Positions 1-64,000 of a stretch of 64,000 bases of DNA are shown piece by piece. This DNA comes from a virus (Duplodnaviria; Caudoviricetes), in the IMG/VR virus record IMGVR_UViG_3300013383_000002, positions 32,001-96,000 of that record. One strand, written 5' to 3'. Position 1 is the first letter of the stretch, and the number at the start of each line of letters is the position of its first letter. The notes beneath the pieces are model-generated. The model ran no database searches. It was not told the DNA's origin and saw only the letters and a list, made by a program, of their open reading frames with translations. The position numbers were made by a program, and so were the translations under genes.

Positions 1-1777
1 CCTCCCATATGGTGTAAGTTATGGTATCTATCTAATCTATAATGATGGCGTAGAGAATTCTGCGGAAGCCTTTATTGATACTGCGCAGAGTAAAAAGCTA
101 TCAATCGCGCCGTATCCAGTTCTTCAAAAAACCTATAATCAATTTGCTTTTTCTAATATTTCTGGAACTAATGAAAATGAGTTCTGGAACAAAATTCGTT
201 TCTGCTATTCCTATGACAGCACTTTTGAAGGAGACAAGACTCGTTTCTTCTTATCGGGCAATTCTCTTGAAATTATTGATACTCAAGTTGGGAAAGATGC
301 CGGTAATCAATATCTTTGCTATGATGCCACTTTCCCCGATACAATCCCCACTGGGACCTACAACCTACAAGCTTCTCTATATGACGCGCGCCACCAAGAT
401 AGTTCTGTCACTACTATTTCAAAAACCGAGGCTAAAACTATAAATTCGATTTTGCCAATTTTGACTTCTGCAACTCAACTTGATGTTTTTACTGGTGAAA
501 CAAGCGACACTTTTACTTTTAGCTTTACTAAATTTTATGCTGACGGAGAAACAATGGCAGACTGGTCAATTAGTTCTCTGGCTTCAAGTGTAACTCCCTA
601 TTTTAGCTATGATGGAACTCTTTATGAAATAACCAGTTTTACAGTACAAGCCAACGCTAGTGAGGACTTGGTGCGGATTATTTTACCAAAAAGTGCTATC
701 CCACAAGTATTCTCTTCTTTCCAAAATAAAAATGGTATTTATTCTATGAACCCAGTAATAAAAATTACAAATCTTTATGGCAGAGAGTTTGTTTTTACTG
801 GAACGGCACTTGTTGGAATAAATTTCAATGCCGCGCCGACCATCACTTTTGAAAAAGAGAATGTAAAATATCGCTATAATAATACTAATTATTCGTTGGG
901 AAATAATCCAATAAGAGAAACGCTTATCCTTTGTTTTTCTCCTGTTATAAAAGCATATAATGGTTCTCAAATAAATTTCTTTGTTGATATTTCAAGAACA
1001 GCCGCTTCTGGCCCGTGGACGGTATTCTCGAAAGGGAGTTGTTCTAAGGTTGGAATACCATCTTATAATACTCCAATTACGATTAGTTCAGAGGGAATAG
1101 GTCAAACTATTGTAAAAGAAATAACAGATAGTAATAATTGCTGGTTCAGAATTCGTATAAATGATGGATATAACAATGAAGTAACCAGCTCAATTGTTGG
1201 ACCATTCTCGCGCGCAAAACATACTCCAATGGATTTATCTCTTTCTGATATTTCTTATGCTTCTCAGAAAATTAGTTTCAATTATAAAATAAATGATTTA
1301 GGTCTTGAACAATCTTCTTTGACTGATGGGACTGTTGTAATTCAACACTCTGCTGGCGCGCTCCAAGACACTTCCGCGCAGATTGCCTGGGTTCCGCATA
1401 GTTTGACTTGGAGTTCATTCTACACTGGCTCTTCATCTTCCGTTAGTTATACTTTATCAGGAAATTTTGAGTACGTTCGCGCAAAAATGACGACCCTTGT
1501 AACCACAGATTATCCTTCTGGACTCTCTATTACTACTAGAAAAATTTCTTATTCCAATAGTAGTTTGGTTTACAATGTTACTCCCACTTTTGCGATTAGA
1601 AGAAACCAACTTGGAGTAAATGTTGTTGAACCAACAGACTATGCCGACGGGGCAATTGTTATTGGTGCCTCAACTGGCAAAAAATTGGTCTATTTCTTGA
1701 GCGCGAACGGGTCGGCTACTATTGATTTAGAGACTCTTTCTCTTGACAATTTCGTTATTGATGGTGGAAGTTGGTAA
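1..1777 (+). CDS. C-terminal part of a large Ser/Thr-rich virion (tail-associated) protein, 5'-truncated by the window
   Basis: Frame 2 is open from base 2 through the 452..1777 ORF; beta-rich S/T/Y composition; ends IDGGSW. Function is inferred. Confidence 0.55.
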   Translation, partial: LPYGVSYGIYLIYNDGVENSAEAFIDTAQSKKLSIAPYPVLQKTYNQFAFSNISGTNENEFWNKIRFCYSYDSTFEGDKTRFFLSGNSLEIIDTQVGKDAGNQYLCYDATFPDTIPTGTYNLQASLYDARHQDSSVTTISKTEAKTINSILPILTSATQLDVFTGETSDTFTFSFTKFYADGETMADWSISSLASSVTPYFSYDGTLYEITSFTVQANASEDLVRIILPKSAIPQVFSSFQNKNGIYSMNPVIKITNLYGREFVFTGTALVGINFNAAPTITFEKENVKYRYNNTNYSLGNNPIRETLILCFSPVIKAYNGSQINFFVDISRTAASGPWTVFSKGSCSKVGIPSYNTPITISSEGIGQTIVKEITDSNNCWFRIRINDGYNNEVTSSIVGPFSRAKHTPMDLSLSDISYASQKISFNYKINDLGLEQSSLTDGTVVIQHSAGALQDTSAQIAWVPHSLTWSSFYTGSSSSVSYTLSGNFEYVRAKMTTLVTTDYPSGLSITTRKISYSNSSLVYNVTPTFAIRRNQLGVNVVEPTDYADGAIVIGASTGKKLVYFLSANGSATIDLETLSLDNFVIDGGSW

Positions 1778-1778
1778 T

Positions 1779-1807
1779 TTGAAATTCTTTTGTTTTTTTG
1801 ATATAAT
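1779..1807 (+). promoter_or_regulatory. sigmaA/sigma70-type promoter
   Basis: TTGAAA-N17-TATAAT followed by AAGGAG and ATG at 1828. The same TTGAaa-N17-TATAAT pattern recurs at ~37137, 47395, 48991, 50899, 51115, 57125 (+) and ~6915, 25804, 31772, 31863 (-). Confidence 0.75.
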
Positions 1808-1827
1808 AAAATAAAGGAGTTGATAGA

Positions 1828-2211
1828 ATGAATATTACGATGGGACAAGTTCTTGCGCTGAACACTGAACAGCCCACTTTTGAAAAGCTTTGTTTGCCAA
1901 TCAGAACATCTTATAAATTAGCAAAGCTTTTCGCGGCAGCCGATAAAGAAGTAAGTTTTTATAAGAAGAAAATGCAAGAGATTATCATGCTTTTTTCTGT
2001 CAAGGATGATAAGGGAAATCCGGTATATGCAGAGGACGGGAGTTATATCAAAGTTCTCCCAGAAAAGATGCCTGAATGCCAAAATGAGATTCATCAATTG
2101 AATACTCTTGAAATTGAAATGCCAAATATTACTTTTATTCTTGATGATTTCGGCGAGGTAAATCTTTCCACCGAAAGTCTTAGAGCAATCTTACCCTTTA
2201 TTCAAGAGTAA
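1828..2211 (+). CDS. hypothetical phage protein (possible tail chaperone)
   Basis: 127-aa ORF with its own promoter and RBS. Confidence 0.7.
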   Translation: MNITMGQVLALNTEQPTFEKLCLPIRTSYKLAKLFAAADKEVSFYKKKMQEIIMLFSVKDDKGNPVYAEDGSYIKVLPEKMPECQNEIHQLNTLEIEMPNITFILDDFGEVNLSTESLRAILPFIQE

Positions 2212-2217
2212 CACATA

Positions 2218-2284
2218 AAAAAGAGAAGACCAAACTTGTGATGTTTTACTAAACTTCTTACAAGCTTGGTCTTCTTATTTTATT
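2218..2284 (+). terminator. intrinsic terminator-like hairpin
   Basis: AGAAGACCAA-CTTGT ... ACAAG-TTGGTCTTCT inverted repeat followed by a T-rich tail. Confidence 0.6.
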
Positions 2285-2335
2285 CGTCAGCAAATGCGGT
2301 CTCTTATATATAGAAAGAGTAAAGGAGGAAAAGAA

Positions 2336-2665
2336 ATGGCTGGATATAATCCTTATCAAACAAATTCATATCAAGCAATTCAATTCTTTCCGCAACCACA
2401 AGGTAATGTTTATATGATAAATAATTCTATGGAAATCGCTAATATTCCGGTCGGAGGAGGAATTTCTGTTGCTTTGTGCCCTAGTGAATCTTTGATGTTC
2501 TTGAAATCGATGCAAAATGGTGCGCCAACGCTTCTAGCCTACACTTTGACGCCATGTGAAACTCGTCCTAATCAGTCCTCTGATGAACGGGTGGTGGCAC
2601 TTGAAAAAGAAGTGGCTGAACTAAAAAAGCAGCTAAAAGGAGGAAAACTAAGTAATGAACTTTAA
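2336..2665 (+). CDS. hypothetical Gln/Pro-rich phage protein
   Basis: AAGGAGG RBS before ATG 2336 (MAGYNPYQ); C-terminal coiled coil. Confidence 0.7.
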   Translation: MAGYNPYQTNSYQAIQFFPQPQGNVYMINNSMEIANIPVGGGISVALCPSESLMFLKSMQNGAPTLLAYTLTPCETRPNQSSDERVVALEKEVAELKKQLKGGKLSNEL

Positions 2666-2975
2666 TCCATTACAAATGATGATGCAAATGGGTCAAAAAC
2701 AACAACAACCTCAAATTCAAAATCCACCTCTCGACCCGCAACGCTTTCGCCAAATGGCACCAAAATTGACAAAAGAAAATCAAATTATACTAAAAGAGGA
2801 GAGGAGCTTAGGCTCCTCTCTTTTCTCATTCCCATTGAACAATTTCTTTTTTAGGAAAATTTCTGTCCGAAACAAATTTACCAATTCCAATGGCATCTGC
2901 GCAGTCATCATTTACACTCACGTCATACCATTGTTTTACAAGGTTTTTCATAGAGGCTTTTCGGTCGCTTCTTGA
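2655..2975 (+). CDS. small Gln-rich protein, probably truncated near 2785
   Basis: GGAGG RBS and a natural-looking N-terminus (MNFNPLQMMMQ); after ~43 codons the frame reads through a terminator and into antisense RuvC. Confidence 0.35.
   Translation: MNFNPLQMMMQMGQKQQQPQIQNPPLDPQRFRQMAPKLTKENQIILKEERSLGSSLFSFPLNNFFFRKISVRNKFTNSNGICAVIIYTHVIPLFYKVFHRGFSVAS
2792..2825. terminator. bidirectional terminator between convergent genes
   Basis: AAAAGAG-GAGAGGAGC TTA GGCTCCTCTC-TTTTC. Confidence 0.75.
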
Positions 2976-3548
2976 ACGCCCTTTTACTCCACAGTGCGCG
3001 CGCCATGTATTTGTGGGACAAACTTCGAATGGAACATCTCGCGCGAAGCAAGTTTCCATCAAAATTCCTTGAAGACGCGCCAATGTTTGGAACGTTGTAA
3101 CACCATAGTTCTGCTCATATTGAATTCCCTCAATACCAACAAAATCAATTTCAAAAGTTGAAATAATTGACATCATCCATTCTTTTATGCGATGGTCTCG
3201 CGCGATTTCATCAGTGTCTTCGGGCGCGTCAAAATATCCATACTTTATTAGTTTTTTATCTTCAAAGATTGAAAAGCCACTACGCTTCGTAGCTTGGTCA
3301 AGTCCAAGAACACGAAAACTTCCTTTTTTCTTTGGAATCACTTCTAATTTTATTTCTTTATAGGGATTATCTTTACAAAGAGGGCACTCGCGCCGTGTAC
3401 GAATTTTCTTCCATGGCGCGAACACCTGATGTCCCTCTGTGCAAGTAAACTCCATTATGGTATCAAGATTTTTATATTCTGTAGAAATGAGCTTCCAGCC
3501 GTCTTTTTCAATTTCGGCTTTTATGTCGTCTAGTTGTATCTTAGCCAT
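2826..3548 (-). CDS. ruvC: RuvC-like Holliday junction resolvase with N-terminal Zn-binding domain
   Basis: RNase H-fold catalytic motifs VLGLDQAT, IEG and DDCADAIGIG; N-terminal CxxxH/CPLC. Confidence 0.8.
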   Translation of the reverse strand: MAKIQLDDIKAEIEKDGWKLISTEYKNLDTIMEFTCTEGHQVFAPWKKIRTRRECPLCKDNPYKEIKLEVIPKKKGSFRVLGLDQATKRSGFSIFEDKKLIKYGYFDAPEDTDEIARDHRIKEWMMSIISTFEIDFVGIEGIQYEQNYGVTTFQTLARLQGILMETCFARDVPFEVCPTNTWRAHCGVKGRSRSDRKASMKNLVKQWYDVSVNDDCADAIGIGKFVSDRNFPKKEIVQWE

Positions 3549-3565
3549 TCGCTCACTTCCGCTAT

Positions 3566-4468
3566 TTACTTTAGATTAGTGGAACCAAAACCTCCGCTAC
3601 CCCTTTCTGTATCATCAAGATTTTCGACTTGGAAGAGGACTGCCTTGGGGACTTCCATTAGGACAAGTTGCGCGAATTTTTCGCCTTTTCCAATTACCAT
3701 ATCGCTGCCTCTAAGAATTGAAGTGATAACTGGACGGCCTTTATCATCAAAGTCATAAGTGATGTCCTTAATAGGCGGCTCGATATTTTCCATGATTACT
3801 TGGAGTTCCCCTCTAAATCCAGCATCGATAGTCGCCGGAGTGTTGGCAATTCTCATCTTCGTCTTGAGGGCGCGACCGCTCTTTGGACGAATCTGAATTT
3901 CATATCCGTTTGGAACTGCCATCTTGATACCAGTAGGAATAAGCTTTGTTTCGCCCGGATGAATTATGTAGTCATCAAGAGCGAAAACATCCATTCCACT
4001 ATCGTCTGGATGTGCGTATTCAGGCATTCGCGCATCGGGGTGACACTTTACAAATGGGATTTGAATATAGCGCTTTGCAATACCCTCTGTTTCACTAATA
4101 GCGGTATTAATGCCGCGCAAGAGCTTTTTGAGAAAATCTCTCTTTGGCGCAGTTAGTTCAGTAATTGCGTCAATCTCATTCACCAATTGAAGAAATTCAT
4201 CCTGAACACTTTCTGCTGTAGTGCCCGCAGCATTGATAGACTGCGCGAGCATTAGACGAACATTTGCGGTGTTGAGACTGCGCAAGAAACTGTCTAAAAT
4301 ACCAGGAGATACCAATTCAAACTGAGCGTCATCCATTGTAAGTAATAGGGCAATAGCGTCAATAGAATTTTCACCAAGATTATCAAGTTGAGAAAGTACT
4401 TCACGTATTTCTTCGATTATTCCTTTAGAATTTTGTTCTATGCTATTTTCTTTTACTACTTCAATCAT
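3566..4468 (-). CDS. dut: trimeric dUTPase with long N-terminal extension
   Basis: Motifs SGMD, RPKSG, TIDAGFRG, AQLV and RGSGGFGST. Confidence 0.9.
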   Translation of the reverse strand: MIEVVKENSIEQNSKGIIEEIREVLSQLDNLGENSIDAIALLLTMDDAQFELVSPGILDSFLRSLNTANVRLMLAQSINAAGTTAESVQDEFLQLVNEIDAITELTAPKRDFLKKLLRGINTAISETEGIAKRYIQIPFVKCHPDARMPEYAHPDDSGMDVFALDDYIIHPGETKLIPTGIKMAVPNGYEIQIRPKSGRALKTKMRIANTPATIDAGFRGELQVIMENIEPPIKDITYDFDDKGRPVITSILRGSDMVIGKGEKFAQLVLMEVPKAVLFQVENLDDTERGSGGFGSTNLK

Positions 4469-4689
4469 TCAGCTTCTTCACCCCATAGAGAGCAATATGT
4501 CATTTGAATTTTAACAAGATACACCTCATCAACAATCTGTCCCTTTGCTTTCTTTGTTTTATAAGTGTAGCCCGCAGAGGTAATTTGAAAACCTTCCTCT
4601 CGTGCCTTCTGACGATATGTTTCAATAGTCTCTTTTGCTTCATTCTCGCTAAGAGTAATTAGTTCTTCTGTCTTTTTATATAAGGTCAT
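4465..4689 (-). CDS. hypothetical protein
   Basis: 74-aa ORF translationally coupled within the operon. Confidence 0.7.
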   Translation of the reverse strand: MTLYKKTEELITLSENEAKETIETYRQKAREEGFQITSAGYTYKTKKAKGQIVDEVYLVKIQMTYCSLWGEEAE

Positions 4690-4691
4690 AG

Positions 4692-5051
4692 CTATTCTCC
4701 TTTTTTATAGCAAATTAGTTCTTTCGCATAGGGGAGTGTCTCAATCCAGTCACAAAACTCTCTCCACTCTGGGAGGCGATGATTCTTTCGCTGACGCCAG
4801 ATGTTTTTCAAACAACGATAGTTTGTAGTAAGCCGCGCAGTAAGCTCGAAACCAGGAGGAATATTATAGAGAATTTTGAGATAGAGTTCTTTCATCTGAT
4901 TTTCTCTTGAGGTATTTTTACCTTCTAGCTTTTGAAGTCGATTATACTCATCAATCTTCTTCTGAACAATATCAATAATACACGGATCAACATAACGATT
5001 ACATTGTTTCTTTAGGTCAAATTTTGTAATACGATGCATTGTACTTTCTGT
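4692..5051 (-). CDS. exon 2 of a ThyX-like (flavin-dependent thymidylate synthase fold) phage protein
   Basis: Continues ESTMHRI...TNYRCLKNIWRQRKNHRLPEW, resembling the ThyX C-terminal NxRxL..R...H..xE pattern. Joined to exon 1 it gives 205 codons. Confidence 0.6.
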   Translation of the reverse strand, partial: TESTMHRITKFDLKKQCNRYVDPCIIDIVQKKIDEYNRLQKLEGKNTSRENQMKELYLKILYNIPPGFELTARLTTNYRCLKNIWRQRKNHRLPEWREFCDWIETLPYAKELICYKKGE

Positions 5052-6210
5052 CTTGAATACCCTCGGTTTCCCGATATTTATTAGGGGAGTAGACTATCTC
5101 TTCATCCTCAAAAGGATGCTGTGCGCTACGGGGTGAAATTTCATCATCCCCTCTCTGATTACGTTGTAATCAATTTAGTCGTTACACTTTCTTCTTTCAT
5201 GATTTTATCAATATTATCTTCTAGGTTACAAAGCTTGTAAAGATGCCAGCCACCTGCCGTCTTAGAAGTACCTCGGACGACATTGCCAACACCACGACCA
5301 TTTACGTTATATTGTCGGCCAAATTCCATAGCATTATCGCATAAAACTCTTTCATTGCCTTTTTCAAGAATAAATAATTTTTTTCTTGTGGTGTTTGTGC
5401 TTTGAACGCTTTGAGTGGTTATTCTTAGATTATCTTTTGTATAGCCTTTATTTACATCTATTCTATCAAAAGTAGAATTTCTAAGACCATATATTTTTGC
5501 ATGGGCTTCTATCTCTTCATGGAAATCATAATATAAATCTATTGCAAATTCATAGTCGCAAGTTATTTGTCTTGCTCCATAATGTGAATAGTTATTATTC
5601 ATCGGATTTCCACATCGTTGTTTGATATTTTGAAAACGCTCAGCTATCACTGACTTAATTTCTGAATCTGGAAGATTTTTCAAACAACGAATTACATGCG
5701 CATGACTGTGACAATCAGCAATCTGTAAAGACCGCAATAGAAGTTTTTCCTTTGTTCCGCATCGCTTACAATGCAGATTATAAGAGAAACTATCCCTTGA
5801 GTCAACTACATAGTCACCAATTTCTTGGCCAATAAAAGAATTATAATAATTATCTTTACAATTCATCCCGTTATGAAGTAATCCCTTTTTCTTTTTCAGA
5901 CTCGTTTCATAATTATATTTATCTATTTCTTTTATATGACCACAAATCCGGCATTTTATTACATAATAAATTTTATTATTTTTCTTCAGACGGTCAATTA
6001 TGTCAAAATCCATTTTTTCACCTCCTTATAAATTTATTCTCATGAAAGAAGCTTAGCACGGTATTATCATATCCTCTATAGGACTTAGATTCCCTTACTC
6101 ATAATGTAATTGCTTACTTCTGAACCGTTAGCCAGATAAACTGACACCTTTTATTAAAAGTTCACACAGTTATAATATAATATATTACTATATTATACGC
6201 CCAAATTTAA
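5052..6210 (-). mobile_element. group I intron (IA-like) with endonuclease ORF in P6
   Basis: P4 AACGGT/ACCGTG, P7 ACGACTA/TAGTC, P9 TCGG-GAAA-CCGA; interrupts FVS|xESTMH. Boundaries are uncertain by 1 nt. Confidence 0.85.
5159..6013 (-). CDS. intron-encoded HNH-family homing endonuclease
   Basis: IKQRC.NP...YSHYGARQI, TFDRIDVNKGY..DNLR; C-terminal NUMOD-like KTAGGW. Confidence 0.85.
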   Translation of the reverse strand: MDFDIIDRLKKNNKIYYVIKCRICGHIKEIDKYNYETSLKKKKGLLHNGMNCKDNYYNSFIGQEIGDYVVDSRDSFSYNLHCKRCGTKEKLLLRSLQIADCHSHAHVIRCLKNLPDSEIKSVIAERFQNIKQRCGNPMNNNYSHYGARQITCDYEFAIDLYYDFHEEIEAHAKIYGLRNSTFDRIDVNKGYTKDNLRITTQSVQSTNTTRKKLFILEKGNERVLCDNAMEFGRQYNVNGRGVGNVVRGTSKTAGGWHLYKLCNLEDNIDKIMKEESVTTKLITT

Positions 6211-6465
6211 GCTGACAAAATCTAAAAACCGATAACGTTCTGCCTCAATCCACGCTTTATTAGAAAAGCGTAAGTCAAAACTCACGAGAATACCCGTAAG
6301 AAACTGGTCATGCGCACCAACCCAATCCGCTGCGCGAGATAGCCCTTTTGCTCGTTTCATGGTGGCTTCCTCTGTTTCTTCCCACTCAGTTGAGGTCCTC
6401 ATTGGATACCCAGAAGCATGAAGACTTTCTTCTAAGTCATAAACCTTTACATTTTCAACTCGCAT
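6211..6465 (-). CDS. exon 1 of the ThyX-like protein
   Basis: ATG at 6465 overlaps the upstream TAA; MRVENVKVY...HDQFL...AERYRFLDFVS. Confidence 0.6.
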
Positions 6466-6884
6466 TAGATAATTTTCTCCTTCACATAGTTTCCATCTTC
6501 GTTCAAGTAATAGACCGTCTTTATTCCCAAATCTCGTATCAGTCGCGCGCACGCCGCGCAGGGTCTGCTACAGCCTCTTTCTCCATTTTTGTGTTCTCTA
6601 TAAACATAGATATTGACTTTATCCCATTCAATATCTTTTCCAATAAGAGGAGAAAGTGCAGCGACCTCTGCGTGTTCTCGCGCGATTGAATTCTCGTAGT
6701 CATCAAAATTTCGATAAATATTATAACGGTGCTGAAGAGGACGAGTTTTCTGACTATTACAAGCAGAAGAAAGAATCCTATTGCCACTAACAACAACCGC
6801 GCCGACCTTTGTCTGCTTGAAATCAGATAAATAACTGACTTCACGCGCGATATTGAAAAAGCGTTCCTCTTTGTGCGTCATCAA
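6465..6884 (-). CDS. dCMP/cytidine deaminase family protein
   Basis: Zn motifs HAE and PCxxC; KVGAVVV. Confidence 0.85.
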   Translation of the reverse strand: MMTHKEERFFNIAREVSYLSDFKQTKVGAVVVSGNRILSSACNSQKTRPLQHRYNIYRNFDDYENSIAREHAEVAALSPLIGKDIEWDKVNIYVYREHKNGERGCSRPCAACARLIRDLGIKTVYYLNEDGNYVKEKII

Positions 6885-6926
6885 ACTAATCCCCTTTACT
6901 CTTTATAAAAATATTATACCAAAATT

Positions 6927-7142
6927 TTAGTTTTTTTCAAATTCTTGTTTTGCTTGTAGATAGCCATTTGTATATGCATCTTTCAATGCCTTTTGGACGT
7001 TAGTCCAGACACTAGGGAAAAGACGCATTATGACATAGGAAAATTTTATCGGATAGTCAGTTGGATAGAGAAGCAAACTTTCTGAAAGTTTTGTAATCTT
7101 TTCTTTTGTCGTGGTGACTTCATTTATTTCTTTACTTTCCAT
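6927..7142 (-). CDS. hypothetical protein
   Basis: 71-aa ORF with RBS. Confidence 0.65.
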   Translation of the reverse strand: MESKEINEVTTTKEKITKLSESLLLYPTDYPIKFSYVIMRLFPSVWTNVQKALKDAYTNGYLQAKQEFEKN

Positions 7143-7153
7143 ATTATTCCTCT

Positions 7154-9379
7154 TTAGTTACAGTGAGAGTAACCGCATTCCTTACAGATATCGCAACCGC
7201 CGCTATGCTCCAAAACCGCGCCGCACTCTGGACAACGCTCTCCGAACTTTTGTGATTTCTTTTTCTTTGGTTCCTCTAAATATCCCAATTCTTCTTGAAC
7301 TTCTTTCCACATATCCATCAGTGCATTGCCTATTGCCATTGGGCAACACGCGCCCTTAGATGTATCATGCTTTGTGGCTGTCCTAATAGCATAACTAGGA
7401 CAAGCACCAGTTGAATTGAGCTGGTCTTGGATATCATTTATGCTAACTCCAGCTCTACAGGCAAGAGAAACCATTCGAGACAATCCGACCATATAATTGG
7501 AGCATCCCCCCAAACTACCTTTTGTAAAGAACACTTCAACTAAATCACCATAAACTGGTTCAAAGAACCCAAGAACATGAGTTGAGCCGCAGCCATTGAT
7601 TATCTTTCTTTTTTTACCAATCAAATCATCCGCGCATTTCATAACTTCTCCGCGCTTCAATTCCTTATGAGAAGTCTCTTCTTTTTTGTTTTCGGTAGTC
7701 AAGATGCCGAGACGCTTACAACCATCCCTAAACATGGTAATACCTTTACAACCAGATGACCAAGCAAGTAGGTACATATGTGCAATATCATCTTTGGTTG
7801 CAGAATTCGGCATATTTACTGTAGAGCTAATTGCTGTGTCAACGTGTTTTTGCATCGCTGCTTGTGTTAGAACTCTACTTTGCCAAGAAATATCAGCTGA
7901 ACCGACAAAATAATTTGGTAGCTCTTTTGTATTGTTTATTTCCATATACTCGCATGCTGCCTTACAATAAACATCATAATAGGTATCTTCCCCATCTGTC
8001 ATACCTACCGTTCTTCTTGTATATTTTAGCGCAAATTCCGGTTCGCAGCCTCCGCTTTCTCCTAGTAAAGTAGCTAGTGAACCGGTTGGAGCAACTGAAA
8101 CTAAACTACAATTTCTTAGCCCGTATTCTTTTAGTCCAGTTATTTCATCTGGAGTAAAATGTAGTTTTATAATGTCGCTATCAAAAATTTCTTCCTTATA
8201 TTTTGGATACGGCCCAAATTCCTTTGCTAACTTATTGCTTGCTAAAACAGCGCGTCTAAAGATAAGAGAGAAGACATCATCTGTAAATTCAATAGCCTCC
8301 GGTGAGCCATACTTAAATCCTAATTTCATAAGAGCAGTAGCATAACCAAAAATACCTAAACCAATGTTTCTATAATTATAGGACATTTCTCTTTGTTGTT
8401 GTAATGGATGTCTATTATAATTTTCATCAATAAGTTTATCAAGAGTTCTAATTCCGACGTCAATTGCCGATAATAAATCTGCTGTATTTAGATGAGCTTG
8501 CAGAGTATATGGATTCACAATAAATTCAGAAAGATTCAGAGAAGATAGACAGCAGGCACCGTGCTTTGGAAGAGGCTGCTCGCCACAGGGATTACAAGTT
8601 TCAATCTCGTAGTCTTTATCAAATTGCATCAAATTATAATTTCTAAATCTATTGATGAAAAGACAAGCTGGGTCAGCCCAATCATAGCAATTATCAACTA
8701 GCATTTTGAAAATTTCAATAGGTGTAACATCATATTCTATTTCATGCCCAGAGTAGTTTCGCTTTTCGTGCAGCGTTACAACCTCTCCAGTGTCATAATA
8801 TTTCTCAACAGCTCGCATAAATTCGTCATCAAGTTCAAGAGACAAATTGGCTTTTTCAATTTCCCCTTCTTTTGACTTTATTTTTATAAAAGTCTCTGCT
8901 TCTTTATGCCGTGCGTCAATAGAAAGCATTAGCGCACCCTTGCGCGCGCCTCCTTGTGAAGTTCCCGCTGTGACTTCATTGAAAATTTTCATAAAAGGAA
9001 CAATTCCATCAGAATAGTATTCAGTTTTTATTGGAGTTCCCTTTGGGCGTAATTTTGTAAGAGAAATTCCTTGGCCGCCTTGTGCTTTGAAAGTAATGCC
9101 AATGTCTTTTGCGGCATCCATAATATCATAATAGTCGTCTTCAACATAACCTCTTGAATAACAATTGAATAAACTGCCAGTATTATCTAGGCCTCTATTG
9201 GCTAAAGTACGCCCGCCCATCAAGAATTTTTTCTCGATAATTAGTTTTCGTAATTCATTATCTCCTGCACTTACTCTATCTAGCCATTCTTCAAAACTTT
9301 CATCATTGTGTCGATATTTACGTTGCCAGATGTCTTGCGCAAGTTGATTATTTTCTCCAAGCCAATCCTTTACGGTCAT
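7154..9379 (-). CDS. nrdJ: class II (B12-dependent) ribonucleotide reductase with C-terminal TSCPD-like and Zn-ribbon domain
   Basis: NCY, TCNPCGEQ, VAPTGS, AISSTVN and KGITMFRDG motifs; C-terminal CPECG...CKECGYS; no adjacent small subunit. Confidence 0.88.
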   Translation of the reverse strand: MTVKDWLGENNQLAQDIWQRKYRHNDESFEEWLDRVSAGDNELRKLIIEKKFLMGGRTLANRGLDNTGSLFNCYSRGYVEDDYYDIMDAAKDIGITFKAQGGQGISLTKLRPKGTPIKTEYYSDGIVPFMKIFNEVTAGTSQGGARKGALMLSIDARHKEAETFIKIKSKEGEIEKANLSLELDDEFMRAVEKYYDTGEVVTLHEKRNYSGHEIEYDVTPIEIFKMLVDNCYDWADPACLFINRFRNYNLMQFDKDYEIETCNPCGEQPLPKHGACCLSSLNLSEFIVNPYTLQAHLNTADLLSAIDVGIRTLDKLIDENYNRHPLQQQREMSYNYRNIGLGIFGYATALMKLGFKYGSPEAIEFTDDVFSLIFRRAVLASNKLAKEFGPYPKYKEEIFDSDIIKLHFTPDEITGLKEYGLRNCSLVSVAPTGSLATLLGESGGCEPEFALKYTRRTVGMTDGEDTYYDVYCKAACEYMEINNTKELPNYFVGSADISWQSRVLTQAAMQKHVDTAISSTVNMPNSATKDDIAHMYLLAWSSGCKGITMFRDGCKRLGILTTENKKEETSHKELKRGEVMKCADDLIGKKRKIINGCGSTHVLGFFEPVYGDLVEVFFTKGSLGGCSNYMVGLSRMVSLACRAGVSINDIQDQLNSTGACPSYAIRTATKHDTSKGACCPMAIGNALMDMWKEVQEELGYLEEPKKKKSQKFGERCPECGAVLEHSGGCDICKECGYSHCN

Positions 9380-9570
9380 TCTTTTTCCTCCGTGTAACAA
9401 TATTCACAATAGCCATTTATAAAATTGTGCTGACATTGTGCTTGAAGTTTTTTATTTTCTTCTAATAATTTAGCAACAGTATTATTTAGAGTGAATTTAT
9501 TTGGTGTTACTAACTGTTCAATAATACTATTATTTTCATCTATTTTTTGTTTTATTTCTAAATTAGTCAT
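9376..9570 (-). CDS. hypothetical small Zn-binding protein
   Basis: CxH...CxxC; coupled to nrdJ. Confidence 0.65.
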   Translation of the reverse strand: MTNLEIKQKIDENNSIIEQLVTPNKFTLNNTVAKLLEENKKLQAQCQHNFINGYCEYCYTEEKE

Positions 9571-10699
9571 TTATAAACATCTCCTTTTCATAGTGGACAG
9601 AGATTGTCTCGTAGAACATCTTGAAAAGTTCATAACTCTTTTCACGAATATATATAAAGCTTTTCCGATTTTCTTCAAGGGAAGTTTTTGGAGAGAGAGA
9701 TTTCTCTGTAAAAATTGGACCAGAATTATACTGAGATTTTGCTCTTAGGTAATAATATAATGTGGTCAGTTTTCTATCTTGGCTTTTTTGAAAAAATTCA
9801 TTCCAAAGTCGAAAAAGGTTTTCTAACTCTTGTGAAAATGGAGATTCTCTACCAAGAGTAAGTAGAAAATTTATCTTATGAGTAGATAAGTATAAACACT
9901 GTCTGTATACAATAGGTAGTGTTTCTAGGATTTGTTCATCACAAGATATTGTGGAGAACGGATTGTATATAATCTTCCGTGCAGTTCTAGCAGGGATATC
10001 ATCACATAGTTCTTTTACCATTTTATCAGGCATCAGGCCTTCATATTGAACTTGGAAAATACCTGAAAGAGGCGGAAGACTAAGCCATTCATAGAGTTTT
10101 TCTTTTGTGCTTACAATTGGCGGAAATTTCATCCCAATTGGCAGCACGTGAATTTTTTCAGGATTATTTACACCAAAACGAGAATTAGATAACTCTTTCA
10201 GGAAACTAACAGCTCCTTCAACTTGTCCAAGGTTATAATCATGAAGAATAATACCTGATGTTTTTGGAAGAATCTGCGCTTTGAGTTGCTTTTCCACAAA
10301 GCTATCAATACCATGGCCTTCACGCGAAAGACGTCCATGTCCTGCGCGTAAAATCCTCTTAAAAGTAGCCTCATCTGCTCCAAAGTAATCTTTATACTTT
10401 TCATATGGAGAGAAGTCTGGAATGACGCTCTCAATTTCTTTTGAAAAAGGAATATAGTTTTTTGATGATACAGCGCGGCCACCATATTCTACATTAGGCA
10501 AGAAAAGTTCCTTTGGATATAACTTATCTTCATAATCTTTTCTTACAAAAAAAGAATTATAGCGCTCTGGCTCCAAAATAGGAGCCAAAAGCGTTATGTC
10601 TCTTTTCTTTTTGTAATAAGCAAGGAGCTTCGCGCACTCAAGATTAGGCATCACATTCCAATAATGAAAAAAATCATAATCATGAATTCCAACTATCAT
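9563..10699 (-). CDS. hypothetical protein
   Basis: 378-aa coupled ORF; N-terminal PNLECAKL resembles radical-SAM-associated phage proteins, but no CxxxCxxC motif is present. Confidence 0.7.
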   Translation of the reverse strand: MIVGIHDYDFFHYWNVMPNLECAKLLAYYKKKRDITLLAPILEPERYNSFFVRKDYEDKLYPKELFLPNVEYGGRAVSSKNYIPFSKEIESVIPDFSPYEKYKDYFGADEATFKRILRAGHGRLSREGHGIDSFVEKQLKAQILPKTSGIILHDYNLGQVEGAVSFLKELSNSRFGVNNPEKIHVLPIGMKFPPIVSTKEKLYEWLSLPPLSGIFQVQYEGLMPDKMVKELCDDIPARTARKIIYNPFSTISCDEQILETLPIVYRQCLYLSTHKINFLLTLGRESPFSQELENLFRLWNEFFQKSQDRKLTTLYYYLRAKSQYNSGPIFTEKSLSPKTSLEENRKSFIYIREKSYELFKMFYETISVHYEKEMFIND

Positions 10700-12175
10700 T
10701 CGTCTAACTCCAATCTTGGACGCATTTTTATTTTACCGTCTGGATAAACTTCTTCAATTAGTTCACAAAGATGATAAGGTGTTGCTTTGTATTTCTTCGC
10801 GCGGAAACTATCACCATCGCGGATGCCGCATACTACAATTTTATTTCCGCGCGCGAACATTGATTTCTCAATTACGTGTTTTTTATCATCCGCACCTTTT
10901 TCAGAAATTTGGCGGTCATAGATATTAAAAACTTCACCAAAAATCTTTACAGTCACAACGCCTTCTGGGGTCAAAAGCGTCACCAGTTTCTTCATCTTAT
11001 CGCGGTCGAGAACCGTTCCATAGATACGATGAATTTTGAAGATTGGAACGCGTTTACCTTTGATTTCAAAAACACGTTCAATTTCTGGCTCTTCTGGCAA
11101 CTCAAAGAAATTTGAGAAGCCATAATAAGTGTTATTGACGCGCGCGAGTTCGTGCTCATGGAAATAACAAGAAACGCTATCCATCTCCCATTTACTATTA
11201 TTGCCGAGACAATACTTATTCCAAACATCTTCGGTCAATCGCTTATTTACTGCTTCAAGAAGTTCTTGATTATGGGCTTTTACGTAAGGGCGAACCTTAT
11301 CCATTACTCCATCATAGATCTTCTTCCATACTGTTTGCTTTATCGCAAAACCACTTTCCGCGCGAACGTCCTCAATCAACTTATCAATTGAAAAGTTCTT
11401 ATCAAAAAAGGCCATTGCGATATTATCCAAAAGAAATAAATCATCAACTTTGAATGTTTTTAGATACTTGTTGAAGTTGAAGACACGACAAACAAAATTA
11501 TATTCGTTTGGAATAAGTCCAAAATCAATCAGCATCTTCATATTTTGGAGAGTAATGCGCTTCTTCGCGTCACTAATTATGTTGACGTATTCGTGCATTA
11601 CCTGTTCGCGCGGGCCGAAGCTATCAAAAGCCCCGCACTTTATGAGGTTTACCATTTGAGGTTTATTGATTTTTACTTTGGAGAGGAAGTCGGGGATTGA
11701 GGTGTAAGGACGATTTTCGATTATTTGTTTTACGATATCTTGACCAACTTTTGTAATACCGTTCATGCCAAATCGAATAACTGAGTTTTCAACATCAGGA
11801 GAGAAGGTAAAAGTAGATTTGTTTATATCTGGTGGGACTACCGTAATTCCCGCAGATTGCATTTTTCCAAGCGCCGCGGCAATTTTACCGTAGTTACTTA
11901 CTTTTACTTTTTTCTTCTTTTTAGCTGTTGAAGTTTTATTAGTCTCATCCTCGTCCTCTTCATCTTCTTCGTCGTTGTCATTGCCGAATTCTTCTACACA
12001 ATCGATATATTCTTCTATGGTAATAGTTTCTTCACTTTCATCATCATCTTGTTGCTCGTTGCCGCCACTATCACTAATTAGACAAGCGCAATTCCAAAAT
12101 ATAATTGGAAAGCGATAAGCTAAATTCATTTCTTGTAGGGCTACAAGAGAATATGAAAGAGTGTGCGCACGACAA
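10696..12175 (-). CDS. dnaE: DNA polymerase III alpha, exon 2
   Basis: Splicing gives GYSFCRAHTLSYS; PPDINKS, LIKCGAFD and a C-terminal OB fold follow. Confidence 0.9.
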
Positions 12176-13274
12176 CCTACCGCATATAGTTTCCTATACC
12201 AGATTACTCTGTTGCGGTCTGGACTATACCATCAATTTCATTGTTTCTAATGAAAAAGTCCTTATTATAGTCTCTGAACGTTTTTCTTATTTCGGTGTAT
12301 TTTCTATTCATACCAAAAGGTTTATTATAAACTATAGCAATTAATTTTAGAATATTGAATTGATTAGCCGTTTCAATTCTATATAAATTTCTTCGGTTTT
12401 TCTTGTATGTAAATCTTCCATAAAAAAATTTACTGTTAAAACTTTTTCAATCCTTTTAATAAAGTCAATGGATGCAGAAACTATATAAAATTGAGCGCCG
12501 CCATAAGAGGTTTTGCTAACACAACCATCACCATCTATTATACCACGAATGATATAAGGTAAATATTGTATTTCTTGCTCATAAAGTTGTGGTGCTGGTA
12601 TAACATATGTTTATTTTTATTAAACCATAACGCGCAACTTCGGCCTGAACGCCCGGTCTATTTATCAATACCCTGTATCTTGTTTGCTTTCCAGCTTGAG
12701 GATAGGCTTTATAAGTTGTACCAATTCCTTTAGCTACGAAAGCAATAACATCTTCGTCTACCATATCCAATCCTATACCATCTCGGTCACTTAATAAGTA
12801 TCCATCTGTAAGCATTAGTCCGATTAGATATGCGTCAAACGGGCTTTTAATTTCAGATAATGAATAAGTATATCCTCGACGATTATCTTGAGCCTGTTGT
12901 ATAATATTTTGATATTCGTTCGGATAATATTTCTTTACTTTATCGGTTATAGATTTTTTTTGTCTTATAACCGTACCAACTCATTAGTTCTGAAACTGAC
13001 GCGCCATTCTTGTATTCTTCAACTAATTTTAATTCATCTTCTTTTGATATTTTTGATAACCCATAGTATATCCCTCCTAAAAACAAATAGCCCCGTTTGA
13101 ATAGGAATACACTAAAATAAGAAATTTCGCTGCGGATTATCCAATTCTAAATGATTTTACTGTACCTTCTCTCTTTCTGAGAAGCCACGATATTATCACT
13201 AATATCGTTTAGTTATTTAGACTCTAAGAAACTCCCCGCAATTTCAAGGATTTATACTCGTCTTGTATCAGTTA
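12176..13274 (-). mobile_element. group I intron in dnaE
   Basis: P1 TACTCGTT/GACGAGTA with U.G at the 5' splice site; P4 TTGCGG/CCGCAG; P7 AGACTA/TAGTC; terminal G at 12176; exons sum to 6483 nt, in frame. Confidence 0.9.
12230..13064 (-). pseudogene. frameshifted intron-encoded LAGLIDADG endonuclease
   Basis: YLIGLMLTDG and YIIRGIIDGDG lie in different frames; several 1-nt losses in A runs. Confidence 0.8.
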
Positions 13275-16200
13275 AACGAGTATCCGCGCTGGACTCTCAA
13301 AAGCACGTCCCAAACATAATGAACAAGCTTCATATCGCAATTTTTTTCTTGAGCATTTTCAAAATAAGCCTTTTCGCATTCGTCAAAAAGTTTACCTTGT
13401 TTTTTTGAGATAGCCTTGCGACATTTGTCTGCAAAAGTTAGATTATTACCGCCAAGTCGTTCTTCTTGTAGAAGCTGCATCATTCCCTCTTGGCTTTCGC
13501 AAATGCCATCGGTAATAGCGTTATGTGACATTAGCCAATCTATATTGGCCTGGCTTAGACCATATACTCGCATCTCTCGCTCCCATTCAACGATATTGGA
13601 GCGATATCTTGCCCACATATCAAGAGGCTGTTCAGCGCCTTTTTCTGGAGCCATAAGTCGAATAACAGAGTTCAAAACAGCCAATTCACTAACACTCTTA
13701 GGATGCGTTAGTGCGATGCCATTGATACCACTTTGTTTTTCCATCTGGAAAAGACTTGTAATTTTATGCTCCCAAACCATTTGCCACATCTCTGGGGCGG
13801 TGCGCTCAAGATTATAAATTCCGATAGCCTTTTCGTAAGTTTCTCGTAACGTCGCCTCGGGCTTGATATAGCCATATTCTACCAATAAGTCTAATTCGTT
13901 ATGAATTTTATCTAGGGCCTCAATCGATAACATATCAATCTTGATAAGAGACACATCTTCGCAATCGTGTAGCTCAAAAGCTGTAATAATTGTTCCATCG
14001 GGCGCGCGCATCAAAGCAGTGGAATTGGTGAATGGTTCATCAACAAAGATGACCCCACCTGCATGAATGCCAACTCCGCAAATCAATCCTTCAATCTTTG
14101 AGGCAACTGCCCAAACTTCTGGATAATTCTCTGTCATTTCATAGACGAACTGTCTGATTGGCTTAAAGTCTTTTTCTTCGTCGCCATTCATACATTGTGA
14201 CAAAGTCCGTAATTGTCCTCGGTCAGCTGGAATTAGTCCGGCCAGGTAAGAAGCAATATCAACCTCAATATTGAGGCCGCGACAGTTATGAGATACTATA
14301 TTGTTTAATAAGTAGTTGTGGGCTGAGGTTTCTAAACAAAAAACCTCACCTTTATACTGCTCTTTGGTAATATTTTTGATTTTAATTGGATAATATTTTT
14401 TACCGTCATATTCTATCGGTTTTTGATATTCCCAACCTAAATCTAATGAATGTAAATATTTACTATTATATAAACATTTTGCTGTTTTACCATAGAACAT
14501 TAGATTATAAACAATCTTTTTTTGAGAAGATCGGTTATCTTCGGTAATAACAGGACAGTTATAGCCATTATTCGCTGCAATTTGCCATAGGTCTGTTATG
14601 AGTTGGTAAGATACCGAGGTAATTTTCCCTTCATAACTATAATTTTTTCGTTGCCTGCCATAACCATCTCCGTAATAACAACCATATAGAGTATAAAGTT
14701 GTACCTTAGCGGGTAAATTTTTAATAATACCAACTGTCTTTTTATCACATTTACCGGGAAAATATCTATTGAAAAAACGTCCTAATGGAGTAGAATTCAC
14801 TTGTATTGATAATCCGTGGCTTTCTTGCTTTGGTAAAATGCAAAGATTTTTCTTTTCTATTCCAAAAACATTTTTCAGCAGATAAATAATACGTTCCTTT
14901 AGCCAATTTTCTTCTTGATGAATAGTAAAAGTTATACCATGAAGCTTATGATTGATATTACCTTCAGCCAAATAGATGCCAATAAGCTCACAGAATTCTT
15001 CATCTAGTCGAACTTTATCTTTTATATAAATAACTGACTTATGATAGGGATTTTGTTCTTCGTAAGGAAAAAAGATATAATCCTCAGTATCTTTTTTCTG
15101 ACCATAAATTGGAGATAATAGAAAATCTGTTTCATGTATATCTTCTGCCGTCAACCACTGAACTTGATGATTTTGAATGATAGGACATTCAATAATAGAA
15201 TAGCCATTAACAGCCTTATACTTATACATTGAATTAAAACTACCATTGTATTTATCAGCATAATATTGAGACGCTTGTTTAATACTAGTAAAGGTACCAA
15301 GAACATTACCATAATTATCAATTAGCTGACACTCTTTATAATTTTGACATTTATTTTTTTCTTTCTTTTTACGATTAGTATATACTAGCAATCGATGATT
15401 GTGAGTTACGCTAAAGGGAAGTCCTATACCCGCCGTATCAAAAGTATATAATTCTCCATTGTATTGTCGGTGAGTTGGGACGAGAACCCTTTGTAGTCCT
15501 TCTGTGGTATTTACCATATCTTCGGTAGAAATTTTTTCAATTTCCTTTAGGCCAAAAATAGTATTAACTACAGTTCCGGGTTTTAGACAGGCGGATAAAA
15601 TTGCGGACTTGGATTTTTCAGTCTTGAATGTCGCTACATTGGACACTCTATCTTCACCGTAGAAATCACGAAATTTTTGAAGAACTTGCGCGCGCTTACT
15701 CCCTTCAATATCCGTGTCGCAATCAACAACCGAGGCGCGGTCAGGGTTCAAGAAGCGCCAATGGAAAACCTTTGTTTCTTCAAGAAGTGGGTTTATTTGA
15801 GTGATTCCAAGAACATATAATAGAACAAATCCTGCGCCAGAACCACGGCCAGGGCCGACGAGAGAACCAGCTTCCCAACATAAATCAATATTCTTTTGAA
15901 GGTTTAGATAATATGCGGACCAATGGGCATTATTCTTGATAGAGGAACGCCAAGTATCATCAAGACAAACATTGATTTCTTTATAGGCCTCATCTGTTTG
16001 AAGCCCACGCCGAGTTTTTATTCCATCAATGACTGCCCAAACGAGTTGTCTATCACCGATGTAACTAGAATTATAAAAAGTTTCAAGAAGTGGAATCTTT
16101 TCCCTATAAAAAAGATATTCATCTTCATTTTTAGGATACTCATACCATTCTAGTTCTGGAATTTTTAGTGGCTTTAACAGGCTATAATCTTCACAGACTT

Positions 16201-18277
16201 CTCTAATCTGAAGAATATTCCTATAAGCTTTTTCTAATTGTTCTCTTGAAAAATATCCAAAATAACTTTCAAGCTCTTTCGTATTCATCATATACGTAGA
16301 CGCATAAAAGTCATCAACTTCACGGTCACCATTTTGTGCATTTAGATATGCTCTATGGATGGCGCGGTCTTCTTTCTTTAGATAGTGACTATCAGTCGTA
16401 ATGATATAAGGAATATCTAATTCTTCTGAAAGTTCAAGGAGTTGCTGGTTTACATAAATTTGGTCTTTATTATGACTGGGTTGCATTTCAAAAAAGAAAT
16501 TACCATGGCCAAATAGGTTATCTAGTTGACTAATCCAGTTATAAATTTTTGGTAAAAGTTCTGGTTCAACTTTCGCATGAAGAAGCTGAGTAGGAAGGCA
16601 GCCACCTAGACAGTTATGGACAATAACATTTTCACATTTAAAGGAGTGTGTAGTATTATTTAGACAATAAACTATTTCATTCATCGTAATCTTTGTCTTT
16701 GACTTTATTCGTACTTTTCGATACCAAGTATTATCAATGAAAATATAGTCAGTCTGTTTTATAGTTTTAGCTTGTGAAAAAATTTGACATACTTCTTGAT
16801 GTGAATAAGCCTGTAATTTTTTTATTACACCCAAAATACTATTACTACCCTCCACATACCAAGCATTTTGATGATGAACCCCATCTTTGCCAGTACGTAC
16901 CTTAGCTAGAGAAATCCCTGAGGTGATATGTAATTGATTTAGAATTTCATAAATATCATAAGATAATTGTTTGGAAATAGAGGCGCTAACAAATTCTCCG
17001 CAAGCATATTTTACAAGATTACCAGGTTTTCTAATTCGAAAATATCCATCAGCCAAGAAATATCCAAAAACTAATTCATAATCAAGTTCTTCAGAAATTC
17101 TAAGGCGTTCTGGAACTTTTTTTGTATCAGCTTTTACATCTCCGAATAAATAGAAAAATAAATCAATAAATTCTCTACTTGAACATGAAATATCTACTCG
17201 ATGATTATCTGGTCGTGCAGATACAGACCATTCAATACCTAATTGCTGACTTGCTGGTAAAATAAAAGAATTGTAATAAATAGGAAATTCTTTTTCATTG
17301 AAAGTAAACTTTATATTTGGATTCTTTTTTAGTGTGATGCATCCATCTCCTAAAAATAAACCGAAAAGTCGCATCAACTCAGGTGTTATTTCTATTCTAT
17401 CGGGTAAAATATATTTCTTATAAGATAATTCCGAAGAAGACCAAGAGTGTAAAAATTCAGTTTTTTCTATAAAAGGGCTACTTTTATAGTCGTAAGAACA
17501 GGGCAGTAAGCACATATGCTTAGTCCCACCCTTTTTAGTAATAAGTTCTTCAGCTGAGACCCATCGAGGAGTTTTCTTATTATTACTAATGACTAAAAAT
17601 TGATGATTACCAGTACAATAGATAGGTGAAGGATTACCACCTAAAATAATTTCGTAGCCATCGCCAATATAATTTCTACTAGTCGGCTCAATTACTTTTT
17701 CCCATTCTCCATAACGATTTATAACAAGGTCGCCTGACTGTATATCTTCAATATTTTTCCAGCCCTGCCTAGTTTCAATTTGAGTACCAGCTCGAAAACA
17801 CGCTGTCGAACCAATAACATGGCCGGGATTAGCGCCAATAATTTCAAATAAATCGTTATAATAGGTTGGAACGCGTCTCATGCCCCGCGCCATATAACTA
17901 CGAAGCCATGCACGAGTAGAAAGTTCTCTAATTTGTTGATGTCCAATTGCGTCTTTTGCCAGGAGAATAAAGTGATAATACTTATCTTGACCCGCTTTAT
18001 AGTTAGACGCGTTGAGGCCATTACGGCAGAGATAGATTTCGTTTCCTAAAATAAGTTTGAAGTCTGGATTCTTTTCTTTTATCTTTTGGTAATATTTTTC
18101 CGCGCGGACTGCGCCAGAGACGGTTTCATGGTCAGTAATGGCTACTACTTGGTGCCCTAGTTCAATCGCATAATTGATTAAGTCTTCGGTCTTGATGATA
18201 CAGTCACGGAGACGCTCATTTGACCAGTCAAGGTGATTATGCAGAGAACCAGGGTAACTTAGTTTTCGTTCGTCCAT
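13275..18277 (-). CDS. dnaE: DNA polymerase III alpha, exon 1 (contains two inteins)
   Basis: PHP motifs (LHNH, AITDHE, TDSHY), GPGRGSG, DCDTD, GIHAGGV, KIDML, LFQME. Confidence 0.95.
14285..15589 (-). mobile_element. intein 2 of DnaE with LAGLIDADG endonuclease (435 aa)
   Basis: ILSA|CLKPGT...IVSHN|CRG; LIGIYLAEG and YGCYYGDG motifs. Confidence 0.92.
16613..17800 (-). mobile_element. intein 1 of DnaE (PHP domain) with LAGLIDADG endonuclease (396 aa)
   Basis: GSTA|CFRAGT...VIVHN|CLGG; LFGLFLGDG and FGYFLADG motifs. Confidence 0.92.
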
Positions 18278-18299
18278 CTCTTACCTCCTGTTCTATTTA

Positions 18300-18587
18300 C
18301 TAATTATATGACAAATCTTTATCTGGAAATACGTTCTTTATTCTAGCTCTATCTTCATGCTCAGCTATATCAAAAAATCCCCAACCTTTATGAAGGCTCA
18401 TTACCCCAATAATTTCCCATGGAAACTCACTAATCAAATAATAATATTCATCCATTTGAATTCTATCGTAAGTTCCTTCGTCCTCAAATAGAATATATTG
18501 TTTAATATCCTCTAAGGTATGAAGTGTGCCAGGAAGTGAAGCTACTAGTTCTTTTTTGAAGCCGTCTATTTTATAAATTCCTATCAT
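18300..18587 (-). CDS. hypothetical protein
   Basis: ATG at 18587 overlaps the methyltransferase stop; GGAGG RBS. Confidence 0.65.
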   Translation of the reverse strand: MIGIYKIDGFKKELVASLPGTLHTLEDIKQYILFEDEGTYDRIQMDEYYYLISEFPWEIIGVMSLHKGWGFFDIAEHEDRARIKNVFPDKDLSYN

Positions 18588-19378
18588 TATTTCCCCTCCC
18601 ATTGCTCTTTTAGCCATTTGCGTAATCTCCATGCTGGCAAATTTGGAGAAGCAACACATTGAAGAAGTTCTTTATAATCACATTCCTTTAGCTTTTCTTG
18701 TAACCAATCTTTTATATCACTATCGCACTTGAAGACTACTTCATTCGGGCATGTTTCATCTTTATTGAGTAAACGAATTGTCCCCCAGGCCGCAACACGA
18801 AAATCCCAAGGATAATTCAATATATCATCCGGATGTTTATATTTTCCAGTCCGAAAAATATGCCTGCACTCTAAAATGCCAGGAATATCATAATTTTGCT
18901 TATGGCCATTTTTACAATAATGATAAATGTTTAAACAGCAATGGACTCTTCTCCCGCTGTAAGGCAGTGTTCCTAAATCTTCGCTATATAGTAACTCTGT
19001 ATCCTTCATTGTTCGATTTTGATTTAGTTGACTGATTGGTTGGATAAGAGAAATATATGGCGAATGAGTTAATGAAACTTTTACGAACTGAACAGAAAGC
19101 TTGTTCGCCCTGCCAAAAGGAGGGTTGCCAATTACTAAAGATTTGTCCATGTAGGGGAGCCTTACTTCTCGATAATCAGCCTGAACAATATTCGGCGCTT
19201 CTGGAAGAATATCATAGGCTAATGTTTCTTCCGGTAAATATTTCAAATATGCTCCCGCCCCCGCAGAAGGTTCAATAATTCTAACCCAATCAGTGCCAAG
19301 AATTTCAAAAGTTTTTTCAACACAGTATTTAGCTATACTGTCTTCAGTATAATATTTATCATTTGCTATTTTTCCCAT
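18587..19378 (-). CDS. amino (N6-adenine-type) DNA methyltransferase
   Basis: YYT, IIEPSAGAG (SAM binding) and GNPPF (catalytic) motifs. Confidence 0.85.
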   Translation of the reverse strand: MGKIANDKYYTEDSIAKYCVEKTFEILGTDWVRIIEPSAGAGAYLKYLPEETLAYDILPEAPNIVQADYREVRLPYMDKSLVIGNPPFGRANKLSVQFVKVSLTHSPYISLIQPISQLNQNRTMKDTELLYSEDLGTLPYSGRRVHCCLNIYHYCKNGHKQNYDIPGILECRHIFRTGKYKHPDDILNYPWDFRVAAWGTIRLLNKDETCPNEVVFKCDSDIKDWLQEKLKECDYKELLQCVASPNLPAWRLRKWLKEQWEGK

Positions 19379-19379
19379 A

Positions 19380-19895
19380 TCATACCTCTAAAAATTTATT
19401 CAAATCAGAAAAAGTCATAAAACGGTAATGAGAGAAGGATAGTCTATTCTTCTTCGTCGAACCCGAAATAGTATAGCATCCTTCTTCGGTCCGAGAGTGT
19501 TGCTTACTTTTAGAAAATAATTGTTCATTTATAATATCTCCGCTAGGGATAAAAAATATTTCTTCTCCACCCTTTTCAGTGTCATAATTGACAAAAAGAA
19601 AATACTCACACTCATAAGGGTGGCATTGGTTATAAGTAATTGTTTTTAATGGAAGTCGCGCGGATTTTACTTCTACTCTGCCATATTTTTCAGAAAACAT
19701 ATCGTGGCCAGCAGAATTATCTTTTCTCAGGGCTGGAACTTTACTAAGAATATATGGCTCGCTCCATTCTTCCCCAAAAGCTTTATTAGATAAACTTTTT
19801 AAATTTCCATAAGGATTTAATTCAGAAATTCTTTTTTCACACTCAGTAATAATTTGTCTAAGCTCTGAAATAGAAGTAATATTTGATAAATCCAT
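19380..19895 (-). CDS. PD-(D/E)XK nuclease, restriction-endonuclease-like
   Basis: GHD...VEVKSAR; 1 bp from the methyltransferase; own promoter at ~19928-19957. Confidence 0.6.
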   Translation of the reverse strand: MDLSNITSISELRQIITECEKRISELNPYGNLKSLSNKAFGEEWSEPYILSKVPALRKDNSAGHDMFSEKYGRVEVKSARLPLKTITYNQCHPYECEYFLFVNYDTEKGGEEIFFIPSGDIINEQLFSKSKQHSRTEEGCYTISGSTKKNRLSFSHYRFMTFSDLNKFLEV

Positions 19896-19945
19896 AAGAA
19901 AAAAGTCCTTTCCAATTTCTTATCTATATTATATCACAACTTCTT

Positions 19946-20416
19946 CTAAAAAGCAAATCTGCTATCTTCAATTTCCAAATCAGTTATGAAAATTTGTGGC
20001 GTTATTTTTCCACCCCACTCGTTGAGATTTGGTTTGCCAACCAAAGTAATATCCATATCTCCGGGAAAATTCTTCAATTCCTCGATCAAATCTTTTGCGC
20101 GGAATTTTACATAAGTAATTCCATTCTTCTCAATTCGTAAAGTATCTAAATTCTTTCCAATAATCTTTACGTCACTTTGTGACACATTCAAATTAGTAAT
20201 TACCATAACTGGCTCTTCATTTTGTGGGCCATAAACCTGCTCAATCGAACAAAGCTCTTCAATTGCTTCCCCGATTTTAGGGTCGTTCGCGCGCATTACC
20301 AAGTCTACATCATAATAATTTTCGCCAAAATCAATTTTTGAAAGTTCTCTATTGGCGATTTCATGGAACTTTGGTAAATTTTTGTCGAGAATGCTAATAC
20401 CAAAAGCGCCATCATG
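19946..20416 (-). CDS. recJ: RecJ-like ssDNA exonuclease, exon 2
   Basis: Splicing restores the DHHA1 motif LG|HDGAFG; YGPQNEEP; NEWGG..TPQ OB fold. Confidence 0.88.
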   Translation of the reverse strand, partial: HDGAFGISILDKNLPKFHEIANRELSKIDFGENYYDVDLVMRANDPKIGEAIEELCSIEQVYGPQNEEPVMVITNLNVSQSDVKIIGKNLDTLRIEKNGITYVKFRAKDLIEELKNFPGDMDITLVGKPNLNEWGGKITPQIFITDLEIEDSRFAF

Positions 20417-21371
20417 CGGTTATCCTCTATTTCTAAAGGGCCTGACTATTTTTTACATAGAATTTCTATGAACATCCATTTCAAGCAACGTATCAATAGT
20501 TGCTTTACTCTCCGAAGTGGAGATAGTCGATACAGGTTTCTTGACTTAGAATTTTTTTATTATATTCTTTATTTGCTCTAATTGGATATTTGAGCCGTTC
20601 GTCAAAATGATTGTTCCCTTGGTTTATCATTTTAGCAGAAGACCTGTTCCATCCAACTTTTGCTCCAATATGATTTAGAGGAATGTCAGAACTACAGCAA
20701 AGCCATTGTATATACAAAGCTCGATATTCATCTAATTCCTTTTCTGAAGGACGAAGTGGATAAATCAATTCTTCTTTTCTCCAAGAGCCGCCCTCTTTGA
20801 TATGGCGGAAGATATTTGAGGTAATTCCCCTCGTCTTTATAATCGTTTTAGCAGGAATTCTCCAATCTAGCATATCTTGAATAACCTTATCAGCAATTTC
20901 TTGCGTAATAGCACTATTTGGATTATTTCCTGCTCTCATAATTGAAGGTTCTTCTCCACCATCTTGAACGTTATATCCATTTGGTACTTTTGAGTTATAT
21001 AGAATAATATATTCTCGTTCTTTTTCATTATAATTTTCAAACCAGCCCAAAATTTCAAAAGTAAAATTTTCTGCTCCATATTTTCTCAAAGCTCTATGAA
21101 TAGGACAATTTTTCTCATTATGACCATTGATATGCTGGCCCCATCTGACTTTTGGATTTTTTGCTTGCCCAATATAAATTTTATGATTGATTTTATTTTC
21201 TATTTTATAAATAGCTTTTATCATTTTATTCACCTCCCTATATCTAAGAATAATTCTAAGTCAAGTTTCCCACGAGATTACCACCACCATTACGTGCTGT
21301 GGCTTCCTCGTTAGCCATTCTAAAACAACCCCGCTGATGAAACGGAAAAGATGTTACGGGCCATATTATCG
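20417..21371 (-). mobile_element. group I intron in recJ
   Basis: P1 GGGT/GCCC (U.G), P4 ACGAG/CTCGT, P7 CGACTA/TAGTC, terminal G; exons total 1719 nt, in frame. Confidence 0.9.
20505..21233 (-). CDS. intron-encoded GIY-YIG homing endonuclease
   Basis: AIYKIEN..N.KIYIGQA...RW..H, E.EYI, NGYN. Confidence 0.9.
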   Translation of the reverse strand: MNKMIKAIYKIENKINHKIYIGQAKNPKVRWGQHINGHNEKNCPIHRALRKYGAENFTFEILGWFENYNEKEREYIILYNSKVPNGYNVQDGGEEPSIMRAGNNPNSAITQEIADKVIQDMLDWRIPAKTIIKTRGITSNIFRHIKEGGSWRKEELIYPLRPSEKELDEYRALYIQWLCCSSDIPLNHIGAKVGWNRSSAKMINQGNNHFDERLKYPIRANKEYNKKILSQETCIDYLHFGE

Positions 21372-22619
21372 ACCCAACGTATATTCAAATAGACTTGTTT
21401 GATTTAGATAATTTTTGAATGAAGATAATTCCGTGTTTCCTGGTGCTCGCGCACTACCTCGAATGTATCCTTCTTTATTGAGCCGTGCGACTATGGTCGG
21501 GCGCTTATACTTCGAGGCCAAGGACATCGAAATCAATCCATTTAACTCTGCCGGAAATACATCATCATCCTCTAACCGAATAAAAAGAACTTGGTTTGAT
21601 AATAGATCTTTCTTGAAAATTTTTGCTTCAAGTCTTTCAACCATTTGTTCCTTCATCTTATCTTGGTGAGACTTTGCGTTTACACATTCACGAACGCTTT
21701 CCACGCACAGCCGTTCTTTTGTTCCTTTCGCGCCGCGCTTGTGGCAATCAACCATCATTTCTGGCATTACAAAAGACAAATATAAACGTTCTTTCTCATC
21801 CATTGAACCGACTCTAATCATGGCATTGATTAGCGGAACAATATAAAAAGCGACTGTAATTGGAGTAATCTTTCCGCCCATTGAATAGTCTTGCTTTTCA
21901 ACTAAAGTCCTAAACATTTTATTTTTGATGTTCTTGAAACCGGTTTGAACGAGATATTGGTTTTCGACTTCTAGCATTGACATCATATCTGCGACGATGC
22001 CCAAAGCACATAAATCAATATATTCCCAAGCAAAGTCTTTCAAGAAGAAATTATCAAGCGCGCGACACAGTTGCCAAGTGACGCCAGCTCCGCACAAATC
22101 TTTATTTTTATAATTAGGCGAAGTTTGATTATTTACTAGAATCATATTTGGAGGAATGATGGTATTCTCTTCTTTGATGTGATGGTCCGCGCACAACACA
22201 GGACAACTAAAATTGGCAATATATTCGCCATCATTCGTAGCACTATCCGGCGCGATAATCATACTCCAATCTTTATCTTCCAGTTGTTCCATCAAATCAG
22301 AAAAACCGTGTTGTTTTCCAGAGTGGATAAAATATTGAATCTCTTTTTCTGGATTTAGTCTTTTCAAATATTGATAGATAATGGCAGATGAAGTGGCACC
22401 ATCGACGTCACAGTCTGCAATGAGCGCGTAGGGTCGTGCGTCGTTGATTGTTAGTTCTATTGCTTTTACAGCTCGTTCTATGTTCTCTAAATCGCGCCAA
22501 CTTTGAAGGCAGCTTTCATCTGGGCGACAAAATTCTTGGACGTCTTGAACACCTCGCGCGCGAAGTAGATTTTCTCCGAAATTTTCTTTTATTTCTGGAT
22601 TTCTTAGTCGATATTTCAT
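21372..22619 (-). CDS. recJ: RecJ-like ssDNA exonuclease, exon 1
   Basis: DCDVDG, HG, DHH, LCGAGV, GIVAD, PLINA and RGSAR motifs. Confidence 0.9.
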
Positions 22620-23674
22620 TACACTTTTACTCTCTCCTTTACCAACTGACGGAAGATTTCCTCTCCTTCATCGACTGGGCTATCTTTTTTCTTCGTCAGA
22701 TTGCTTCTATCATAAACAAAAGAAAATTTACAATAATTTTTATATTTATTACAAATCTTCCAAAGTTTCTCAAAATATTCAGTACTGTCTGCTTTTTCTT
22801 CATTATCTAAACAAAGGATAATTTCTCTTGGGTGCGCGAACCGCATCAAAAGGTCGATTTGGTATTTATTGAACTGGCTGCCGCAAATGGCGACGGCACA
22901 GTTCGGCGTAGAGAAATTCTCAGACAAAAGAACGCTTTTTTCTGCCTCAAACACATAGCAAACGCCCCTCTCTTCAATATTCTTTTTGTTTTGAAAAAGT
23001 CCATATAGATTGAATGAAAGAGGATGAGAATACCAAGTTCCTTCAACTTGAATAGGCATATACTTGCCCACATTCTTAACCTCCCATTCATCAAGTGCGC
23101 GCCCTCTAATTCCAACCAATCTTCCATTTACATCAAAATGAGGTATAATAATTTTATTTTGGGTGGGTGAATAAAGTATCCCATATTTATCCATCGCTTG
23201 CGCAGTAATTCCATCTTCTAGCCATTCAACAGGATAATAATGTTGAAAAGTTTCAAGAACCTTAGGGGAAAACTCGGGGAGTTCGCGTCGAGACTTCTGT
23301 TCTACATATCTATCCTTATCACTTTTATATTTTGTTTTTAGTTCTTTTTCTTCGGCGAAATAAGACTGGTTATAGCTCTGAATAAAGCTATAAACATCTT
23401 GATACCAATCAAATACAATTTCGCGCGTCTCATACCAATGCTCAATGAATTGGAATATTGACATCGCGCCGCAAGAACTATAACAATAGAATAAATGTGT
23501 ATTCTTATAATAATAAAGCTTCCAGGAAGCTTCATCTACGTTTAGATTGTGGCAAGCTGTTTTACAGAGTAAAAAATCTCTTTTATCAATCCATGGAACG
23601 TCTAGCTTATCCAAAATCTTTTCAATATCTTCTGGTTCAAGACTTTCAATTATCTCTTTGTAATTGATTGCCAC
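22619..23674 (-). CDS. DNA primase (DnaG-like)
   Basis: Zn domain (CHN...YCYSSC), IIIPHFD..G.LVG.RGR, TOPRIM FEAEK and LDNE. Confidence 0.85.
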   Translation of the reverse strand: MAINYKEIIESLEPEDIEKILDKLDVPWIDKRDFLLCKTACHNLNVDEASWKLYYYKNTHLFYCYSSCGAMSIFQFIEHWYETREIVFDWYQDVYSFIQSYNQSYFAEEKELKTKYKSDKDRYVEQKSRRELPEFSPKVLETFQHYYPVEWLEDGITAQAMDKYGILYSPTQNKIIIPHFDVNGRLVGIRGRALDEWEVKNVGKYMPIQVEGTWYSHPLSFNLYGLFQNKKNIEERGVCYVFEAEKSVLLSENFSTPNCAVAICGSQFNKYQIDLLMRFAHPREIILCLDNEEKADSTEYFEKLWKICNKYKNYCKFSFVYDRSNLTKKKDSPVDEGEEIFRQLVKERVKV

Positions 23675-25236
23675 TAGTTCTTTCCTTTCTTATTGATTTC
23701 TTTCAAAAATTCCAAGTCTTCTTCTGAGAGTTCCCAATCTACTGTATTGCGCGCTTCGTCTTCTGTAAGCTCTGGAATGGGGCGCATATATCTGTCGGTG
23801 GCAAACAAATCTCGTTTCCGAAGCGTTCCTGCGTTGAATTGGCTCCAAATTCTAACTTGCGTCCATCGACCAGAGCGAACTTTGAAGACATCGGTTACCA
23901 TATCAGGAATGATGCCTTGGTCGAGAACTCCATCTTGGGTTAGAATTTCAATTTCATCCTTGGTGGGTCGCGCGCAAATTACACCATTATCTGCTTTATT
24001 GATGGTCGCGCGACCACCAGCCAAGGAAGCTTCATTACGGATATCGGTATTATCATCCGCTTTGGCATTGACCTGAGTTGAGGTAAAAACACAGACATTT
24101 TGCTCAATCGCTAGGTCTTTGAGAGCAGTAGTCATCAATAAAAGCAGCTCGTCGTTACGGAGGCCGTGCCCACGAAATTCTTCAAGCAGTTTTGGAGAAA
24201 TAAAAATATAATCATAGAAAACATAACGGCTTCCGTAAAGAATCACTTGTTCACGTACTATATTTTTGATTTGTTCAATTGAGGGGTCTGGAATTCTCAT
24301 TAGTTTTAGTGTTTTATAATGCTTGATAATTTTGCGCGCGACCTCTATTCTTTCTAATTCGTCTTTTGAGAAATCACCATAACGAAAGCGGCTTCTTTCA
24401 ATTCCGGTCAAATATCCTAAAACCATTTGGATAATTTGCTCTGGTTTTTGCTCTGTCATAATAAAAAGAACGGGTTCCGTATTACCTATTCTAACCCATT
24501 CTCTCCTATAATCGTCATAATAAAATGGAAAAGCCAATCGGCAGGCATCTGCCACCGCCTGAGCTGACTTTCCTCCGCCACTCCCGCTACTACGAATAGT
24601 TAGCGCGCCAAGTTCCGCGCCATTTATAATATGAGAAAAAATGTCGCCATTTACTGGAAGTCCAATACCTTCTGACGCGCCAAAACTATCAATTACATCA
24701 TCCACTTCTTCTTCCAAATTCCATGATTGAATTTCGTCATTCTCATTATAATTTTGTTCGAGTTTCAGAATTTTGGATTTGACTTGTTGAAGAATTTTTT
24801 CAATAGTCAGTTCTTCAAAATTTTTATTGACTTCAAATGCTTCTGGTCTTGTTTCATCCTCAATAAAAAACTCGCTAGTGTCAACGCCCATTTTTTGAAG
24901 AGAATTCAACAAGCTAATTTTTTTTAGACGTCGATAGTAGAGGAGAAAATTATCTTCATCTGTATAATACTGCGCGTCTTGAAGATACTCAATACCATGA
25001 GCCGTGTCAAACGTAACTCGCGCGGACGTATTATTCTTCAAGTAGCCTTCAATATCAATAGGAGCAATACGAGTCGCGCCATTTCGATAAAGACCATCAA
25101 TCGCAGCGAAAATATACTTGTCAAGTTTTGTTTGAAAGTCATCTGGTGTCAAAATATATTTATCTGTATGACTGAGATATTGTGGCTTTGCCATAAGTGC
25201 GCCAAGAACCTGAAGCACTGTATTTTTATCTGTCAT
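23674..25236 (-). CDS. replicative DnaB-like helicase
   Basis: Walker A GSGGGKS, MTE, FYDYI, STQVN, KVRSG. Confidence 0.85.
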   Translation of the reverse strand: MTDKNTVLQVLGALMAKPQYLSHTDKYILTPDDFQTKLDKYIFAAIDGLYRNGATRIAPIDIEGYLKNNTSARVTFDTAHGIEYLQDAQYYTDEDNFLLYYRRLKKISLLNSLQKMGVDTSEFFIEDETRPEAFEVNKNFEELTIEKILQQVKSKILKLEQNYNENDEIQSWNLEEEVDDVIDSFGASEGIGLPVNGDIFSHIINGAELGALTIRSSGSGGGKSAQAVADACRLAFPFYYDDYRREWVRIGNTEPVLFIMTEQKPEQIIQMVLGYLTGIERSRFRYGDFSKDELERIEVARKIIKHYKTLKLMRIPDPSIEQIKNIVREQVILYGSRYVFYDYIFISPKLLEEFRGHGLRNDELLLLMTTALKDLAIEQNVCVFTSTQVNAKADDNTDIRNEASLAGGRATINKADNGVICARPTKDEIEILTQDGVLDQGIIPDMVTDVFKVRSGRWTQVRIWSQFNAGTLRKRDLFATDRYMRPIPELTEDEARNTVDWELSEEDLEFLKEINKKGKN

Positions 25237-25772
25237 CAAATGTCCTCCAAGTTCCATTTAGGTCTTGCTTTGGTTTTTTCTTTTTTGACCGCGCGAGCAG
25301 GCGCTTTCGCGCGAAGCTCTTCTCTACGCCTAATTTCATCTTCGATGGAGGCCACAATTCCACGATTCTCTTGTTCTTTGCGCGACCAGTACTCAGTGGA
25401 TTTAGAATAGACGTATGGAATAATTCCAAGTCCGCCGTAACTCTTTTCTCTATCCCCGTTTTGAATTTCGTAGAAATATTTTAGGGCAAAGTAACACCCC
25501 TTATACGTCCCCTTTTTCTCTGATTTGATAAAGGATTTGAAAAAAGCTTCACATTTGAAAAAATCATATTTGATTTTTAGGTCGTGCGCGAGATAGTCAT
25601 AAATGCGGTCGCGCCATTGCTCATCTTCATTTAGGTTTGCTTTTTTCCAGTTATCATAACAAGTTTTATGGTAATAATAATTCTTTGCAGGCATCACATA
25701 AACGGTGTCCAATCCATCGAGCTGGGCATCAAAATACTGTCCGCATAGTCGGCATTTGACTTCGTGTTTCAC
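25236..25772 (-). CDS. hypothetical Zn-binding protein (possible helicase partner)
   Basis: CRLC...HKTC; GTG start after GGAG; a promoter at 25804-25832 argues against the longer ORF-track start. Confidence 0.65.
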   Translation of the reverse strand: MKHEVKCRLCGQYFDAQLDGLDTVYVMPAKNYYYHKTCYDNWKKANLNEDEQWRDRIYDYLAHDLKIKYDFFKCEAFFKSFIKSEKKGTYKGCYFALKYFYEIQNGDREKSYGGLGIIPYVYSKSTEYWSRKEQENRGIVASIEDEIRRREELRAKAPARAVKKEKTKARPKWNLEDI

Positions 25773-25834
25773 TCTATCAACTCCAATTCTTTTCCTTTCT
25801 AATATTATATCATAAATTTCGTAAAAATACAAAT

Positions 25835-25867
25835 TCAGAGGCATAGTTTTACACTATGCCCCTGAAC
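25835..25867 (-). terminator. terminator-like hairpin
   Basis: TTCAGAGGCATAGT TTTAC ACTATGCCCCTGAA. Confidence 0.55.
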
Positions 25868-25877
25868 GTATATCTAT

Positions 25878-26232
25878 TTAGTTCATGCTATCGCGTAGGT
25901 CACGAAGGTCGAGAAGGGCCAAGTATAGGAGGTCTACTTGGTCTTCGGTAACTTCTGAAAGTTTTATCTTTCGGCCAAAAATCATTTCAACCTTCTTAGA
26001 CATCGTGCGAACGATATCAGCTTTTTCGTCATCCGTTTGTGCTTTATTGACAAGCGAAGTCCAGATTTCACGAGCTTCACTCATAGTGGCGTTGAAGTCA
26101 TGCTTTTCATTAGTGATAATTGGAGCATTGTCAACAACTCGCGCACCATTTTGTTCTTCCATGTCAATTGCCTTGGCGAGAGCGTCCTCAAATTCATGAA
26201 AACCAAAAGGAATACGTGGAGCAAGATATTTA
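25878..26232 (-). CDS. AAA_24/Sak4-like ATPase, exon 4
   Basis: Splice gives AGSRF|KYLAPRIPF. Confidence 0.8.
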
Positions 26233-27478
26233 CAGTTTGTTATCATAAAGGCTTTTTATCCTCTATTTCTTATACTTCATTTCGTATAAGCTCAGCATAT
26301 CTTTTTATCCTTATGGGATATTTGGACTCGTGGGAGTTTTATTCATGAACAAACAAGACTCGAATTTCTCTTTTTTTCTTTTTAGAAAAAGGATTTTTTC
26401 ATTATAAAAACCATAATATAATTTTACACTATTTGTTTTATTGAAAGTGAAATAGTAAAGTGGAACAGTTGACCTTTTATCCCATCTTGAATGAATGATC
26501 GTTGGAATAATACCTAATTGCTCTTCCAAAATAGACATAATAATAGAAAGATTTTCTTTGGAAACACTTACTAAATTAGTTCTTATCGTATGTCCATCAT
26601 TCGGTTTATAGACACACCCATTTCCATCAAAATATCCATGAATAAAATCTAAATAATATTCTTTTGGAAGATTCAATGGAAATTTCATTTCATAGGTTTT
26701 TTTATTTGTAATTCCATAATTAGCAAGAAAACTGACATATTTTTTTGAAGAAAAAGTCAAACTAACTGAAGGGTGGCCGTCCTTCAAGTAATGATAAATT
26801 GGCCCATCAAACTCTATATACTTTTTGATTTTTTCTAAAACTTCTTCATCTTTTTCTGCCAAACCAATACTTATTCGATGTAAAGTTTTTCCTTCTGGAG
26901 ATTTACAAATATAACCATCTGCCGCGATGAACCCCATCAGCCAAGCTGTATCGTGGTTGATTTGAATGATTTTATCATCATTTATTTTATACTTTCTATT
27001 ATCAGTATTTTGTCGAGCTTCTTCGTGAGTTCTTATTCTAATGTTGTTTTCTTTCAAGATTTTTTTTAGACAAGCGTCACTTGTTCTATACTTTTTAGAG
27101 CATTTTGATAAAGATAGCCCGTTTGAGTAATCTTTGATAAAATCCTCAATAACTCCTTCTATTTCAACACGAGGTCTTTTTTTATGAGTTTTTTTTAATT
27201 CAAAACCGTTTTCTCTAAAAATTCGTCTAGTTAGGTCATAGCCATAACCTTCAAGCTTGCCAGCTTCGATAAGAGATAAATCTTTTTCATAGTAATTTGT
27301 TTTTATTCTTTGAATTACCTCTTCTGGCACCACTTTTTTATTTGCCATGTTATTTTCTCCTATGCGTTGCCCCTGACCAGTATTTTACCACTAGCCTTCA
27401 GGTCTGATTCCCATCTCAGGGTTCCAGCTTTTTTCCAAAATTTTATTGATAAATTACTTTACCATAGCTCTATTTCTA
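26233..27478 (-). mobile_element. group I intron 3 of the ATPase gene
   Basis: P1 GCTT/GAGC; core shared with introns 1 and 2; P7 GCATA/TATGC; ends AACTG. Confidence 0.88.
26311..27348 (-). CDS. intron-encoded LAGLIDADG endonuclease with N-terminal HTH repeats
   Basis: AWLMGFIAADG and FIHGYFDGNG. Confidence 0.9.
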   Translation of the reverse strand: MANKKVVPEEVIQRIKTNYYEKDLSLIEAGKLEGYGYDLTRRIFRENGFELKKTHKKRPRVEIEGVIEDFIKDYSNGLSLSKCSKKYRTSDACLKKILKENNIRIRTHEEARQNTDNRKYKINDDKIIQINHDTAWLMGFIAADGYICKSPEGKTLHRISIGLAEKDEEVLEKIKKYIEFDGPIYHYLKDGHPSVSLTFSSKKYVSFLANYGITNKKTYEMKFPLNLPKEYYLDFIHGYFDGNGCVYKPNDGHTIRTNLVSVSKENLSIIMSILEEQLGIIPTIIHSRWDKRSTVPLYYFTFNKTNSVKLYYGFYNEKILFLKRKKEKFESCLFMNKTPTSPNIP

Positions 27479-27583
27479 AAGCGGCTACCTGCTGTAACAG
27501 TGGGCGTTGAGCGCGTTAGAATCCAGCGTTCACTTTCCCCTTTTTCGTTCCAAGATTGAGTAATAACACCGATGATGTCAACA
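27479..27583 (-). CDS. AAA_24/Sak4-like ATPase, exon 3 (105 nt)
   Basis: L|VDIIGVITQSW...RSTPTVTAGSR; not in the ORF track. Confidence 0.8.
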
Positions 27584-28661
27584 CAATTTGTTATCGTAAA
27601 GTTTTTTATCTTTACTTCTTACTCTTGAATTTGAGTAAGTTCAGCATATCTTTTTTCCTCTACGTTAGAGGAATAGAGTCTCGTGGATTTTATATCATAA
27701 AAGGTCTTCATTATTTGATATTTTCTTTCCATATAAATGGAATTAGGAACATACAGAATTTCAAAAAGTTTTAGTATAGTTTCTTTTTTATAGACTTGCA
27801 TTGAATAAAAATGGTCGCCTTGACTCAAAGTTTTTGTGCTAGTAGACAGGGAAGTAATAATACCATACTTATTCAAAAGAACTTGACGCATCCATTCAAT
27901 AACTTCTTTTCTGGCACCACAAATATACCAATTATATTGATATTTTTTATAATTCGTCCAGATACAACCGTCGCCATCAAAGTATCCTCGGATATAAGAA
28001 ATAAAATATCGTTCGTCAAGAAAAGTAGGCGGGACCAAAGTAAAAGTTTTATGAGGAATTATTCCATAATGAGCTAAGTCTTGCTTGATAGTATAGCTAC
28101 AAACTCTAAGACGACTATACTCATGGCCTGAATTATTAGTATAGTGTTCTATCGGTCCTTCATAACTTAGTTCATCTTTTATTTTATATAATATTTCTTC
28201 ATCAGCTCGTTGGATGTCTATTGAGAAATGGTTTGAGCTTTTTGAAACGCCTCCATCAGATGCTAAAAAACCAAGAATGTAAGCCATATTGTGGGATTGA
28301 ACTTTGAAATAATCGTCATTGACATTATGTGCTCGGCATTCTTTCATGGCCTCTTGTCGATTACGAACTTTTACTCCCCATTTTTTCAGATATCTTTGAA
28401 TTGTTATTCCTGCGATTCCAACGTCTCGGCCGATAGCGTTGACCCCTCTTTTCAATACTGCATAATTATATACTATAAACTCTTTTTGTTCATCTGTGAA
28501 TGAAATAGGTTTACCCACGCTGGGTTCCTCCTTTATGTTTATCAATCTATGCGTTGCGCGTGTTAGAGCTTTTGCACCCTAACTTCCGCTCTGATTCCCA
28601 TCTCAGGGTTCCAGCTTTTTACTCTAATTTAGATATTTGTTACCAAATAAATGCCCCATTG
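27584..28661 (-). mobile_element. group I intron 2 of the ATPase gene
   Basis: P1 GCCT/GGGC; shared core; ends AATTG. Confidence 0.88.
27619..28545 (-). CDS. intron-encoded LAGLIDADG endonuclease
   Basis: AYILGFLASDG and YIRGYFDGDG. Confidence 0.9.
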   Translation of the reverse strand: MINIKEEPSVGKPISFTDEQKEFIVYNYAVLKRGVNAIGRDVGIAGITIQRYLKKWGVKVRNRQEAMKECRAHNVNDDYFKVQSHNMAYILGFLASDGGVSKSSNHFSIDIQRADEEILYKIKDELSYEGPIEHYTNNSGHEYSRLRVCSYTIKQDLAHYGIIPHKTFTLVPPTFLDERYFISYIRGYFDGDGCIWTNYKKYQYNWYICGARKEVIEWMRQVLLNKYGIITSLSTSTKTLSQGDHFYSMQVYKKETILKLFEILYVPNSIYMERKYQIMKTFYDIKSTRLYSSNVEEKRYAELTQIQE

Positions 28662-28907
28662 AGGCCATTGACAATTTTTAGACAACGGTTATTGAGGTCG
28701 GGCTTCGCACTAATAAGCTTGCCCTCCTCGTCATAAGTCTCTTTCAAGTGACACGTCATGAGAAGGCCATATCTCATCATAGTAATTTTGCGGAGGGAAT
28801 TTTCAAATTCTTTCGACAGTTGAGCGTAACCTCCACCGAAGGGCACATCTCCGATCTTAGATACTCCATTCTGCGCGCAGATAAACTGCTCACAAAGGTC
28901 ATAAAGT
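28662..28907 (-). CDS. AAA_24/Sak4-like ATPase, exon 2
   Basis: I|LYDLCEQFIC...PFGGGY...MTCH...IVNG. Confidence 0.8.
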
Positions 28908-30146
28908 CAATGTGTTATCGTAAAGGTTTTTTATCCTTTACTTCTTATACTTCATTTCGTATAAGTTCAGCATATCTTTTTTACCTCATCAAAGGTAATT
29001 CAGGCTCTTGGATAATTATTTCATAAGAGATAAGAATTTTTTATATTTTCTTTCCATATATAGGGAATCTTTTACATATAAAATATTGAAAATTTGTCTA
29101 GCTCTGTCTCCGTAATAAGTAATTTCATACCAGTCTCTATTATCGGACAATTTCCCTTTTACTGTTCTTAGAACCGTTTGTATATTATACTGGGTACTTA
29201 AAAAATCTCTCATCCATTGTATGATGTCTTTAGAAGCTCCTCCAATAAAAAAGCTAGGAGTATAATTATTTAAAACAATACATCCATCTCCATCAAAATA
29301 CCCTCTAATATAAGAAATACAATACTCAGGAAGAAGAAGCTCTGGCGGTTTTAATATAAAAGTTTTATTTGGAACAATTCCGTAGTGAGCTAAATCTTTT
29401 TTTATAGTAGAACTCCAAAAAGAAAGCTTCGCTATTTCTCTTTCTTTTTCTCCTTCTCCTACACAAGAATACACTTTTACTGGACGAGTATTTTTTAGTT
29501 CTCTATTTATATCTTCAAGAATTTTTTTATCATCAGCTTTTAACTGAATAAAGATACCGTTTTCTTTAGAAGAGACACTCCCGTCCGAAGCTAATAGCCC
29601 TAGTATATATGCCATATTATGAGATTGTGTTTTAAAATAATTATCATCAATAGTATACTTCCGTAAATTATCTTTTGATTCTACATAATTACGGATATAA
29701 ACACCATTTTCTTGAAGAATAGTTTTTACCGCTCTTTGACTAAGGCTAAAAGGCTTCCCACTAGGAACAAGTCCTTTTTTTAAGACTGTATAATTATAAA
29801 TTACTTTTTCTTGTATTTCTTTTGAAACATCTTTTTTATTTTGATGTTTAGCTTCTCTAATTTCAACATTATGAGATTTTAATAAATTACGGACAGTTTG
29901 TCTGTTACAATTATACTCTTTGGCTAAACTCATTAGAGAGTATTTTTCATTTACATATTTTTTATATATATCTTCCCAAAATTCTTCTAGTTTACTCAAC
30001 CGAGTCAACCTCCTATGTTTATATTATCTATGCGTTGCGCGTGTTAGAATTTTTACATTCTAACTTCCGCTCTGATTCCCATCTCAGGGTTCCAGCTTTT
30101 TACTGAAATAAAACTAATTTATTACTAAATTAGAGGACGCTTTTCC
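28908..30146 (-). mobile_element. group I intron 1 of the ATPase gene
   Basis: P1 GGGAT/GTCCT; shared core; ends CATTG. Confidence 0.88.
29016..30008 (-). CDS. intron-encoded LAGLIDADG endonuclease with HTH repeats
   Basis: AYILGLLASDG and YIRGYFDGDG. Confidence 0.9.
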   Translation of the reverse strand: MTRLSKLEEFWEDIYKKYVNEKYSLMSLAKEYNCNRQTVRNLLKSHNVEIREAKHQNKKDVSKEIQEKVIYNYTVLKKGLVPSGKPFSLSQRAVKTILQENGVYIRNYVESKDNLRKYTIDDNYFKTQSHNMAYILGLLASDGSVSSKENGIFIQLKADDKKILEDINRELKNTRPVKVYSCVGEGEKEREIAKLSFWSSTIKKDLAHYGIVPNKTFILKPPELLLPEYCISYIRGYFDGDGCIVLNNYTPSFFIGGASKDIIQWMRDFLSTQYNIQTVLRTVKGKLSDNRDWYEITYYGDRARQIFNILYVKDSLYMERKYKKFLSLMK

Positions 30147-30427
30147 ATCCCAATAGTATCAATGCAAATTGTCTGATATAGTTCTTTTGCTTGCGGTTTT
30201 TCAAGCTGTCGAAGAACAAGTTTCCACTCGCTCCAAGTGGTAATTGGCTGAACCATCGCATTGCTTTGAGCGTTGGTTCCAATCTCGGTCGCTATGATGA
30301 GAGCTTTGTCGCTTTGACAACAAAACTCCGTTTTACCAATCTTAGGCGCGCCTGCGAGAAGCAGATATTTTCCACGTAGATTTCTCGAGATTACATTCGG
30401 CTGTAAAGAAAGAATATCAATGCCCAT
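30147..30427 (-). CDS. AAA_24/Sak4-like ATPase, exon 1
   Basis: Walker A GAPKIGKT and Walker B ICIDT; the four exons total 987 nt (328 aa). Confidence 0.82.
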
Positions 30428-30444
30428 AATCTTCGCCTCCTAAA

Positions 30445-31362
30445 TTAGAAGCCTAGGTCGGCCCCAACGTTAGAAAGTGAACTGGTCTGCGCGGGCGCCT
30501 TGTGCGTGCTCTTCTTACCGGCGTCGGCCTTCATCTGGTCAAGACGAGCCTTACGTTCGCGCATTGCCTGAACAAGGTCATCCATATCATAAGCTGCGTC
30601 ACCCTCAAATGGCTCCTGAGAACCAGCGATTACAACCAGCTCCCTCACAGAGGTAGTCTTCATGCGCTCCTGCGGCTCACCAAAGCCAATCTGCTCAACA
30701 ATCTTTTCAGTAACAGAAGAGAAGTTGAGACGAACAGTTGCCTTGAAAGTCTTATCGGTTTCCCAATATTGTTCAATTGCCGCGACAACATTAGGATTGG
30801 TAGCATGTAGCTTCATAATATCTACCTTACCGCCATATTGAGGAACAATAGCAGTAATTTCAAGCTTCTTAGGGTCCAGTTCAATACCCTGCTCATCGAC
30901 CATTGGCTTGATATTAGAAATAGCAAACATAATGGTAAATTCACAAGAAGGCTTAAATTCACCAGTTGCCTTGTTTACAAAAGAGGCCTGAACACGGGGA
31001 GTGGAGACAAAACGACCATCCTGCGTGTAGAACTCATTCATTCTAAGGTTCGCGCCAGTGATACGAACACGATCTGCTTCCTCTCTACCAACAGCGGCGA
31101 CAGACTTATACTCCTTCATTACAGTTTCGATACTAGTATAAGCGGGGTTTAGTGCGCCGTCCTTCTTATACTTCTGAGAATAAAGAGAAACTGGAATTTG
31201 AAGCGTAACTTGTGCCCCATTGATTTCCTTGTCTACTTCAACAATAATTTCGCCGCCGACGGTTTCAACCTTCTGCCCATTCTTATCAAAAGAGCCATAC
31301 TTTAGATTAGTTTCTAGTAGAATACCCTCAATCTTACCTCTATTTTCAGCTTGCTTTAGCAT
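30445..31362 (-). CDS. probable phage single-stranded DNA-binding protein
   Basis: Beta-rich body with a flexible C-tail ending DLGF; adjacent to the Sak4-like ATPase. Confidence 0.55.
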   Translation of the reverse strand: MLKQAENRGKIEGILLETNLKYGSFDKNGQKVETVGGEIIVEVDKEINGAQVTLQIPVSLYSQKYKKDGALNPAYTSIETVMKEYKSVAAVGREEADRVRITGANLRMNEFYTQDGRFVSTPRVQASFVNKATGEFKPSCEFTIMFAISNIKPMVDEQGIELDPKKLEITAIVPQYGGKVDIMKLHATNPNVVAAIEQYWETDKTFKATVRLNFSSVTEKIVEQIGFGEPQERMKTTSVRELVVIAGSQEPFEGDAAYDMDDLVQAMRERKARLDQMKADAGKKSTHKAPAQTSSLSNVGADLGF

Positions 31363-31405
31363 TTATTTTCTCCTTTTCAAATAAAATTATTTTTGGCTCT
31401 TCAAA

Positions 31406-31431
31406 TGGCGAGGCCGATAACGACCTCGCCT
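31406..31431 (-). terminator. hairpin, possible terminator
   Basis: GGCGAGG ... CCTCGCC. Confidence 0.45.
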
Positions 31432-31446
31432 ATATGAATTCAATTC

Positions 31447-31698
31447 TTACTCAGCATCCTCAGAGGGAACAAAATTCTTGCCAGCGTCCGTTAGAACGGC
31501 GTAAGCAACAGGCTTCTCAGCACCCTCGACCTCTTCCTTCTCACGAACAACAAGACCCTTCTTCGTTAGGTCAAGAACATTCGCGCCGACAGAGCGAGCA
31601 GAACGACCAGTAGCATTAGCAAGCTCCTCAATAGAAACCTTGCCGCCGTTATTCTTCAGATACTCAAAAACCTCAGAACTCTTACTTGTTAGAACCAT
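31447..31698 (-). CDS. small winged-helix DNA-binding protein
   Basis: SIEELANATGRSARSV...LTKKGLV...LTDAGK; consensus TTGACA-N17-TATAAT promoter at 31772-31799. Confidence 0.75.
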   Translation of the reverse strand: MVLTSKSSEVFEYLKNNGGKVSIEELANATGRSARSVGANVLDLTKKGLVVREKEEVEGAEKPVAYAVLTDAGKNFVPSEDAE

Positions 31699-31887
31699 TT
31701 CAATTACTCCTTTTATTATAAAAAAATATTTTTATTATAAACGAGACGCTGTCTCATTTATTACATTTATATTATACACGATTTTCTTTGTTTTGTCAAA
31801 AATTCAATCCAAAGTTTTTCGTGTATCAAAACGAGTTGTCTTTCAACTCATCTTGTGGTAATATTATACTCAAAATTCAAAGAAAAA

Positions 31888-34236
31888 TCAAGCATTCAAA
31901 CTCACCAAATTCTGAATTTTTTCTTTATCTTTCAGCTTCATCGCTTTGATTCCCATCGTCGCGCGCGACAGCAGAGGAATTTCATCCATCTTTAGACGAA
32001 TTTGGGAGACGTTTGATACGACCAGGACTTCAGTATCGTCAGTCAACGGCAAAAAGTCACAAAGTCTATCGGATTGCTGAATTGACTTTCCCTTGGTCGC
32101 GCGCCCCGTAACAGAGAACTCACTAATCGAAGTCCGCTTCGCAAAGCCGTCCTCTGACGTAGATAGAATTTCTTTTGTCCCCTTCGGGATAACTCTCGCA
32201 CAAACAATATAATCTCCATCATTGAGTTTCATTCCAGTGACGCCGCGCGCAACACGTCCAATAGCACGGATATCAGAAGTGGAAATCATGATAAAGTTGC
32301 CAGAGTGAGACAAGATTCCAATATTTTCATCCCTCAGAATCAGAACAGAAACAATCGAATCGTTTTTATCAAGTTTTATCGCCTGCGCGCCATTACCTCT
32401 TTTCAAATTATATTCAGAGAGCGCGGACTTTTTCAAAACTCCGTTCTTCGTAATGAAGATAATGTTAGAGGATTGTTGCTCTTTTGAGAGAATGACGCTT
32501 GCGCGCACGTATTCATCCGACTGGAAAGAAACAAAAGTATTGAGATATTGTTTCTCGCCAACTGAGAAATCACCCATTTTCATTGAGTAGAAACGACCTT
32601 TGTCAGTAAAGAACAGAATCTCGTCTACATTTTCTCCCACCAACGTATCAACTACATATTCGCCCTTATCAAGCTTGAACTTTTGGCCGACACCGTTGCG
32701 TCGCTGAGAATAGAGGGTTGATGTCTCATTTACAAAAACCGCACCTTCATTTGTAAAAGAAAGAGCTAATTGCTTTCGCTCAATTGTTTCTTCTTCATTA
32801 GAAATATTTAGAATTTTTGTGCGCCGTGCGTCGCCAAATTTTTCAGCTACTTCGCGCAGACCTTTTTCAATTTCTTTCTTCAGAAGATTTTCATCGGCCA
32901 AGATGGCTTCAATGCGCGCGAGTTCCTTTTCTAGTTCCGCCTTCTCATTTGTTAATTTAGAAACATCAAGATGGGTAAGACGAGAGAGTTTTAGGTCAAG
33001 GATTGCCTTTGCTTGGGTTTCATCAATTCCAAGAAGATGTTGAAGCCCAATTGAAGCGTTCTTTGTATCAGAAGATTTCTTGATAATTTTGACCACTTCA
33101 TCAATCATTGAAATAGCTTTGATGAGTGCGTCGAGGATATGAAGGCGCGCGCGACACTTCCGGCGATCAAATTGGAAGCCGTTTACATAGACGGTTTTTT
33201 CATGGTCAAGATGCGCTTGAAAAAGTTCGCGCAATCCAAGCACCGCCGGCTTCCTCCCATCCACTAGAACCGTCATGTTTATTCCACTGAAACTTTCAAG
33301 AGAAGTCTCCTTATACAAGAGTTTCAAGACTTTTTCCGGAGAAGCGTTTTTAGTCAAATAAATTTCGTAATCTGGCTTTTTATGGGAAGCATCATTGACA
33401 TTATCAATTCCACAATTCGGCTCTTTTTCCAGAAGTTTTTGAATTTGTGCACTAATAGTTTCAGTATAAACCCCATAAGGTAATTCTCTAACGACTAGTG
33501 CGCGCTTTGCCTTGTCATATTCAATAACAGAACGGAGCTTGGCAGCAGCGCCGGTTCCTTCTTCAAGACTTTTCTTCACTTCATCTGCGTTCAAAAGGAG
33601 CGCGCCAGTTGCATAGTCCGGCATAACACAAATTTCTTCAAAAGGGATGTTCGGGTTCCAAAGAAGCTTAATTAGCGCTTTATTTACTTCTTTTAGGTTG
33701 AATTGAGGAATAGAACTGCTTAGCGCGATACCAAGGCCAACTGTTCCATTACAGATATTATAATAACCCTTCGATGGAGCAACTTTTGGATATTTTTCAG
33801 TTTCATCAAAATTTTCGCTCCATTCAAAAATTGTCTCTTTATCAATATCTCCGAAAAGATTATAACCGAGGGGGCTAAGACGAAGCTCAGTATAGCGCAT
33901 TGAAGCTTCATCTGACGTATTATTCAGAGTACCATTATTACCCTGACAATCTTCTAATGGATAACGCATTGCGAAGGGCTTGCTCATTCGCATATAAGTT
34001 CCATAGCAACTGCTATCGCCATGTTCATAATAATGTCCAAGAGCATCGCCGACTACACGAGCGCTTTTTACAAAAGGTTTAGATGGAATATTCTTTGTAA
34101 CAGCCATCTGACAATACATAAGCATCCGCGCGGATGGCTTTAGAAGGTCGCGCGCGTCACATATGGCGCGGTTCATAATGACATTGCCAGCATAACGAGT
34201 AAAACTATCTTCTACTATTTTCTTGATATCTGCCAT
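31888..34236 (-). CDS. gyrA: type IIA topoisomerase subunit A (gyrase A-like)
   Basis: KSARVVG, HGDSS and SMRYTE motifs; C-terminal pinwheel repeats with QRRNGVG. Confidence 0.9.
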   Translation of the reverse strand: MADIKKIVEDSFTRYAGNVIMNRAICDARDLLKPSARMLMYCQMAVTKNIPSKPFVKSARVVGDALGHYYEHGDSSCYGTYMRMSKPFAMRYPLEDCQGNNGTLNNTSDEASMRYTELRLSPLGYNLFGDIDKETIFEWSENFDETEKYPKVAPSKGYYNICNGTVGLGIALSSSIPQFNLKEVNKALIKLLWNPNIPFEEICVMPDYATGALLLNADEVKKSLEEGTGAAAKLRSVIEYDKAKRALVVRELPYGVYTETISAQIQKLLEKEPNCGIDNVNDASHKKPDYEIYLTKNASPEKVLKLLYKETSLESFSGINMTVLVDGRKPAVLGLRELFQAHLDHEKTVYVNGFQFDRRKCRARLHILDALIKAISMIDEVVKIIKKSSDTKNASIGLQHLLGIDETQAKAILDLKLSRLTHLDVSKLTNEKAELEKELARIEAILADENLLKKEIEKGLREVAEKFGDARRTKILNISNEEETIERKQLALSFTNEGAVFVNETSTLYSQRRNGVGQKFKLDKGEYVVDTLVGENVDEILFFTDKGRFYSMKMGDFSVGEKQYLNTFVSFQSDEYVRASVILSKEQQSSNIIFITKNGVLKKSALSEYNLKRGNGAQAIKLDKNDSIVSVLILRDENIGILSHSGNFIMISTSDIRAIGRVARGVTGMKLNDGDYIVCARVIPKGTKEILSTSEDGFAKRTSISEFSVTGRATKGKSIQQSDRLCDFLPLTDDTEVLVVSNVSQIRLKMDEIPLLSRATMGIKAMKLKDKEKIQNLVSLNA

Positions 34237-36089
34237 TATTCCACCTCAAATTTTGAAAAATCAATATTATTGAATACGAATTCTTTTCTCGGTTCAACAT
34301 CTTCGCTCATTAGCTCAAGTAGAGTTTGAATACCTTCCTCACTGTATGTGATGGGTTCCAAATGTTGCCATTCTTTATTAAACATAGAACTTTTCAAATC
34401 TTCATCAGTCATCTGACCAAGACCTTTGAAGAAGGTGATATTGCCCTTTGGATGGTTGCGGAATTCTTCTTCGTTATAATAATAATACGTTTTTGTTTTT
34501 GTTTCAACTTTACAGGTTGGTGCGCGAAGCCAAAAGAGACGATTTTCTTTTAGAAATTGTGGGGCAAGAACTTGCAACATTGCCATTAGAAGAAGTCCAA
34601 TATGACTACCGTCAAAATCACCATCGACCGCGAGAGCGACACATCCATATCGAAGTTTCTCGGCATTATAAGGTTTCCCATAAGTAAGTCCTAGCGCCTG
34701 AAGAAGTAGTTTGACTTCTTCATTATTCAAACCTTCTTCAATCGTCGCTTTTAGAAGATTTTTTGCCTTGCCTCTTAGCATTAGTATGCCGTATGTGTTT
34801 GGGTCACGACCAATAGACATCGAGCCTCCGGCGGAAAGACCTTCTACACAAAGAAGGATACTATCTTTGCCAAGTTTTCGCGCGTCACGGAGTTTATCAT
34901 AATTTAGAAGCTTTTTCTTCTCATTGGCTTTTTGCTCTTTTTCGTGGTTGAGGATTGCCTGACGCGCACGTTCCGCGGCCATTTCGGCTTTGTTGATTTT
35001 TGTAAGAATTTCAACAATTTTATCAAAATCTGCTTTTCTTCGTTTAAAGAAATCCTTTAAACAATTACTAATGGCAGCGGAAGTGGCTGTTCCAGCCTCC
35101 TTATTGGCTAAAGCTGTTTTGGCTTGGTTAGAGAATTGTCCAGTATGGACTTTTACTGATACAAACCCCTCGAGGCACTCTCGAATTTGTTCTCCAGAAA
35201 ATTTAGTTTTTGCTAAAGAATTAAAAGTTCTAGTTAGAGAAGTTTTAAAGGAGCTAATAAATGCACCACCATCTGGCATATAAAGACCATTTGCATAGCC
35301 TCTAATATTTCCCTTTTTCGTGACCCATTGTAAAGCCAATTCTACTTGGCAACTATCTTCTTCATAAAAGTAATTGAAAGGTTTGCTTATTACATTTTCA
35401 TTTTGAAGTCCATCAATAAGTCCATTTTTAGATAAGAAATATTCTTCTTTATTATCTATAATAAGTATAATTTTTAATTCTTTAGTAAAAAAAGACATTT
35501 CTTTCAACATAATTTTTAAAGCATCTATATCAATAAAGACATCCCCATAAACTTTCTCGTCTGGAACATAAGTGATAATAGTGCCAGTTCCGGTGCCTAA
35601 GTCTTTTGAAACTTGAACTTCTGATATTGGATAAGCGCCTTCGTCATTACTTTCAAAACGCTGAAAATAAATATTTCCTTCTCGATGAACTTCTACTTCA
35701 AGCCATTTGGCGGTATGGCAAACCACTTTATTCCCTTCACCGTTAATACCGACCGAACTTACATAAGAACCCTCTTTATGTTTTGCTCCTGAATGAGGCA
35801 AAAGAAAAGCGGCAGTTAGTGAGTTTATTCCATCATTGCGAACAGCACAAGGTATTCCTCTCATATTGTCAGAAACTCGGATTTCTCGTTTTTGCGTAAA
35901 TAACTCAATTTTTAGAAACGGATTAGAAGGTTTATATACTTCATATTCATCTTGGACATTTACAATAAGTTCACGCAGGCCAAGGTTTATTGCCTCTTGA
36001 CGGTCGGCACTGAGGTACATACCAATTTTTTCTCTGAAGGCCCGGCCTGGAGATAAAGTTGTTAAATCATTAGCATCATAATTGCTCAT
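34236..36089 (-). CDS. gyrB: type IIA topoisomerase subunit B (gyrase B-like)
   Basis: GHKL motifs ELIVN and DNMRGIP, EGLSA, LRGK, DGDFDG, FKGLG. Confidence 0.9.
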   Translation of the reverse strand: MSNYDANDLTTLSPGRAFREKIGMYLSADRQEAINLGLRELIVNVQDEYEVYKPSNPFLKIELFTQKREIRVSDNMRGIPCAVRNDGINSLTAAFLLPHSGAKHKEGSYVSSVGINGEGNKVVCHTAKWLEVEVHREGNIYFQRFESNDEGAYPISEVQVSKDLGTGTGTIITYVPDEKVYGDVFIDIDALKIMLKEMSFFTKELKIILIIDNKEEYFLSKNGLIDGLQNENVISKPFNYFYEEDSCQVELALQWVTKKGNIRGYANGLYMPDGGAFISSFKTSLTRTFNSLAKTKFSGEQIRECLEGFVSVKVHTGQFSNQAKTALANKEAGTATSAAISNCLKDFFKRRKADFDKIVEILTKINKAEMAAERARQAILNHEKEQKANEKKKLLNYDKLRDARKLGKDSILLCVEGLSAGGSMSIGRDPNTYGILMLRGKAKNLLKATIEEGLNNEEVKLLLQALGLTYGKPYNAEKLRYGCVALAVDGDFDGSHIGLLLMAMLQVLAPQFLKENRLFWLRAPTCKVETKTKTYYYYNEEEFRNHPKGNITFFKGLGQMTDEDLKSSMFNKEWQHLEPITYSEEGIQTLLELMSEDVEPRKEFVFNNIDFSKFEVE

Positions 36090-36993
36090 TCTGTACCTCC
36101 CAAATGAATTTAGAAATTTTTTCTTCAAAAATTTGTCTAGTATTTTCTTGTCTACCTTCTGAATAATCCAATAATAAAAGAGGAATATTTTTTTCTTTAC
36201 AAAATTCCCTTTTTATTCTATCATGTTTTATCAAAGTTTCTGACCAAAATAAAAGGTCTGAATTAAAATGCTGTTTCCCCTGTACTTCTATTAAACCGAT
36301 TTGATTTTGTATAAATATAGCAAAATCAAAAGGGGGTTTTGTCTTATCTTTACATTCTTCAGTTTTATACTGTCTTTTATAAAGAATTTTCTTTTCTTCA
36401 AGGATTTGTCTCACACATTCTTCACCAAAGGAAGCTAGGCAGCCACAAGATTGAGTATGCCCAGAAGCCAAATGTCGATATTGTACTTCACAAATATTTC
36501 CACAATCACATTGACAAATTCTATATGAGTGTTTTCCATTTTTATCTAATTTTTTACTATCTCCAATAACAACAAGTTTGCCAAAACGTTGCCCAATACA
36601 ATTGGTATACTTAGAAAAGCCTTCGCCGAAAGAGCAACCACAGTTTTTCTTTTTTCCTATCATATCAGTTGGCAATATAATTTCATTTCCGCAATCACAG
36701 ATACATTTATATTGCTCAATAAAATTACCATGTCTATTAGTTAATCTTTCTATTGGAGTGATTTTTCCATACTTTTTCCCTAAATCAATTTTCTTATTAA
36801 GACAATTTACACAACCACAACTCTTTGATTTTCCATTACGTAAATCAGAAATTCTTACGGGTCTTATTGTTCCGCAATCGCATTTAGCAAGCCATGCCAG
36901 ATTTTTATTTTCTTTTGTTCTTTCATCTGGTGGGATGTATCTTAGAATATTCCATTTGCCATATCGATTATTGGTTTCATCCCTTATATTCAT
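36076..36993 (-). CDS. free-standing homing-endonuclease-like protein (CxCxCG repeats plus PD-(D/E)XK domain)
   Basis: Three CxCDCG...SCGC repeats; FDF...IEVQGKQH; overlaps the gyrB start. Confidence 0.75.
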   Translation of the reverse strand: MNIRDETNNRYGKWNILRYIPPDERTKENKNLAWLAKCDCGTIRPVRISDLRNGKSKSCGCVNCLNKKIDLGKKYGKITPIERLTNRHGNFIEQYKCICDCGNEIILPTDMIGKKKNCGCSFGEGFSKYTNCIGQRFGKLVVIGDSKKLDKNGKHSYRICQCDCGNICEVQYRHLASGHTQSCGCLASFGEECVRQILEEKKILYKRQYKTEECKDKTKPPFDFAIFIQNQIGLIEVQGKQHFNSDLLFWSETLIKHDRIKREFCKEKNIPLLLLDYSEGRQENTRQIFEEKISKFIWEVQNEQL

Positions 36994-37195
36994 TCAAATC
37001 TCCTTTCTATTCATTTTCTTTTAGTATAACATATTTTAGAGAAAAATTCAAATTCCCTTATATTCATTATAAATGCGCGCGACGCGCCCGAGTGTAATCT
37101 AAATTCACTCAAAAGTCAAATTTCTATTATGAAAATTTGAAAAGTTCTCAGAAATAGGGTATAATATAGTTAGAAATTAGAAAGAAGGTGAAAAT

Positions 37196-37348
37196 GTGAA
37201 GAAAGATATGGTAATTCGTTTTATGCTTGACGCAGAGCTGGATGAACAAATTCGTAACTATTGTGAAGAAAACGATATGAAGATTAGCTACTTTTTGAGA
37301 GTGGCCGCGCGAGAGTATATGAAAAACCATCCGACAGAAGAGGAGTAA
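37196..37348 (+). CDS. small ribbon-helix-helix (CopG-like) regulator
   Basis: 50 aa, MKKDMVIRFMLDAELDEQIRNYCEENDMKISYFLRVAAREYM; promoter at 37137-37165; below the ORF-track cutoff. Confidence 0.65.
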   Translation: MKKDMVIRFMLDAELDEQIRNYCEENDMKISYFLRVAAREYMKNHPTEEE

Positions 37349-37350
37349 GT

Positions 37351-37626
37351 ATGGACACTATAAATCAGCAAGTTTACGACAAAATTATGCGTCAATTGGG
37401 CGATGAAGAAGGCAATGAACTAAAGTTAATGTTTGTTTTTCTTAGTCTGCCTGGAGACGGACGGGTCTGTTAGAATTGAGGAAGATAAATCTGCCAAAAA
37501 TTAAATATGTCAAGACAAGAGTATCATGAAGCAATGAAAAACTTGTCGGCGCAAGGCTGGATTGATACAACTTCAAGAGATGCGATTATTCTTTCTTTTG
37601 AGGGTATTATGAGAGAAGAATGGTAG
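37351..37626 (+). pseudogene. winged-helix protein gene with two compensating frameshifts
   Basis: A GACG duplication (~37455) and a lost A (~37489) put three stops between intact N- and C-terminal halves that remain in frame. Confidence 0.55.
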
Positions 37627-37751
37627 ATAATCTATCAGAGATAAATAAAAAAATTTCATTTTGATTTATAAACAAGAACATAAACAAAATAAACGAATGT
37701 GAGTGTGCCAATATGAATTATACTTATTCAAATAATAAGAAGGAGATATCA

Positions 37752-37928
37752 ATGAAGAAAATTCGTATTTACAAACTACGTTTCGCGATTTTTCTTCAAG
37801 AGCGCGGCTTCCATATTGTAGATTGTGTTCAAGATTTACAAAATCCGTATTATAAAAATTGGTATTTTGAAGACACACCAGAACTACGAAAAGCTATGAC
37901 AGACTATACCTCCGAAATTAGAAGATAA
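37752..37928 (+). CDS. small hypothetical protein (DUF5659-like pattern)
   Basis: AAGGAG RBS; LQERGF...NP....WYFEDTPEL. Confidence 0.65.
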   Translation: MKKIRIYKLRFAIFLQERGFHIVDCVQDLQNPYYKNWYFEDTPELRKAMTDYTSEIRR

Positions 37929-37944
37929 AGCGAGGTATATCAAA

Positions 37945-38304
37945 ATGTCCGAAAATACTAATTTTTATCCGAATCAAAGAAGAATAACAAGCCATAAGGA
38001 GCTTGATGATAAAGGGCAGCTAATAAGCGCGCCTGGTCCAAAACTCATTGTAAGTTGGCGAGAAATTTGTCAGGTGGCTTTTCATACAAAAAATTCAAAT
38101 AGTGTATTACTTTGGCAATATTTCTATAAAAATGCCGATGAATACACTGTAGGTTTTAGTCCCGAAGAAATTGAGAAGACGCTAGGTATAGGGAAAAAGG
38201 CGTGTCGAAGTGCTTTTGATACACTTGCTCAATTAGGATATCTCAAATTGCGAGAAGGAACAAAAAATCATTACGATTTTATCCCCCACCCCAAAAATTT
38301 TTGA
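37945..38304 (+). CDS. winged-helix protein, candidate replication initiator
   Basis: EEIEKTLGIGKKACRSAFDTLAQLGYL; directly upstream of the iteron-like array. Confidence 0.55.
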   Translation: MSENTNFYPNQRRITSHKELDDKGQLISAPGPKLIVSWREICQVAFHTKNSNSVLLWQYFYKNADEYTVGFSPEEIEKTLGIGKKACRSAFDTLAQLGYLKLREGTKNHYDFIPHPKNF

Positions 38305-38387
38305 CCGTTTTTACTTTTTTTATTTTCCCTTTTTCTTTTTATATTTTATTTTCTTTTATTTTCTTTTACTTTTTCTTTACCTCGGAG

Positions 38388-38520
38388 GGCACTTTTAAAA
38401 TCTACCAAATGGCACTTTTAAAATCTACCCGAGGGAACTTTTAAAAGTTCCAAAACGGCACTTTTAAAATCTACCAAATGGCACTTTTAAAATCTACCGA
38501 GCGGGATTTTTACAATGGGC
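38388..38520. repeat. 23-bp-period iteron-like repeats (5 copies plus 1 degenerate); probable replication origin
   Basis: GGCACTTTTAAAATCTACC-type units at 38388, 38411, 38434 (perfect palindrome GGAACTTTTAAAAGTTCC), 38457, 38480 and 38503; preceded by a ~70-nt T-rich tract. Confidence 0.8.
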
Positions 38521-38570
38521 ACAGCATCATGATGTGTCCGCAAATGCGAACTCGAAAGGAGCAAAAAAAA

Positions 38571-38804
38571 ATGGAAGATATTGAAAAGCGCGAACAACTA
38601 ATAAAAGGCTATGAAGGCCAAATTCGCTATCTCCAAAAGCGAATTCAAAAGAATGCAAATAATAAAGCAAAGAATCGGCGCACTAAGCGCGACCCCGACA
38701 AGGATACCGCGCACTGCTACTTACTCATCGAAAAATGGCAGGAACGCATCGACAAATGTAAAAATGGAGAACCACTCGATTTTCTAGGTAAATCTCTACT
38801 CTAA
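38571..38804 (+). CDS. hypothetical basic protein
   Basis: AAGGAG RBS before MEDIEK. Confidence 0.65.
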   Translation: MEDIEKREQLIKGYEGQIRYLQKRIQKNANNKAKNRRTKRDPDKDTAHCYLLIEKWQERIDKCKNGEPLDFLGKSLL

Positions 38805-38814
38805 GGAGGAAAAT

Positions 38815-39171
38815 ATGACAAAATTTGAAATTTATGATACTATTATTTCGCGTGGAGTTATCAACCTTATCAGCCTCGCGCGCCGAAACAATAATACAAT
38901 TATTCTAAAGGATTTCAACCCTCATGACACAACTCATCTTCTAATGTTTGAAATGGCAACTATTGTTACTAATTCTTACTCAGAGAACTTCGTGCTAAAA
39001 ATTGAAATGCCATGGTATCGAAGAATTATCGCTCCTCGGCGCATTCGTAAAGTTTCAAGAGCACTCTCTAAAGAAAATGGTATCAACATTCAGGAATTTA
39101 TGGACTTTACGCGCGAAGGGTTTGAGGTCGTTTCTTGTGAAGAAATTTGGAAGGAGTATTATGCACGATGA
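38815..39171 (+). CDS. hypothetical protein
   Basis: AAGGAGG RBS; 118 aa. Confidence 0.7.
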   Translation: MTKFEIYDTIISRGVINLISLARRNNNTIILKDFNPHDTTHLLMFEMATIVTNSYSENFVLKIEMPWYRRIIAPRRIRKVSRALSKENGINIQEFMDFTREGFEVVSCEEIWKEYYAR

Positions 39172-39656
39172 ACTACTCTATCTACACCGATGGGGCTTGC
39201 TCTAATAATGGAGCAAAGGATGCGCGAGGTGGCTTTGCTTTTGTTGTTCTTGATGATAAAGGCAATCATAGGTATGAATATAGTAAACATGTAGAAAACG
39301 CTACCAATAATATTTGTGAACTTTCAGCCGTTTTTGGTGCTTGTTCATTTTTTGATGCTTATTCTCCCGAAGGAAATATGGCAACCATTTATAGTGATAG
39401 TGCTTACATTATCAATTGTATTACTCAAAAGTGGTATAAGAAGTGGCAAACCAATGGTTGGCGCAACGCCAAGAAAGAGCCGGTCGCAAATCGTGAACTT
39501 TGGGAGCGTCTTATTCCTTATTTTGAAAATCCACGTTTTTCTTTTGAGAAAGTAAAAGGCCACTCCGGAGAGAAGGATTGGAATGATTATGTTGATAAAC
39601 TTGCTGTAGAAGCGAAGGAGGAAAAGTGTGATTACAGTGGGCATCCCTATCTATAA
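39168..39656 (+). CDS. rnhA: ribonuclease HI
   Basis: YTDGACS, TNNICEL, SDSAY, KVKGHSG, NDYVDKLA. Confidence 0.95.
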   Translation: MNYSIYTDGACSNNGAKDARGGFAFVVLDDKGNHRYEYSKHVENATNNICELSAVFGACSFFDAYSPEGNMATIYSDSAYIINCITQKWYKKWQTNGWRNAKKEPVANRELWERLIPYFENPRFSFEKVKGHSGEKDWNDYVDKLAVEAKEEKCDYSGHPYL

Positions 39657-40593
39657 GGCGCGCGAGACTCTCCCATATTGTCTCGATGCGCTCGTTGCGC
39701 AAACTCGTAAAATGTTTCTAGTTACTCTTTGTCAGGATTGTGATGGTGAAGATTATAGCGATATTATTGAAGAATATCGCGCGCGTGGTCTGCATATTCG
39801 TCTAATTTCTACACCAGAAAATGGCGGCCCAGGCGTCGCGCGCCAAACAATTATTGATAACGAAAACCAAAGCGACTACATTATGTTTTGTGATAGTGAC
39901 GATATGCTATTCCCTCGGGCAGTTGAGCAACTTTATCGAGAAGCTAAGCGGAATAACGCCGATCTTGTTACAGCCTCTTTTATTCATGAAGAAAACTTCG
40001 GTCCAGGGCACCACCTTCCTTCATCAACCACTAGCTCTACTTGGTGTCACACTAAGCTCTATCGTATCAAATATTTGAAGGATAATAATATTCGTTTTCT
40101 TCCAGAGCTTCGCCTAAATGAGGACAGCTACTTCAATTTGGTTGCTTGTAATTGTACTGATAAAATTTATAGGCTCGATGAATATCTTTATTTGTGGCGC
40201 GCAAATCCCAACTCACTAACTCGAAAAGATAGTGATAGTTTTTTCCAGCGAAGCAATGGCTCTTATATTTATGGCCAAGCAAAAGGACTGAAGAAGATTT
40301 ATGAAGTTCGTGGTGAGATACCTGGCTCAGTTCTCTGCCAGACTCTCATTAATATTTACGAAGCTATGATGGAGCAGGTTTATCGAAAGGTCGACGACTA
40401 TTCCTATATGGATGAACTTCTTTCTTTGAAGAAGAATTCTTTTATTCAAGAGTTTTTGAAAGATGGGAATAATTGGCCTTATTTTGTCAATAACGTAAAA
40501 GCAGCACGAATTTATGATAATGATGTGGTTTATTTTTATAAACTAAGATTTGTCGATTTTATTACTAACTATATTATGGAGGATAAAAAATGA
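39628..40593 (+). CDS. family 2 glycosyltransferase
   Basis: VGIPIY, NGGPGVAR, FCDSDD (DxD), ED.YF. Confidence 0.85.
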   Translation: MITVGIPIYKARETLPYCLDALVAQTRKMFLVTLCQDCDGEDYSDIIEEYRARGLHIRLISTPENGGPGVARQTIIDNENQSDYIMFCDSDDMLFPRAVEQLYREAKRNNADLVTASFIHEENFGPGHHLPSSTTSSTWCHTKLYRIKYLKDNNIRFLPELRLNEDSYFNLVACNCTDKIYRLDEYLYLWRANPNSLTRKDSDSFFQRSNGSYIYGQAKGLKKIYEVRGEIPGSVLCQTLINIYEAMMEQVYRKVDDYSYMDELLSLKKNSFIQEFLKDGNNWPYFVNNVKAARIYDNDVVYFYKLRFVDFITNYIMEDKK

Positions 40594-41186
40594 TTTATGT
40601 CGTCAACGGTAGCGCCCGATCCGGCAAGGACACTTTTTGTTCAATGGTGTCTAAATTTATGGGCGAAAATTACACGAAAGTTTTTTCTACCGTAAATTAT
40701 GTGAAAAAGGTCGCGCGAGACTTTGGCTGGAATGGTGAAAAGACACCTCGCGCGCGTAAATTCCTTAGCGACCTCAAAGACCTTCTAACAGAGTGGGATG
40801 ATATTCCTTTTAAGGATGTCCAAAGAAAGAGTCGTGAAGCCCTTGAAGATTGGGATTGTTATGGGGTCGATAGCAATAACTGTGCTATCTTTATTATGTG
40901 TAGGGAACCAGAGGAAATCAAGAAAATTGTTAGGAGGCTGGGCGCGCGCACCATTCTTGTTAGACGAAAAGAGGCGGAAGACGCAAGTACCTCCAATCAT
41001 GCCGACGCTGAGGTCCTCAACTACAACTATGATATTGAAATTGAAAATAATGGTTCGCTAAAGGATCTAGCTTTTGAGGCTTTGAAGTTTATCGAGAATG
41101 AAAATTTGACTTTTAGACATTGGGTTACTTTCCATGTCAAAGATAGTGGCGAAATTATTGAAGTACAAAAGGAAGTAAAATTTTGA
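40590..41186 (+). CDS. P-loop nucleoside monophosphate kinase-like protein
   Basis: GSARSGKDT, CREPEE, YD..IENNGS. Confidence 0.7.
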   Translation: MIYVVNGSARSGKDTFCSMVSKFMGENYTKVFSTVNYVKKVARDFGWNGEKTPRARKFLSDLKDLLTEWDDIPFKDVQRKSREALEDWDCYGVDSNNCAIFIMCREPEEIKKIVRRLGARTILVRRKEAEDASTSNHADAEVLNYNYDIEIENNGSLKDLAFEALKFIENENLTFRHWVTFHVKDSGEIIEVQKEVKF

Positions 41187-41455
41187 CAAATCGAGATTTT
41201 TTGAAAAATTTTTCTGAAAGAGAATTTGTGAAATGGCTTGCTAGTTTTCAACTAGTTGAAAATGCGCCATGGCTTCAGTGGCTTGACAAGAAATATTGTC
41301 GCAATTGTCCTCCGATTATGGGACGTATGGAGGGTCATGATTATGTTCAGCCGTTCGCGCTGTGTGAAGTAGATGAATGTCCCTATGATGTGGCAGATTT
41401 GACAGATGAAGAAATGATTGAATTGTGGCTTGATGGTGAAAGAGAAGAAATTTGA
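41183..41455 (+). CDS. hypothetical Cys-containing protein
   Basis: Coupled ORF of 90 aa. Confidence 0.6.
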   Translation: MTNRDFLKNFSEREFVKWLASFQLVENAPWLQWLDKKYCRNCPPIMGRMEGHDYVQPFALCEVDECPYDVADLTDEEMIELWLDGEREEI

Positions 41456-41508
41456 TTTTCCTCCTTTTCTGTGATATGATATAAAAAAGAAAGGAAGTGA
41501 AATGAAAT

Positions 41509-42564
41509 TTGGAATTAAGTCAAACACAAAAAGAGATTTTAGCTTCACCCGCATCTGTCGTGTTCGTTCAGTCAGCCCCTGCTTCAGGCAAAACAACACT
41601 ACTAATCGAGAAAATCCGACAATCCATTTCGCGCGCGAAGAAGCTGGTCGCTTTTACTTTTACAAATATGGCCGCGGCCGAAATTCGTAGTAGATTGAAC
41701 ATTGAAAATAATGAAGTAATTTGGGTCGGTACTATCCATTCCTATTGCGCTAGATGTTTATTGCGCGCGGGCATTCGAGAAGCGGGAAGATATTTGAGTA
41801 ATGAAAATTTTGATGGTCTTTTTGACCTCGCACGAGCTCACCCAGAAGCATTCCCTAATCTTGACATTTGTCTTCTGGATGAAGCACAGGATAGTAATGA
41901 AGACCAGTTCAACTTTATTTTTTCAATTATCAAAAGTGCGGAATACTTTATTGTCTACGATGAGCGACAATGTATTTATCGATGGAATGGGAGCAGGCCC
42001 GACCTTTTGAAATATTGGGCTAATGAGTTAGATGCTTCTATTTATTCAATGGATGAAAACTATCGTAATGGTAGTGATATTTTAGATTTCGCGCGAAAGA
42101 TTATCAGGAAGAATAAAATGGGCGACTTATCTATTCCGATGCGCGGAGTGCGCGGAAAGGTCGTAGAACTTCCCTTTTCTATCAAGTATCTTATTGATGA
42201 AATTGAATCTACTTCAAATTTTGGCGATTGGATGGTGCTTGCGCGCACAAATGCAGAGGTAGATAATATTTTTGATAAATTGATTGGTGCTGGAATCCCA
42301 TGCGACACTTTCAAGCAGGGTGATTTATCAAAGGATGAGCTAAGTGAAAAGATGAAGGCAAACACTGTAAAGGTTCTTACTGGACATAGTGGAAAAGGTT
42401 TGGAAGCTCGTTTTGTTGCAGTTTATGATGCACGGATGTGGAATGAAGAAGAAGTTTGTATCTCATATGTTATGGCAACTCGCGCGCGAGACCGTCTGAT
42501 TTGGTTTACCAAGCCGCCTGTAAAAAAGAAACCTCGAAGAAATTCTATGGTAGGCTGGGAGTAA
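41509..42564 (+). CDS. compact UvrD/Rep-family (SF1) helicase
   Basis: APASGKTT, FTFTN, DEAQD, Q.IY.W.G, ENYR, KGLE, YVMATRAR. Confidence 0.88.
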   Translation: MELSQTQKEILASPASVVFVQSAPASGKTTLLIEKIRQSISRAKKLVAFTFTNMAAAEIRSRLNIENNEVIWVGTIHSYCARCLLRAGIREAGRYLSNENFDGLFDLARAHPEAFPNLDICLLDEAQDSNEDQFNFIFSIIKSAEYFIVYDERQCIYRWNGSRPDLLKYWANELDASIYSMDENYRNGSDILDFARKIIRKNKMGDLSIPMRGVRGKVVELPFSIKYLIDEIESTSNFGDWMVLARTNAEVDNIFDKLIGAGIPCDTFKQGDLSKDELSEKMKANTVKVLTGHSGKGLEARFVAVYDARMWNEEEVCISYVMATRARDRLIWFTKPPVKKKPRRNSMVGWE

Positions 42565-42567
42565 TAT

Positions 42568-43293
42568 ATGATAACTTTATTTCTTATCTTTTTCTTCCGA
42601 TGGAGAAAACAAAAACAAAGAAACTTAGAACTCCAACAAGAGATAGAACAAAATACTGAAAACGCAGTTCATTGGCTTCAAGGACAATATAAATCTCATT
42701 TAGATAAACTGAATGAATTAGAAAAAGAAGAAGAACGACGTCGCGCCGTTTTAAAAGAAGGACAAAAAGAATTTTCTGACTTTCAAGCAAAAAGAAAGGC
42801 TGTTCATGAAGCAATTCTTCACGAACGCGAGATTGAAGAAAAAGAAGATTTCTATCGCGTTTGTCTTTCAGAAGATGACATTGAAGATATTTCTGAGCTG
42901 AAAAAGTTAGTTCCGAAGCTTCGACATCGTGAGGTTCTTCCAAAGCTAATGTGGGATACAATGGTTTCGCGCGCGACAAAGGAAATGATAAAGAGGGTAA
43001 CGGGTGGTCGTGCGGTTGGTGGCATTTACAAAATCACTTACATTCCAACCGGTGAATCTTACATTGGGAAAACAACTGATTTTGGGACTCGCTGGCAATC
43101 ACACGTCCAAACGGCTCTCGGAATGGATAAAGTTGCTCGTTCAACTCTTCACGTTCATATGGCTTCTCATGGTATTCAGAATTATACTTTTGAAATTTTG
43201 GAAGAAGTCGCGCGTGAGAAACAGACTGAAAGAGAAAAATTTTATATTGAGCTTTATGGAACACAAAAGCAACTGAATATGAGGATTGGGTAA
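42568..43293 (+). CDS. GIY-YIG nuclease with N-terminal hydrophobic anchor and coiled coil
   Basis: GIYKIT...YIGKT....RW.SH in the C-terminal ~90 aa. Confidence 0.75.
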   Translation: MITLFLIFFFRWRKQKQRNLELQQEIEQNTENAVHWLQGQYKSHLDKLNELEKEEERRRAVLKEGQKEFSDFQAKRKAVHEAILHEREIEEKEDFYRVCLSEDDIEDISELKKLVPKLRHREVLPKLMWDTMVSRATKEMIKRVTGGRAVGGIYKITYIPTGESYIGKTTDFGTRWQSHVQTALGMDKVARSTLHVHMASHGIQNYTFEILEEVAREKQTEREKFYIELYGTQKQLNMRIG

Positions 43294-43295
43294 AT

Positions 43296-43523
43296 ATGAG
43301 TAACGAATATAAAGATTATTATATGGAGGTAAACAAAATGAATGAACGTATTATCCAGCAGTTAAAGCACAGTGAGGCTATTGTTACATTAGAAGAGCTT
43401 GAGCAGTTTCTTCCTGAAGTTGAGAGACAACAGATTGCTAGTCTAATTGTAAATCAGCTAGACAAGGATTATTTCGTAATTGACGTTGACCCGCGAACTA
43501 GAATGAGGTGGCAAGCCGAGTGA
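43296..43523 (+). CDS. hypothetical protein (start may be 43338)
   Basis: GGAGG precedes ATG 43338. Confidence 0.55.
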   Translation: MSNEYKDYYMEVNKMNERIIQQLKHSEAIVTLEELEQFLPEVERQQIASLIVNQLDKDYFVIDVDPRTRMRWQAE

Positions 43524-43750
43524 AGAAGATAATTTGTGATCTTTGTAAAAGTGAGGTAAAGGAAGAAAAAAACCTTTGGTACGTTCAATTTCCTGCCATT
43601 CAGAAGGAAAACGTTTATGCGAATGGGAAAAAAGTTGGTAATTTTGGAAGCTATCTTGGATATAAGATACTAGAAATCTGTCCAAATTGCGCCTATGAAG
43701 TTGCCAATAGTTTAAAGCCCATAGCTAAAGAGATTGGGATAGAAATTTGA
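43508..43750 (+). CDS. hypothetical Zn-ribbon protein
   Basis: CDLC...CPNC. Confidence 0.6.
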   Translation: MASRVKKIICDLCKSEVKEEKNLWYVQFPAIQKENVYANGKKVGNFGSYLGYKILEICPNCAYEVANSLKPIAKEIGIEI

Positions 43751-43802
43751 TTTCTATCCCTTTTTCGTATATAATAAAAGAAAAAGAAAAGGAGCTTTTA
43801 TA

Positions 43803-44906
43803 ATGCTTGGATACATTGATGGGTATAATTTCAAAGAGATGAACCCAATGAAGTATTGGGCCGCGCCATCTTCTTGGGACACAGAAAAAAAGAAGACTAC
43901 TCTTATCAATAGAATTTACAGCGGTGAATGGTGCGCCTCTGAAAAGAAAGATGGGTACTTTTCAAAGTTTGTAAAGGATGAGGATGGAAATATTCTTCTT
44001 TATAGTAGAAGTCGAAATGTGAAAGGCGAATATCCAGAAAAGCATGAATGGGTTCCTCAACTTCAGTCTTTCTTTGAAGCACTTCCAAATGGAACTTGTA
44101 TCCTCGGCGAGCTATATCTCCCTTCAAAGCCGGGTTCTTCTAATATTACTACTCTTTTAGGTTGTCTAAAAGAGAAGTGCATCGCGCGCCAGGAAAAAGG
44201 GGAAAAACTTCACTTCTATGCTTTTGATATTCTGGCCTATGATGGTGTTAGCTATATGAAGAAGCCCGCCGATGAGCGTTTCTCCAAAATTGAAGAACTA
44301 GGAAAAAATTACACAAGTGACTTTGTTTCTTTTGCCACCTATTATCATGGGGAGGAGCTTTGGAATAAACTCCAAGAAATCTTGGCAAATGGCGGCGAAG
44401 GAATGGTCATTATTCGTGATGGTTCTTTATATCAGCCAGATAAGCGCCCCAGTAAAGACACTCAAAAAGCCAAAAAAGAACTTCAGGAAACTCTTGACGT
44501 CTTTATCTATGGCGCGAACCCTCCAACTCGTCTTTATTCCGGAAAGGAGATTGAAAGTTGGCAGTATTGGCAGAATACTATTACCAATGAATTCCTTTGC
44601 GGCGACCACTATAAGGAATACTTTGATGGTGATACAATTGAGCCTGTTACAAAAATGTATTATATGCGTGGTGCGGGTAGCCTAAAAATTGGCGCGTATA
44701 AGGACGGAAAGCCGGTTCAGATTGGGAGTCTTAGTGGACTTGATGATGAAATTTTACTCCATTGGAAGGATTATATTGGAAAGGTAGCAGAAGTTACTTG
44801 TATGGAAATCATGCCCACTGGTGGCCTAAGGCATCCTCGTTTTCTATCTTTCCGCGAAGATAAAACTCCGCGCGACTGTCAGTGGGAGACAATTTTCGGA
44901 GGATAA
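43803..44906 (+). CDS. ATP-dependent DNA ligase
   Basis: EKKDG (adenylation Lys), GEL, FDIL, EGMV, LRHPRF..FREDK. Confidence 0.92.
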   Translation: MLGYIDGYNFKEMNPMKYWAAPSSWDTEKKKTTLINRIYSGEWCASEKKDGYFSKFVKDEDGNILLYSRSRNVKGEYPEKHEWVPQLQSFFEALPNGTCILGELYLPSKPGSSNITTLLGCLKEKCIARQEKGEKLHFYAFDILAYDGVSYMKKPADERFSKIEELGKNYTSDFVSFATYYHGEELWNKLQEILANGGEGMVIIRDGSLYQPDKRPSKDTQKAKKELQETLDVFIYGANPPTRLYSGKEIESWQYWQNTITNEFLCGDHYKEYFDGDTIEPVTKMYYMRGAGSLKIGAYKDGKPVQIGSLSGLDDEILLHWKDYIGKVAEVTCMEIMPTGGLRHPRFLSFREDKTPRDCQWETIFGG

Positions 44907-45755
44907 ATGAGTAGAAAAGCTATAGATGAAACAGGAAAACGGTATAATCATTTGACTGTAATAAGAGAAGCCACCGAAGAAGAATTTGAACGAGGAGGCG
45001 GAAAAGGTAGAAAATGGCTTTGTCGTTGTGATTGCGGAGCTTTGACTTTTGCTGATGGAAGAGAGCTTCGCAATGGAAGACGAATATCTTGTGGGTGCGT
45101 CGGGAGAGAAAAGGCTAAGGAATTAGCAAGGAAGTTGGGACTTAATCGTCGGCTAGAACTTACTGGGAAAAAATTTGGAATGTTGACTGTAATTGAATTA
45201 GACCCCGAATGGGATAGGCAAGTAAAACAAACCCCTATTTGGATATGTAAATGCGATTGTGGTAGTATTTCAAAGGTTCGGTCGGGTAATTTAGTAAGTG
45301 GACACGCAACTTCTTGTGGATGCCGAAGAGGTTTGATGGCAGGTTCTTCTGGGGAGCAAAAAATCGTTGAAATATTGAATAAAGGTAAAATTATTTTTGA
45401 AAGAGAAAAAACTTTTTCGGATTTGAAAGGCTTTGGCACAGTAAAACTTCGATACGATTTTTATTTGCCTGATTATAATGGAAAAGAAGTTTTGATAGAA
45501 TTTCAGGGGATAGAACATTATAAACGAACTGCTTATTTCCAAAAAGAAGAAGCTGATTTTAAAAGAAGACAAATTTACGATGAAAAGAAGATAAGTTATA
45601 GTTTAGCTAATAAAATATCTTTATACTGTATTCCTTATTGGGTTCAGAATGACTTGAATGAAGTAAATGATTTATTTCGAGAGGATTTTTTGGCGAAGAC
45701 GAAGGACCATAATTATACTGCTTATAGATTATTTTTACAGCAAAAACAAAAATAA
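44907..45755 (+). CDS. free-standing homing-endonuclease-like protein, paralog of 36076..36993
   Basis: Two CxCDCG...SCGC repeats; YDF...IEFQG.EH. Confidence 0.75.
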   Translation: MSRKAIDETGKRYNHLTVIREATEEEFERGGGKGRKWLCRCDCGALTFADGRELRNGRRISCGCVGREKAKELARKLGLNRRLELTGKKFGMLTVIELDPEWDRQVKQTPIWICKCDCGSISKVRSGNLVSGHATSCGCRRGLMAGSSGEQKIVEILNKGKIIFEREKTFSDLKGFGTVKLRYDFYLPDYNGKEVLIEFQGIEHYKRTAYFQKEEADFKRRQIYDEKKISYSLANKISLYCIPYWVQNDLNEVNDLFREDFLAKTKDHNYTAYRLFLQQKQK

Positions 45756-45848
45756 TGACGACGTTTATCGAGAATATCGCAAAAGAATGAAGGAAGCTAA
45801 GTGACTCTCGACTTCTCTTCGGGAAGAAGCAAGCGGGAGGAGTTCCAA

Positions 45849-46307
45849 TTGAATTTTTCTAGTATTGCCAGCGCGGTTGGCGGGTTCCTCGTTCTAGTTT
45901 ATTTGGTATGGCAAGTTGTTGTAAAATTCTGCGGAGATAAGGAATGGTTCAATAAGCGCCGTAGAGAGCGTCAAAAACAGAAGGAAGAAGAAGAAAAGAA
46001 ACAGCTCAAAGAAACCATAAAAGAGGTTATTGAGCCAATACTTTCAGAGATCAAAGAGAGAGACAGTGAACAAGATAAAAAGCTGACTTGTCTCATTCAT
46101 TCTTCCAATGATATGATGCGCGCGGAAATAGTAAAAATTTATTATCGTTATCTTCCATATAAGAAAATGTTACAATATAGTCGTGAACTTTTGAATAAGC
46201 TATTCCATGACTATCATGACCAAGGTGGTAATAGTTTCATTGAAGATATGTATAATGAAATGAAAACTTGGCCCGTAGTCAATACAGAGAAGGATTTACG
46301 AGGATAA
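45849..46307 (+). CDS. membrane protein (one TM plus coiled coil), holin-like
   Basis: GGAGG then TTG 45849; N-terminal hydrophobic helix. Confidence 0.55.
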   Translation: MNFSSIASAVGGFLVLVYLVWQVVVKFCGDKEWFNKRRRERQKQKEEEEKKQLKETIKEVIEPILSEIKERDSEQDKKLTCLIHSSNDMMRAEIVKIYYRYLPYKKMLQYSRELLNKLFHDYHDQGGNSFIEDMYNEMKTWPVVNTEKDLRG

Positions 46308-46310
46308 ACA

Positions 46311-46342
46311 GAAAAGGACACATCGAAAGACGTGTCCTTTTC
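46311..46342. terminator. bidirectional terminator
   Basis: GAAAAGGACAC ... GTGTCCTTTTC between convergent genes. Confidence 0.75.
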
Positions 46343-46345
46343 TAT

Positions 46346-46630
46346 TTACTTACCTTTTACGCGCTCGATAATTTCAGCTACCGCACTGGAACCGGACATT
46401 AGAACTAGGCCAGTTATAATTTTGCCAGCAATAGTCGTCGCTTCAACAAGACCACACGCGAGAATAAGGTCAAGATTGAAAGAGAAGACAAGAGCAAAAG
46501 CAAATATTGCGGAAACACCAATAGTAATCCATTTGCTGAAAGAGAATTTGCCCCAAATTTCGTCTTTTCCTCTTTGAATCAAATACCACATAACACTAGA
46601 AAGCGCAATAATAAGTGTTAAAACATTCAT
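46346..46630 (-). CDS. small 3-TM membrane protein, holin-like
   Basis: GGAGG RBS; three hydrophobic segments. Confidence 0.6.
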   Translation of the reverse strand: MNVLTLIIALSSVMWYLIQRGKDEIWGKFSFSKWITIGVSAIFAFALVFSFNLDLILACGLVEATTIAGKIITGLVLMSGSSAVAEIIERVKGK

Positions 46631-46631
46631 T

Positions 46632-47266
46632 TTATTTTCCTCCATTTTTCCAAGTATATCCACCAGCCGTTAGACGTTTTCCACGGCAGACTTCGCTAAT
46701 ATGATTATACCAAATCCCAGTAGCTAATTGTGCGTCTTTATATGAAGTATATGAAGCTATAAAATTTCCTTGTAAGTCATACTGCTCTACAATATGCTTT
46801 TGTTTTGCAGTGCGAATAGCATAGCCTCTTTTCTTAATATCTTCTTCTGAAAGTTTTAATTCTTGTTTTATATAAAAAGAAATTGTTTCTATAGTTGAAT
46901 TGGTTAATTTTCGAATATCTCTAATACAATATCCGTTTTGATATAAATCAATTATAGTTGAAATTTCTTTTTGGGTTAGGAAGCGAGTTCCTTCGCCGCC
47001 TCTAGTTGAATTATAACCTTCTTCATAAGAATTATAAAAATCAATCCAATAAATTTCTCGTTCATTGATAATATCATTAGAACATTCTTCAATTGATTCA
47101 ATAGAAAATTTTTTACTCCATATTTTCTAAAGGCCCGATAGATTTTGAAATCTTTATCTTCAATACTAGTAAGATGTTCTTTCCATCGTTCTTCAATAGT
47201 TCTGGTTGTTTTTCCAATGTAAACTTTATCATTTATAGTATTTGTAATTTTATAAATAAATCCCAT
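46632..47266 (-). pseudogene. GIY-YIG/NUMOD1 homing endonuclease with one frameshift
   Basis: GFIYKITN...YIGKT; one T missing at ~47105 (NF|SIE); the downstream frame gives EREIYWI..YNS...GYN and QYDLQGNFI...TAGGYTW. Confidence 0.8.
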
Positions 47267-47290
47267 AAGTCCTCCACCTTATAATAAATG

Positions 47291-47350
47291 ATGACGCTTA
47301 TCCTGGAGGGGATATTGCTCCATAAGTAGCTAATTTATGGCTCCCGTCAT
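47291..47350 (-). promoter_or_regulatory. candidate cis-regulatory structured RNA upstream of the GIY-YIG gene
   Basis: ATGACG/CGTCAT encloses CCATAA/TTATGG and TATCC/GGATA hairpins; loop CCTCCA is complementary to the SD TGGAGG. Confidence 0.5.
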
Positions 47351-47452
47351 ATTTCTAAAGAAAAGAGGTCTCACATATTCCATAATCTATAAATTTGAAA
47401 CTTCCTGAAATTTCTGATATAATATTTATAGAAAATGAAGGAGGCAGAAAGA

Positions 47453-47743
47453 ATGGCTCGTGTAACACAAGAGGATATAATTCATATCAATGATGTTTAT
47501 TATAAGTGTCGAACTTATGCAGAAACTGCGCGGCAGACTGGTTTTTCTGCCTCTACAGTAAAGAAGTATGTTATTTCAGGTTATGAGCCAGCAGAGACAG
47601 TCAAAGTAGAAAAATTTGATAGACCTTTGCCTAAGTTTGACCCAATGATTTTTGTTCAAAAAGAGGATTGGGCTTCATTCTGTGAATATACGGTAGAAGA
47701 GGCCGCGCGCATTGAAGAGCTTTGGAAGGAGATGGCGTTATAA
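47453..47743 (+). CDS. HTH-containing hypothetical protein
   Basis: TYAETARQTGFSASTVKKY; promoter at 47395-47423. Confidence 0.7.
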   Translation: MARVTQEDIIHINDVYYKCRTYAETARQTGFSASTVKKYVISGYEPAETVKVEKFDRPLPKFDPMIFVQKEDWASFCEYTVEEAARIEELWKEMAL

Positions 47744-48114
47744 TGGAGAAGTATTTTTATCTTGAGGAAAGTCCCTATCTTCCTACTTACTGTATGCTTT
47801 ATACCAATATTGAGAAGATGCCTTTTCCAAATGGAATTAGAGGCTCTTATTCAATGATGGCTGCGCGGGTTCTTGGATTAGATTATGCAGACTTCTTGAG
47901 GTTCGCGCGTGACGTCCTCGAAGCAAAGATTATGGGCAAAGGTGAATGCTATCCTCGCGCATATTTTAGAAAAACTCCTGAAGTCCTTCAGATGATAAAG
48001 CTATTGAATAAGCGAATGGAATTGATTATGGATATGCGCGCGAAGCCATATAATTTAGAAAAAAGAATTGATGGGTCAATCATAAAGGAGAATTTTGATG
48101 TATCTAACAGCTGA
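47743..48114 (+). CDS. hypothetical protein
   Basis: Coupled TAATG start. Confidence 0.7.
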   Translation: MEKYFYLEESPYLPTYCMLYTNIEKMPFPNGIRGSYSMMAARVLGLDYADFLRFARDVLEAKIMGKGECYPRAYFRKTPEVLQMIKLLNKRMELIMDMRAKPYNLEKRIDGSIIKENFDVSNS

Positions 48115-49006
48115 GTTGCTACGGAAATGTGGCGCAGAGAAAATTCAAGAATTTGTTGGAAGATTTCCAAATGGTGTTGAAGCGCTAGACTTTCTTGAAG
48201 AAATTGGCCCTGAAGCAATTGCTGGTAACTATAGTCCATGGCTTGAGGCATTATACTGGGGTTACCGAATGCTGCCCTGGACCACCAAAGAAAAAGAGAA
48301 ATACTGTGAAGTTTTGAATATTGATAGTTCTTCTAGCGTCTATGAAAGTTATGATGTAGAAGAAAGTGAAAAAGTTATTCATTCTGATCACATTTATCTG
48401 AGCGGAAACATTGACAACTGTAGTAATATTAGAAATAGTAATTACGTTGCTTCTAGTGCTACAGTTGAAGGAAGTGACGGCGTCCTAAAGTCAGAATATA
48501 TTGTGAATAGTAGTCTAATTGATACTGGAATGGACATTCAAAGTTCAAAAGAAATTTATAAAGCATCGCATGTGAAGAAAAGTCAGAAGTGCGCGCGAGT
48601 TGATAGTATTGAGAATTGCGTCGGAATTTTCAGTTCTTCTGGATGTGAAGAAGTCTATTACTCTTCTTTTATGAAGAATTGTCATCATTGCCTTTTCTGT
48701 GATGATATTGAGGATGCTTCTTTTAGAATCTTCAACCAACCAGTGCCTGAGAAGGATTTCTTCGTAATTCTTTCGATGGTTGAAAGCTATTTTGATAACA
48801 AGCTTGAACCTTTGATTGAAACCATAGTAAATGACGAATTTTATTTTGGCCTTGATTGGCATGTTTCGACGCACTTTACAAAGATTTATAGGAGCCTGTC
48901 GCAGGAGGTCTTCAATCAACTTTATAGACTACCTGGTTATAATGACTGGCTGATGTATCAGATTACATTGAATACTCGAAGTTTTCGAGATTTGAAAAAT
49001 AGCTAA
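48095..49006 (+). CDS. hypothetical protein with short Ser/Cys hexapeptide-like repeats
   Basis: 303 aa; repetitive S..V..S central region. Confidence 0.7.
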   Translation: MMYLTAELLRKCGAEKIQEFVGRFPNGVEALDFLEEIGPEAIAGNYSPWLEALYWGYRMLPWTTKEKEKYCEVLNIDSSSSVYESYDVEESEKVIHSDHIYLSGNIDNCSNIRNSNYVASSATVEGSDGVLKSEYIVNSSLIDTGMDIQSSKEIYKASHVKKSQKCARVDSIENCVGIFSSSGCEEVYYSSFMKNCHHCLFCDDIEDASFRIFNQPVPEKDFFVILSMVESYFDNKLEPLIETIVNDEFYFGLDWHVSTHFTKIYRSLSQEVFNQLYRLPGYNDWLMYQITLNTRSFRDLKNS

Positions 49007-49054
49007 ATTTCGAGTATAATATTTATACAAAATGGTTGAGGAAAGGAAAAAGAA

Positions 49055-49189
49055 ATGACTTATCATTGGAAGGCAGAAGTAGCAATTCTTGAAAATCGCA
49101 TCCATCTTCTTGAACAGCGCGGAGATAATGCATCAATTCTCGCAAAGCTCAAGCGAAGACTTAGAAAGCTATTATCTAGCTCTTATTGA
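49055..49189 (+). CDS. small basic protein (44 aa)
   Basis: Promoter 48991-49020; MTYHWKAEVAILENRIHLLEQRG...LKRRLRKL. Confidence 0.5.
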   Translation: MTYHWKAEVAILENRIHLLEQRGDNASILAKLKRRLRKLLSSSY

Positions 49190-49360
49190 GCTATTTGGCG
49201 CACGACGGAAACTTACCGTGAATGTCCGAAGTGGCCTCAGTTGGGAAGGCTTACCAGCTTTATAAAAACCGAGCAATCAAGACAAAGTGCTAGCCATACT
49301 TTGAGGAAGCAAATAGGTGGGCGGGAACCGGCTCTCCCGTGGCTAGAAACCGAGATAGAC

Positions 49361-49435
49361 GCAAGTATCGTATAATGGCTAGTATAGTAGCCCTCCAAGC
49401 TATGGGTGCGGGTTCGATTCCCGCTACTTGCTCCA
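49361..49435 (+). tRNA. tRNA-Gly(TCC)
   Basis: Cloverleaf with GCAAGTA/TACTTGC, T-loop TTCGATT, encoded CCA; C at position 33. Confidence 0.88.
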
Positions 49436-49840
49436 GGCGATGAAGTGGTTCTGTCACCAGTAGGAACCATGGAGCCTCTTCCAAGGTTTTGCGGTTACGT
49501 TCATAAGAACGGGAAAAATCCGTCTGGTTCTATCGAAAAACCGTTAGGAAAAAAGGTTATGGCCGTCCCGATATTTCGAGGCGAGTGCGCACGAAGCCGT
49601 TACCTTTTAAGTGGGCCATTGCTTCGTCTCTCAACGAAGTGGGTTATGAAAATCCTAGCATTGGCTAGGTGGACTAGGCGCGAGACGTTTAGCCCAAGCG
49701 ATGATACTATGTCACCGGGGCAATATCGGCGGTGTAGTGGAGCTTTTGTCGAGGGTTTGTAGATTTCCCACAGATTGCCTAGGGGCTACCTTGTAGGAGA
49801 CTGCCGAAAGAAAATCTACTATTGATTATCCTGCGCGCCT
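49436..49840 (+). ncRNA. compact OLE-like RNA
   Basis: Ordered motifs matching my recall of the OLE consensus (ACCGTTAGGA, TTAAGTG.GCCATTGC, GGGTTA..AAAATCCTA, GTGGACTAG, ACTATGT, GTGTAG, TTTTGT.GA, ATTGCCT.GG, GAGACT, CTA.TAT.GATTA), plus many paired stems. Confidence 0.65.
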
Positions 49841-50016
49841 CTGTTTTTCGCATAATAAGCGCCTCAGCAGGCTTTTGGAAAAAGTAAGGTCCTTCTTTTA
49901 TAGGAATTTGACTGATAGTTTGGTCACTGGAGGTCTATTCTGATTTTGGCTGAAATGCGAATAGTTCGCGCGGACTTCTTCGCTGACCACTTAGTGGTTC
50001 GCGCGAACGTTTATAT

Positions 50017-50110
50017 GCTCCCATAGTGTAATGGCAACACACCCGGCTTATACCCGGCATTGGCTCCAGATTAGAGCACGTTCTTGGTTCGAGTCCAAGT
50101 GGGAGTACCA
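50017..50110 (+). tRNA. tRNA-Ile(TAT) with long variable arm
   Basis: GCTCCCA/TGGGAGT acceptor, loop CTTATAC, T-arm CTTGG-TTCGAGT-CCAAG, CCA. Confidence 0.85.
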
Positions 50111-50114
50111 TGGC

Positions 50115-50307
50115 GCCCAACCGCCAATAAGAGTTGGTTATAACCGTGTCTTACGCGCAAACTAGATACGGCTCCCACTGGGAGTAAGGTGATTGCGCGA
50201 CGGTCCCGCTCCGTCAAAGTTAGCGTGAAGGGCGACGGCAGTCCAGAATAGTGAAGCGAGGTTCGATTCCTCAAACTGAACTGGTTCGACTCCAGCAGTG
50301 CGTGGGC
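50115..50307 (+). ncRNA. pseudoknotted RNA with two tandem T-arm-like hairpins
   Basis: GCCCA/TGGGC closure; GAGG-TTCGATT-CCTC and CTGG-TTCGACT-CCAG; loop CGCGCAA pairs with TTGCGCG. Confidence 0.5.
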
Positions 50308-50323
50308 AAAACTATTCACGATA

Positions 50324-50394
50324 TCCTCTATTGGTGTAATGGTAGCACACTCCCCGTCAAGGGAGAAGAGCGGGTTCGAGACCGTGCGGAGGAC
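50324..50394 (+). tRNA. degenerate tRNA-Asp(GTC)
   Basis: Normal D-arm; CTCCC/GGGAG stem with a 6-nt loop CGTCAA; imperfect acceptor and T stems; no CCA. Confidence 0.55.
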
Positions 50395-50582
50395 GGCTTG
50401 ACACAGTCGGAGTGTTATCTCTGGTATACAGATTAGCGTATACAAAGCAATCATCTTCAAAGGCTCTAGATTGTGAGGAGAAACAGCCCCTTGGGTTCTC
50501 CACTACATACATCCCCAGCGGTTGTTATGCTGAGACCGATGGCGCGACGGTCGTTTATAATATCGCGCCACTTGTCTAAAAT

Positions 50583-50657
50583 GCGGGTGTAGTATAATGG
50601 TTATTATGTCTGCCTTCCAAGCAGAAGATGGGGCTTCGATTGCCTTCACTCGTTCCA
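50583..50657 (+). tRNA. tRNA-Gly(TCC), second copy
   Basis: TCTGC-CTTCCAA-GCAGA; CCA end. Confidence 0.88.
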
Positions 50658-50741
50658 CCGCCCCATGGGAAGTTTGCCTCCAATAAGTCTCATGACCACT
50701 ACTAGATTGCACTAGTTGACTGAATAAAGGTGGTTTTATAT

Positions 50742-50818
50742 GCACTTGTAGCTCAGTTGGTAGTAGCAATTGCCTTTTAAGCAATGGGTCGGGCATTCGA
50801 GTTGCCCCAAGTGCACCA
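50742..50818 (+). tRNA. tRNA-Lys(TTT)
   Basis: GCACTTG/CAAGTGC; ATTGC-CTTTTAA-GCAAT; CCA. Confidence 0.92.
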
Positions 50819-50953
50819 TTTTATTTGGAATCAATAGCTTGTCCACCTTTGGGCGGCCCGTAATAGCCGGACATTTGAAAATTTCTTCTCGTAAATGTTT
50901 GAAATTTTTCTGATTTTTTGATATAATATTTACAGAAAGTGAGGGAAACGAAA

Positions 50954-51118
50954 ATGGAAACTGAAACTCCGAGGAAGCCCGAAGAAAAGAAAATGTCTCC
51001 CGAACAACTTGAGAAGTGGACGGCGCTCCGTAAGAAATGTCAGGTCTTTCCTTCTCGGAAGCCTTATACCAGAAAAGTCAAGCACAAAAATCGTGAAAAA
51101 GAAAACTCTGAAACTTGA
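50954..51118 (+). CDS. small basic protein with ArfA-like YxRKxKH motif
   Basis: Own promoter (50899-50927); 54 aa ending FPSRKPYTRKVKHKNREKENSET. Confidence 0.55.
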   Translation: METETPRKPEEKKMSPEQLEKWTALRKKCQVFPSRKPYTRKVKHKNREKENSET

Positions 51119-51156
51119 AAACCTCCTAAATTTTTGATATAATATTTATACAGAAT

Positions 51157-51198
51157 GAGAGAGGAACTGGTCTTTTCCTTTCTACCAGTTCCTCTCTC
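51157..51198 (+). other. perfect 14-bp hairpin just downstream of a promoter
   Basis: GAGAGAGGAACTGG ... CCAGTTCCTCTCTC; no poly-T tail. Confidence 0.6.
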
Positions 51199-51230
51199 GC
51201 TAAAAGTCCTAATGTGGCTTACTTAAACCA

Positions 51231-51485
51231 TCCGATGTAGTTCAACTGGATAGAATACCGCATTGATAAAGCGGAGCTTCCGGCCTTCGGGTGGTTGGTA
51301 AGCAGTCCCAAGCCTGCGTAAACACAGAGGGAGACTAATAGCGACGTTATGGTTGCAAACATAGCGTTCAAAACTTCGAGACAGGCAAGTCTTCAGCAGT
51401 GGATGTCTGATGAAACAACGACGGCGAAGGAGTCGCGACCTTCGGAGGAGCCGAGATAAACCTACGGGTGGAACCGCCATCGGAG
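51231..51485 (+). ncRNA. tRNA-Ile(GAT)-like RNA with ~190-nt insertion in the variable region
   Basis: TCCGATG (51231) pairs perfectly with CATCGGA (51478); canonical D-arm and GAT anticodon arm; weak T-arm at 51464-51477. Confidence 0.55.
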
Positions 51486-51705
51486 AAAAAGGAGTTTGTT
51501 AGTCACACCAGTTTCGTGGTTCTGGAACAAAACCGCCTGGCGCAACTCCTATGGCGCTATATAAGTAGAATAGGCGTAGTCTGACATGACGAGACGTTCA
51601 GAAGTTTCGATGCGTGGGCTTATCTATAAAACTCATGCTGGGTCTTTGGGCCTTTTACCTCCTGTGTGAAACAAAAGGCTCAGACTTTTATAATTGGTGT
51701 ATTGA

Positions 51706-52302
51706 ATGAAGAAATGGGAGAATTTTTCTAGAGAAGAAATTGAAAATTTTGTAAAAGAAAGTCGTAGCTATCGTGATTTGGCACTAAAATTAGGTTATGG
51801 CAGCGCGATTGCTATTATAAAGTCAATGACTCAAGAACTAAATTTAGACACTTCTCATTTCACTGGTCAAGGTTGGAATAAGGATAATTTTGATTATTCA
51901 AGATTTCAATATGGAAAGAAAATTCGTGGAGCCACTATGATTCAAGCATTGACAGCTTTGAAAGGTTGGAAATGTGAGAATTGTGGATTGACAGAATGGC
52001 AGGGACAGAAAGCACCTCTTGAAGTTCATCACATAGATGGCGATGAACTGAATTCTGTTTTAGAAAATCTTCAAGTCCTTTGTCCTAATTGCCATGCTTT
52101 GACTGATAATTATAAAGGGAGAAATCAAAAGAAGCAAGGCGGTTTGAAAGTGTCCGAAGAAGTTCTAGTAGAAGCTTTACGCGAAGCTCCAAATATTCGT
52201 CAGGCGCTACTTCGAGTAGGACTAACAGCAAAAGGCGCCAATTATATTAGAGCAAATGAACTTATTATAAAATATCAAATAGAAAAGCATCTGAAAAAGT
52301 GA
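51706..52302 (+). CDS. HNH endonuclease within the tRNA cluster
   Basis: CENC...LEVHHIDGD..N....NLQVLCPNCH. Confidence 0.9.
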   Translation: MKKWENFSREEIENFVKESRSYRDLALKLGYGSAIAIIKSMTQELNLDTSHFTGQGWNKDNFDYSRFQYGKKIRGATMIQALTALKGWKCENCGLTEWQGQKAPLEVHHIDGDELNSVLENLQVLCPNCHALTDNYKGRNQKKQGGLKVSEEVLVEALREAPNIRQALLRVGLTAKGANYIRANELIIKYQIEKHLKK

Positions 52303-52305
52303 TAT

Positions 52306-52390
52306 CTGCGCGTGGTGGAAATGGCATACACATCTGGTTCAAGCCCAGATGCCTTAGGGATTAAGAGTTCGACTCTCTTCGCGCAGACCA
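52306..52390 (+). tRNA. tRNA-Leu(CAA)
   Basis: CTGCGCG/CGCGCAG; loop TTCAAGC; long variable arm; CCA. Confidence 0.9.
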
Positions 52391-52470
52391 ACCAGTATTA
52401 TTGCTGGTGGGAATGCTACCAAAAGTGCATCCTTGGTCATGGGAGGTTGTAGGATAAATGACCTAATATT

Positions 52471-52540
52471 GCGCTGGTCGTCTAAAGGTAGGACATCGGA
52501 CTCATTATCCGAAGACAACGTTCGATTCGTTCGGGCGCAA
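52471..52540 (+). tRNA. tRNA with CAT anticodon (Met/Ile2), atypical
   Basis: TCGGA-CTCATTA-TCCGA; 4-bp T stem; no CCA; followed by a ribozyme. Confidence 0.7.
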
Positions 52541-52596
52541 GACATCTAAAAGAGAATACCTCCACGTGGTAGATGTCGGGTAACGCTAAATTCTCT
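52541..52596 (+). ncRNA. theta (minimal HDV-like) self-cleaving ribozyme
   Basis: P1 GACATCT/AGATGTC, P2 AGAGAAT/ATTCTCT, P3 ACC/GGT with loop TCCACGT, GG for P1.1, catalytic C in GCTAA; sits directly 3' of a tRNA. Confidence 0.85.
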
Positions 52597-53203
52597 TTGT
52601 ACCTTGAAAATAAAATACTTTAGAACTCGATGATAAACACTCCGCGACTAGGAGTGTCGAGGCGTCTTGGAAAGAGGATGGCAGACAACGAGCAAGGATA
52701 CTTGCAGATACTGACCAGTGCGCGCGACGTGAGTTGCGTGCCATAGAGGATGAACTCCCAATCCCACGAGACGGCATTGGGGTCAACGCAAGTAAAGGTA
52801 GGACGCGCGTCGCTAACGTAATAGAGGCTCTCAAGATAATTGAGGCTGAATCCTAATCTCCCTTAGCTGGTGACTGTGGGCGGAGCAATTTGGTTAGGAA
52901 ATAACCACAAGTTAGTTTGCTGTGAAGCGAAGAAATTCGTGTATAAGACGTGTATGAGAACTCTGAGTAGCCAAAGGCAAGCTCGTATATTATTTTTACA
53001 GCTATTATTATTGGAAAATGCTGAATGGTTGGTGAAAGGTTCTGGTAATCAATCCAGAAAAGACTATGCGCACGAAAGTGCGGCTATGAGAAGTATGCGC
53101 GGGACGCTGTGTATGCTCAGCCTCATGGTGCTTTTGACTGAATATGCTTGAAGTTGATTTCGGTAGGTTGAAGAACCCAAAGTATTTTATTTTCAGGGTA
53201 TAA
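52597..53203 (+). ncRNA. ROOL-like large ornate RNA (~607 nt)
   Basis: ~24-bp terminal helix TACCTTGAAAATAAAATACTTT/AAAGTATTTTATTTTCAGGGTA; internal GAGTAGC, GGTGAAAG, GGTAATCAATCC, GCTCAG and GACTGAATA motifs; no credible ORF. Confidence 0.7.
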
Positions 53204-53259
53204 GCCCTTTCGACGGACAGGAACGTTGGAAATTTTGAAATGATAGGAGAGGAACTATT

Positions 53260-53550
53260 ATGGCAAGATTTTATAGTGATATTACAAACAAGCTTTATGA
53301 CACCATGGCTGACCTAGAAGGAGCTGAAAAGTCTTTTATCGAGGCTAAGGAAGAGAAGAAGAGAAAGGAGCAGCAGAAGGCTGACGAGCGTAAGGCTCGC
53401 GCGCAGGAAGTTGAGGAGCTTCGTAAGGCATATATTGATGCCCGAAAGAATTACACTGATGCCCTTCAGCATTTTTGTGATGATTATGGAACTTTCCACA
53501 CTTCCGTTTCTTCTGATAATCTTTTTGATTTTCTTTGGAGCTGGATGTAA
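53260..53550 (+). CDS. hypothetical coiled-coil protein
   Basis: RBS; followed by a terminator. Confidence 0.75.
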   Translation: MARFYSDITNKLYDTMADLEGAEKSFIEAKEEKKRKEQQKADERKARAQEVEELRKAYIDARKNYTDALQHFCDDYGTFHTSVSSDNLFDFLWSWM

Positions 53551-53558
53551 GATTGAAT

Positions 53559-53587
53559 GGCGCCCTTAGATGGGCGCTTTTCTTTTA
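53559..53587 (+). terminator. intrinsic terminator
   Basis: GGCGCCC TTAGAT GGGCGCT TTTCTTTT. Confidence 0.75.
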
Positions 53588-53608
53588 TAAAGAAAGAGAG
53601 GAAATATT

Positions 53609-53809
53609 ATGACACTTTATTTTGACAATGGATTTGAGCCAAGACGCCCCCTGGGACATCCGAGCACTAAGCAAAACGCGTATCGTTTGATTTATGAATT
53701 TTTAGAGAAGAATAATTATAAGGCGCCGTATACAAGAGAGTGGACAAATGACATCAATGAAACTTGGATTGATGTTGGGAGCCATACCGAGTTTTTTATT
53801 TGGTGCTAA
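53609..53809 (+). CDS. hypothetical protein
   Basis: RBS; ends WIDVGSHTEFF. Confidence 0.7.
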   Translation: MTLYFDNGFEPRRPLGHPSTKQNAYRLIYEFLEKNNYKAPYTREWTNDINETWIDVGSHTEFFIWC

Positions 53810-53881
53810 ATTGATTGAGTTTTTATGGTACGTGACCACTTAGAAACAGAAAGGAAATATATCCCAGAAAAGGAGAATAAA

Positions 53882-54520
53882 ATGAAAAGAAATGAAGACC
53901 TCGGACTACTTCCGCTAGTCCAAATTCCGGAAAGCGCGAATTATTCACTCCCCGATGATAATCTCCTGTCGTTCTACAATGATTTGGAAGAACGATTACT
54001 TTGGGTGACAGATGGAATTGATAGCTGCTCTTTGAATATTATCCATTATATTTTGAAGTGGAATCGTGAAGATAAAGGAATTGAAGTTTCCGCGCGGAAG
54101 CCTATCAGACTTCTTATTTTTAGTCCCGGAGGCGAATTAGATGTTTTTACTGCCATTGGCAACATTATTCGTCTTTCAAAAACTCCTGTCATTGGTATCA
54201 ACATTTCTTGTGCTTATAGCGCCGCGGCGATGATACTTCTAATGTGCCATAAGAGATACGCTTTGAGTAATGATGTTTCTGTTCTTTTCCATCAGGGAAG
54301 TTGTTCTGGTATTCAGGGAACTTATGACCAGATTGCTAACTTTATGAAGGAATATGATGAGCAGGTTGCTCGTCTTTCTCAGGTTATTCTTGATAGAACT
54401 TCGTTTACAAAAGAAGAAGTAGATGAAAAGATGAAAAGTGACTGGTATGTGTCCGCGCGCGAAGGAGTCGAGCGTGGTGTATATGATGGTATCATTTCTT
54501 CTATTGATGAACTAATCTGA
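53882..54520 (+). CDS. clpP: ClpP-family protease
   Basis: IFSPGG, AYSAA (catalytic Ser), LFHQ (His), DWY..A.E...G..D. Confidence 0.85.
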   Translation: MKRNEDLGLLPLVQIPESANYSLPDDNLLSFYNDLEERLLWVTDGIDSCSLNIIHYILKWNREDKGIEVSARKPIRLLIFSPGGELDVFTAIGNIIRLSKTPVIGINISCAYSAAAMILLMCHKRYALSNDVSVLFHQGSCSGIQGTYDQIANFMKEYDEQVARLSQVILDRTSFTKEEVDEKMKSDWYVSAREGVERGVYDGIISSIDELI

Positions 54521-54530
54521 GGAGGTCTAA

Positions 54531-55361
54531 ATGGACTATACAGGAATTAGAGAAGTTTCGCTTAGTCAAGAAGAGTTAGCGCAATTTTATCAAGGGGAGT
54601 ATCCAATTCCCAACTTATTGGAGAACCAATACGTTTTTCTTCGTGGTGAAACGGGGGAAGTTGTGGATAAGCTCTTCTGGCGCGCAGGAAAACTTGAAAG
54701 AGTTCCTTATACTGTTTTTTCTTCTGATTTTATGGGAAAAATAAAGCCACGCAATCCAGAACAAGAGTGCGCCTTTCACCTTTTACACAGTCAAAACATT
54801 AGAGTAAAGTTGATTACTGGCCGATTTGGTTCTGGCAAATCCATGAGTATGATTGCGCAAGCTGTTGAAGCATTAGATAAGGGTGTAGTTGATAAAATAG
54901 TCTATGTTCGCAACAATATTGCTGTGCGCGACACCACTGAGCTAGGGGCACTTCCTGGATCAGAAATAGACAAATTATTACCATATTTGATGCAGTTCGC
55001 AGACCACGTCGGCGGCAAAGAAGCTCTTATAAGAATGATTTCTGAGGAGAAATTAGAACCAATTCATCTAGGATATTTGCGCGGACGAGACATCAGAAAT
55101 TCGATTATTTATGTTACAGAAGCACAAAATCTAACAGTAGACCATATCAAATTACTCCTTGGGCGAGTTGGAGAAGGGTCTTATCTTTATCTTGATGGAG
55201 ATTTTCACGCGCAAATTGACCGTTCTGTTTTTGAACGTTCTCCCGGCCTGAAGAGACTAATCGAGGTTTTAGCGGGTAATAAACTGTTTGGTTATGTAAA
55301 TCTAGTAAAGTCAGAGCGTTCTGAGGTTTCTGCCTTGGCTGATTTACTAGATGAGAATTGA
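54531..55361 (+). CDS. phoH: PhoH-family ATPase
   Basis: PRN.EQ, GRFGSGKS, GALPG, YLRGR, EAQN, GD..QID, RSE. Confidence 0.9.
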   Translation: MDYTGIREVSLSQEELAQFYQGEYPIPNLLENQYVFLRGETGEVVDKLFWRAGKLERVPYTVFSSDFMGKIKPRNPEQECAFHLLHSQNIRVKLITGRFGSGKSMSMIAQAVEALDKGVVDKIVYVRNNIAVRDTTELGALPGSEIDKLLPYLMQFADHVGGKEALIRMISEEKLEPIHLGYLRGRDIRNSIIYVTEAQNLTVDHIKLLLGRVGEGSYLYLDGDFHAQIDRSVFERSPGLKRLIEVLAGNKLFGYVNLVKSERSEVSALADLLDEN

Positions 55362-55449
55362 AAAACCAGCACCGAACTTCCTGCGGCGCTGTTTTCATAT
55401 GTCGTAGGGAGAGGGCGTAAGTCCTCTCCTTATTTTATGGAGTGATACA

Positions 55450-57123
55450 ATGGCAAGTCAATCCGTTTACTGGAAGAAATATGATAGGTCAAAAATTTTT
55501 TCTCAAATGGATGTTTTCTATAATTATCTTGGAGACGACCCCGCGCGCCCAAAATTGGCAGCTCTAAAATGGATGGCGGAAGATAGTTTTGGACGTCATT
55601 TGAATCAAATAAGGACAATCTCAAAGAACGTTGAGCCGTATCGGCGCATCGCTGAGGCAGAAAAAGAAAAAGAATTAGCGCTTTTGCGCGAAGTGTTCGG
55701 TCAAGACCTTCATATAAATCTTCAAGATAAAAATGATGTGAAGATGCTGATTGACGCTTTGAATAGCGTTCTGAACATAAAAGATGTATATGAAAGAAAT
55801 TTGAGGACTTTAGAACTTTCAAAGGGTGGCGCAAAAAGCGTTATTTCTTTTTTCCCTACTTATTTTCTTCAAGTGTGGGGCGAACAATGGGAAGACATAT
55901 ACTCCGCTACCTGCGAAACCTTTTCAAAGGGTGGAATAACAGTAGAAAACGCATTGAAAAAGGAAATCAACAGTAGGATAGATGGTATTACTATTGAGGC
56001 CATTGAGAGAATGTTGAGTGCCAAAGCTGAGATGAAAGGAATGCGCGAATATGATAAATACAATGGGGCTTACCGTGAGCTTTTAGAAGCAATAAGAAGT
56101 GTTCCAAAATATCGTAATGAAATTTTAGAAAGAATTCGTTCTATTTATCAATTAGACAAGATAAGTGAAGATATTTCAAATCAATTGAAAGGAAAAGGCA
56201 AAGCAGTAACACGAAGTCAAATTAGTAAAAAGCTGAAGACTTCAACCAAAAAGCCAATATCAGTCCAATCAGCCTCGCGTGGAGGATTGACATTGGAGGC
56301 TATTGAGAAGATGATTTTCAATCTGGTAGGAGATAGAGTTGAGGTAGGTCGTGCGGTTCATACCGGCCAAATAGGAAATATGAAAGCGGACAATATTCTT
56401 ACCATTGGAATCGATAGCGGAATTATTGAAGAATGGCTAGAAGAAATGGCTTATACTTCTGGCTCATCGCGCGCGGATAATATTGAAAGAATTCGGCAGC
56501 TCCAAGAATTGACACAGCACGCCGATCGAGGATTTATTGTCTATTCTAGTGATAAGAATTATACATTGAACCAAAGATTTCGTGATCAATTTGGTTTTTC
56601 AGCTGGTTCTGCGATATCCGCCCAGTCATTTTATGATGTTACGCGCAACATAAACAAAAATGCGCGCACTTTCACTGGACTTCTTGTCAATACCATCAGT
56701 GGTGCTATCATGGATAATGAAGGAGTGCGCGATCATCTGGCCAATACTATCGCAGAAGACATTGCCGCAATGCTTTTTGATGATTACCAGACAATTGGTG
56801 ATTTTAGAGGGAATACCGGTGCGCGCGCTATACACATAATGAATTTGGGTAATATAATGATACCACTTTCGGTTTTTCTAACAATGTTTGCTAACGCAGT
56901 CGAGCGGGCGAAAAGTGACCCAGAAGACTTCGTAAAGGTTGCTATCATGATACCTGAAATTGAATTCAAAACATATTCACAGCAGTTGGAGTGGCAAATA
57001 AGAAAAGGAGCCACACCATCCGATGCTTGGAGCTATCAGCGCACTCAGGCTCTCCAAAAAACTCGTATTTCTATAAATTTCTTCCGCGAATTTCGCTCAT
57101 TTCTTCTAAGTCTAGGACAATAA
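55450..57123 (+). CDS. large hypothetical protein
   Basis: 557-aa ORF with GGAG RBS; no recognised motif. Confidence 0.75.
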   Translation: MASQSVYWKKYDRSKIFSQMDVFYNYLGDDPARPKLAALKWMAEDSFGRHLNQIRTISKNVEPYRRIAEAEKEKELALLREVFGQDLHINLQDKNDVKMLIDALNSVLNIKDVYERNLRTLELSKGGAKSVISFFPTYFLQVWGEQWEDIYSATCETFSKGGITVENALKKEINSRIDGITIEAIERMLSAKAEMKGMREYDKYNGAYRELLEAIRSVPKYRNEILERIRSIYQLDKISEDISNQLKGKGKAVTRSQISKKLKTSTKKPISVQSASRGGLTLEAIEKMIFNLVGDRVEVGRAVHTGQIGNMKADNILTIGIDSGIIEEWLEEMAYTSGSSRADNIERIRQLQELTQHADRGFIVYSSDKNYTLNQRFRDQFGFSAGSAISAQSFYDVTRNINKNARTFTGLLVNTISGAIMDNEGVRDHLANTIAEDIAAMLFDDYQTIGDFRGNTGARAIHIMNLGNIMIPLSVFLTMFANAVERAKSDPEDFVKVAIMIPEIEFKTYSQQLEWQIRKGATPSDAWSYQRTQALQKTRISINFFREFRSFLLSLGQ

Positions 57124-57184
57124 TTTGAAATTCAAAAAAATTTGTGGTATAATATTTCCAGAAAATAAAAAGGAGAAAAGTACC

Positions 57185-57841
57185 ATGAAGCCTTCTTTTG
57201 AATTAGTTCGTTCTATTATTGAAGAGTTAGAAGAAGAGACCGAATTTGGACGTCTTTATGATTATGCGCTTCTTGGCGCGACTGATATTAGCAGTTGGAT
57301 TTATGAAGTCGAAGATTTCTCTGATCTTGTACTAAAACATGGCTGTACTAAGATTGTTGTAGAAAGTCCGAAAATTAGCGAATGGGTTTTGAAAATCCCT
57401 AGAATTACAAAGACTGATGAAAATTATTGCGAGACTGAAGTAAATAATTACAAGTTGGCTTGTAAAATGGGGCTTGAGAAATTTTTTGCGCCAACTTTTT
57501 TCTTTTGTAATGTTGATAATATTCCTATTTATATTCAGAAGAAAGTTTTTTGTTGTGAAGGGGATGTTAGTGAAAGTTTCTATCTCTGGATGGAGAAGCA
57601 AATGATCGAAGAACGATACAACTATGAGACAGATGATGAATTTGATGATGCTGTCTATAGTGCTTCGCAAGAGCTTAGTCTTCAGGAAACACTGCGCGCG
57701 ATGTTTGAAGAGACCGATGAATGGAATACTATTGATGATCTTTTCTGTTTTTGTAATCGATATCATATCAATGACCTTCATTCCGGAAATTTTGGATATG
57801 ATAACGGGCGCGCGATTATTATCGACTTTTCTGGATTTTAA
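57185..57841 (+). CDS. protein-kinase-like fold protein
   Basis: VLKIP, E, DLHSGN (catalytic loop), IIDF; own promoter at 57125-57153. Confidence 0.65.
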   Translation: MKPSFELVRSIIEELEEETEFGRLYDYALLGATDISSWIYEVEDFSDLVLKHGCTKIVVESPKISEWVLKIPRITKTDENYCETEVNNYKLACKMGLEKFFAPTFFFCNVDNIPIYIQKKVFCCEGDVSESFYLWMEKQMIEERYNYETDDEFDDAVYSASQELSLQETLRAMFEETDEWNTIDDLFCFCNRYHINDLHSGNFGYDNGRAIIIDFSGF

Positions 57842-57919
57842 TTCTTTTGAGAGACTTAATCCTAAAACTACTTTAGACTAGGCTCTACCATCTCGCAAAA
57901 AAAAGAAAAAGGAGGAAAA

Positions 57920-58471
57920 ATGAAAGTAAGAAAGTTTTTTATTGCTTTTCTACTTTCTTTTCTTCTCTTCTCTAATGTACACGCGTTCAATCTCAATAGC
58001 TTTGATAAGGTTGGCGCGCGTCTCGCAGTTACGCAATATGAACTATTAAAAGTTTCTAACGAAGTTATTTTGAAAACTTTTCAAATCCCCAGCGTCCCTG
58101 CGAATGGAGAAATGCCAAAGAGCGGGGAAGAAATAGAGAAAGAAGAAAGTGAAATTGAAATTCTAGCAAAATTACTGTTTTGTGAAGCTGGCGCGACATC
58201 TTGGGATTGTCAGGTTTATGTTTGCTCGGCCATTCTAAATTTGGTCGACTACACGGGTCGCTCAATTTGGGATATCGCGCACGATATCAACACAATGGCA
58301 GTTGCGCCATATGTTGATTATGTATCACCACTTCCAACGCAGTATAATGTAATTGATTATGTTATGGACGAAGGAAGAATTGAAGGAGTAACATTCTTTA
58401 GAACAGATTATTACCATCCTTTTGGGACTCCAGTCTGTTCAATTGAAAATGTTTATTTTTCTGCTCCTTGA
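57920..58471 (+). CDS. secreted cell-wall hydrolase (SleB/Hydrolase_2-like)
   Basis: Signal peptide; ILAKLLFCEAG...V...ILN; C-terminal FF...YH...IENVYF. Confidence 0.75.
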   Translation: MKVRKFFIAFLLSFLLFSNVHAFNLNSFDKVGARLAVTQYELLKVSNEVILKTFQIPSVPANGEMPKSGEEIEKEESEIEILAKLLFCEAGATSWDCQVYVCSAILNLVDYTGRSIWDIAHDINTMAVAPYVDYVSPLPTQYNVIDYVMDEGRIEGVTFFRTDYYHPFGTPVCSIENVYFSAP

Positions 58472-58482
58472 GAGGAGGGATA

Positions 58483-59232
58483 ATGAATACAATAATTTTG
58501 CCACATGGTAATGGCGCACCCTCTTTGGCTAATTTGCCAAATTATGGATTAGGAGTGGATACAAAAAATTATCTACTTTACTATCGTAATAATAATGTAA
58601 TAGTTCCAATCAGCGCTCCTACACAAATTTTTGTTTCTGGTAGTGAACCTACCAGTGATAAAGATATGATTTGGTTTGATGATAGCGCGCAAGAAGAAGT
58701 TTATTTTATGAAAATAAAGAAAGCCGGTAGTTCTGATTGGTATACCCCGCTAACCCACCTGGATACTGGAACGACCGGCATTCTGAAGACAAACAAGGGC
58801 GGAACTGGCAAAAGTTCTTGGACGGCTAGTCAGCTAGTCTATGCCCCAAACGCTAATTCTCTTGGTCAAATTACAAATGCTGTTGGTGCTCTTTATTATG
58901 ATGGCAGTGGGACACCAAAATTTGGGACTTTACCTTTGACAAAAGGTGGTACCGGCGCAACTTCTAAGAGTGGAGCACAGAAGAGCTTGGGTATCCAATA
59001 TGGTACGGCTAGTATTACTACTAGAACTTCTGGTGCGAATTCAACAGTGAATGTAACCTTCCCGACTGCGTATTCTTCTGTACCAAAAGTAATCGTCAGC
59101 CAAGTATTCAATGATAAGAATATTGTGGTGTTGAAAGAAAACGTGAGCGCAACTGGTTTCACTGCTACTCTTGAAAGCGGTTTTTCAAGTGTAGTTACAA
59201 GAGAATTTGATTGGATTGCTATTTCTAGCTAA
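58483..59232 (+). CDS. tail-fibre-like protein with C-terminal H-type lectin-like domain
   Basis: KGGTG repeats; VTFPTAYSSVP.V...SATGF...DWIA. Confidence 0.7.
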   Translation: MNTIILPHGNGAPSLANLPNYGLGVDTKNYLLYYRNNNVIVPISAPTQIFVSGSEPTSDKDMIWFDDSAQEEVYFMKIKKAGSSDWYTPLTHLDTGTTGILKTNKGGTGKSSWTASQLVYAPNANSLGQITNAVGALYYDGSGTPKFGTLPLTKGGTGATSKSGAQKSLGIQYGTASITTRTSGANSTVNVTFPTAYSSVPKVIVSQVFNDKNIVVLKENVSATGFTATLESGFSSVVTREFDWIAISS

Positions 59233-59280
59233 AAGGAGGCGAGAACAATTTCTACTACAACTACTACTTCTAATTTTGTT

Positions 59281-60363
59281 GTGAATAAGTTTCCAGATAG
59301 AGATACTTATCAGAAGATAAAGGATAAACATTTATTGGGCGCAGATGACATCAACGTCTTGGAAGATTATCCGGGATTAGAATGGAAGGGTGAATACTCT
59401 GAGACAGTAACTTATTATAAGGGCGCGATTATCTTTTATGAGAATGGCCTTTATGTAATGACCAGTTATGGCGCTACCGGTGCTATTCCTGGTTTTGATG
59501 AAGAGTGGGAACTTTTTGGTAAATATGGTGTTACAGAGGATGATATAAAGACAGGACTTGGATATACTCCGGCTGATAGCACAAAATATCTTCCACTAAT
59601 TGGAGGCACTCTTACTGGTAATTTGACTGGTAAATATATTACCGGAACTTGGCTTCAAGCAACAGGAGCTGGCCATCTGGCTACTGTGCCTGAAAAAATT
59701 CCTGTTTTTGATAGTGCAGGCTGGATTTATTATAGAACCCCATCTGAGCTTTTGAGCGATATCGGTGGGAGTTCGGGATATACCTTGACGGAAGATGATA
59801 AGACAGAAATAGCGGGGAAAGTTGCCGAAGACGGTGTTGAATTTACTTTAGTTGATATGCCTACCGGATCAGGACTCCCGACTAGTACAACGAGCGATGC
59901 GGGGAAGCTGCTGCAGGTCGGCGCGGACGGCACGGCCGAGTGGGGCGACAAGCTGCCGACGGCGCTGAAAAACCCAAAGACACTGACATTTACGGGGGCG
60001 GCGACGGGGACCTACGACGGCTCTGCGGCGCTGACGGTAAACATTCCGACGGGCGGGTCTTCCGGCGGCTCCGGCGGGTCGCTGAAGGCGTTGAGCCGCG
60101 TGTCCTCGTACATCGGCATCCCGGCGGCGGACCTGCCGGAAAACGGCGTTGTGTGGGTGAGCTTCGGGGCGGGCGAAAACATGGAGCTGTACACCGGCAC
60201 GATCACGATACAGGACGCCGGAATCGCGACGAGCGACATGCTTGCGATCACAAACGGGACGGTAAACCCGCTCAATCAGGTCGCGTGGGTCAGCGACGGA
60301 ATCGCATTTTACGGGATGACGACGTCGAACTACCGCGGCGTGTACATGGTCGTAAGCGGATAG
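59281..60363 (+). CDS. chimeric tail-fibre/structural protein (start may be slightly upstream)
   Basis: LGYTP, YLPLIGGTLTG, TYDGSAA; GC content jumps mid-gene at ~59890. Confidence 0.7.
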   Translation: MNKFPDRDTYQKIKDKHLLGADDINVLEDYPGLEWKGEYSETVTYYKGAIIFYENGLYVMTSYGATGAIPGFDEEWELFGKYGVTEDDIKTGLGYTPADSTKYLPLIGGTLTGNLTGKYITGTWLQATGAGHLATVPEKIPVFDSAGWIYYRTPSELLSDIGGSSGYTLTEDDKTEIAGKVAEDGVEFTLVDMPTGSGLPTSTTSDAGKLLQVGADGTAEWGDKLPTALKNPKTLTFTGAATGTYDGSAALTVNIPTGGSSGGSGGSLKALSRVSSYIGIPAADLPENGVVWVSFGAGENMELYTGTITIQDAGIATSDMLAITNGTVNPLNQVAWVSDGIAFYGMTTSNYRGVYMVVSG

Positions 60364-60371
60364 GAGGGCAT

Positions 60372-60911
60372 ATGGGCATCACAAAACTCAAGGATATCGA
60401 CACGAGCGGCCTGAGCGAGGCCGACCTGCAGACGCTGCAGGCGACGGAGGCGCGATACGAGGCTGCAGAAAAGCACCGGCCGCTGACGGTCGGCGAGGTT
60501 GCCGGGATGCTGATCCGGCAGCAGATCAACACGCTGGCGGTGGACGACCAGACGGCGCTGCGGATGATCGAGTTTTATCCGGCGTGGAAGAGCGGCAAGG
60601 CCTACGCAGCGGGCGACAAGTTTGTCTCCGGCGGCAAGCTCTACAAGGTGCTGCAGGCGCACACGTCGCAGGAGACGTGGGTGCCGGGCGCAGCGGGGAC
60701 GGAGAGTCTGTACGAGCGCATCGACGAGGAGCACGACGGTACAAAGTACGATCCGATCCCCTACGACGGAAACATGGCGCTCGAAAACGGCAAGTATTAC
60801 ACGCAGGGCGGCGTGCTGTACCACTGCACGCGCGACACCGGTAATCCCGTCTACAACGCGCTGAGCGAGCTTGTGGGCATCTACGTGGAGGTGGTCAGCG
60901 ATGGCGACTAA
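60372..60911 (+). CDS. carbohydrate-binding (CBM5/12-like) phage protein
   Basis: GGAGG RBS; YPAW..GKAY..GD....GKLYKVLQAHTSQ..W.P. Confidence 0.7.
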   Translation: MGITKLKDIDTSGLSEADLQTLQATEARYEAAEKHRPLTVGEVAGMLIRQQINTLAVDDQTALRMIEFYPAWKSGKAYAAGDKFVSGGKLYKVLQAHTSQETWVPGAAGTESLYERIDEEHDGTKYDPIPYDGNMALENGKYYTQGGVLYHCTRDTGNPVYNALSELVGIYVEVVSDGD

Positions 60912-61914
60912 GGTGCTGGTCAAGGACGGGAAGCTTGCGACGTATGGGGGTAAGGTCGTGGAGGTGGAGGCCGGGGCAGATATCGGCCTCGGGATCACAG
61001 GCGCAGCAGCCGGGAAGCTGGTAAAAATTGTAACAGTCGACGAAAACGGCGTCCCGACAAAGCTGGGCACGGGGAGCGCAGTGCTCGCCGCCGCTCCGGC
61101 GTTTGCCGCAAGCGTCGCGGCGATGACGGACACGAGCAAGGTGTACATCGGGGCCAATGGGCATCTGTGGGCCTATCAGCAGTCGACCGAGCAGCAGGCA
61201 GCTGCAGAGAATGTTTTTTCAAAGTCCGGCGTGCAGCTCAACATGCGGCTAAAGACAAACGGCGTAGCTACTGGCGCGCAGGACGGCATGGCGATCTCCG
61301 ACTTTATTCCGGTGGACCTCAGCACAGACCCGTTCTGGGTCTGGTTCAAGGGTTGGAATCTGAAGGCTTCGGAAGGATGGAGCTTATACACCAAGGTGTA
61401 TTATTACGATTCTAGTAAAGCGTGCCTCGGTGGCTACGACATGAGCGTCCCGCCCGCGACGCTGAATTACATCAACATGATCGACGATGGGGATTACAAA
61501 AAGTTTAAGGCGGGGTATGCGGAGACAACTGCTATGGATGCGTCCACTGAGGCAAAACTGAGCTTTTACTCCAATATCAAGTACATCCGTTTTAACATGC
61601 TCGTGGTCCCCGGCAGCACCAGTCCCGCAGCGGCGACGGAGTCGAATCTGGATGGGATCGGAATCTATCTCAACCAGAACCCGAACGAGACGTCCGAAGT
61701 GGTGACGAACGCATGGGCAGATACCGGCATTACCTACGCGCAGACGGCGCTGACGCAGGCGGACAAGGAAGCGATTGCCGAGATCGTGCTGGAGCAGCTG
61801 GGCAGTCCTTACGTCACGGCCGCCAATGTGTTGGGAATGCCGGAGAGCGGGACAATCGTGTATGCGGATGCAAGCGGTGTGCTCCCCGATGCGGAGCCGA
61901 TCGGGGAGGTATAG
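60901..61914 (+). CDS. hypothetical tail-associated protein
   Basis: GGAGG before ATG 60901; LGITGAAAG..VKI..VDENG.P. Confidence 0.65.
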   Translation: MATKVLVKDGKLATYGGKVVEVEAGADIGLGITGAAAGKLVKIVTVDENGVPTKLGTGSAVLAAAPAFAASVAAMTDTSKVYIGANGHLWAYQQSTEQQAAAENVFSKSGVQLNMRLKTNGVATGAQDGMAISDFIPVDLSTDPFWVWFKGWNLKASEGWSLYTKVYYYDSSKACLGGYDMSVPPATLNYINMIDDGDYKKFKAGYAETTAMDASTEAKLSFYSNIKYIRFNMLVVPGSTSPAAATESNLDGIGIYLNQNPNETSEVVTNAWADTGITYAQTALTQADKEAIAEIVLEQLGSPYVTAANVLGMPESGTIVYADASGVLPDAEPIGEV

Positions 61915-61915
61915 C

Positions 61916-63040
61916 ATGGCGTATGTGTACAAAGGCCTTATCCCAGAAAATATAGCCCCGCCGGGGGCGACGGGGCTGCGGCTTACGAACAAGCGGGGGA
62001 CTGCGGTCGCCTCGTCGAAGCTGCCGCAGCGGATGAAATATCCAAGCAGCGGACGGCAGTATAGCTTCCTCGCGTTGTCGGATGTGCATATCACATACAA
62101 CACAGCGGCAGAGGACTTCCAACGCGCGCTGCAATTCGCGGAAAACAACGACGTCAAATTTACCTGCATCTGCGGGGACCTGACTGACTATGGAACACCG
62201 GCCCAAATGAGCCAATACAAGGCGATCGTCGACGCAAACGCGCCAACAAAGCCGGTGTATGCGATCGCTGGGAACCACGAAACAATCAACGCGGCAGTTG
62301 TGGACAGTTATATCCAGCAATATACCGGTAAACCTCTGTACTACTCCTTCGGCGTCGGTGCGGACGGTGCGCTGAAAGAAAATGACTTTTCGCACGCCGT
62401 GAAAACCTACGGTGATACCGTGCAGGATGTTTTTGTGATGGTCGGAAATTACGCCTGCTATGACCAGACGGTAAAGGATTTCCTGCCGGGGGAACAGTTT
62501 TCAACGGCGGAACTGCAATGGCTGTACGAGACGCTGGAGGCAAATAGGAGCAAGCGCTGCATCGTGTTTCAGCACATCTTCCCATGGGGCGGAGTCGGGA
62601 ATGCCGGGGGCTATTACAAGTCCAATTTCTGGCGGGGGAGCACCGAGGGTACACAAAAACAAGCGAATTGTTTCGAAGCACTCATGAAGCACTACAAGAA
62701 CGTGATCTGGTTCCACGGGCATTCCCACCTGAAATTTTATCTGCAGGAGATCGACAAAAGGGCAAATTATTCCGCCGAAGATGGCTACCGCTCCGTACAC
62801 ATCCCGTCACTGTCCGTACCGCGGGATATCCAGAGCGGCGCGCTTACGACGATCTACGCAGACTCCGAGGGTTATCAGATCGATGTTTTTGCGGGCAATC
62901 TGGTGCTGCGGGGACGAGACTTTATCGACAACGGCAACGACGGGACATGGCTGCCGATCGCGACGTACAAGATCGATACGCCAATCACAGAGGTATCCGC
63001 CGGAACCTTTACAGACCCGTCTGGGATCATCACGACATAG
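61916..63040 (+). CDS. calcineurin-like metallophosphoesterase
   Basis: SDVH, CGDL, GNHE, FQH and HGHSH motifs. Confidence 0.88.
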   Translation: MAYVYKGLIPENIAPPGATGLRLTNKRGTAVASSKLPQRMKYPSSGRQYSFLALSDVHITYNTAAEDFQRALQFAENNDVKFTCICGDLTDYGTPAQMSQYKAIVDANAPTKPVYAIAGNHETINAAVVDSYIQQYTGKPLYYSFGVGADGALKENDFSHAVKTYGDTVQDVFVMVGNYACYDQTVKDFLPGEQFSTAELQWLYETLEANRSKRCIVFQHIFPWGGVGNAGGYYKSNFWRGSTEGTQKQANCFEALMKHYKNVIWFHGHSHLKFYLQEIDKRANYSAEDGYRSVHIPSLSVPRDIQSGALTTIYADSEGYQIDVFAGNLVLRGRDFIDNGNDGTWLPIATYKIDTPITEVSAGTFTDPSGIITT

Positions 63041-63050
63041 GAGGCCAAGC

Positions 63051-63252
63051 ATGATCTACTTTGTACCGGGGATGTACATCGAGGAGGGGATGCGGTACAC
63101 CGATGGGGTGCGGCGGTATATCGCGATCCGGTCTGGGCAGGCGGAGAGCCTTACACCTTTCAATGAGTGTAGCAGGTGCCGTAACTATTGATAGTTCTTC
63201 AATCGTACCAGCTAGTTCTCTTTCAATTGTTGCAAGCGCAACGAATGAATAA
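63051..63252 (+). pseudogene. junction remnant: truncated GC-rich ORF abutting the C-terminal fragment of an AT-rich gene
   Basis: MIYFVPGMY...QAES is cut at ~63150; another frame reads LHLSMSVAGAVTID...ATNE* without its own start. Confidence 0.5.
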
Positions 63253-63296
63253 AATCACTTATTTCTTATAGAATAATTTTGAAGGAGTTGAAAATT

Positions 63297-64000
63297 TTGG
63301 AACTCGAAAATAAAGAAATTATCAATTTTGCAGAGCGCAATAATTTCAAAGCATCTCCCCTGGTTTTGGATACAGTGATAAACCAAAATTCTTTGGGGGG
63401 GGGCGCGGATTGGCTAGAAAATAACCCGGAAGCGAAAAGTTATATAAAAAATAGAACACATTGGAAAGAGCATGAAGATAGGATTCTAATTGAGGACGAA
63501 GAGGTGGTTTTTACTCCTATGCCAGATGAGGACTGGGAAAAAAAACCAGAAAGAGGGCGATATATAACTTGTTATCTTTCTTTTTCCGCCACTGAAATTG
63601 ACTTCCGTTATTCTGATTTTGAAATTGCGGTAGATGGAGTTATTTGTTATACCGAAGAAAAAGAAAGGAGTTCTGGTCAAATCAAATTGAGGGTCCTTCT
63701 ACCAACTGAAGAGATGGTACAAGTTATCATTTACAAGGCGCCCTGCGGCGGCGGGTATGGGATAAACATCGACCGCTATAATAACCTTTCAGGAAATTTT
63801 ACTATTACCATAAAAGAAAAAATTCCTATCTATTTCCCAATTGATGATAATTATTTGGTTTCAAAACTTTCCGTTTTCACGGTTGAGCTAGATGATTCTG
63901 ATATAATAAACGTACCTTTGAACTTTCGTAATGGTATTATTTTTTGTGTCACAAAAAAAAATCCTAATAATTATCACTGCGCCAGTATCTATGCAATCCA
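63297..64000 (+). CDS. tail-fibre-like protein, 3'-truncated by the window; contains a G9 tract
   Basis: AAGGAG plus TTG; frame open to the window end; DW..N.....YIKNRTH motif. Confidence 0.65.
   Translation, partial: MELENKEIINFAERNNFKASPLVLDTVINQNSLGGGADWLENNPEAKSYIKNRTHWKEHEDRILIEDEEVVFTPMPDEDWEKKPERGRYITCYLSFSATEIDFRYSDFEIAVDGVICYTEEKERSSGQIKLRVLLPTEEMVQVIIYKAPCGGGYGINIDRYNNLSGNFTITIKEKIPIYFPIDDNYLVSKLSVFTVELDDSDIINVPLNFRNGIIFCVTKKNPNNYHCASIYAI

Follow-up and report, generated by a model that had tools for sequence, protein, structure and literature searches.

An island of tRNA genes, non-coding RNAs and small protein genes was located on the + strand at positions 48992-53578 of the stretch of DNA analysed (the window, 64,000 nt), which is part of the complete 121-kb (121,436-bp) genome of a phage that is probably lytic-type and probably has a Bacillota host (Table 1). 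The island carried six tRNA genes, all on the + strand, and every tRNA match over the family cut-off in a genome-wide search of the 121,436-bp phage fell within it (tRNA-Leu was not relisted in that search). A first-pass annotation had described the region as richer in GC than its flanks, and this was borne out by values of 0.42-0.54 for the island vs 0.36-0.40 for the flanks. The covariance-model search proposed at that stage returned full-model matches above the Rfam gathering score for the ROOL and drum RNAs.

Table 1. Features of the island in order along the + strand (window coordinates).
Feature	Position	Strand	Basis or remark
Promoter A, TTGAAA-N17-TATAAT	48992..49020	+	Class with 5 window copies
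44-aa small ORF, head of transcription unit A	49055..49189	+	Conserved in all relatives
~165-nt leader RNA, no Rfam family	49190..49353	+	Common to all relatives
tRNA-Gly(UCC), encoded CCA	49361..49435	+	tRNA gene call and Rfam
Truncated drum copy, 5' domain only	49435..49505	+	RF02958 30.7 bits, under gathering score 43
drum RNA RF02958	49696..49822	+	53.5 bits, gathering score 43, full model
Spacer, drum to tRNA(UAU)	49823..50016	+	This phage only; folding z-score -1.9
tRNA(UAU), 94 nt, 'expanded tRNA'	50017..50110	+	tRNA gene call
Spacer with two T-arm-like hairpins (about 50258-50295)	50111..50324	+	Read from sequence; folding z-score -1.0
Decayed tRNA-like element, 6-nt anticodon loop	50325..50393	+	23.6 bits, under gathering score
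tRNA-Gly(UCC), second copy	50583..50657	+	tRNA gene call and Rfam
tRNA-Lys(UUU)	50742..50818	+	tRNA gene call and Rfam
Promoter B, TTGAAA-N17-TATAAT	50899..50927	+	Class with 5 window copies
ORF54, small basic protein gene, 54 aa	50954..51118	+	Substitution pattern vs relatives
Promoter C, TTGAAA-N17-TATAAT	51115..51143	+	Class with 5 window copies; kept in relatives
Leader hairpin, 14 bp	51157..51198	+	100% paired; one compensatory pair in L002/L018
Type-P1 twister ribozyme	51202..51339	+	Core identity, covariation, weak Rfam matches
tRNA-Ile(GAU) remnant within twister P3	51230..51292	+	Comparison with relatives
Spacer, several hairpins, 3' of twister	51340..51705	+	Overall folding z-score -0.3
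Free-standing HNH homing endonuclease gene, few nt 5' of tRNA-Leu	51706..52302	+	phrog_10822, Pfam HNH
tRNA-Leu(CAA)	52306..52390	+	tRNA gene call and Rfam
tRNA(CAU), Met-type, without encoded CCA	52471..52539	+	tRNA gene call and Rfam
Theta (minimal HDV-like) ribozyme	52541..52598	+	Descriptor search, published core, covariation
ROOL RNA	52602..53197	+	273.8 bits, gathering score 99.1, model 1-574
ORF96, small protein gene 3' of ROOL	53260..53550	+	71-76% amino-acid identity in relatives
First predicted + strand intrinsic terminator	53559..53578	+	Terminator prediction

The three consensus promoters reported earlier were found to be near-identical copies of one phage class, which was present 5 times in the window vs 0.06 copies expected by chance, and no + strand intrinsic terminator was predicted across the island before position 53559. 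The same annotation had called the span nearly devoid of credible open reading frames; this was overstated, since the HNH endonuclease gene and the conserved ORF54 lie inside it and ~19% of the span is therefore coding. The HNH gene matched phrog_10822 with an E of 2.4e-36, while differences between ORF54 and its relatives fell mainly on third codon positions (13-18, against 4-6 at first and 1-2 at second positions). Comparisons were made with sister loci and with L018, a distant relative of 80% identity, in which the first 36 residues of the 44-aa ORF were 56% identical.

The 94-nt tRNA(UAU) has a class-I body, A73, an encoded CCA and a conserved long variable arm, in keeping with the expanded tRNA that had been claimed. 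Its acceptor, D and T stems were changed compensatorily relative to relatives, with the sequence of the variable arm kept. An ordinary 76-nt tRNA-Ile(UAU) was found in the same slot of one sister phage (L009), which argues for ordinary Ile decoding by the phage tRNA(UAU) as well. Other tRNA sequences have decayed. Homologs of the tRNA-like element at 50325-50393 in L002, L004 and L018 were called as 'tRNA-???(tc)' by ARAGORN (33.3 bits for the L002 copy), and the tRNA-Ile(GAU) gene, intact in relatives by ARAGORN and Rfam (38.9-44.7 bits), has lost half of its T arm in this phage via a 12-nt deletion.

The region 3' of the first tRNA-Gly had been read as an OLE-like RNA starting immediately after the CCA. 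The OLE covariance model gave no match at E<=10, whether 5.3 kb or 601 nt were searched, and that identity was rejected: the region comprises a drum RNA and a truncated drum copy. The abutment itself was borne out: the truncated copy (E 0.0007 in the 601-nt search, 36 internal 3'-domain positions missing) begins on the final base of the CCA of tRNA-Gly. The drum closing helix carried compensatory changes between this phage and its relatives, in all of which drum ended ~5 nt 5' of tRNA(UAU); the spacer separating the two here was missing there. In sister phages the leader RNA lay directly 5' of drum, and two of its hairpins showed compensatory changes vs L018, with a folding z-score of +0.3 for the leader RNA itself.

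In the opening part of the third transcription unit, the leader hairpin was located between the predicted transcription start and the predicted cleavage site of a twister ribozyme (between T51210 and A51211). The fold comprises P1 (51202-08 with 51333-39), P2 (51213-16 with 51323-26), P4 (51302-05 with 51314-17) and the pseudoknots T1 (51217-18 with 51312-13) and T2 (51307-09 with 51329-31). P3, normally a short optional hairpin in twister ribozymes, forms an arm here (51219-22 with 51298-301 and 51226-29 with 51293-96) that has the tRNA-Ile(GAU) sequence inside. The core was identical to that of 16 unrelated phage twister loci. Across the sister phages 93.9% of alignment cells were paired, against 35-47% in slid controls, and 12 pairs were changed on both sides vs 4.3+-1.7 in shuffles (0/500 shuffles reached this number); P1, P3, P4 and T2 were the helices backed by covariation. 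P1 is short in this lineage, with 4 pairs and a mismatch. All Rfam ribozyme models scored under their gathering scores; the twister matches were weak (22.8-25.7 bits) because P3 carries a complete tRNA in the lineage. A role of the twister in producing that tRNA is excluded in this phage, where the tRNA is broken.

A theta ribozyme, the sole descriptor match in 6 kb, separates the Met-type tRNA from ROOL. Cleavage is predicted 5' of G52541, with C 52586 as the catalytic base, and the fold consists of P1 (52541-47 with 52571-77), P2 (52551-57 with 52590-96), P3 (52558-60 with 52568-70) and P1.1 (52562-63 with 52578-79). Its helices were 100% paired, P1 and P2 were compensated in 10 of 14 pairs, and the HDV-F-prausnitzii model matched there at 25.9 bits. 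The ROOL-like RNA of the first-pass annotation was established as a full-length ROOL. It adjoins theta as stated, but with a gap of 3 nt rather than at the very next base, so that the order reads tRNA-Met discriminator, 1 nt, theta, 3 nt, ROOL. With a strict descriptor, theta was found 5' of ROOL in 0 of 27 unrelated ROOL loci (a control with the wrong catalytic base gave 2 matches), and the junction of theta with ROOL is confined to this lineage. The junction is dispensable for ROOL, another element of ~120 nt occupying that place in six sister or related loci. In one unrelated phage (L044) ROOL (8780-9365) was held without spacer between two tRNAs (8716-8788 and 9362-9433), and in another (L032) it lay between tRNAs at gaps of ~20 nt; these arrangements support tRNA-defined ends as a general rule.

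It had also been stated that almost every spacer is base-paired, which went too far. Folding z-scores of the spacers ranged from +0.7 to -2.1, no better than shuffled sequence or coding controls (-0.7 to -2.0), and the only outliers among the RNA elements were ROOL (-5.6) and the leader hairpin with twister (-4.1). Several spacers are decayed tRNAs; the two T-arm-like hairpins of the spacer at 50111-50324, of which only 50149-50221 was common to relatives, are probably remnants of this kind. Against its relatives, this phage showed full compensation in the first hairpin of the spacer 3' of the twister.

One interpretation of these data, and in our judgement a likely one, is that the island is a promoter-driven modular RNA operon with predicted cutting by tRNA-processing enzymes and two ribozymes. 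The three promoter copies would drive long transcripts of tRNAs, small protein genes and non-coding RNAs, and the lack of a terminator between units would give long precursors. Host tRNA-processing enzymes (RNase P for the 5' ends of tRNAs, trimming enzymes for their 3' ends), together with the two self-cleaving ribozymes, would then separate the RNAs. The twister would free the third unit of its 5' leader hairpin, cutting ~20 nt 5' of the tRNA in its own P3. The theta cut, one base 3' of the tRNA-Met discriminator, would finish the 3' side of that tRNA and leave ROOL with a 5'-hydroxyl end, on which the folded 58-nt ribozyme sits as a cap. Neighbouring tRNAs would bound the drum RNAs, at the tRNA-Gly CCA for the truncated copy and at tRNA(UAU) in the sister phages. 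During infection, the tRNAs (Gly-UCC twice, Ile-UAU, Lys-UUU, Leu-CAA and Met-CAU) may add to the decoding capacity for the AT-rich genes of the phage; both ROOL and drum belong to families that travel with phage tRNA arrays. The polycistronic RNA cut at tRNAs and ribozymes that had been proposed thus fits the anatomy of the elements, although its OLE component and mostly structured spacers fell away.

It could be that the ribozymes act on mRNA or tRNA only, with 5' trimming by the twister controlling the expression or stability of the downstream HNH and ORF96 genes, in the general manner of phage twisters, theta trimming the tRNA-Met trailer, and contact with the tRNA arm and ROOL being incidental. 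Many unrelated phage twisters do have a ribosome-binding site and start codon immediately 3' of them, theta has been published as acting in tRNA 3' maturation (Kienbeck et al. 2024, PMC10879173), and ROOL occurs without theta in other phages. Note, however, that P3 of the lineage twister specifically encloses a tRNA, that the helix extending the acceptor stem of this tRNA (P3b) covaries, and that theta ended 3 nt 5' of the ROOL closing helix in all four phages that carry it. This explanation is considered possible, at perhaps one chance in a few.

Compared across about 10 sister phages, the island proved to be a mosaic. Its content varied strongly between phages with 95-98% identical flanking proteins, only 2 of the ~10 relatives had the HNH cassette (L005 alone sharing it with this phage), and two segments, 49354-49674, an insertion which holds the first tRNA-Gly(UCC), and 49818-50039, were unique to this phage and so have no comparative support. 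The island would evolve as cassettes are exchanged, homing endonucleases insert and tRNAs decay, and these processes would explain much of the spacer DNA that had seemed 'structured'. Such variability, together with the two alternative modules 5' of ROOL, the two broken tRNA sequences and the truncated drum copy, would suit an ordinary tRNA cluster in which selfish or hitchhiking modules (ROOL, drum, ribozymes, homing endonuclease and decayed tRNAs) have gathered, their adjacencies accidental and free of any processing logic. This is rather unlikely: ROOL was kept in all eight sister loci that reach its position (seven by Rfam at 272-286 bits and L003 by alignment) and in L018, drum in every sister locus and L018 (55-57 bits), ribozyme helices and tRNA(UAU) stems were maintained by compensatory changes, spacings of 0-5 nt recurred between elements, and ROOL-tRNA sandwiches recurred in unrelated phages. 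The first-pass reading of a compact OLE-like RNA amid spacers that are nearly all functional structured RNAs for translation or stress response is very improbable, for although the region 3' of tRNA-Gly is non-coding and GC-rich and some spacer hairpins show compensatory changes, the blocks listed for OLE lie inside the two drum matches and the spacers have the control-like folding, phage-specific segments and tRNA remnants described above.

The modular RNA operon is the preferred reading, and can be compared with known systems: each of its parts is assignable to a known family, and some of the arrangements are absent from the literature searched. The likeness to OLE (Ornate Large Extremophilic RNA) goes no further than being non-coding and a few hundred nucleotides long; drum explains the region. 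A long variable arm combined with the anticodon UAU is also seen in the nematode V-arm tRNAs called nev-tRNAs (Hamashima et al. 2012, PMC3333845), from which the phage tRNA differs in its class-I D arm and in having a sister phage with an ordinary tRNA-Ile(UAU). Drum was described with a 3' terminator and links to particular nearby protein genes (Weinberg et al. 2017). The island copy resembles it in its full-model match, conserved sequence and compensated closing helix, but is without a terminator and inside a tRNA array, with tRNA(UAU) as its next 3' neighbour; a DUF3800-type gene was not found in the phage.

The type-P1 twister (Rfam RF03160), reportedly described by Roth and colleagues in 2014, shares with the island copy the conserved core, P1, P2, P4 and both pseudoknots. 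The lineage differs in that P3 bears a complete tRNA on a covarying helix, an arrangement of which no description was found in the literature searched. Theta ribozymes are known at tRNA 3' ends of gut Caudoviricetes whose hosts are mostly Bacteroidota, and >70% follow tRNA-Met, suppressor or Leu tRNAs, which rarely encode CCA (PMC10879173). The island copy shares the nested double pseudoknot without P4, has a core identical to a published one (ACC-T-CC-ACGT-GGT...GG-GTAACG-CTAA) and lies within 1 nt 3' of a CCA-less tRNA(CAU). It differs in having a large ROOL RNA as its downstream product, and in being carried by a phage that has sigma-70-type promoters and in which no CCA-adding enzyme gene was found. 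No mention of ROOL together with HDV-like ribozymes was encountered in the literature searched. ROOL and GOLLD RNAs occur near phage tRNAs, ROOL in the tRNA islands of both phages and prophages (Weinberg et al. 2017, PMC5737381; Kretsch et al. 2025, PMC12286853), and the island copy is like these ROOL RNAs (RF03087) in being carried by a phage and adjoining a tRNA array on the same strand; its 5' boundary, however, is a theta ribozyme, where elsewhere it is a tRNA or a spacer.

The IMG/VR phage genome, of which the window covers bases 32001-96000, is complete (121,436 bp, with direct terminal repeats), and replication and morphogenesis genes encoding a DNA polymerase, a topoisomerase II, a DnaB-like helicase, a DNA ligase, a head-maturation protease-like protein and a PhoH-like protein lie around the island, the plus-strand stretch of tRNAs and other RNAs at 48992-53578. 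The three promoters that the first-pass annotation had placed there proved to be real matches to one promoter class, which has five plus-strand copies in the window where chance would give 0.06, and the GC content of the island does exceed that of its flanks. The earliest plus-strand terminator-like site lies close to its downstream end. The island is most likely an RNA operon, driven from these promoters, whose transcripts would be matured by host tRNA-processing enzymes together with two ribozymes. Its anatomy and the conservation of its parts were observed directly, and from these we infer that it would be transcribed and cleaved and might have some role in infection. The promoters are of the sigma-70 type and the Shine-Dalgarno sites are strong, which suggests a host within the Bacillota. 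Contigs from four wastewater 'RNA-Seq' runs contained only low-depth pieces of relatives and tRNA-like fragments, and were uninformative on RNA ends and expression.

Features of the island and its surroundings (positions in the window unless a comparison locus is named)
Feature	Position	Strand	Basis or remark
DNA ligase gene	43803-44906		
Second homing-endonuclease-like gene	44907-45755		HNH / intron-encoded nuclease PHROGs
Promoter-class copies	47395, 48992, 50899, 51115, 57125	+	TTGAAA-N17-TATAATATTTA
Leader RNA (candidate)	49190-49353		~165 nt, non-coding
Segments present only in this phage	49354-49674, 49818-50039		
tRNA-Gly(UCC)	49361-49435	+	ARAGORN, Rfam
Second drum match	49435-49505		Rfam, relaxed thresholds; 30.7 bits (gathering score 43)
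Drum RNA	49696-49822		Rfam RF02958; 53.5 bits (gathering score 43)
tRNA(UAU), 94 nt	50017-50110	+	ARAGORN, Rfam
tRNA-Gly(UCC)	50583-50657	+	ARAGORN, Rfam
tRNA-Lys(UUU)	50742-50818	+	ARAGORN, Rfam
Twister cut	51210/51211		Predicted, U-A step
CATCGGA	51478-51484		
HNH gene, first 300 nt	51706-52005		
tRNA-Leu(CAA)	52306-52390	+	ARAGORN, Rfam
tRNA(CAU)	52471-52539	+	ARAGORN, Rfam
Theta ribozyme	52541-52598		Descriptor search
ROOL RNA	52602-53197		Rfam RF03087; 273.8 bits (gathering score 99.1)
Terminator-like site	53559	+	
PhoH-like gene	54531-55361		
~120-nt element upstream of ROOL	L002:4407-4509; L007:13924-14026		Homologs in L003, L005, L006, L018

The island is not the nearly gene-free tract it had been taken for. 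It contains an HNH homing endonuclease gene and ORF54, in which third codon positions carry most of the differences from relatives; ORF44 just upstream and ORF96 just downstream are both conserved. Over its first 300 nt the HNH gene gave a folding z of -4.0 against shuffles, unlike the other coding controls. A second homing-endonuclease-like gene directly follows the DNA ligase gene, and identification of that ligase as a DRB0094 RNA ligase was ruled out, the enzyme being of the DNA-ligase type. Downstream of ROOL, at a distance of 1.3 kb, is the PhoH-like gene, and its top NCBIfam match is the PhoH2 RNA 5'-3' helicase model, at a score far under the model cut-off.

Six tRNAs were found in the island by both programs; these are all the tRNA genes of the window, and a whole-genome search returned none outside the island. 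The proposal of an expanded tRNA was borne out by tRNA(UAU), which has the extra stem-loop between anticodon arm and T arm that defines class II; in the ARAGORN drawing this variable arm has a stem of 4-5 bp and the D arm is class-I-like. A tRNA(UAU) of 94-95 nt was found in nearly all relatives; the copy in this phage is set apart from theirs by compensatory substitutions located in the acceptor, D and T stems, with an unchanged sequence in the long variable arm. A normal 76-nt tRNA-Ile(UAU) occupies the same slot in the sister phage L009, which argues for ordinary AUA decoding by the long-arm form and not for recoding. In unrelated phages, too, there are tRNA(UAU) genes with a long arm, 81-92 nt in length. 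In the unrelated phages L081/L111, L108 and L118, such tRNAs (90, 81 and 92 nt, respectively) each lie less than about 350 nt from a drum RNA.

Homology and covariation, both anticipated in the first-pass annotation, were found: ROOL and drum scored above their Rfam gathering scores, with the ribozyme models below theirs, and compensatory pairs were present among homologs in the theta and twister ribozymes and in the stems of tRNA(UAU). The proposed OLE-like RNA fared differently, as zero matches to the OLE covariance model were obtained at E<=10 and an OLE identity, lacking any Rfam match, was rejected. The junction described between a large RNA and the tRNA-Gly CCA does exist, the RNA starting at the last base of the CCA, but this RNA is a partial drum copy with the 5' domain present and the 3' domain missing. 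What had been read as OLE-like is one and a half drum RNAs, the ~190 nt between them being found only in this phage. Among 50 drum loci (~17 lineages), same-strand tRNAs lie within 400 nt in seven lineages and include tRNA-Ile(UAU) in four of these; drum and tRNA(UAU) may be associated. A DUF3800-type gene near drum is absent from this phage genome.

The Rfam matches to twister were weak (25.7 bits with the P1 model, gathering score 67.2; 22.8-24.7 bits with the P3 model, gathering score 39.9) and lay beside a weak tRNA match. These scores are low because the P3 arm encloses a tRNA and extends to ~76 nt in the window and ~90 nt in relatives. A twister-core pattern scan of IMG/VR yielded 24 loci, 16 of them from unrelated phages, and these 16 (one a near-miss) are arranged as P1, T^AA, a 4-nt P2, GC(C), a P3 hairpin, the P4 loop GTCCCAAGC, (A/G)TAAA, P2', GAGGG and P1'. 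These strings recur in the island in unchanged order, with the type-P1 core of T^AA, 4-bp P2, GC, P4 loop, (A/G)TAAA and GAGGG. Unlike the P3 of the 16 unrelated twisters, that of the island holds a tRNA-Ile(GAU), mounted on a helix continuing the acceptor stem. When nine sister and related phages were aligned over the leader hairpin, P1-P4 and the pseudoknots T1 and T2, the structure was 93.9% paired and 12 pairs were changed on both sides, against 4.3 ± 1.7 in shuffles (0/500); compensatory changes fell in P1, P3b, P4 and T2, while P2 and T1 were invariant but paired. The tRNA-Ile(GAU) is intact in relatives, and in this phage a 12-nt deletion in the T arm leaves a pseudo-tRNA within an intact ribozyme. 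Cleavage at the predicted site would remove a conserved 5' leader hairpin.

A circularly permuted, type P3 twister, as the Rfam P3 alignment would have it, was ruled out. What it would take as its 3' half is an ordinary hairpin with full compensation in this phage, and the TAATGTGGC 5' half upstream also fits all of the unrelated twisters; on both grounds type P1, with the tRNA placed in P3, was preferred. No description of a tRNA within a twister arm was found in the limited set of papers searched. A twister with a tRNA on one arm would represent a novel natural design among small ribozymes, and a 5'-side counterpart of the theta ribozymes on the 3' side of phage tRNAs. The heptamer CATCGGA, ~240 nt downstream, is fully complementary to the tRNA-Ile(GAU) acceptor stem on its 5' strand; in relatives this putative pairing is compensated in one, broken in one and reduced to wobble pairs in two. 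Many unrelated phage twisters (L060-L078) immediately precede a ribosome-binding site and start codon, which suggests that phage twisters generally trim mRNA 5' ends.

The ROOL-like helix seen at first pass belongs to a full-length ROOL RNA, matching model positions 1-574 without truncation; other members are known from cryo-EM to form a homo-oligomeric nanocage (Kretsch et al. 2025, PMC12286853). The theta ribozyme reported directly before it was recovered as a minimal HDV-like fold, the only match of a descriptor search in 6 kb, with the ROOL closing helix starting 3 nt after it. Its P1, P2, P3 and P1.1 form a nested double pseudoknot without P4, the core nucleotides are conserved, and the catalytic C is C52586, the first position of J4/2. 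A single A separates the tRNA(CAU) discriminator (52539) from G1 (52541), so that the predicted cleavage site is no more than 5 nt from the tRNA 3' end. HDV-like ribozymes cleave at their own 5' end, and theta would therefore remain attached to ROOL. In an alignment of five sequences (this phage, the published theta and three sister-phage copies), 19/19 pairs were formed in all five, and both sides were changed in 10 of the 14 P1/P2 pairs; 0/500 shuffles reached this, and slid controls were 38-48% paired. The HDV-F-prausnitzii model (RF02682), which represents a different subfamily, gave 25.9 bits against a gathering score of 44. Judged on sequence, the element has every feature of the theta family, and its self-cleavage is predicted. 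A CCA-adding enzyme, found in many theta-bearing phages, is absent from this phage genome.

The idea that theta generally caps the 5' end of ROOL was ruled out, as it is restricted to four sister phages and the descriptor search found none upstream of ROOL in 27/27 unrelated loci. At several unrelated ROOL loci, tRNAs flank ROOL directly, with a minimum spacing of zero on both sides. Taken together, the island and the comparison loci suggest that ROOL ends are set by tRNA processing or by a ribozyme, which is directly testable. In the unrelated phages L044, L042, L054, L032, L046, L024 and L055, ROOL lies directly between two tRNAs, with zero spacing in L044 (8079-9433); the ROOL islands of L042 and L044 also contain a skipping-rope RNA, and those of L032, L046, L024 and L055 a phage tmRNA.

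The statement that nearly every spacer is base-paired was not supported, since spacer folding energies were no better than those of shuffles or coding controls. Some spacers are recognizable as tRNA remnants, among them T-arm hairpins and a tRNA-like element whose anticodon loop has 6 nt, and in others there are hairpins showing a few compensatory changes. The best candidate for an additional conserved RNA is the 165-nt leader, which has two covarying hairpins, retains long invariant stretches even against a 70%-identical relative, and lies directly before drum in sister phages; it gave zero matches to Rfam families.

The island is carried by about 10 phages with flanking proteins 95-98% identical and by one at 80%; among GenBank phages no close relatives were found, the matches being tRNA and HNH fragments only. 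Its content is mosaic among sister phages: two segments occur only in this phage, the HNH cassette is shared with only one relative, and the module before ROOL is either tRNA-Met with theta (four phages) or a ~120-nt closed structure of another kind (six phages). This ~120-nt element, closed by ACUCUC/GAGAGU, is conserved, sits directly upstream of ROOL in place of theta, and has zero Rfam family matches. The sister phages differ from one another by natural swaps, with theta or another element before ROOL, an intact or broken twister tRNA, and the HNH cassette present or absent, a series that would make functional tests straightforward. Because several ROOL loci adjoin tRNAs and seven drum lineages have them nearby, embedded non-coding RNAs with tRNA-defined ends would seem, from these comparisons of sequence, to be general in phage tRNA arrays, and the ribozyme junctions are particular to this lineage.

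A more speculative proposal, possible but in our estimation rather unlikely, is that in this phage lineage both ribozymes act as built-in processing signals of the RNA operon, independent of host enzymes. Placement of the tRNA on the twister P3 arm would couple ribozyme folding and cleavage to tRNA release, and one theta cut would both finish tRNA-Met and give ROOL a ribozyme-capped 5'-hydroxyl end. If so, such an end would affect ROOL stability or cage assembly. In the literature searched, no description was found of either ribozyme use, that is, of the twister-tRNA chimera or of a theta cut joining the finishing of tRNA-Met to a ribozyme-capped ROOL.

Set against known systems, the theta ribozyme has exactly the same core as one parsed in the literature as P1, J, P2, ACC, T, CC, ACGT, GGT, P1', GG, GTAACG, CTAA, P2' (Kienbeck et al. 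2024, PMC10879173, supplementary file 3), and the tRNA before it is, as usual in the published family, Met-type without an encoded CCA (PMC10879173). Drum was described with a Rho-independent terminator after it (Weinberg et al. 2017, PMC5737381), whereas none is predicted here and a tRNA follows drum in relatives. The island is not categorically new, because each part belongs to a known family; the twister-tRNA chimera, the theta-ROOL junction and drum within tRNA arrays are new variants.

Follow-up and report, generated by a model that had tools for sequence, protein, structure and literature searches.

The window analysed here is a 64,000-nt stretch (positions 32,001 to 96,000) of IMG/VR virus record IMGVR_UViG_3300013383_000002, a 121,436-bp genome that has direct terminal repeats and is rated 100% complete. 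The part of interest is a 4-kb island with six tRNAs and a drum RNA, in which all six tRNAs lie upstream of, and on the same strand as, a ROOL RNA that is the last RNA gene of the island. The features from the nearest upstream promoter candidate to the first ORF past ROOL, in window coordinates, are as follows.

51666-51694, + strand: sigma-70-like promoter candidate, GTGAAA-17-TATAAT, the nearest one upstream on the same strand (consensus scan only)
51706-52302: HNH endonuclease ORF inserted in the tRNA island
52306-52390, + strand: tRNA-Leu (CAA), second-to-last tRNA of the island (ARAGORN)
52469-52541, + strand: tRNA-Met (CAT), no encoded CCA (ARAGORN; Rfam tRNA at 52471-52539, 48.8 bits)
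52541-52597, + strand: predicted P4-less HDV-like (theta-type) ribozyme (sub-threshold RF02682 match, descriptor scan)
52597-53203, + strand: ROOL RNA, full length (RF03087, sole genome copy, covariation)
52597-52621, + strand: 5′ arm of the closing helix P1 of ROOL (inverted-repeat scan, compensatory changes)
52827-52846, + strand: apical hairpin P7 in the Kretsch numbering, a stem of about 7 bp capped by loop GAUAA (RNAalifold, columns 231-239/245-253 of alignment A1)
52868-52871, + strand: L8 loop bases UGGU, one side of a kissing contact, bridge B4 (ROOL comparison)
52904-52907, + strand: J8/6 bases ACCA, the L8 partner (ROOL comparison)
52977-53020, + strand: A/U-rich variable linker (corresponds to the unstructured loop in the Rfam model)
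53179-53203, + strand: 3′ arm of P1 (inverted-repeat scan, compensatory changes)
53208-53236, + strand: weak terminator-like hairpin, 8 pairs including 2 G-U, then AUUUU; candidate ROOL 3′ end or pause site
53260-53550, + strand: orf96, a small Lys/Glu-rich protein with no Pfam family, preceded by a ribosome-binding site

Identity, extent and covariation of the ROOL RNA

When the whole window was searched with cmscan against Rfam 15, the ROOL family (RF03087) matched 52602-53197 on the + strand with 273.8 bits, far above its gathering score of 99.1 (E = 1.4e-61). The alignment spans the model from end to end without truncation (positions 1-574 of 574), a search of the whole genome agrees, and the 121,436-bp sequence holds a single ROOL copy. 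The first-pass annotation had called this span ROOL-like, had preferred ROOL to GOLLD and had proposed this very search; the name proves correct, and GOLLD gave zero matches at its gathering score in the window and zero even at E≤10 in 52440-53320. Inside the ROOL span, the only other matches at E≤10 were a weak one to drum (17.1 bits) and a weak drz-agam-1 match running in from the ribozyme. Given the full-length coverage and the independent covariation presented below, an Rfam artefact is very unlikely. A blastn search of 50,697 phage records with the ROOL span as query returned zero matches.

The two arms of the closing helix are 25 nt each, lie 557 nt apart and are 92% Watson-Crick complementary. 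Because both of the "mismatches" are G-U wobbles, all 25 positions pair (23 Watson-Crick and 2 G-U), so that the near-perfect reverse-complementary ends reported in the first-pass annotation were placed exactly. The only other long-range inverted repeat in 52550-53260 is a 12-nt A/T-rich one, and by a rough estimate a 25-mer with at most two mismatches would arise in 700 nt far less often than once per 10^5 trials. P1 is A/U-rich in the RF03087 model, and cmscan put the helix two bases out of register; the true helix is better matched by the helix-based ends (52597/53203) than by the Rfam ends (52602/53197), and it adds 5-6 bp on each side. The resulting length of 607 nt is inside the family range of ∼550-660 nt with terminal helix P1. 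We also considered P1 as an RNase III processing stem, like those of rRNA precursors, and set this aside because P1 belongs to the folded structure in solved ROOLs.

The many internal hairpins and the sequence blocks named in the first-pass annotation are likewise borne out. The span folds with a minimum free energy of −203.6 kcal/mol (z = −4.57 against 20 dinucleotide shuffles), and GAGTAGC (at 52965), GGTGAAAG (at 53031), GGTAATCAATCC (at 53044) and GCTCAG (at 53115) each occur once and fall on conserved Rfam ROOL consensus positions. When the cmscan pairs were mapped literally onto the window ROOL, 119 of 153 were standard, owing to register slips in P1 and several other helices, and we therefore used the structure derived by RNAalifold from the window's own clade.

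That clade was recovered through a neighbouring 557-aa protein, which has seven relatives in sister phages at 78-80% amino-acid identity. This protein is clade-specific; tblastn found no match to it in 50,697 phage records, and a scan of 185,579 species genomes also came back empty. All seven fetched sisters carry a full-length ROOL at the same position (272-286 bits), and the eight clade ROOLs are 95% identical by column. RNAalifold on these eight sequences yields the ROOL architecture and 16 compensatory pairs, including three in P1, where pairing is kept through UA/AU, UA/CG and CG/UA exchanges relative to the sisters (columns 5/615, 22/598 and 23/597 of alignment A1). Variation among the eight, several indels included, peaks in the linker at 52977-53020; the linker of solved ROOLs is disordered and lies inside the cage (PMC12286853, PMC12990946).

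Distant ROOLs were fetched through the conserved GUAAUCAAUCC loop motif, and 16 of them were confirmed with Rfam at 271-350 bits; they are only 47-56% identical to the window ROOL. A second pattern, GTGAAA-N5-9-GTAATCAATCC, hit 101 loci, and all 20 of the low-identity ones that were scanned proved to be chance matches and not ROOL. The clade-derived structure was then applied to a sequence-only MAFFT alignment of 17 ROOLs, which is independent of Infernal. In this alignment 79.8% of cells are paired; sliding the 3′ partners by 1-3 columns lowers this to 38-43%. Both partners vary in 144 of 188 pairs, with a covariation score of 0.536 as against 0.12-0.15 in the slid controls, and none of 500 shuffles reached the observed values. 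The first-pass annotation had made a functional structure depend on covariation, which is thus strong both within the clade and among distant ROOLs.

Predicted cage contacts

Solved ROOLs are flat monomers that need no protein to assemble, at nanomolar concentration, into D4 octamers (env-120, E. faecalis) or hexamers (L. salivarius); the hexamer-forming L. salivarius ROOL has an ultrashort apical stem (PMC12286853, PMC12990946). The best-conserved bridge in ROOLs joins loop L8 to junction J8/6 (PMC12286853, PMC12990946), a pairing that is both the "pseudoknot" of Weinberg 2017 (PMC5737381) and the intermolecular bridge B4 of Kretsch 2025 (PMC12286853). The UGGU and ACCA of the window belong to a series in which the partners vary in step from ROOL to ROOL (UGGCA/UGCCA, UGGUA/UACCA, UGGUG/CACCA, UGGU/ACCA). 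Over 16 ROOLs the variable L8 base tracks its partner, C going with G in 3 of 3 cases and U with A in 12 of 13. A per-sequence shuffle of L8 and J8/6, which is powerless on segments of 13-15 nt, was not significant for the window ROOL. Bridge B4 did not pass the in-register test (helix 20 of the 17-ROOL alignment), its junction being offset by 1 nt in the window's clade.

The other contacts bear on stoichiometry and on how half-shells would join. P7, assigned by combining the Rfam structure with what PMC12286853 and PMC12990946 describe, is here of the long rather than the ultrashort form, and a long apical stem favours the octamer. In solved ROOLs a symmetric 4-bp kissing loop, L18 (bridge B6), joins the two half-shells (PMC12286853, PMC12990946). 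Mapped onto the Rfam structure as inferred from the text, L18 reads GACG in the window and in L110, L097, L064 and L019, and UAGCU or UCGCU in other ROOLs. Since GACG as mapped is self-complementary only at its CG dinucleotide, the 4-bp symmetric half-shell contact is not evident in the window's subclass; a 4-bp palindrome in L18 and the L2/L13 contact were both sought in the window ROOL and could not be placed. By analogy with the solved structures, the window ROOL would fold flat and self-assemble into a closed cage, probably an octamer. As to what such a cage might do, we can offer only a long-odds guess, namely that, during expression of the phage tRNAs, an abundant, nuclease-resistant assembly serves to titrate a host RNA-directed factor or to shield against it.

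A predicted theta-type ribozyme between tRNA-Met and ROOL

Theta ribozymes are minimal, P4-less HDV-like ribozymes of gut Caudoviricetes whose first base, G1, sits where a phage tRNA without encoded CCA ends (Kienbeck et al. 2024, PMC10879173). By definition G1 is within ±1 nt, and at most ±5 nt, of the tRNA 3′ end, and CCA is usually absent (PMC10879173). The element at 52541-52597 has this position. The sequence past the acceptor stem of tRNA-Met runs ...GCGCAAG/ACATC with no CCA, and G1 (52541) is the last base of the tRNA as called by ARAGORN, an offset of −1.

The element was found by a descriptor scan and also, at a permissive threshold, as a match to RF02682 (HDV-F-prausnitzii) that covers the whole model (1-74) with its 15-nt P4 shrunk to 1 nt. 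The match scores 25.9 bits, below the cut-off of 44, which lowers the theta-ribozyme claim without excluding it. As a separate observation, P4 is part of RF02682 but absent from minimal ribozymes, and a search of Rfam 15 gave no P4-less HDV-type match here. The predicted fold has a 7-bp P1 (52541-47/52571-77, GACAUCU with AGAUGUC), a 9-bp P2 (52550-58/52589-97, AAAGAGAAU with AUUCUCUUU), a 3-bp P3 (52558-60/52568-70, ACC with GGU) closed by L3 UCCACGU, and a GG for P1.1 at 52578-80. The predicted catalytic C, the first base of J4/2, is 52586 within GCUAA, and it is invariant in 42 of 42 relatives. The ribozyme core has one site in the 121-kb genome, with 0.03 expected by chance in the window. 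A nested fold of the element gives z = −0.8 against shuffles, a value that is uninformative because the ribozyme fold is a pseudoknot.

When IMG/VR was scanned for the core, more than 116 sites came up, and the descriptor placed P1 and P2 at 90 sites, corresponding to 67 unique sequences. Of these 67, 43 have a tRNA whose 3′ end falls −2 to +1 nt from G1, most often at an offset of −1 (30 of 43), as in the window; the tRNA involved is most commonly tRNA-Met. In 42 of the relatives the double pseudoknot is 94.3% paired, a figure inflated by the fact that this set had been pre-filtered for P1/P2 complementarity. The filter does not account for how diverse P1 and P2 are around an invariant core. 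Among the 42, 6 of 7 pairs in P1 and 8 of 8 in P2 change on both sides (14 of 15 in total), and the covariation score is 0.742 as against ≤0.17 when the strands are slid. The first pair of the window ribozyme is G-C, which is rarer among the 42 relatives than G-U (11 compared with 26).

What sets this ribozyme apart is its 3′ side. The last base of its P2 and the first base of ROOL P1 are the same nucleotide, 52597, so that there is zero spacer between ribozyme and ROOL. HDV-type ribozymes cut at their own 5′ end, and the predicted cut, between A52540 and G52541, would therefore free the tRNA and leave the ribozyme on ROOL. It would release tRNA-Met for end repair and CCA addition, and what stays behind would be an RNA of ∼660 nt, ribozyme plus ROOL, with a 5′-OH and a compact double-pseudoknot cap. 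Self-cleavage and the mature ends of both RNAs are predictions from the position and fold of the element. We consider the chances slightly better than even that a single theta cut does two jobs here, maturing the 3′ end of tRNA-Met and launching a 5′-OH, ribozyme-capped ROOL. Were this so, the supply of cage RNA would be tied one-to-one to the release of tRNA-Met, and the cage would show up to eight ribozyme domains.

The principal alternative, which we regard as unlikely, is that the ribozyme is simply a trimmer of the tRNA 3′ end, as published, and that its adjacency to ROOL is incidental, the 5′ end of ROOL being made by host RNases or the ribozyme being removed later. Several counts agree with such a view. 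Most theta ribozymes with the window's core are tRNA-linked with no ROOL after them; a ROOL lies somewhere in the fetched flank, always on the same strand, at only 9 of 115 theta loci, and it abuts the matched ribozyme at just one of the 115, a locus from the window's clade. Within that clade the order tRNA-Met, ribozyme, ROOL is found in the window and in L002, L005, L077 and L100, whereas five other members have tRNA-Met, then a promoter-like element of ∼150 nt, then ROOL. This element has a perfect TATAAT ∼35 nt before P1 and matches no Rfam family. These five fetched sisters manage without the ribozyme, which is therefore not required for ROOL. Among the loci fetched by the ROOL motif, a ribozyme at the 5′ end of ROOL is confined to the window's clade.

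Against incidental adjacency stand the junction itself, with no spacer, and the frequency of the arrangement elsewhere. By a looser descriptor, a theta ribozyme ends 0-10 nt before ROOL at 6 of 46 distinct loci, compared with a background of 0.002 per equal length. Two of these six involve unrelated ROOLs that have no upstream tRNA at all, and in both the orphan ribozyme lies 5-10 nt before the ROOL. With the looser descriptor, a second ribozyme 3′ of ROOL was found neither in the window nor at any of the 46 loci. The pairing of ribozyme and ROOL is thus recurrent, though confined to a minority of loci. Kienbeck et al. 2024 (PMC10879173) mention neither ROOL nor GOLLD, and we found no publication that connects ROOL with HDV-like or theta ribozymes.

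In a consensus scan of the + strand, no promoter-like site lies between 51694 and ROOL. The candidate at 51666-51694 would drive the HNH ORF, tRNA-Leu, tRNA-Met, the ribozyme and ROOL as one precursor; stronger candidates lie farther upstream at 48992, 50899 and 51115. Such co-transcription of the operon is what the arrangement suggests, and the shared orientation is seen more widely: around 24 ROOL loci, the tRNAs called within 6 kb all share the strand of ROOL, and 23 of the 24 loci have at least two. The phage and tRNA neighbourhood that the first-pass annotation had named for the family is that of the window ROOL, and this evidence supports the older proposal that ROOL and tRNAs are co-transcribed (Weinberg 2017, PMC5737381).

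On the 3′ side, the hairpin at 53208-53231 (−8.5 kcal/mol) is no better than shuffles, and a terminator scan made no call at 53208-53236. The sister phages retain this hairpin, and in L004 and L007 one of its pairs has switched from U-A to C-G. The first strong terminator 3′ of ROOL, at 53559-53578 plus a T-run, comes after orf96, with none between ROOL and orf96. The 3′ end of ROOL would form near 53236, where the weak hairpin lies, or else at the strong terminator. This layout, in which only a weak hairpin separates ROOL from orf96, raises a second alternative, that ROOL is not a free trans-acting RNA but a giant structured cis-acting leader of an orf96-ClpP-PhoH messenger. In favour of a leader, the spacer of 56 nt and the ribosome-binding site are kept in 8 of 8 clade members, and homologues of orf96, the ClpP-like protease and the PhoH-like ATPase also occur near ROOL in a few distant phages. 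However, orf96 in those phages is 1.4-7.6 kb from ROOL and on either side of it, the next gene after ROOL is a tRNA and not an ORF at most ROOL loci, and ROOL RNAs assemble in trans without protein (PMC12286853). We therefore hold a leader to be very improbable. Because distance and side vary, the company of orf96, ClpP and PhoH in distant phages is more suggestive of shared ancestry than of a functional link, and for the same reason orf96 was set aside as a partner protein of ROOL. A host assignment from PhoH was also dropped, the matches to Lactococcus 949-type phages and a human faecal phage (40-44%) being too weak.

That the span is instead another large RNA (GOLLD, a group I/II intron or OLE) or a protein-coding gene, as its size and ornate fold alone might allow for several classes and as two overlapping ORFs (93 aa on the + strand, 82 aa on the − strand) might suggest, is already refuted, since no non-ROOL Rfam family reaches threshold in the span and both ORFs are broken by 1-8 stops in the sister phages, which makes the span non-coding.

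Significance and relation to known systems

We conclude, with a probability of roughly 0.85, that 52597-53203 is a bona fide ROOL and the last RNA gene of a phage tRNA operon, one whose RNA would be headed by the ribozyme and would self-assemble into a cage. ROOL and theta ribozymes are both already known families, the window ROOL is typical though divergent, and this copy adds nothing to the definition of its family. The interest of the locus is rather that ROOL is among very few natural RNAs known to make protein-free cages and that here, in a complete virulent-type phage, a presumed single precursor, tRNA, predicted self-cleaving ribozyme and cage RNA form a clean, testable anatomy. The exchange of the ribozyme for a promoter-like module among sister phages suggests that a defined 5′ end near P1 matters, and the same exchange provides matched constructs for the effect of a 5′ extension on assembly. 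If the coupling of ribozyme and ROOL holds more broadly, some "orphan" theta ribozymes may exist for making ROOL ends, which would give a job to part of the many theta ribozymes that are not linked to a tRNA.

Compared with known systems, the window RNA agrees with ROOL (RF03087; Weinberg et al. 2017, PMC5737381; solved by cryo-EM for env-120, E. faecalis and L. salivarius, PMC12286853, PMC12990946) in its full-length model match, its covarying multi-stem architecture, its conserved blocks, its A/U-rich linker, its L8/J8-6 contact and its setting in a phage tRNA array. It differs from other ROOLs in belonging to a divergent subclade, at 47-56% identity to the GUAAUCAAUCC-loop ROOLs and with a score at the low end of their range of 271-350 bits. 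Its P1 has 25 bp in contrast to 16 in the modelled ROOL, its mapped L18 is GACG as opposed to UCGCU/UAGCU, and a theta ribozyme is fused to its 5′ end. GOLLD resembles it as a large RNA of phage tRNA islands that forms RNA-only cages (PMC12286853), but is longer than 800 nt, forms 14-mers and has no sequence or structure match in the window.

The ribozyme, for its part, is like published theta ribozymes (PMC10879173) in its length of ∼57 nt, its P1, P2, P3 and P1.1, the lack of P4, a catalytic C as first base of J4/2 and the position of G1 at the 3′ end of a CCA-less phage tRNA. Unlike them, it runs straight into a structured RNA of 607 nt, so that the "trailer" is itself a functional RNA. There is a counterpart for such a layout in the RNAs of R2 and other non-LTR retrotransposons, in which a 5′ HDV-type ribozyme cuts at its own 5′ end and stays on as a structured 5′-OH cap. 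Those elements are eukaryotic, protein-coding and co-transcribed with rRNA, and their ribozyme releases the functional RNA downstream of it; in the window, by contrast, the upstream partner of the ribozyme is a tRNA and the downstream RNA is non-coding.

Elements immediately upstream of ROOL

In five sister phages of the same clade (L003, L004, L006, L007 and L008), the theta ribozyme that precedes ROOL in the window is replaced by an element of ~135-157 nt, which matched no Rfam family. This replacement element carries a perfect TATAAT ~35 nt upstream of ROOL, and its final ~54 nt were found again, at ~90% identity, ~55 nt upstream of the ROOLs of two distant phage loci (L064 and L199), whose ROOL sequences are just ~50% identical. 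The replacement element resembles a conserved promoter or leader module for ROOL. At two other phage loci, L138 and L203, theta-type ribozymes that lack an adjacent upstream tRNA have their 3′ ends 5-10 nt upstream of unrelated ROOL RNAs, and these 'orphan' ribozymes seem to serve ROOL alone.

Elements preceding ROOL at other phage loci
L003:4982-5138, replacement element (also in L004, L006, L007 and L008)
L064:1994-2047, copy of the final ~54 nt of the replacement element
L199:4253-4305, copy of the final ~54 nt of the replacement element
L138:6636-6693, theta-type ribozyme without an adjacent upstream tRNA
L203:11972-12030, theta-type ribozyme without an adjacent upstream tRNA

Neighboring genes and RNAs

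The tRNA island of the window also holds a drum RNA (RF02958; 53.5 bits; 49696-49822), which is present in the sister phages as well, and an HNH endonuclease ORF (PF01844; 51706-52302) that ends 4 nt before the start of tRNA-Leu; several other ROOL phages carry homologues of this ORF in their own tRNA islands. The tRNA-Ile (UAU) at 50017-50110 was called at 94 nt, ~20 nt above the usual length; it may contain an insertion or have a long extra arm. ROOL is followed (53260-55361) by three genes, namely orf96, which falls in no Pfam family, and those for a ClpP-like protease and a PhoH-like ATPase; at 35-45% identity, this trio also occurs in more distant ROOL-bearing phages, complete in L039 and in part in L056, L019 and L095. 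Elsewhere in the window, a block of ~60% G+C (60000-62500; compared with 38% for the phage) carries fibre-like ORFs rich in Gly, Ala and Thr and may be of foreign origin.

Comparison with other ROOL RNAs

The long 3′ hairpin of ROOL (53094-53131) has the apical loop GACG in the subclass to which this RNA belongs, whereas the corresponding loop in other ROOLs is UCGCU or UAGCU, a difference that may alter the contact between the two half-cages.
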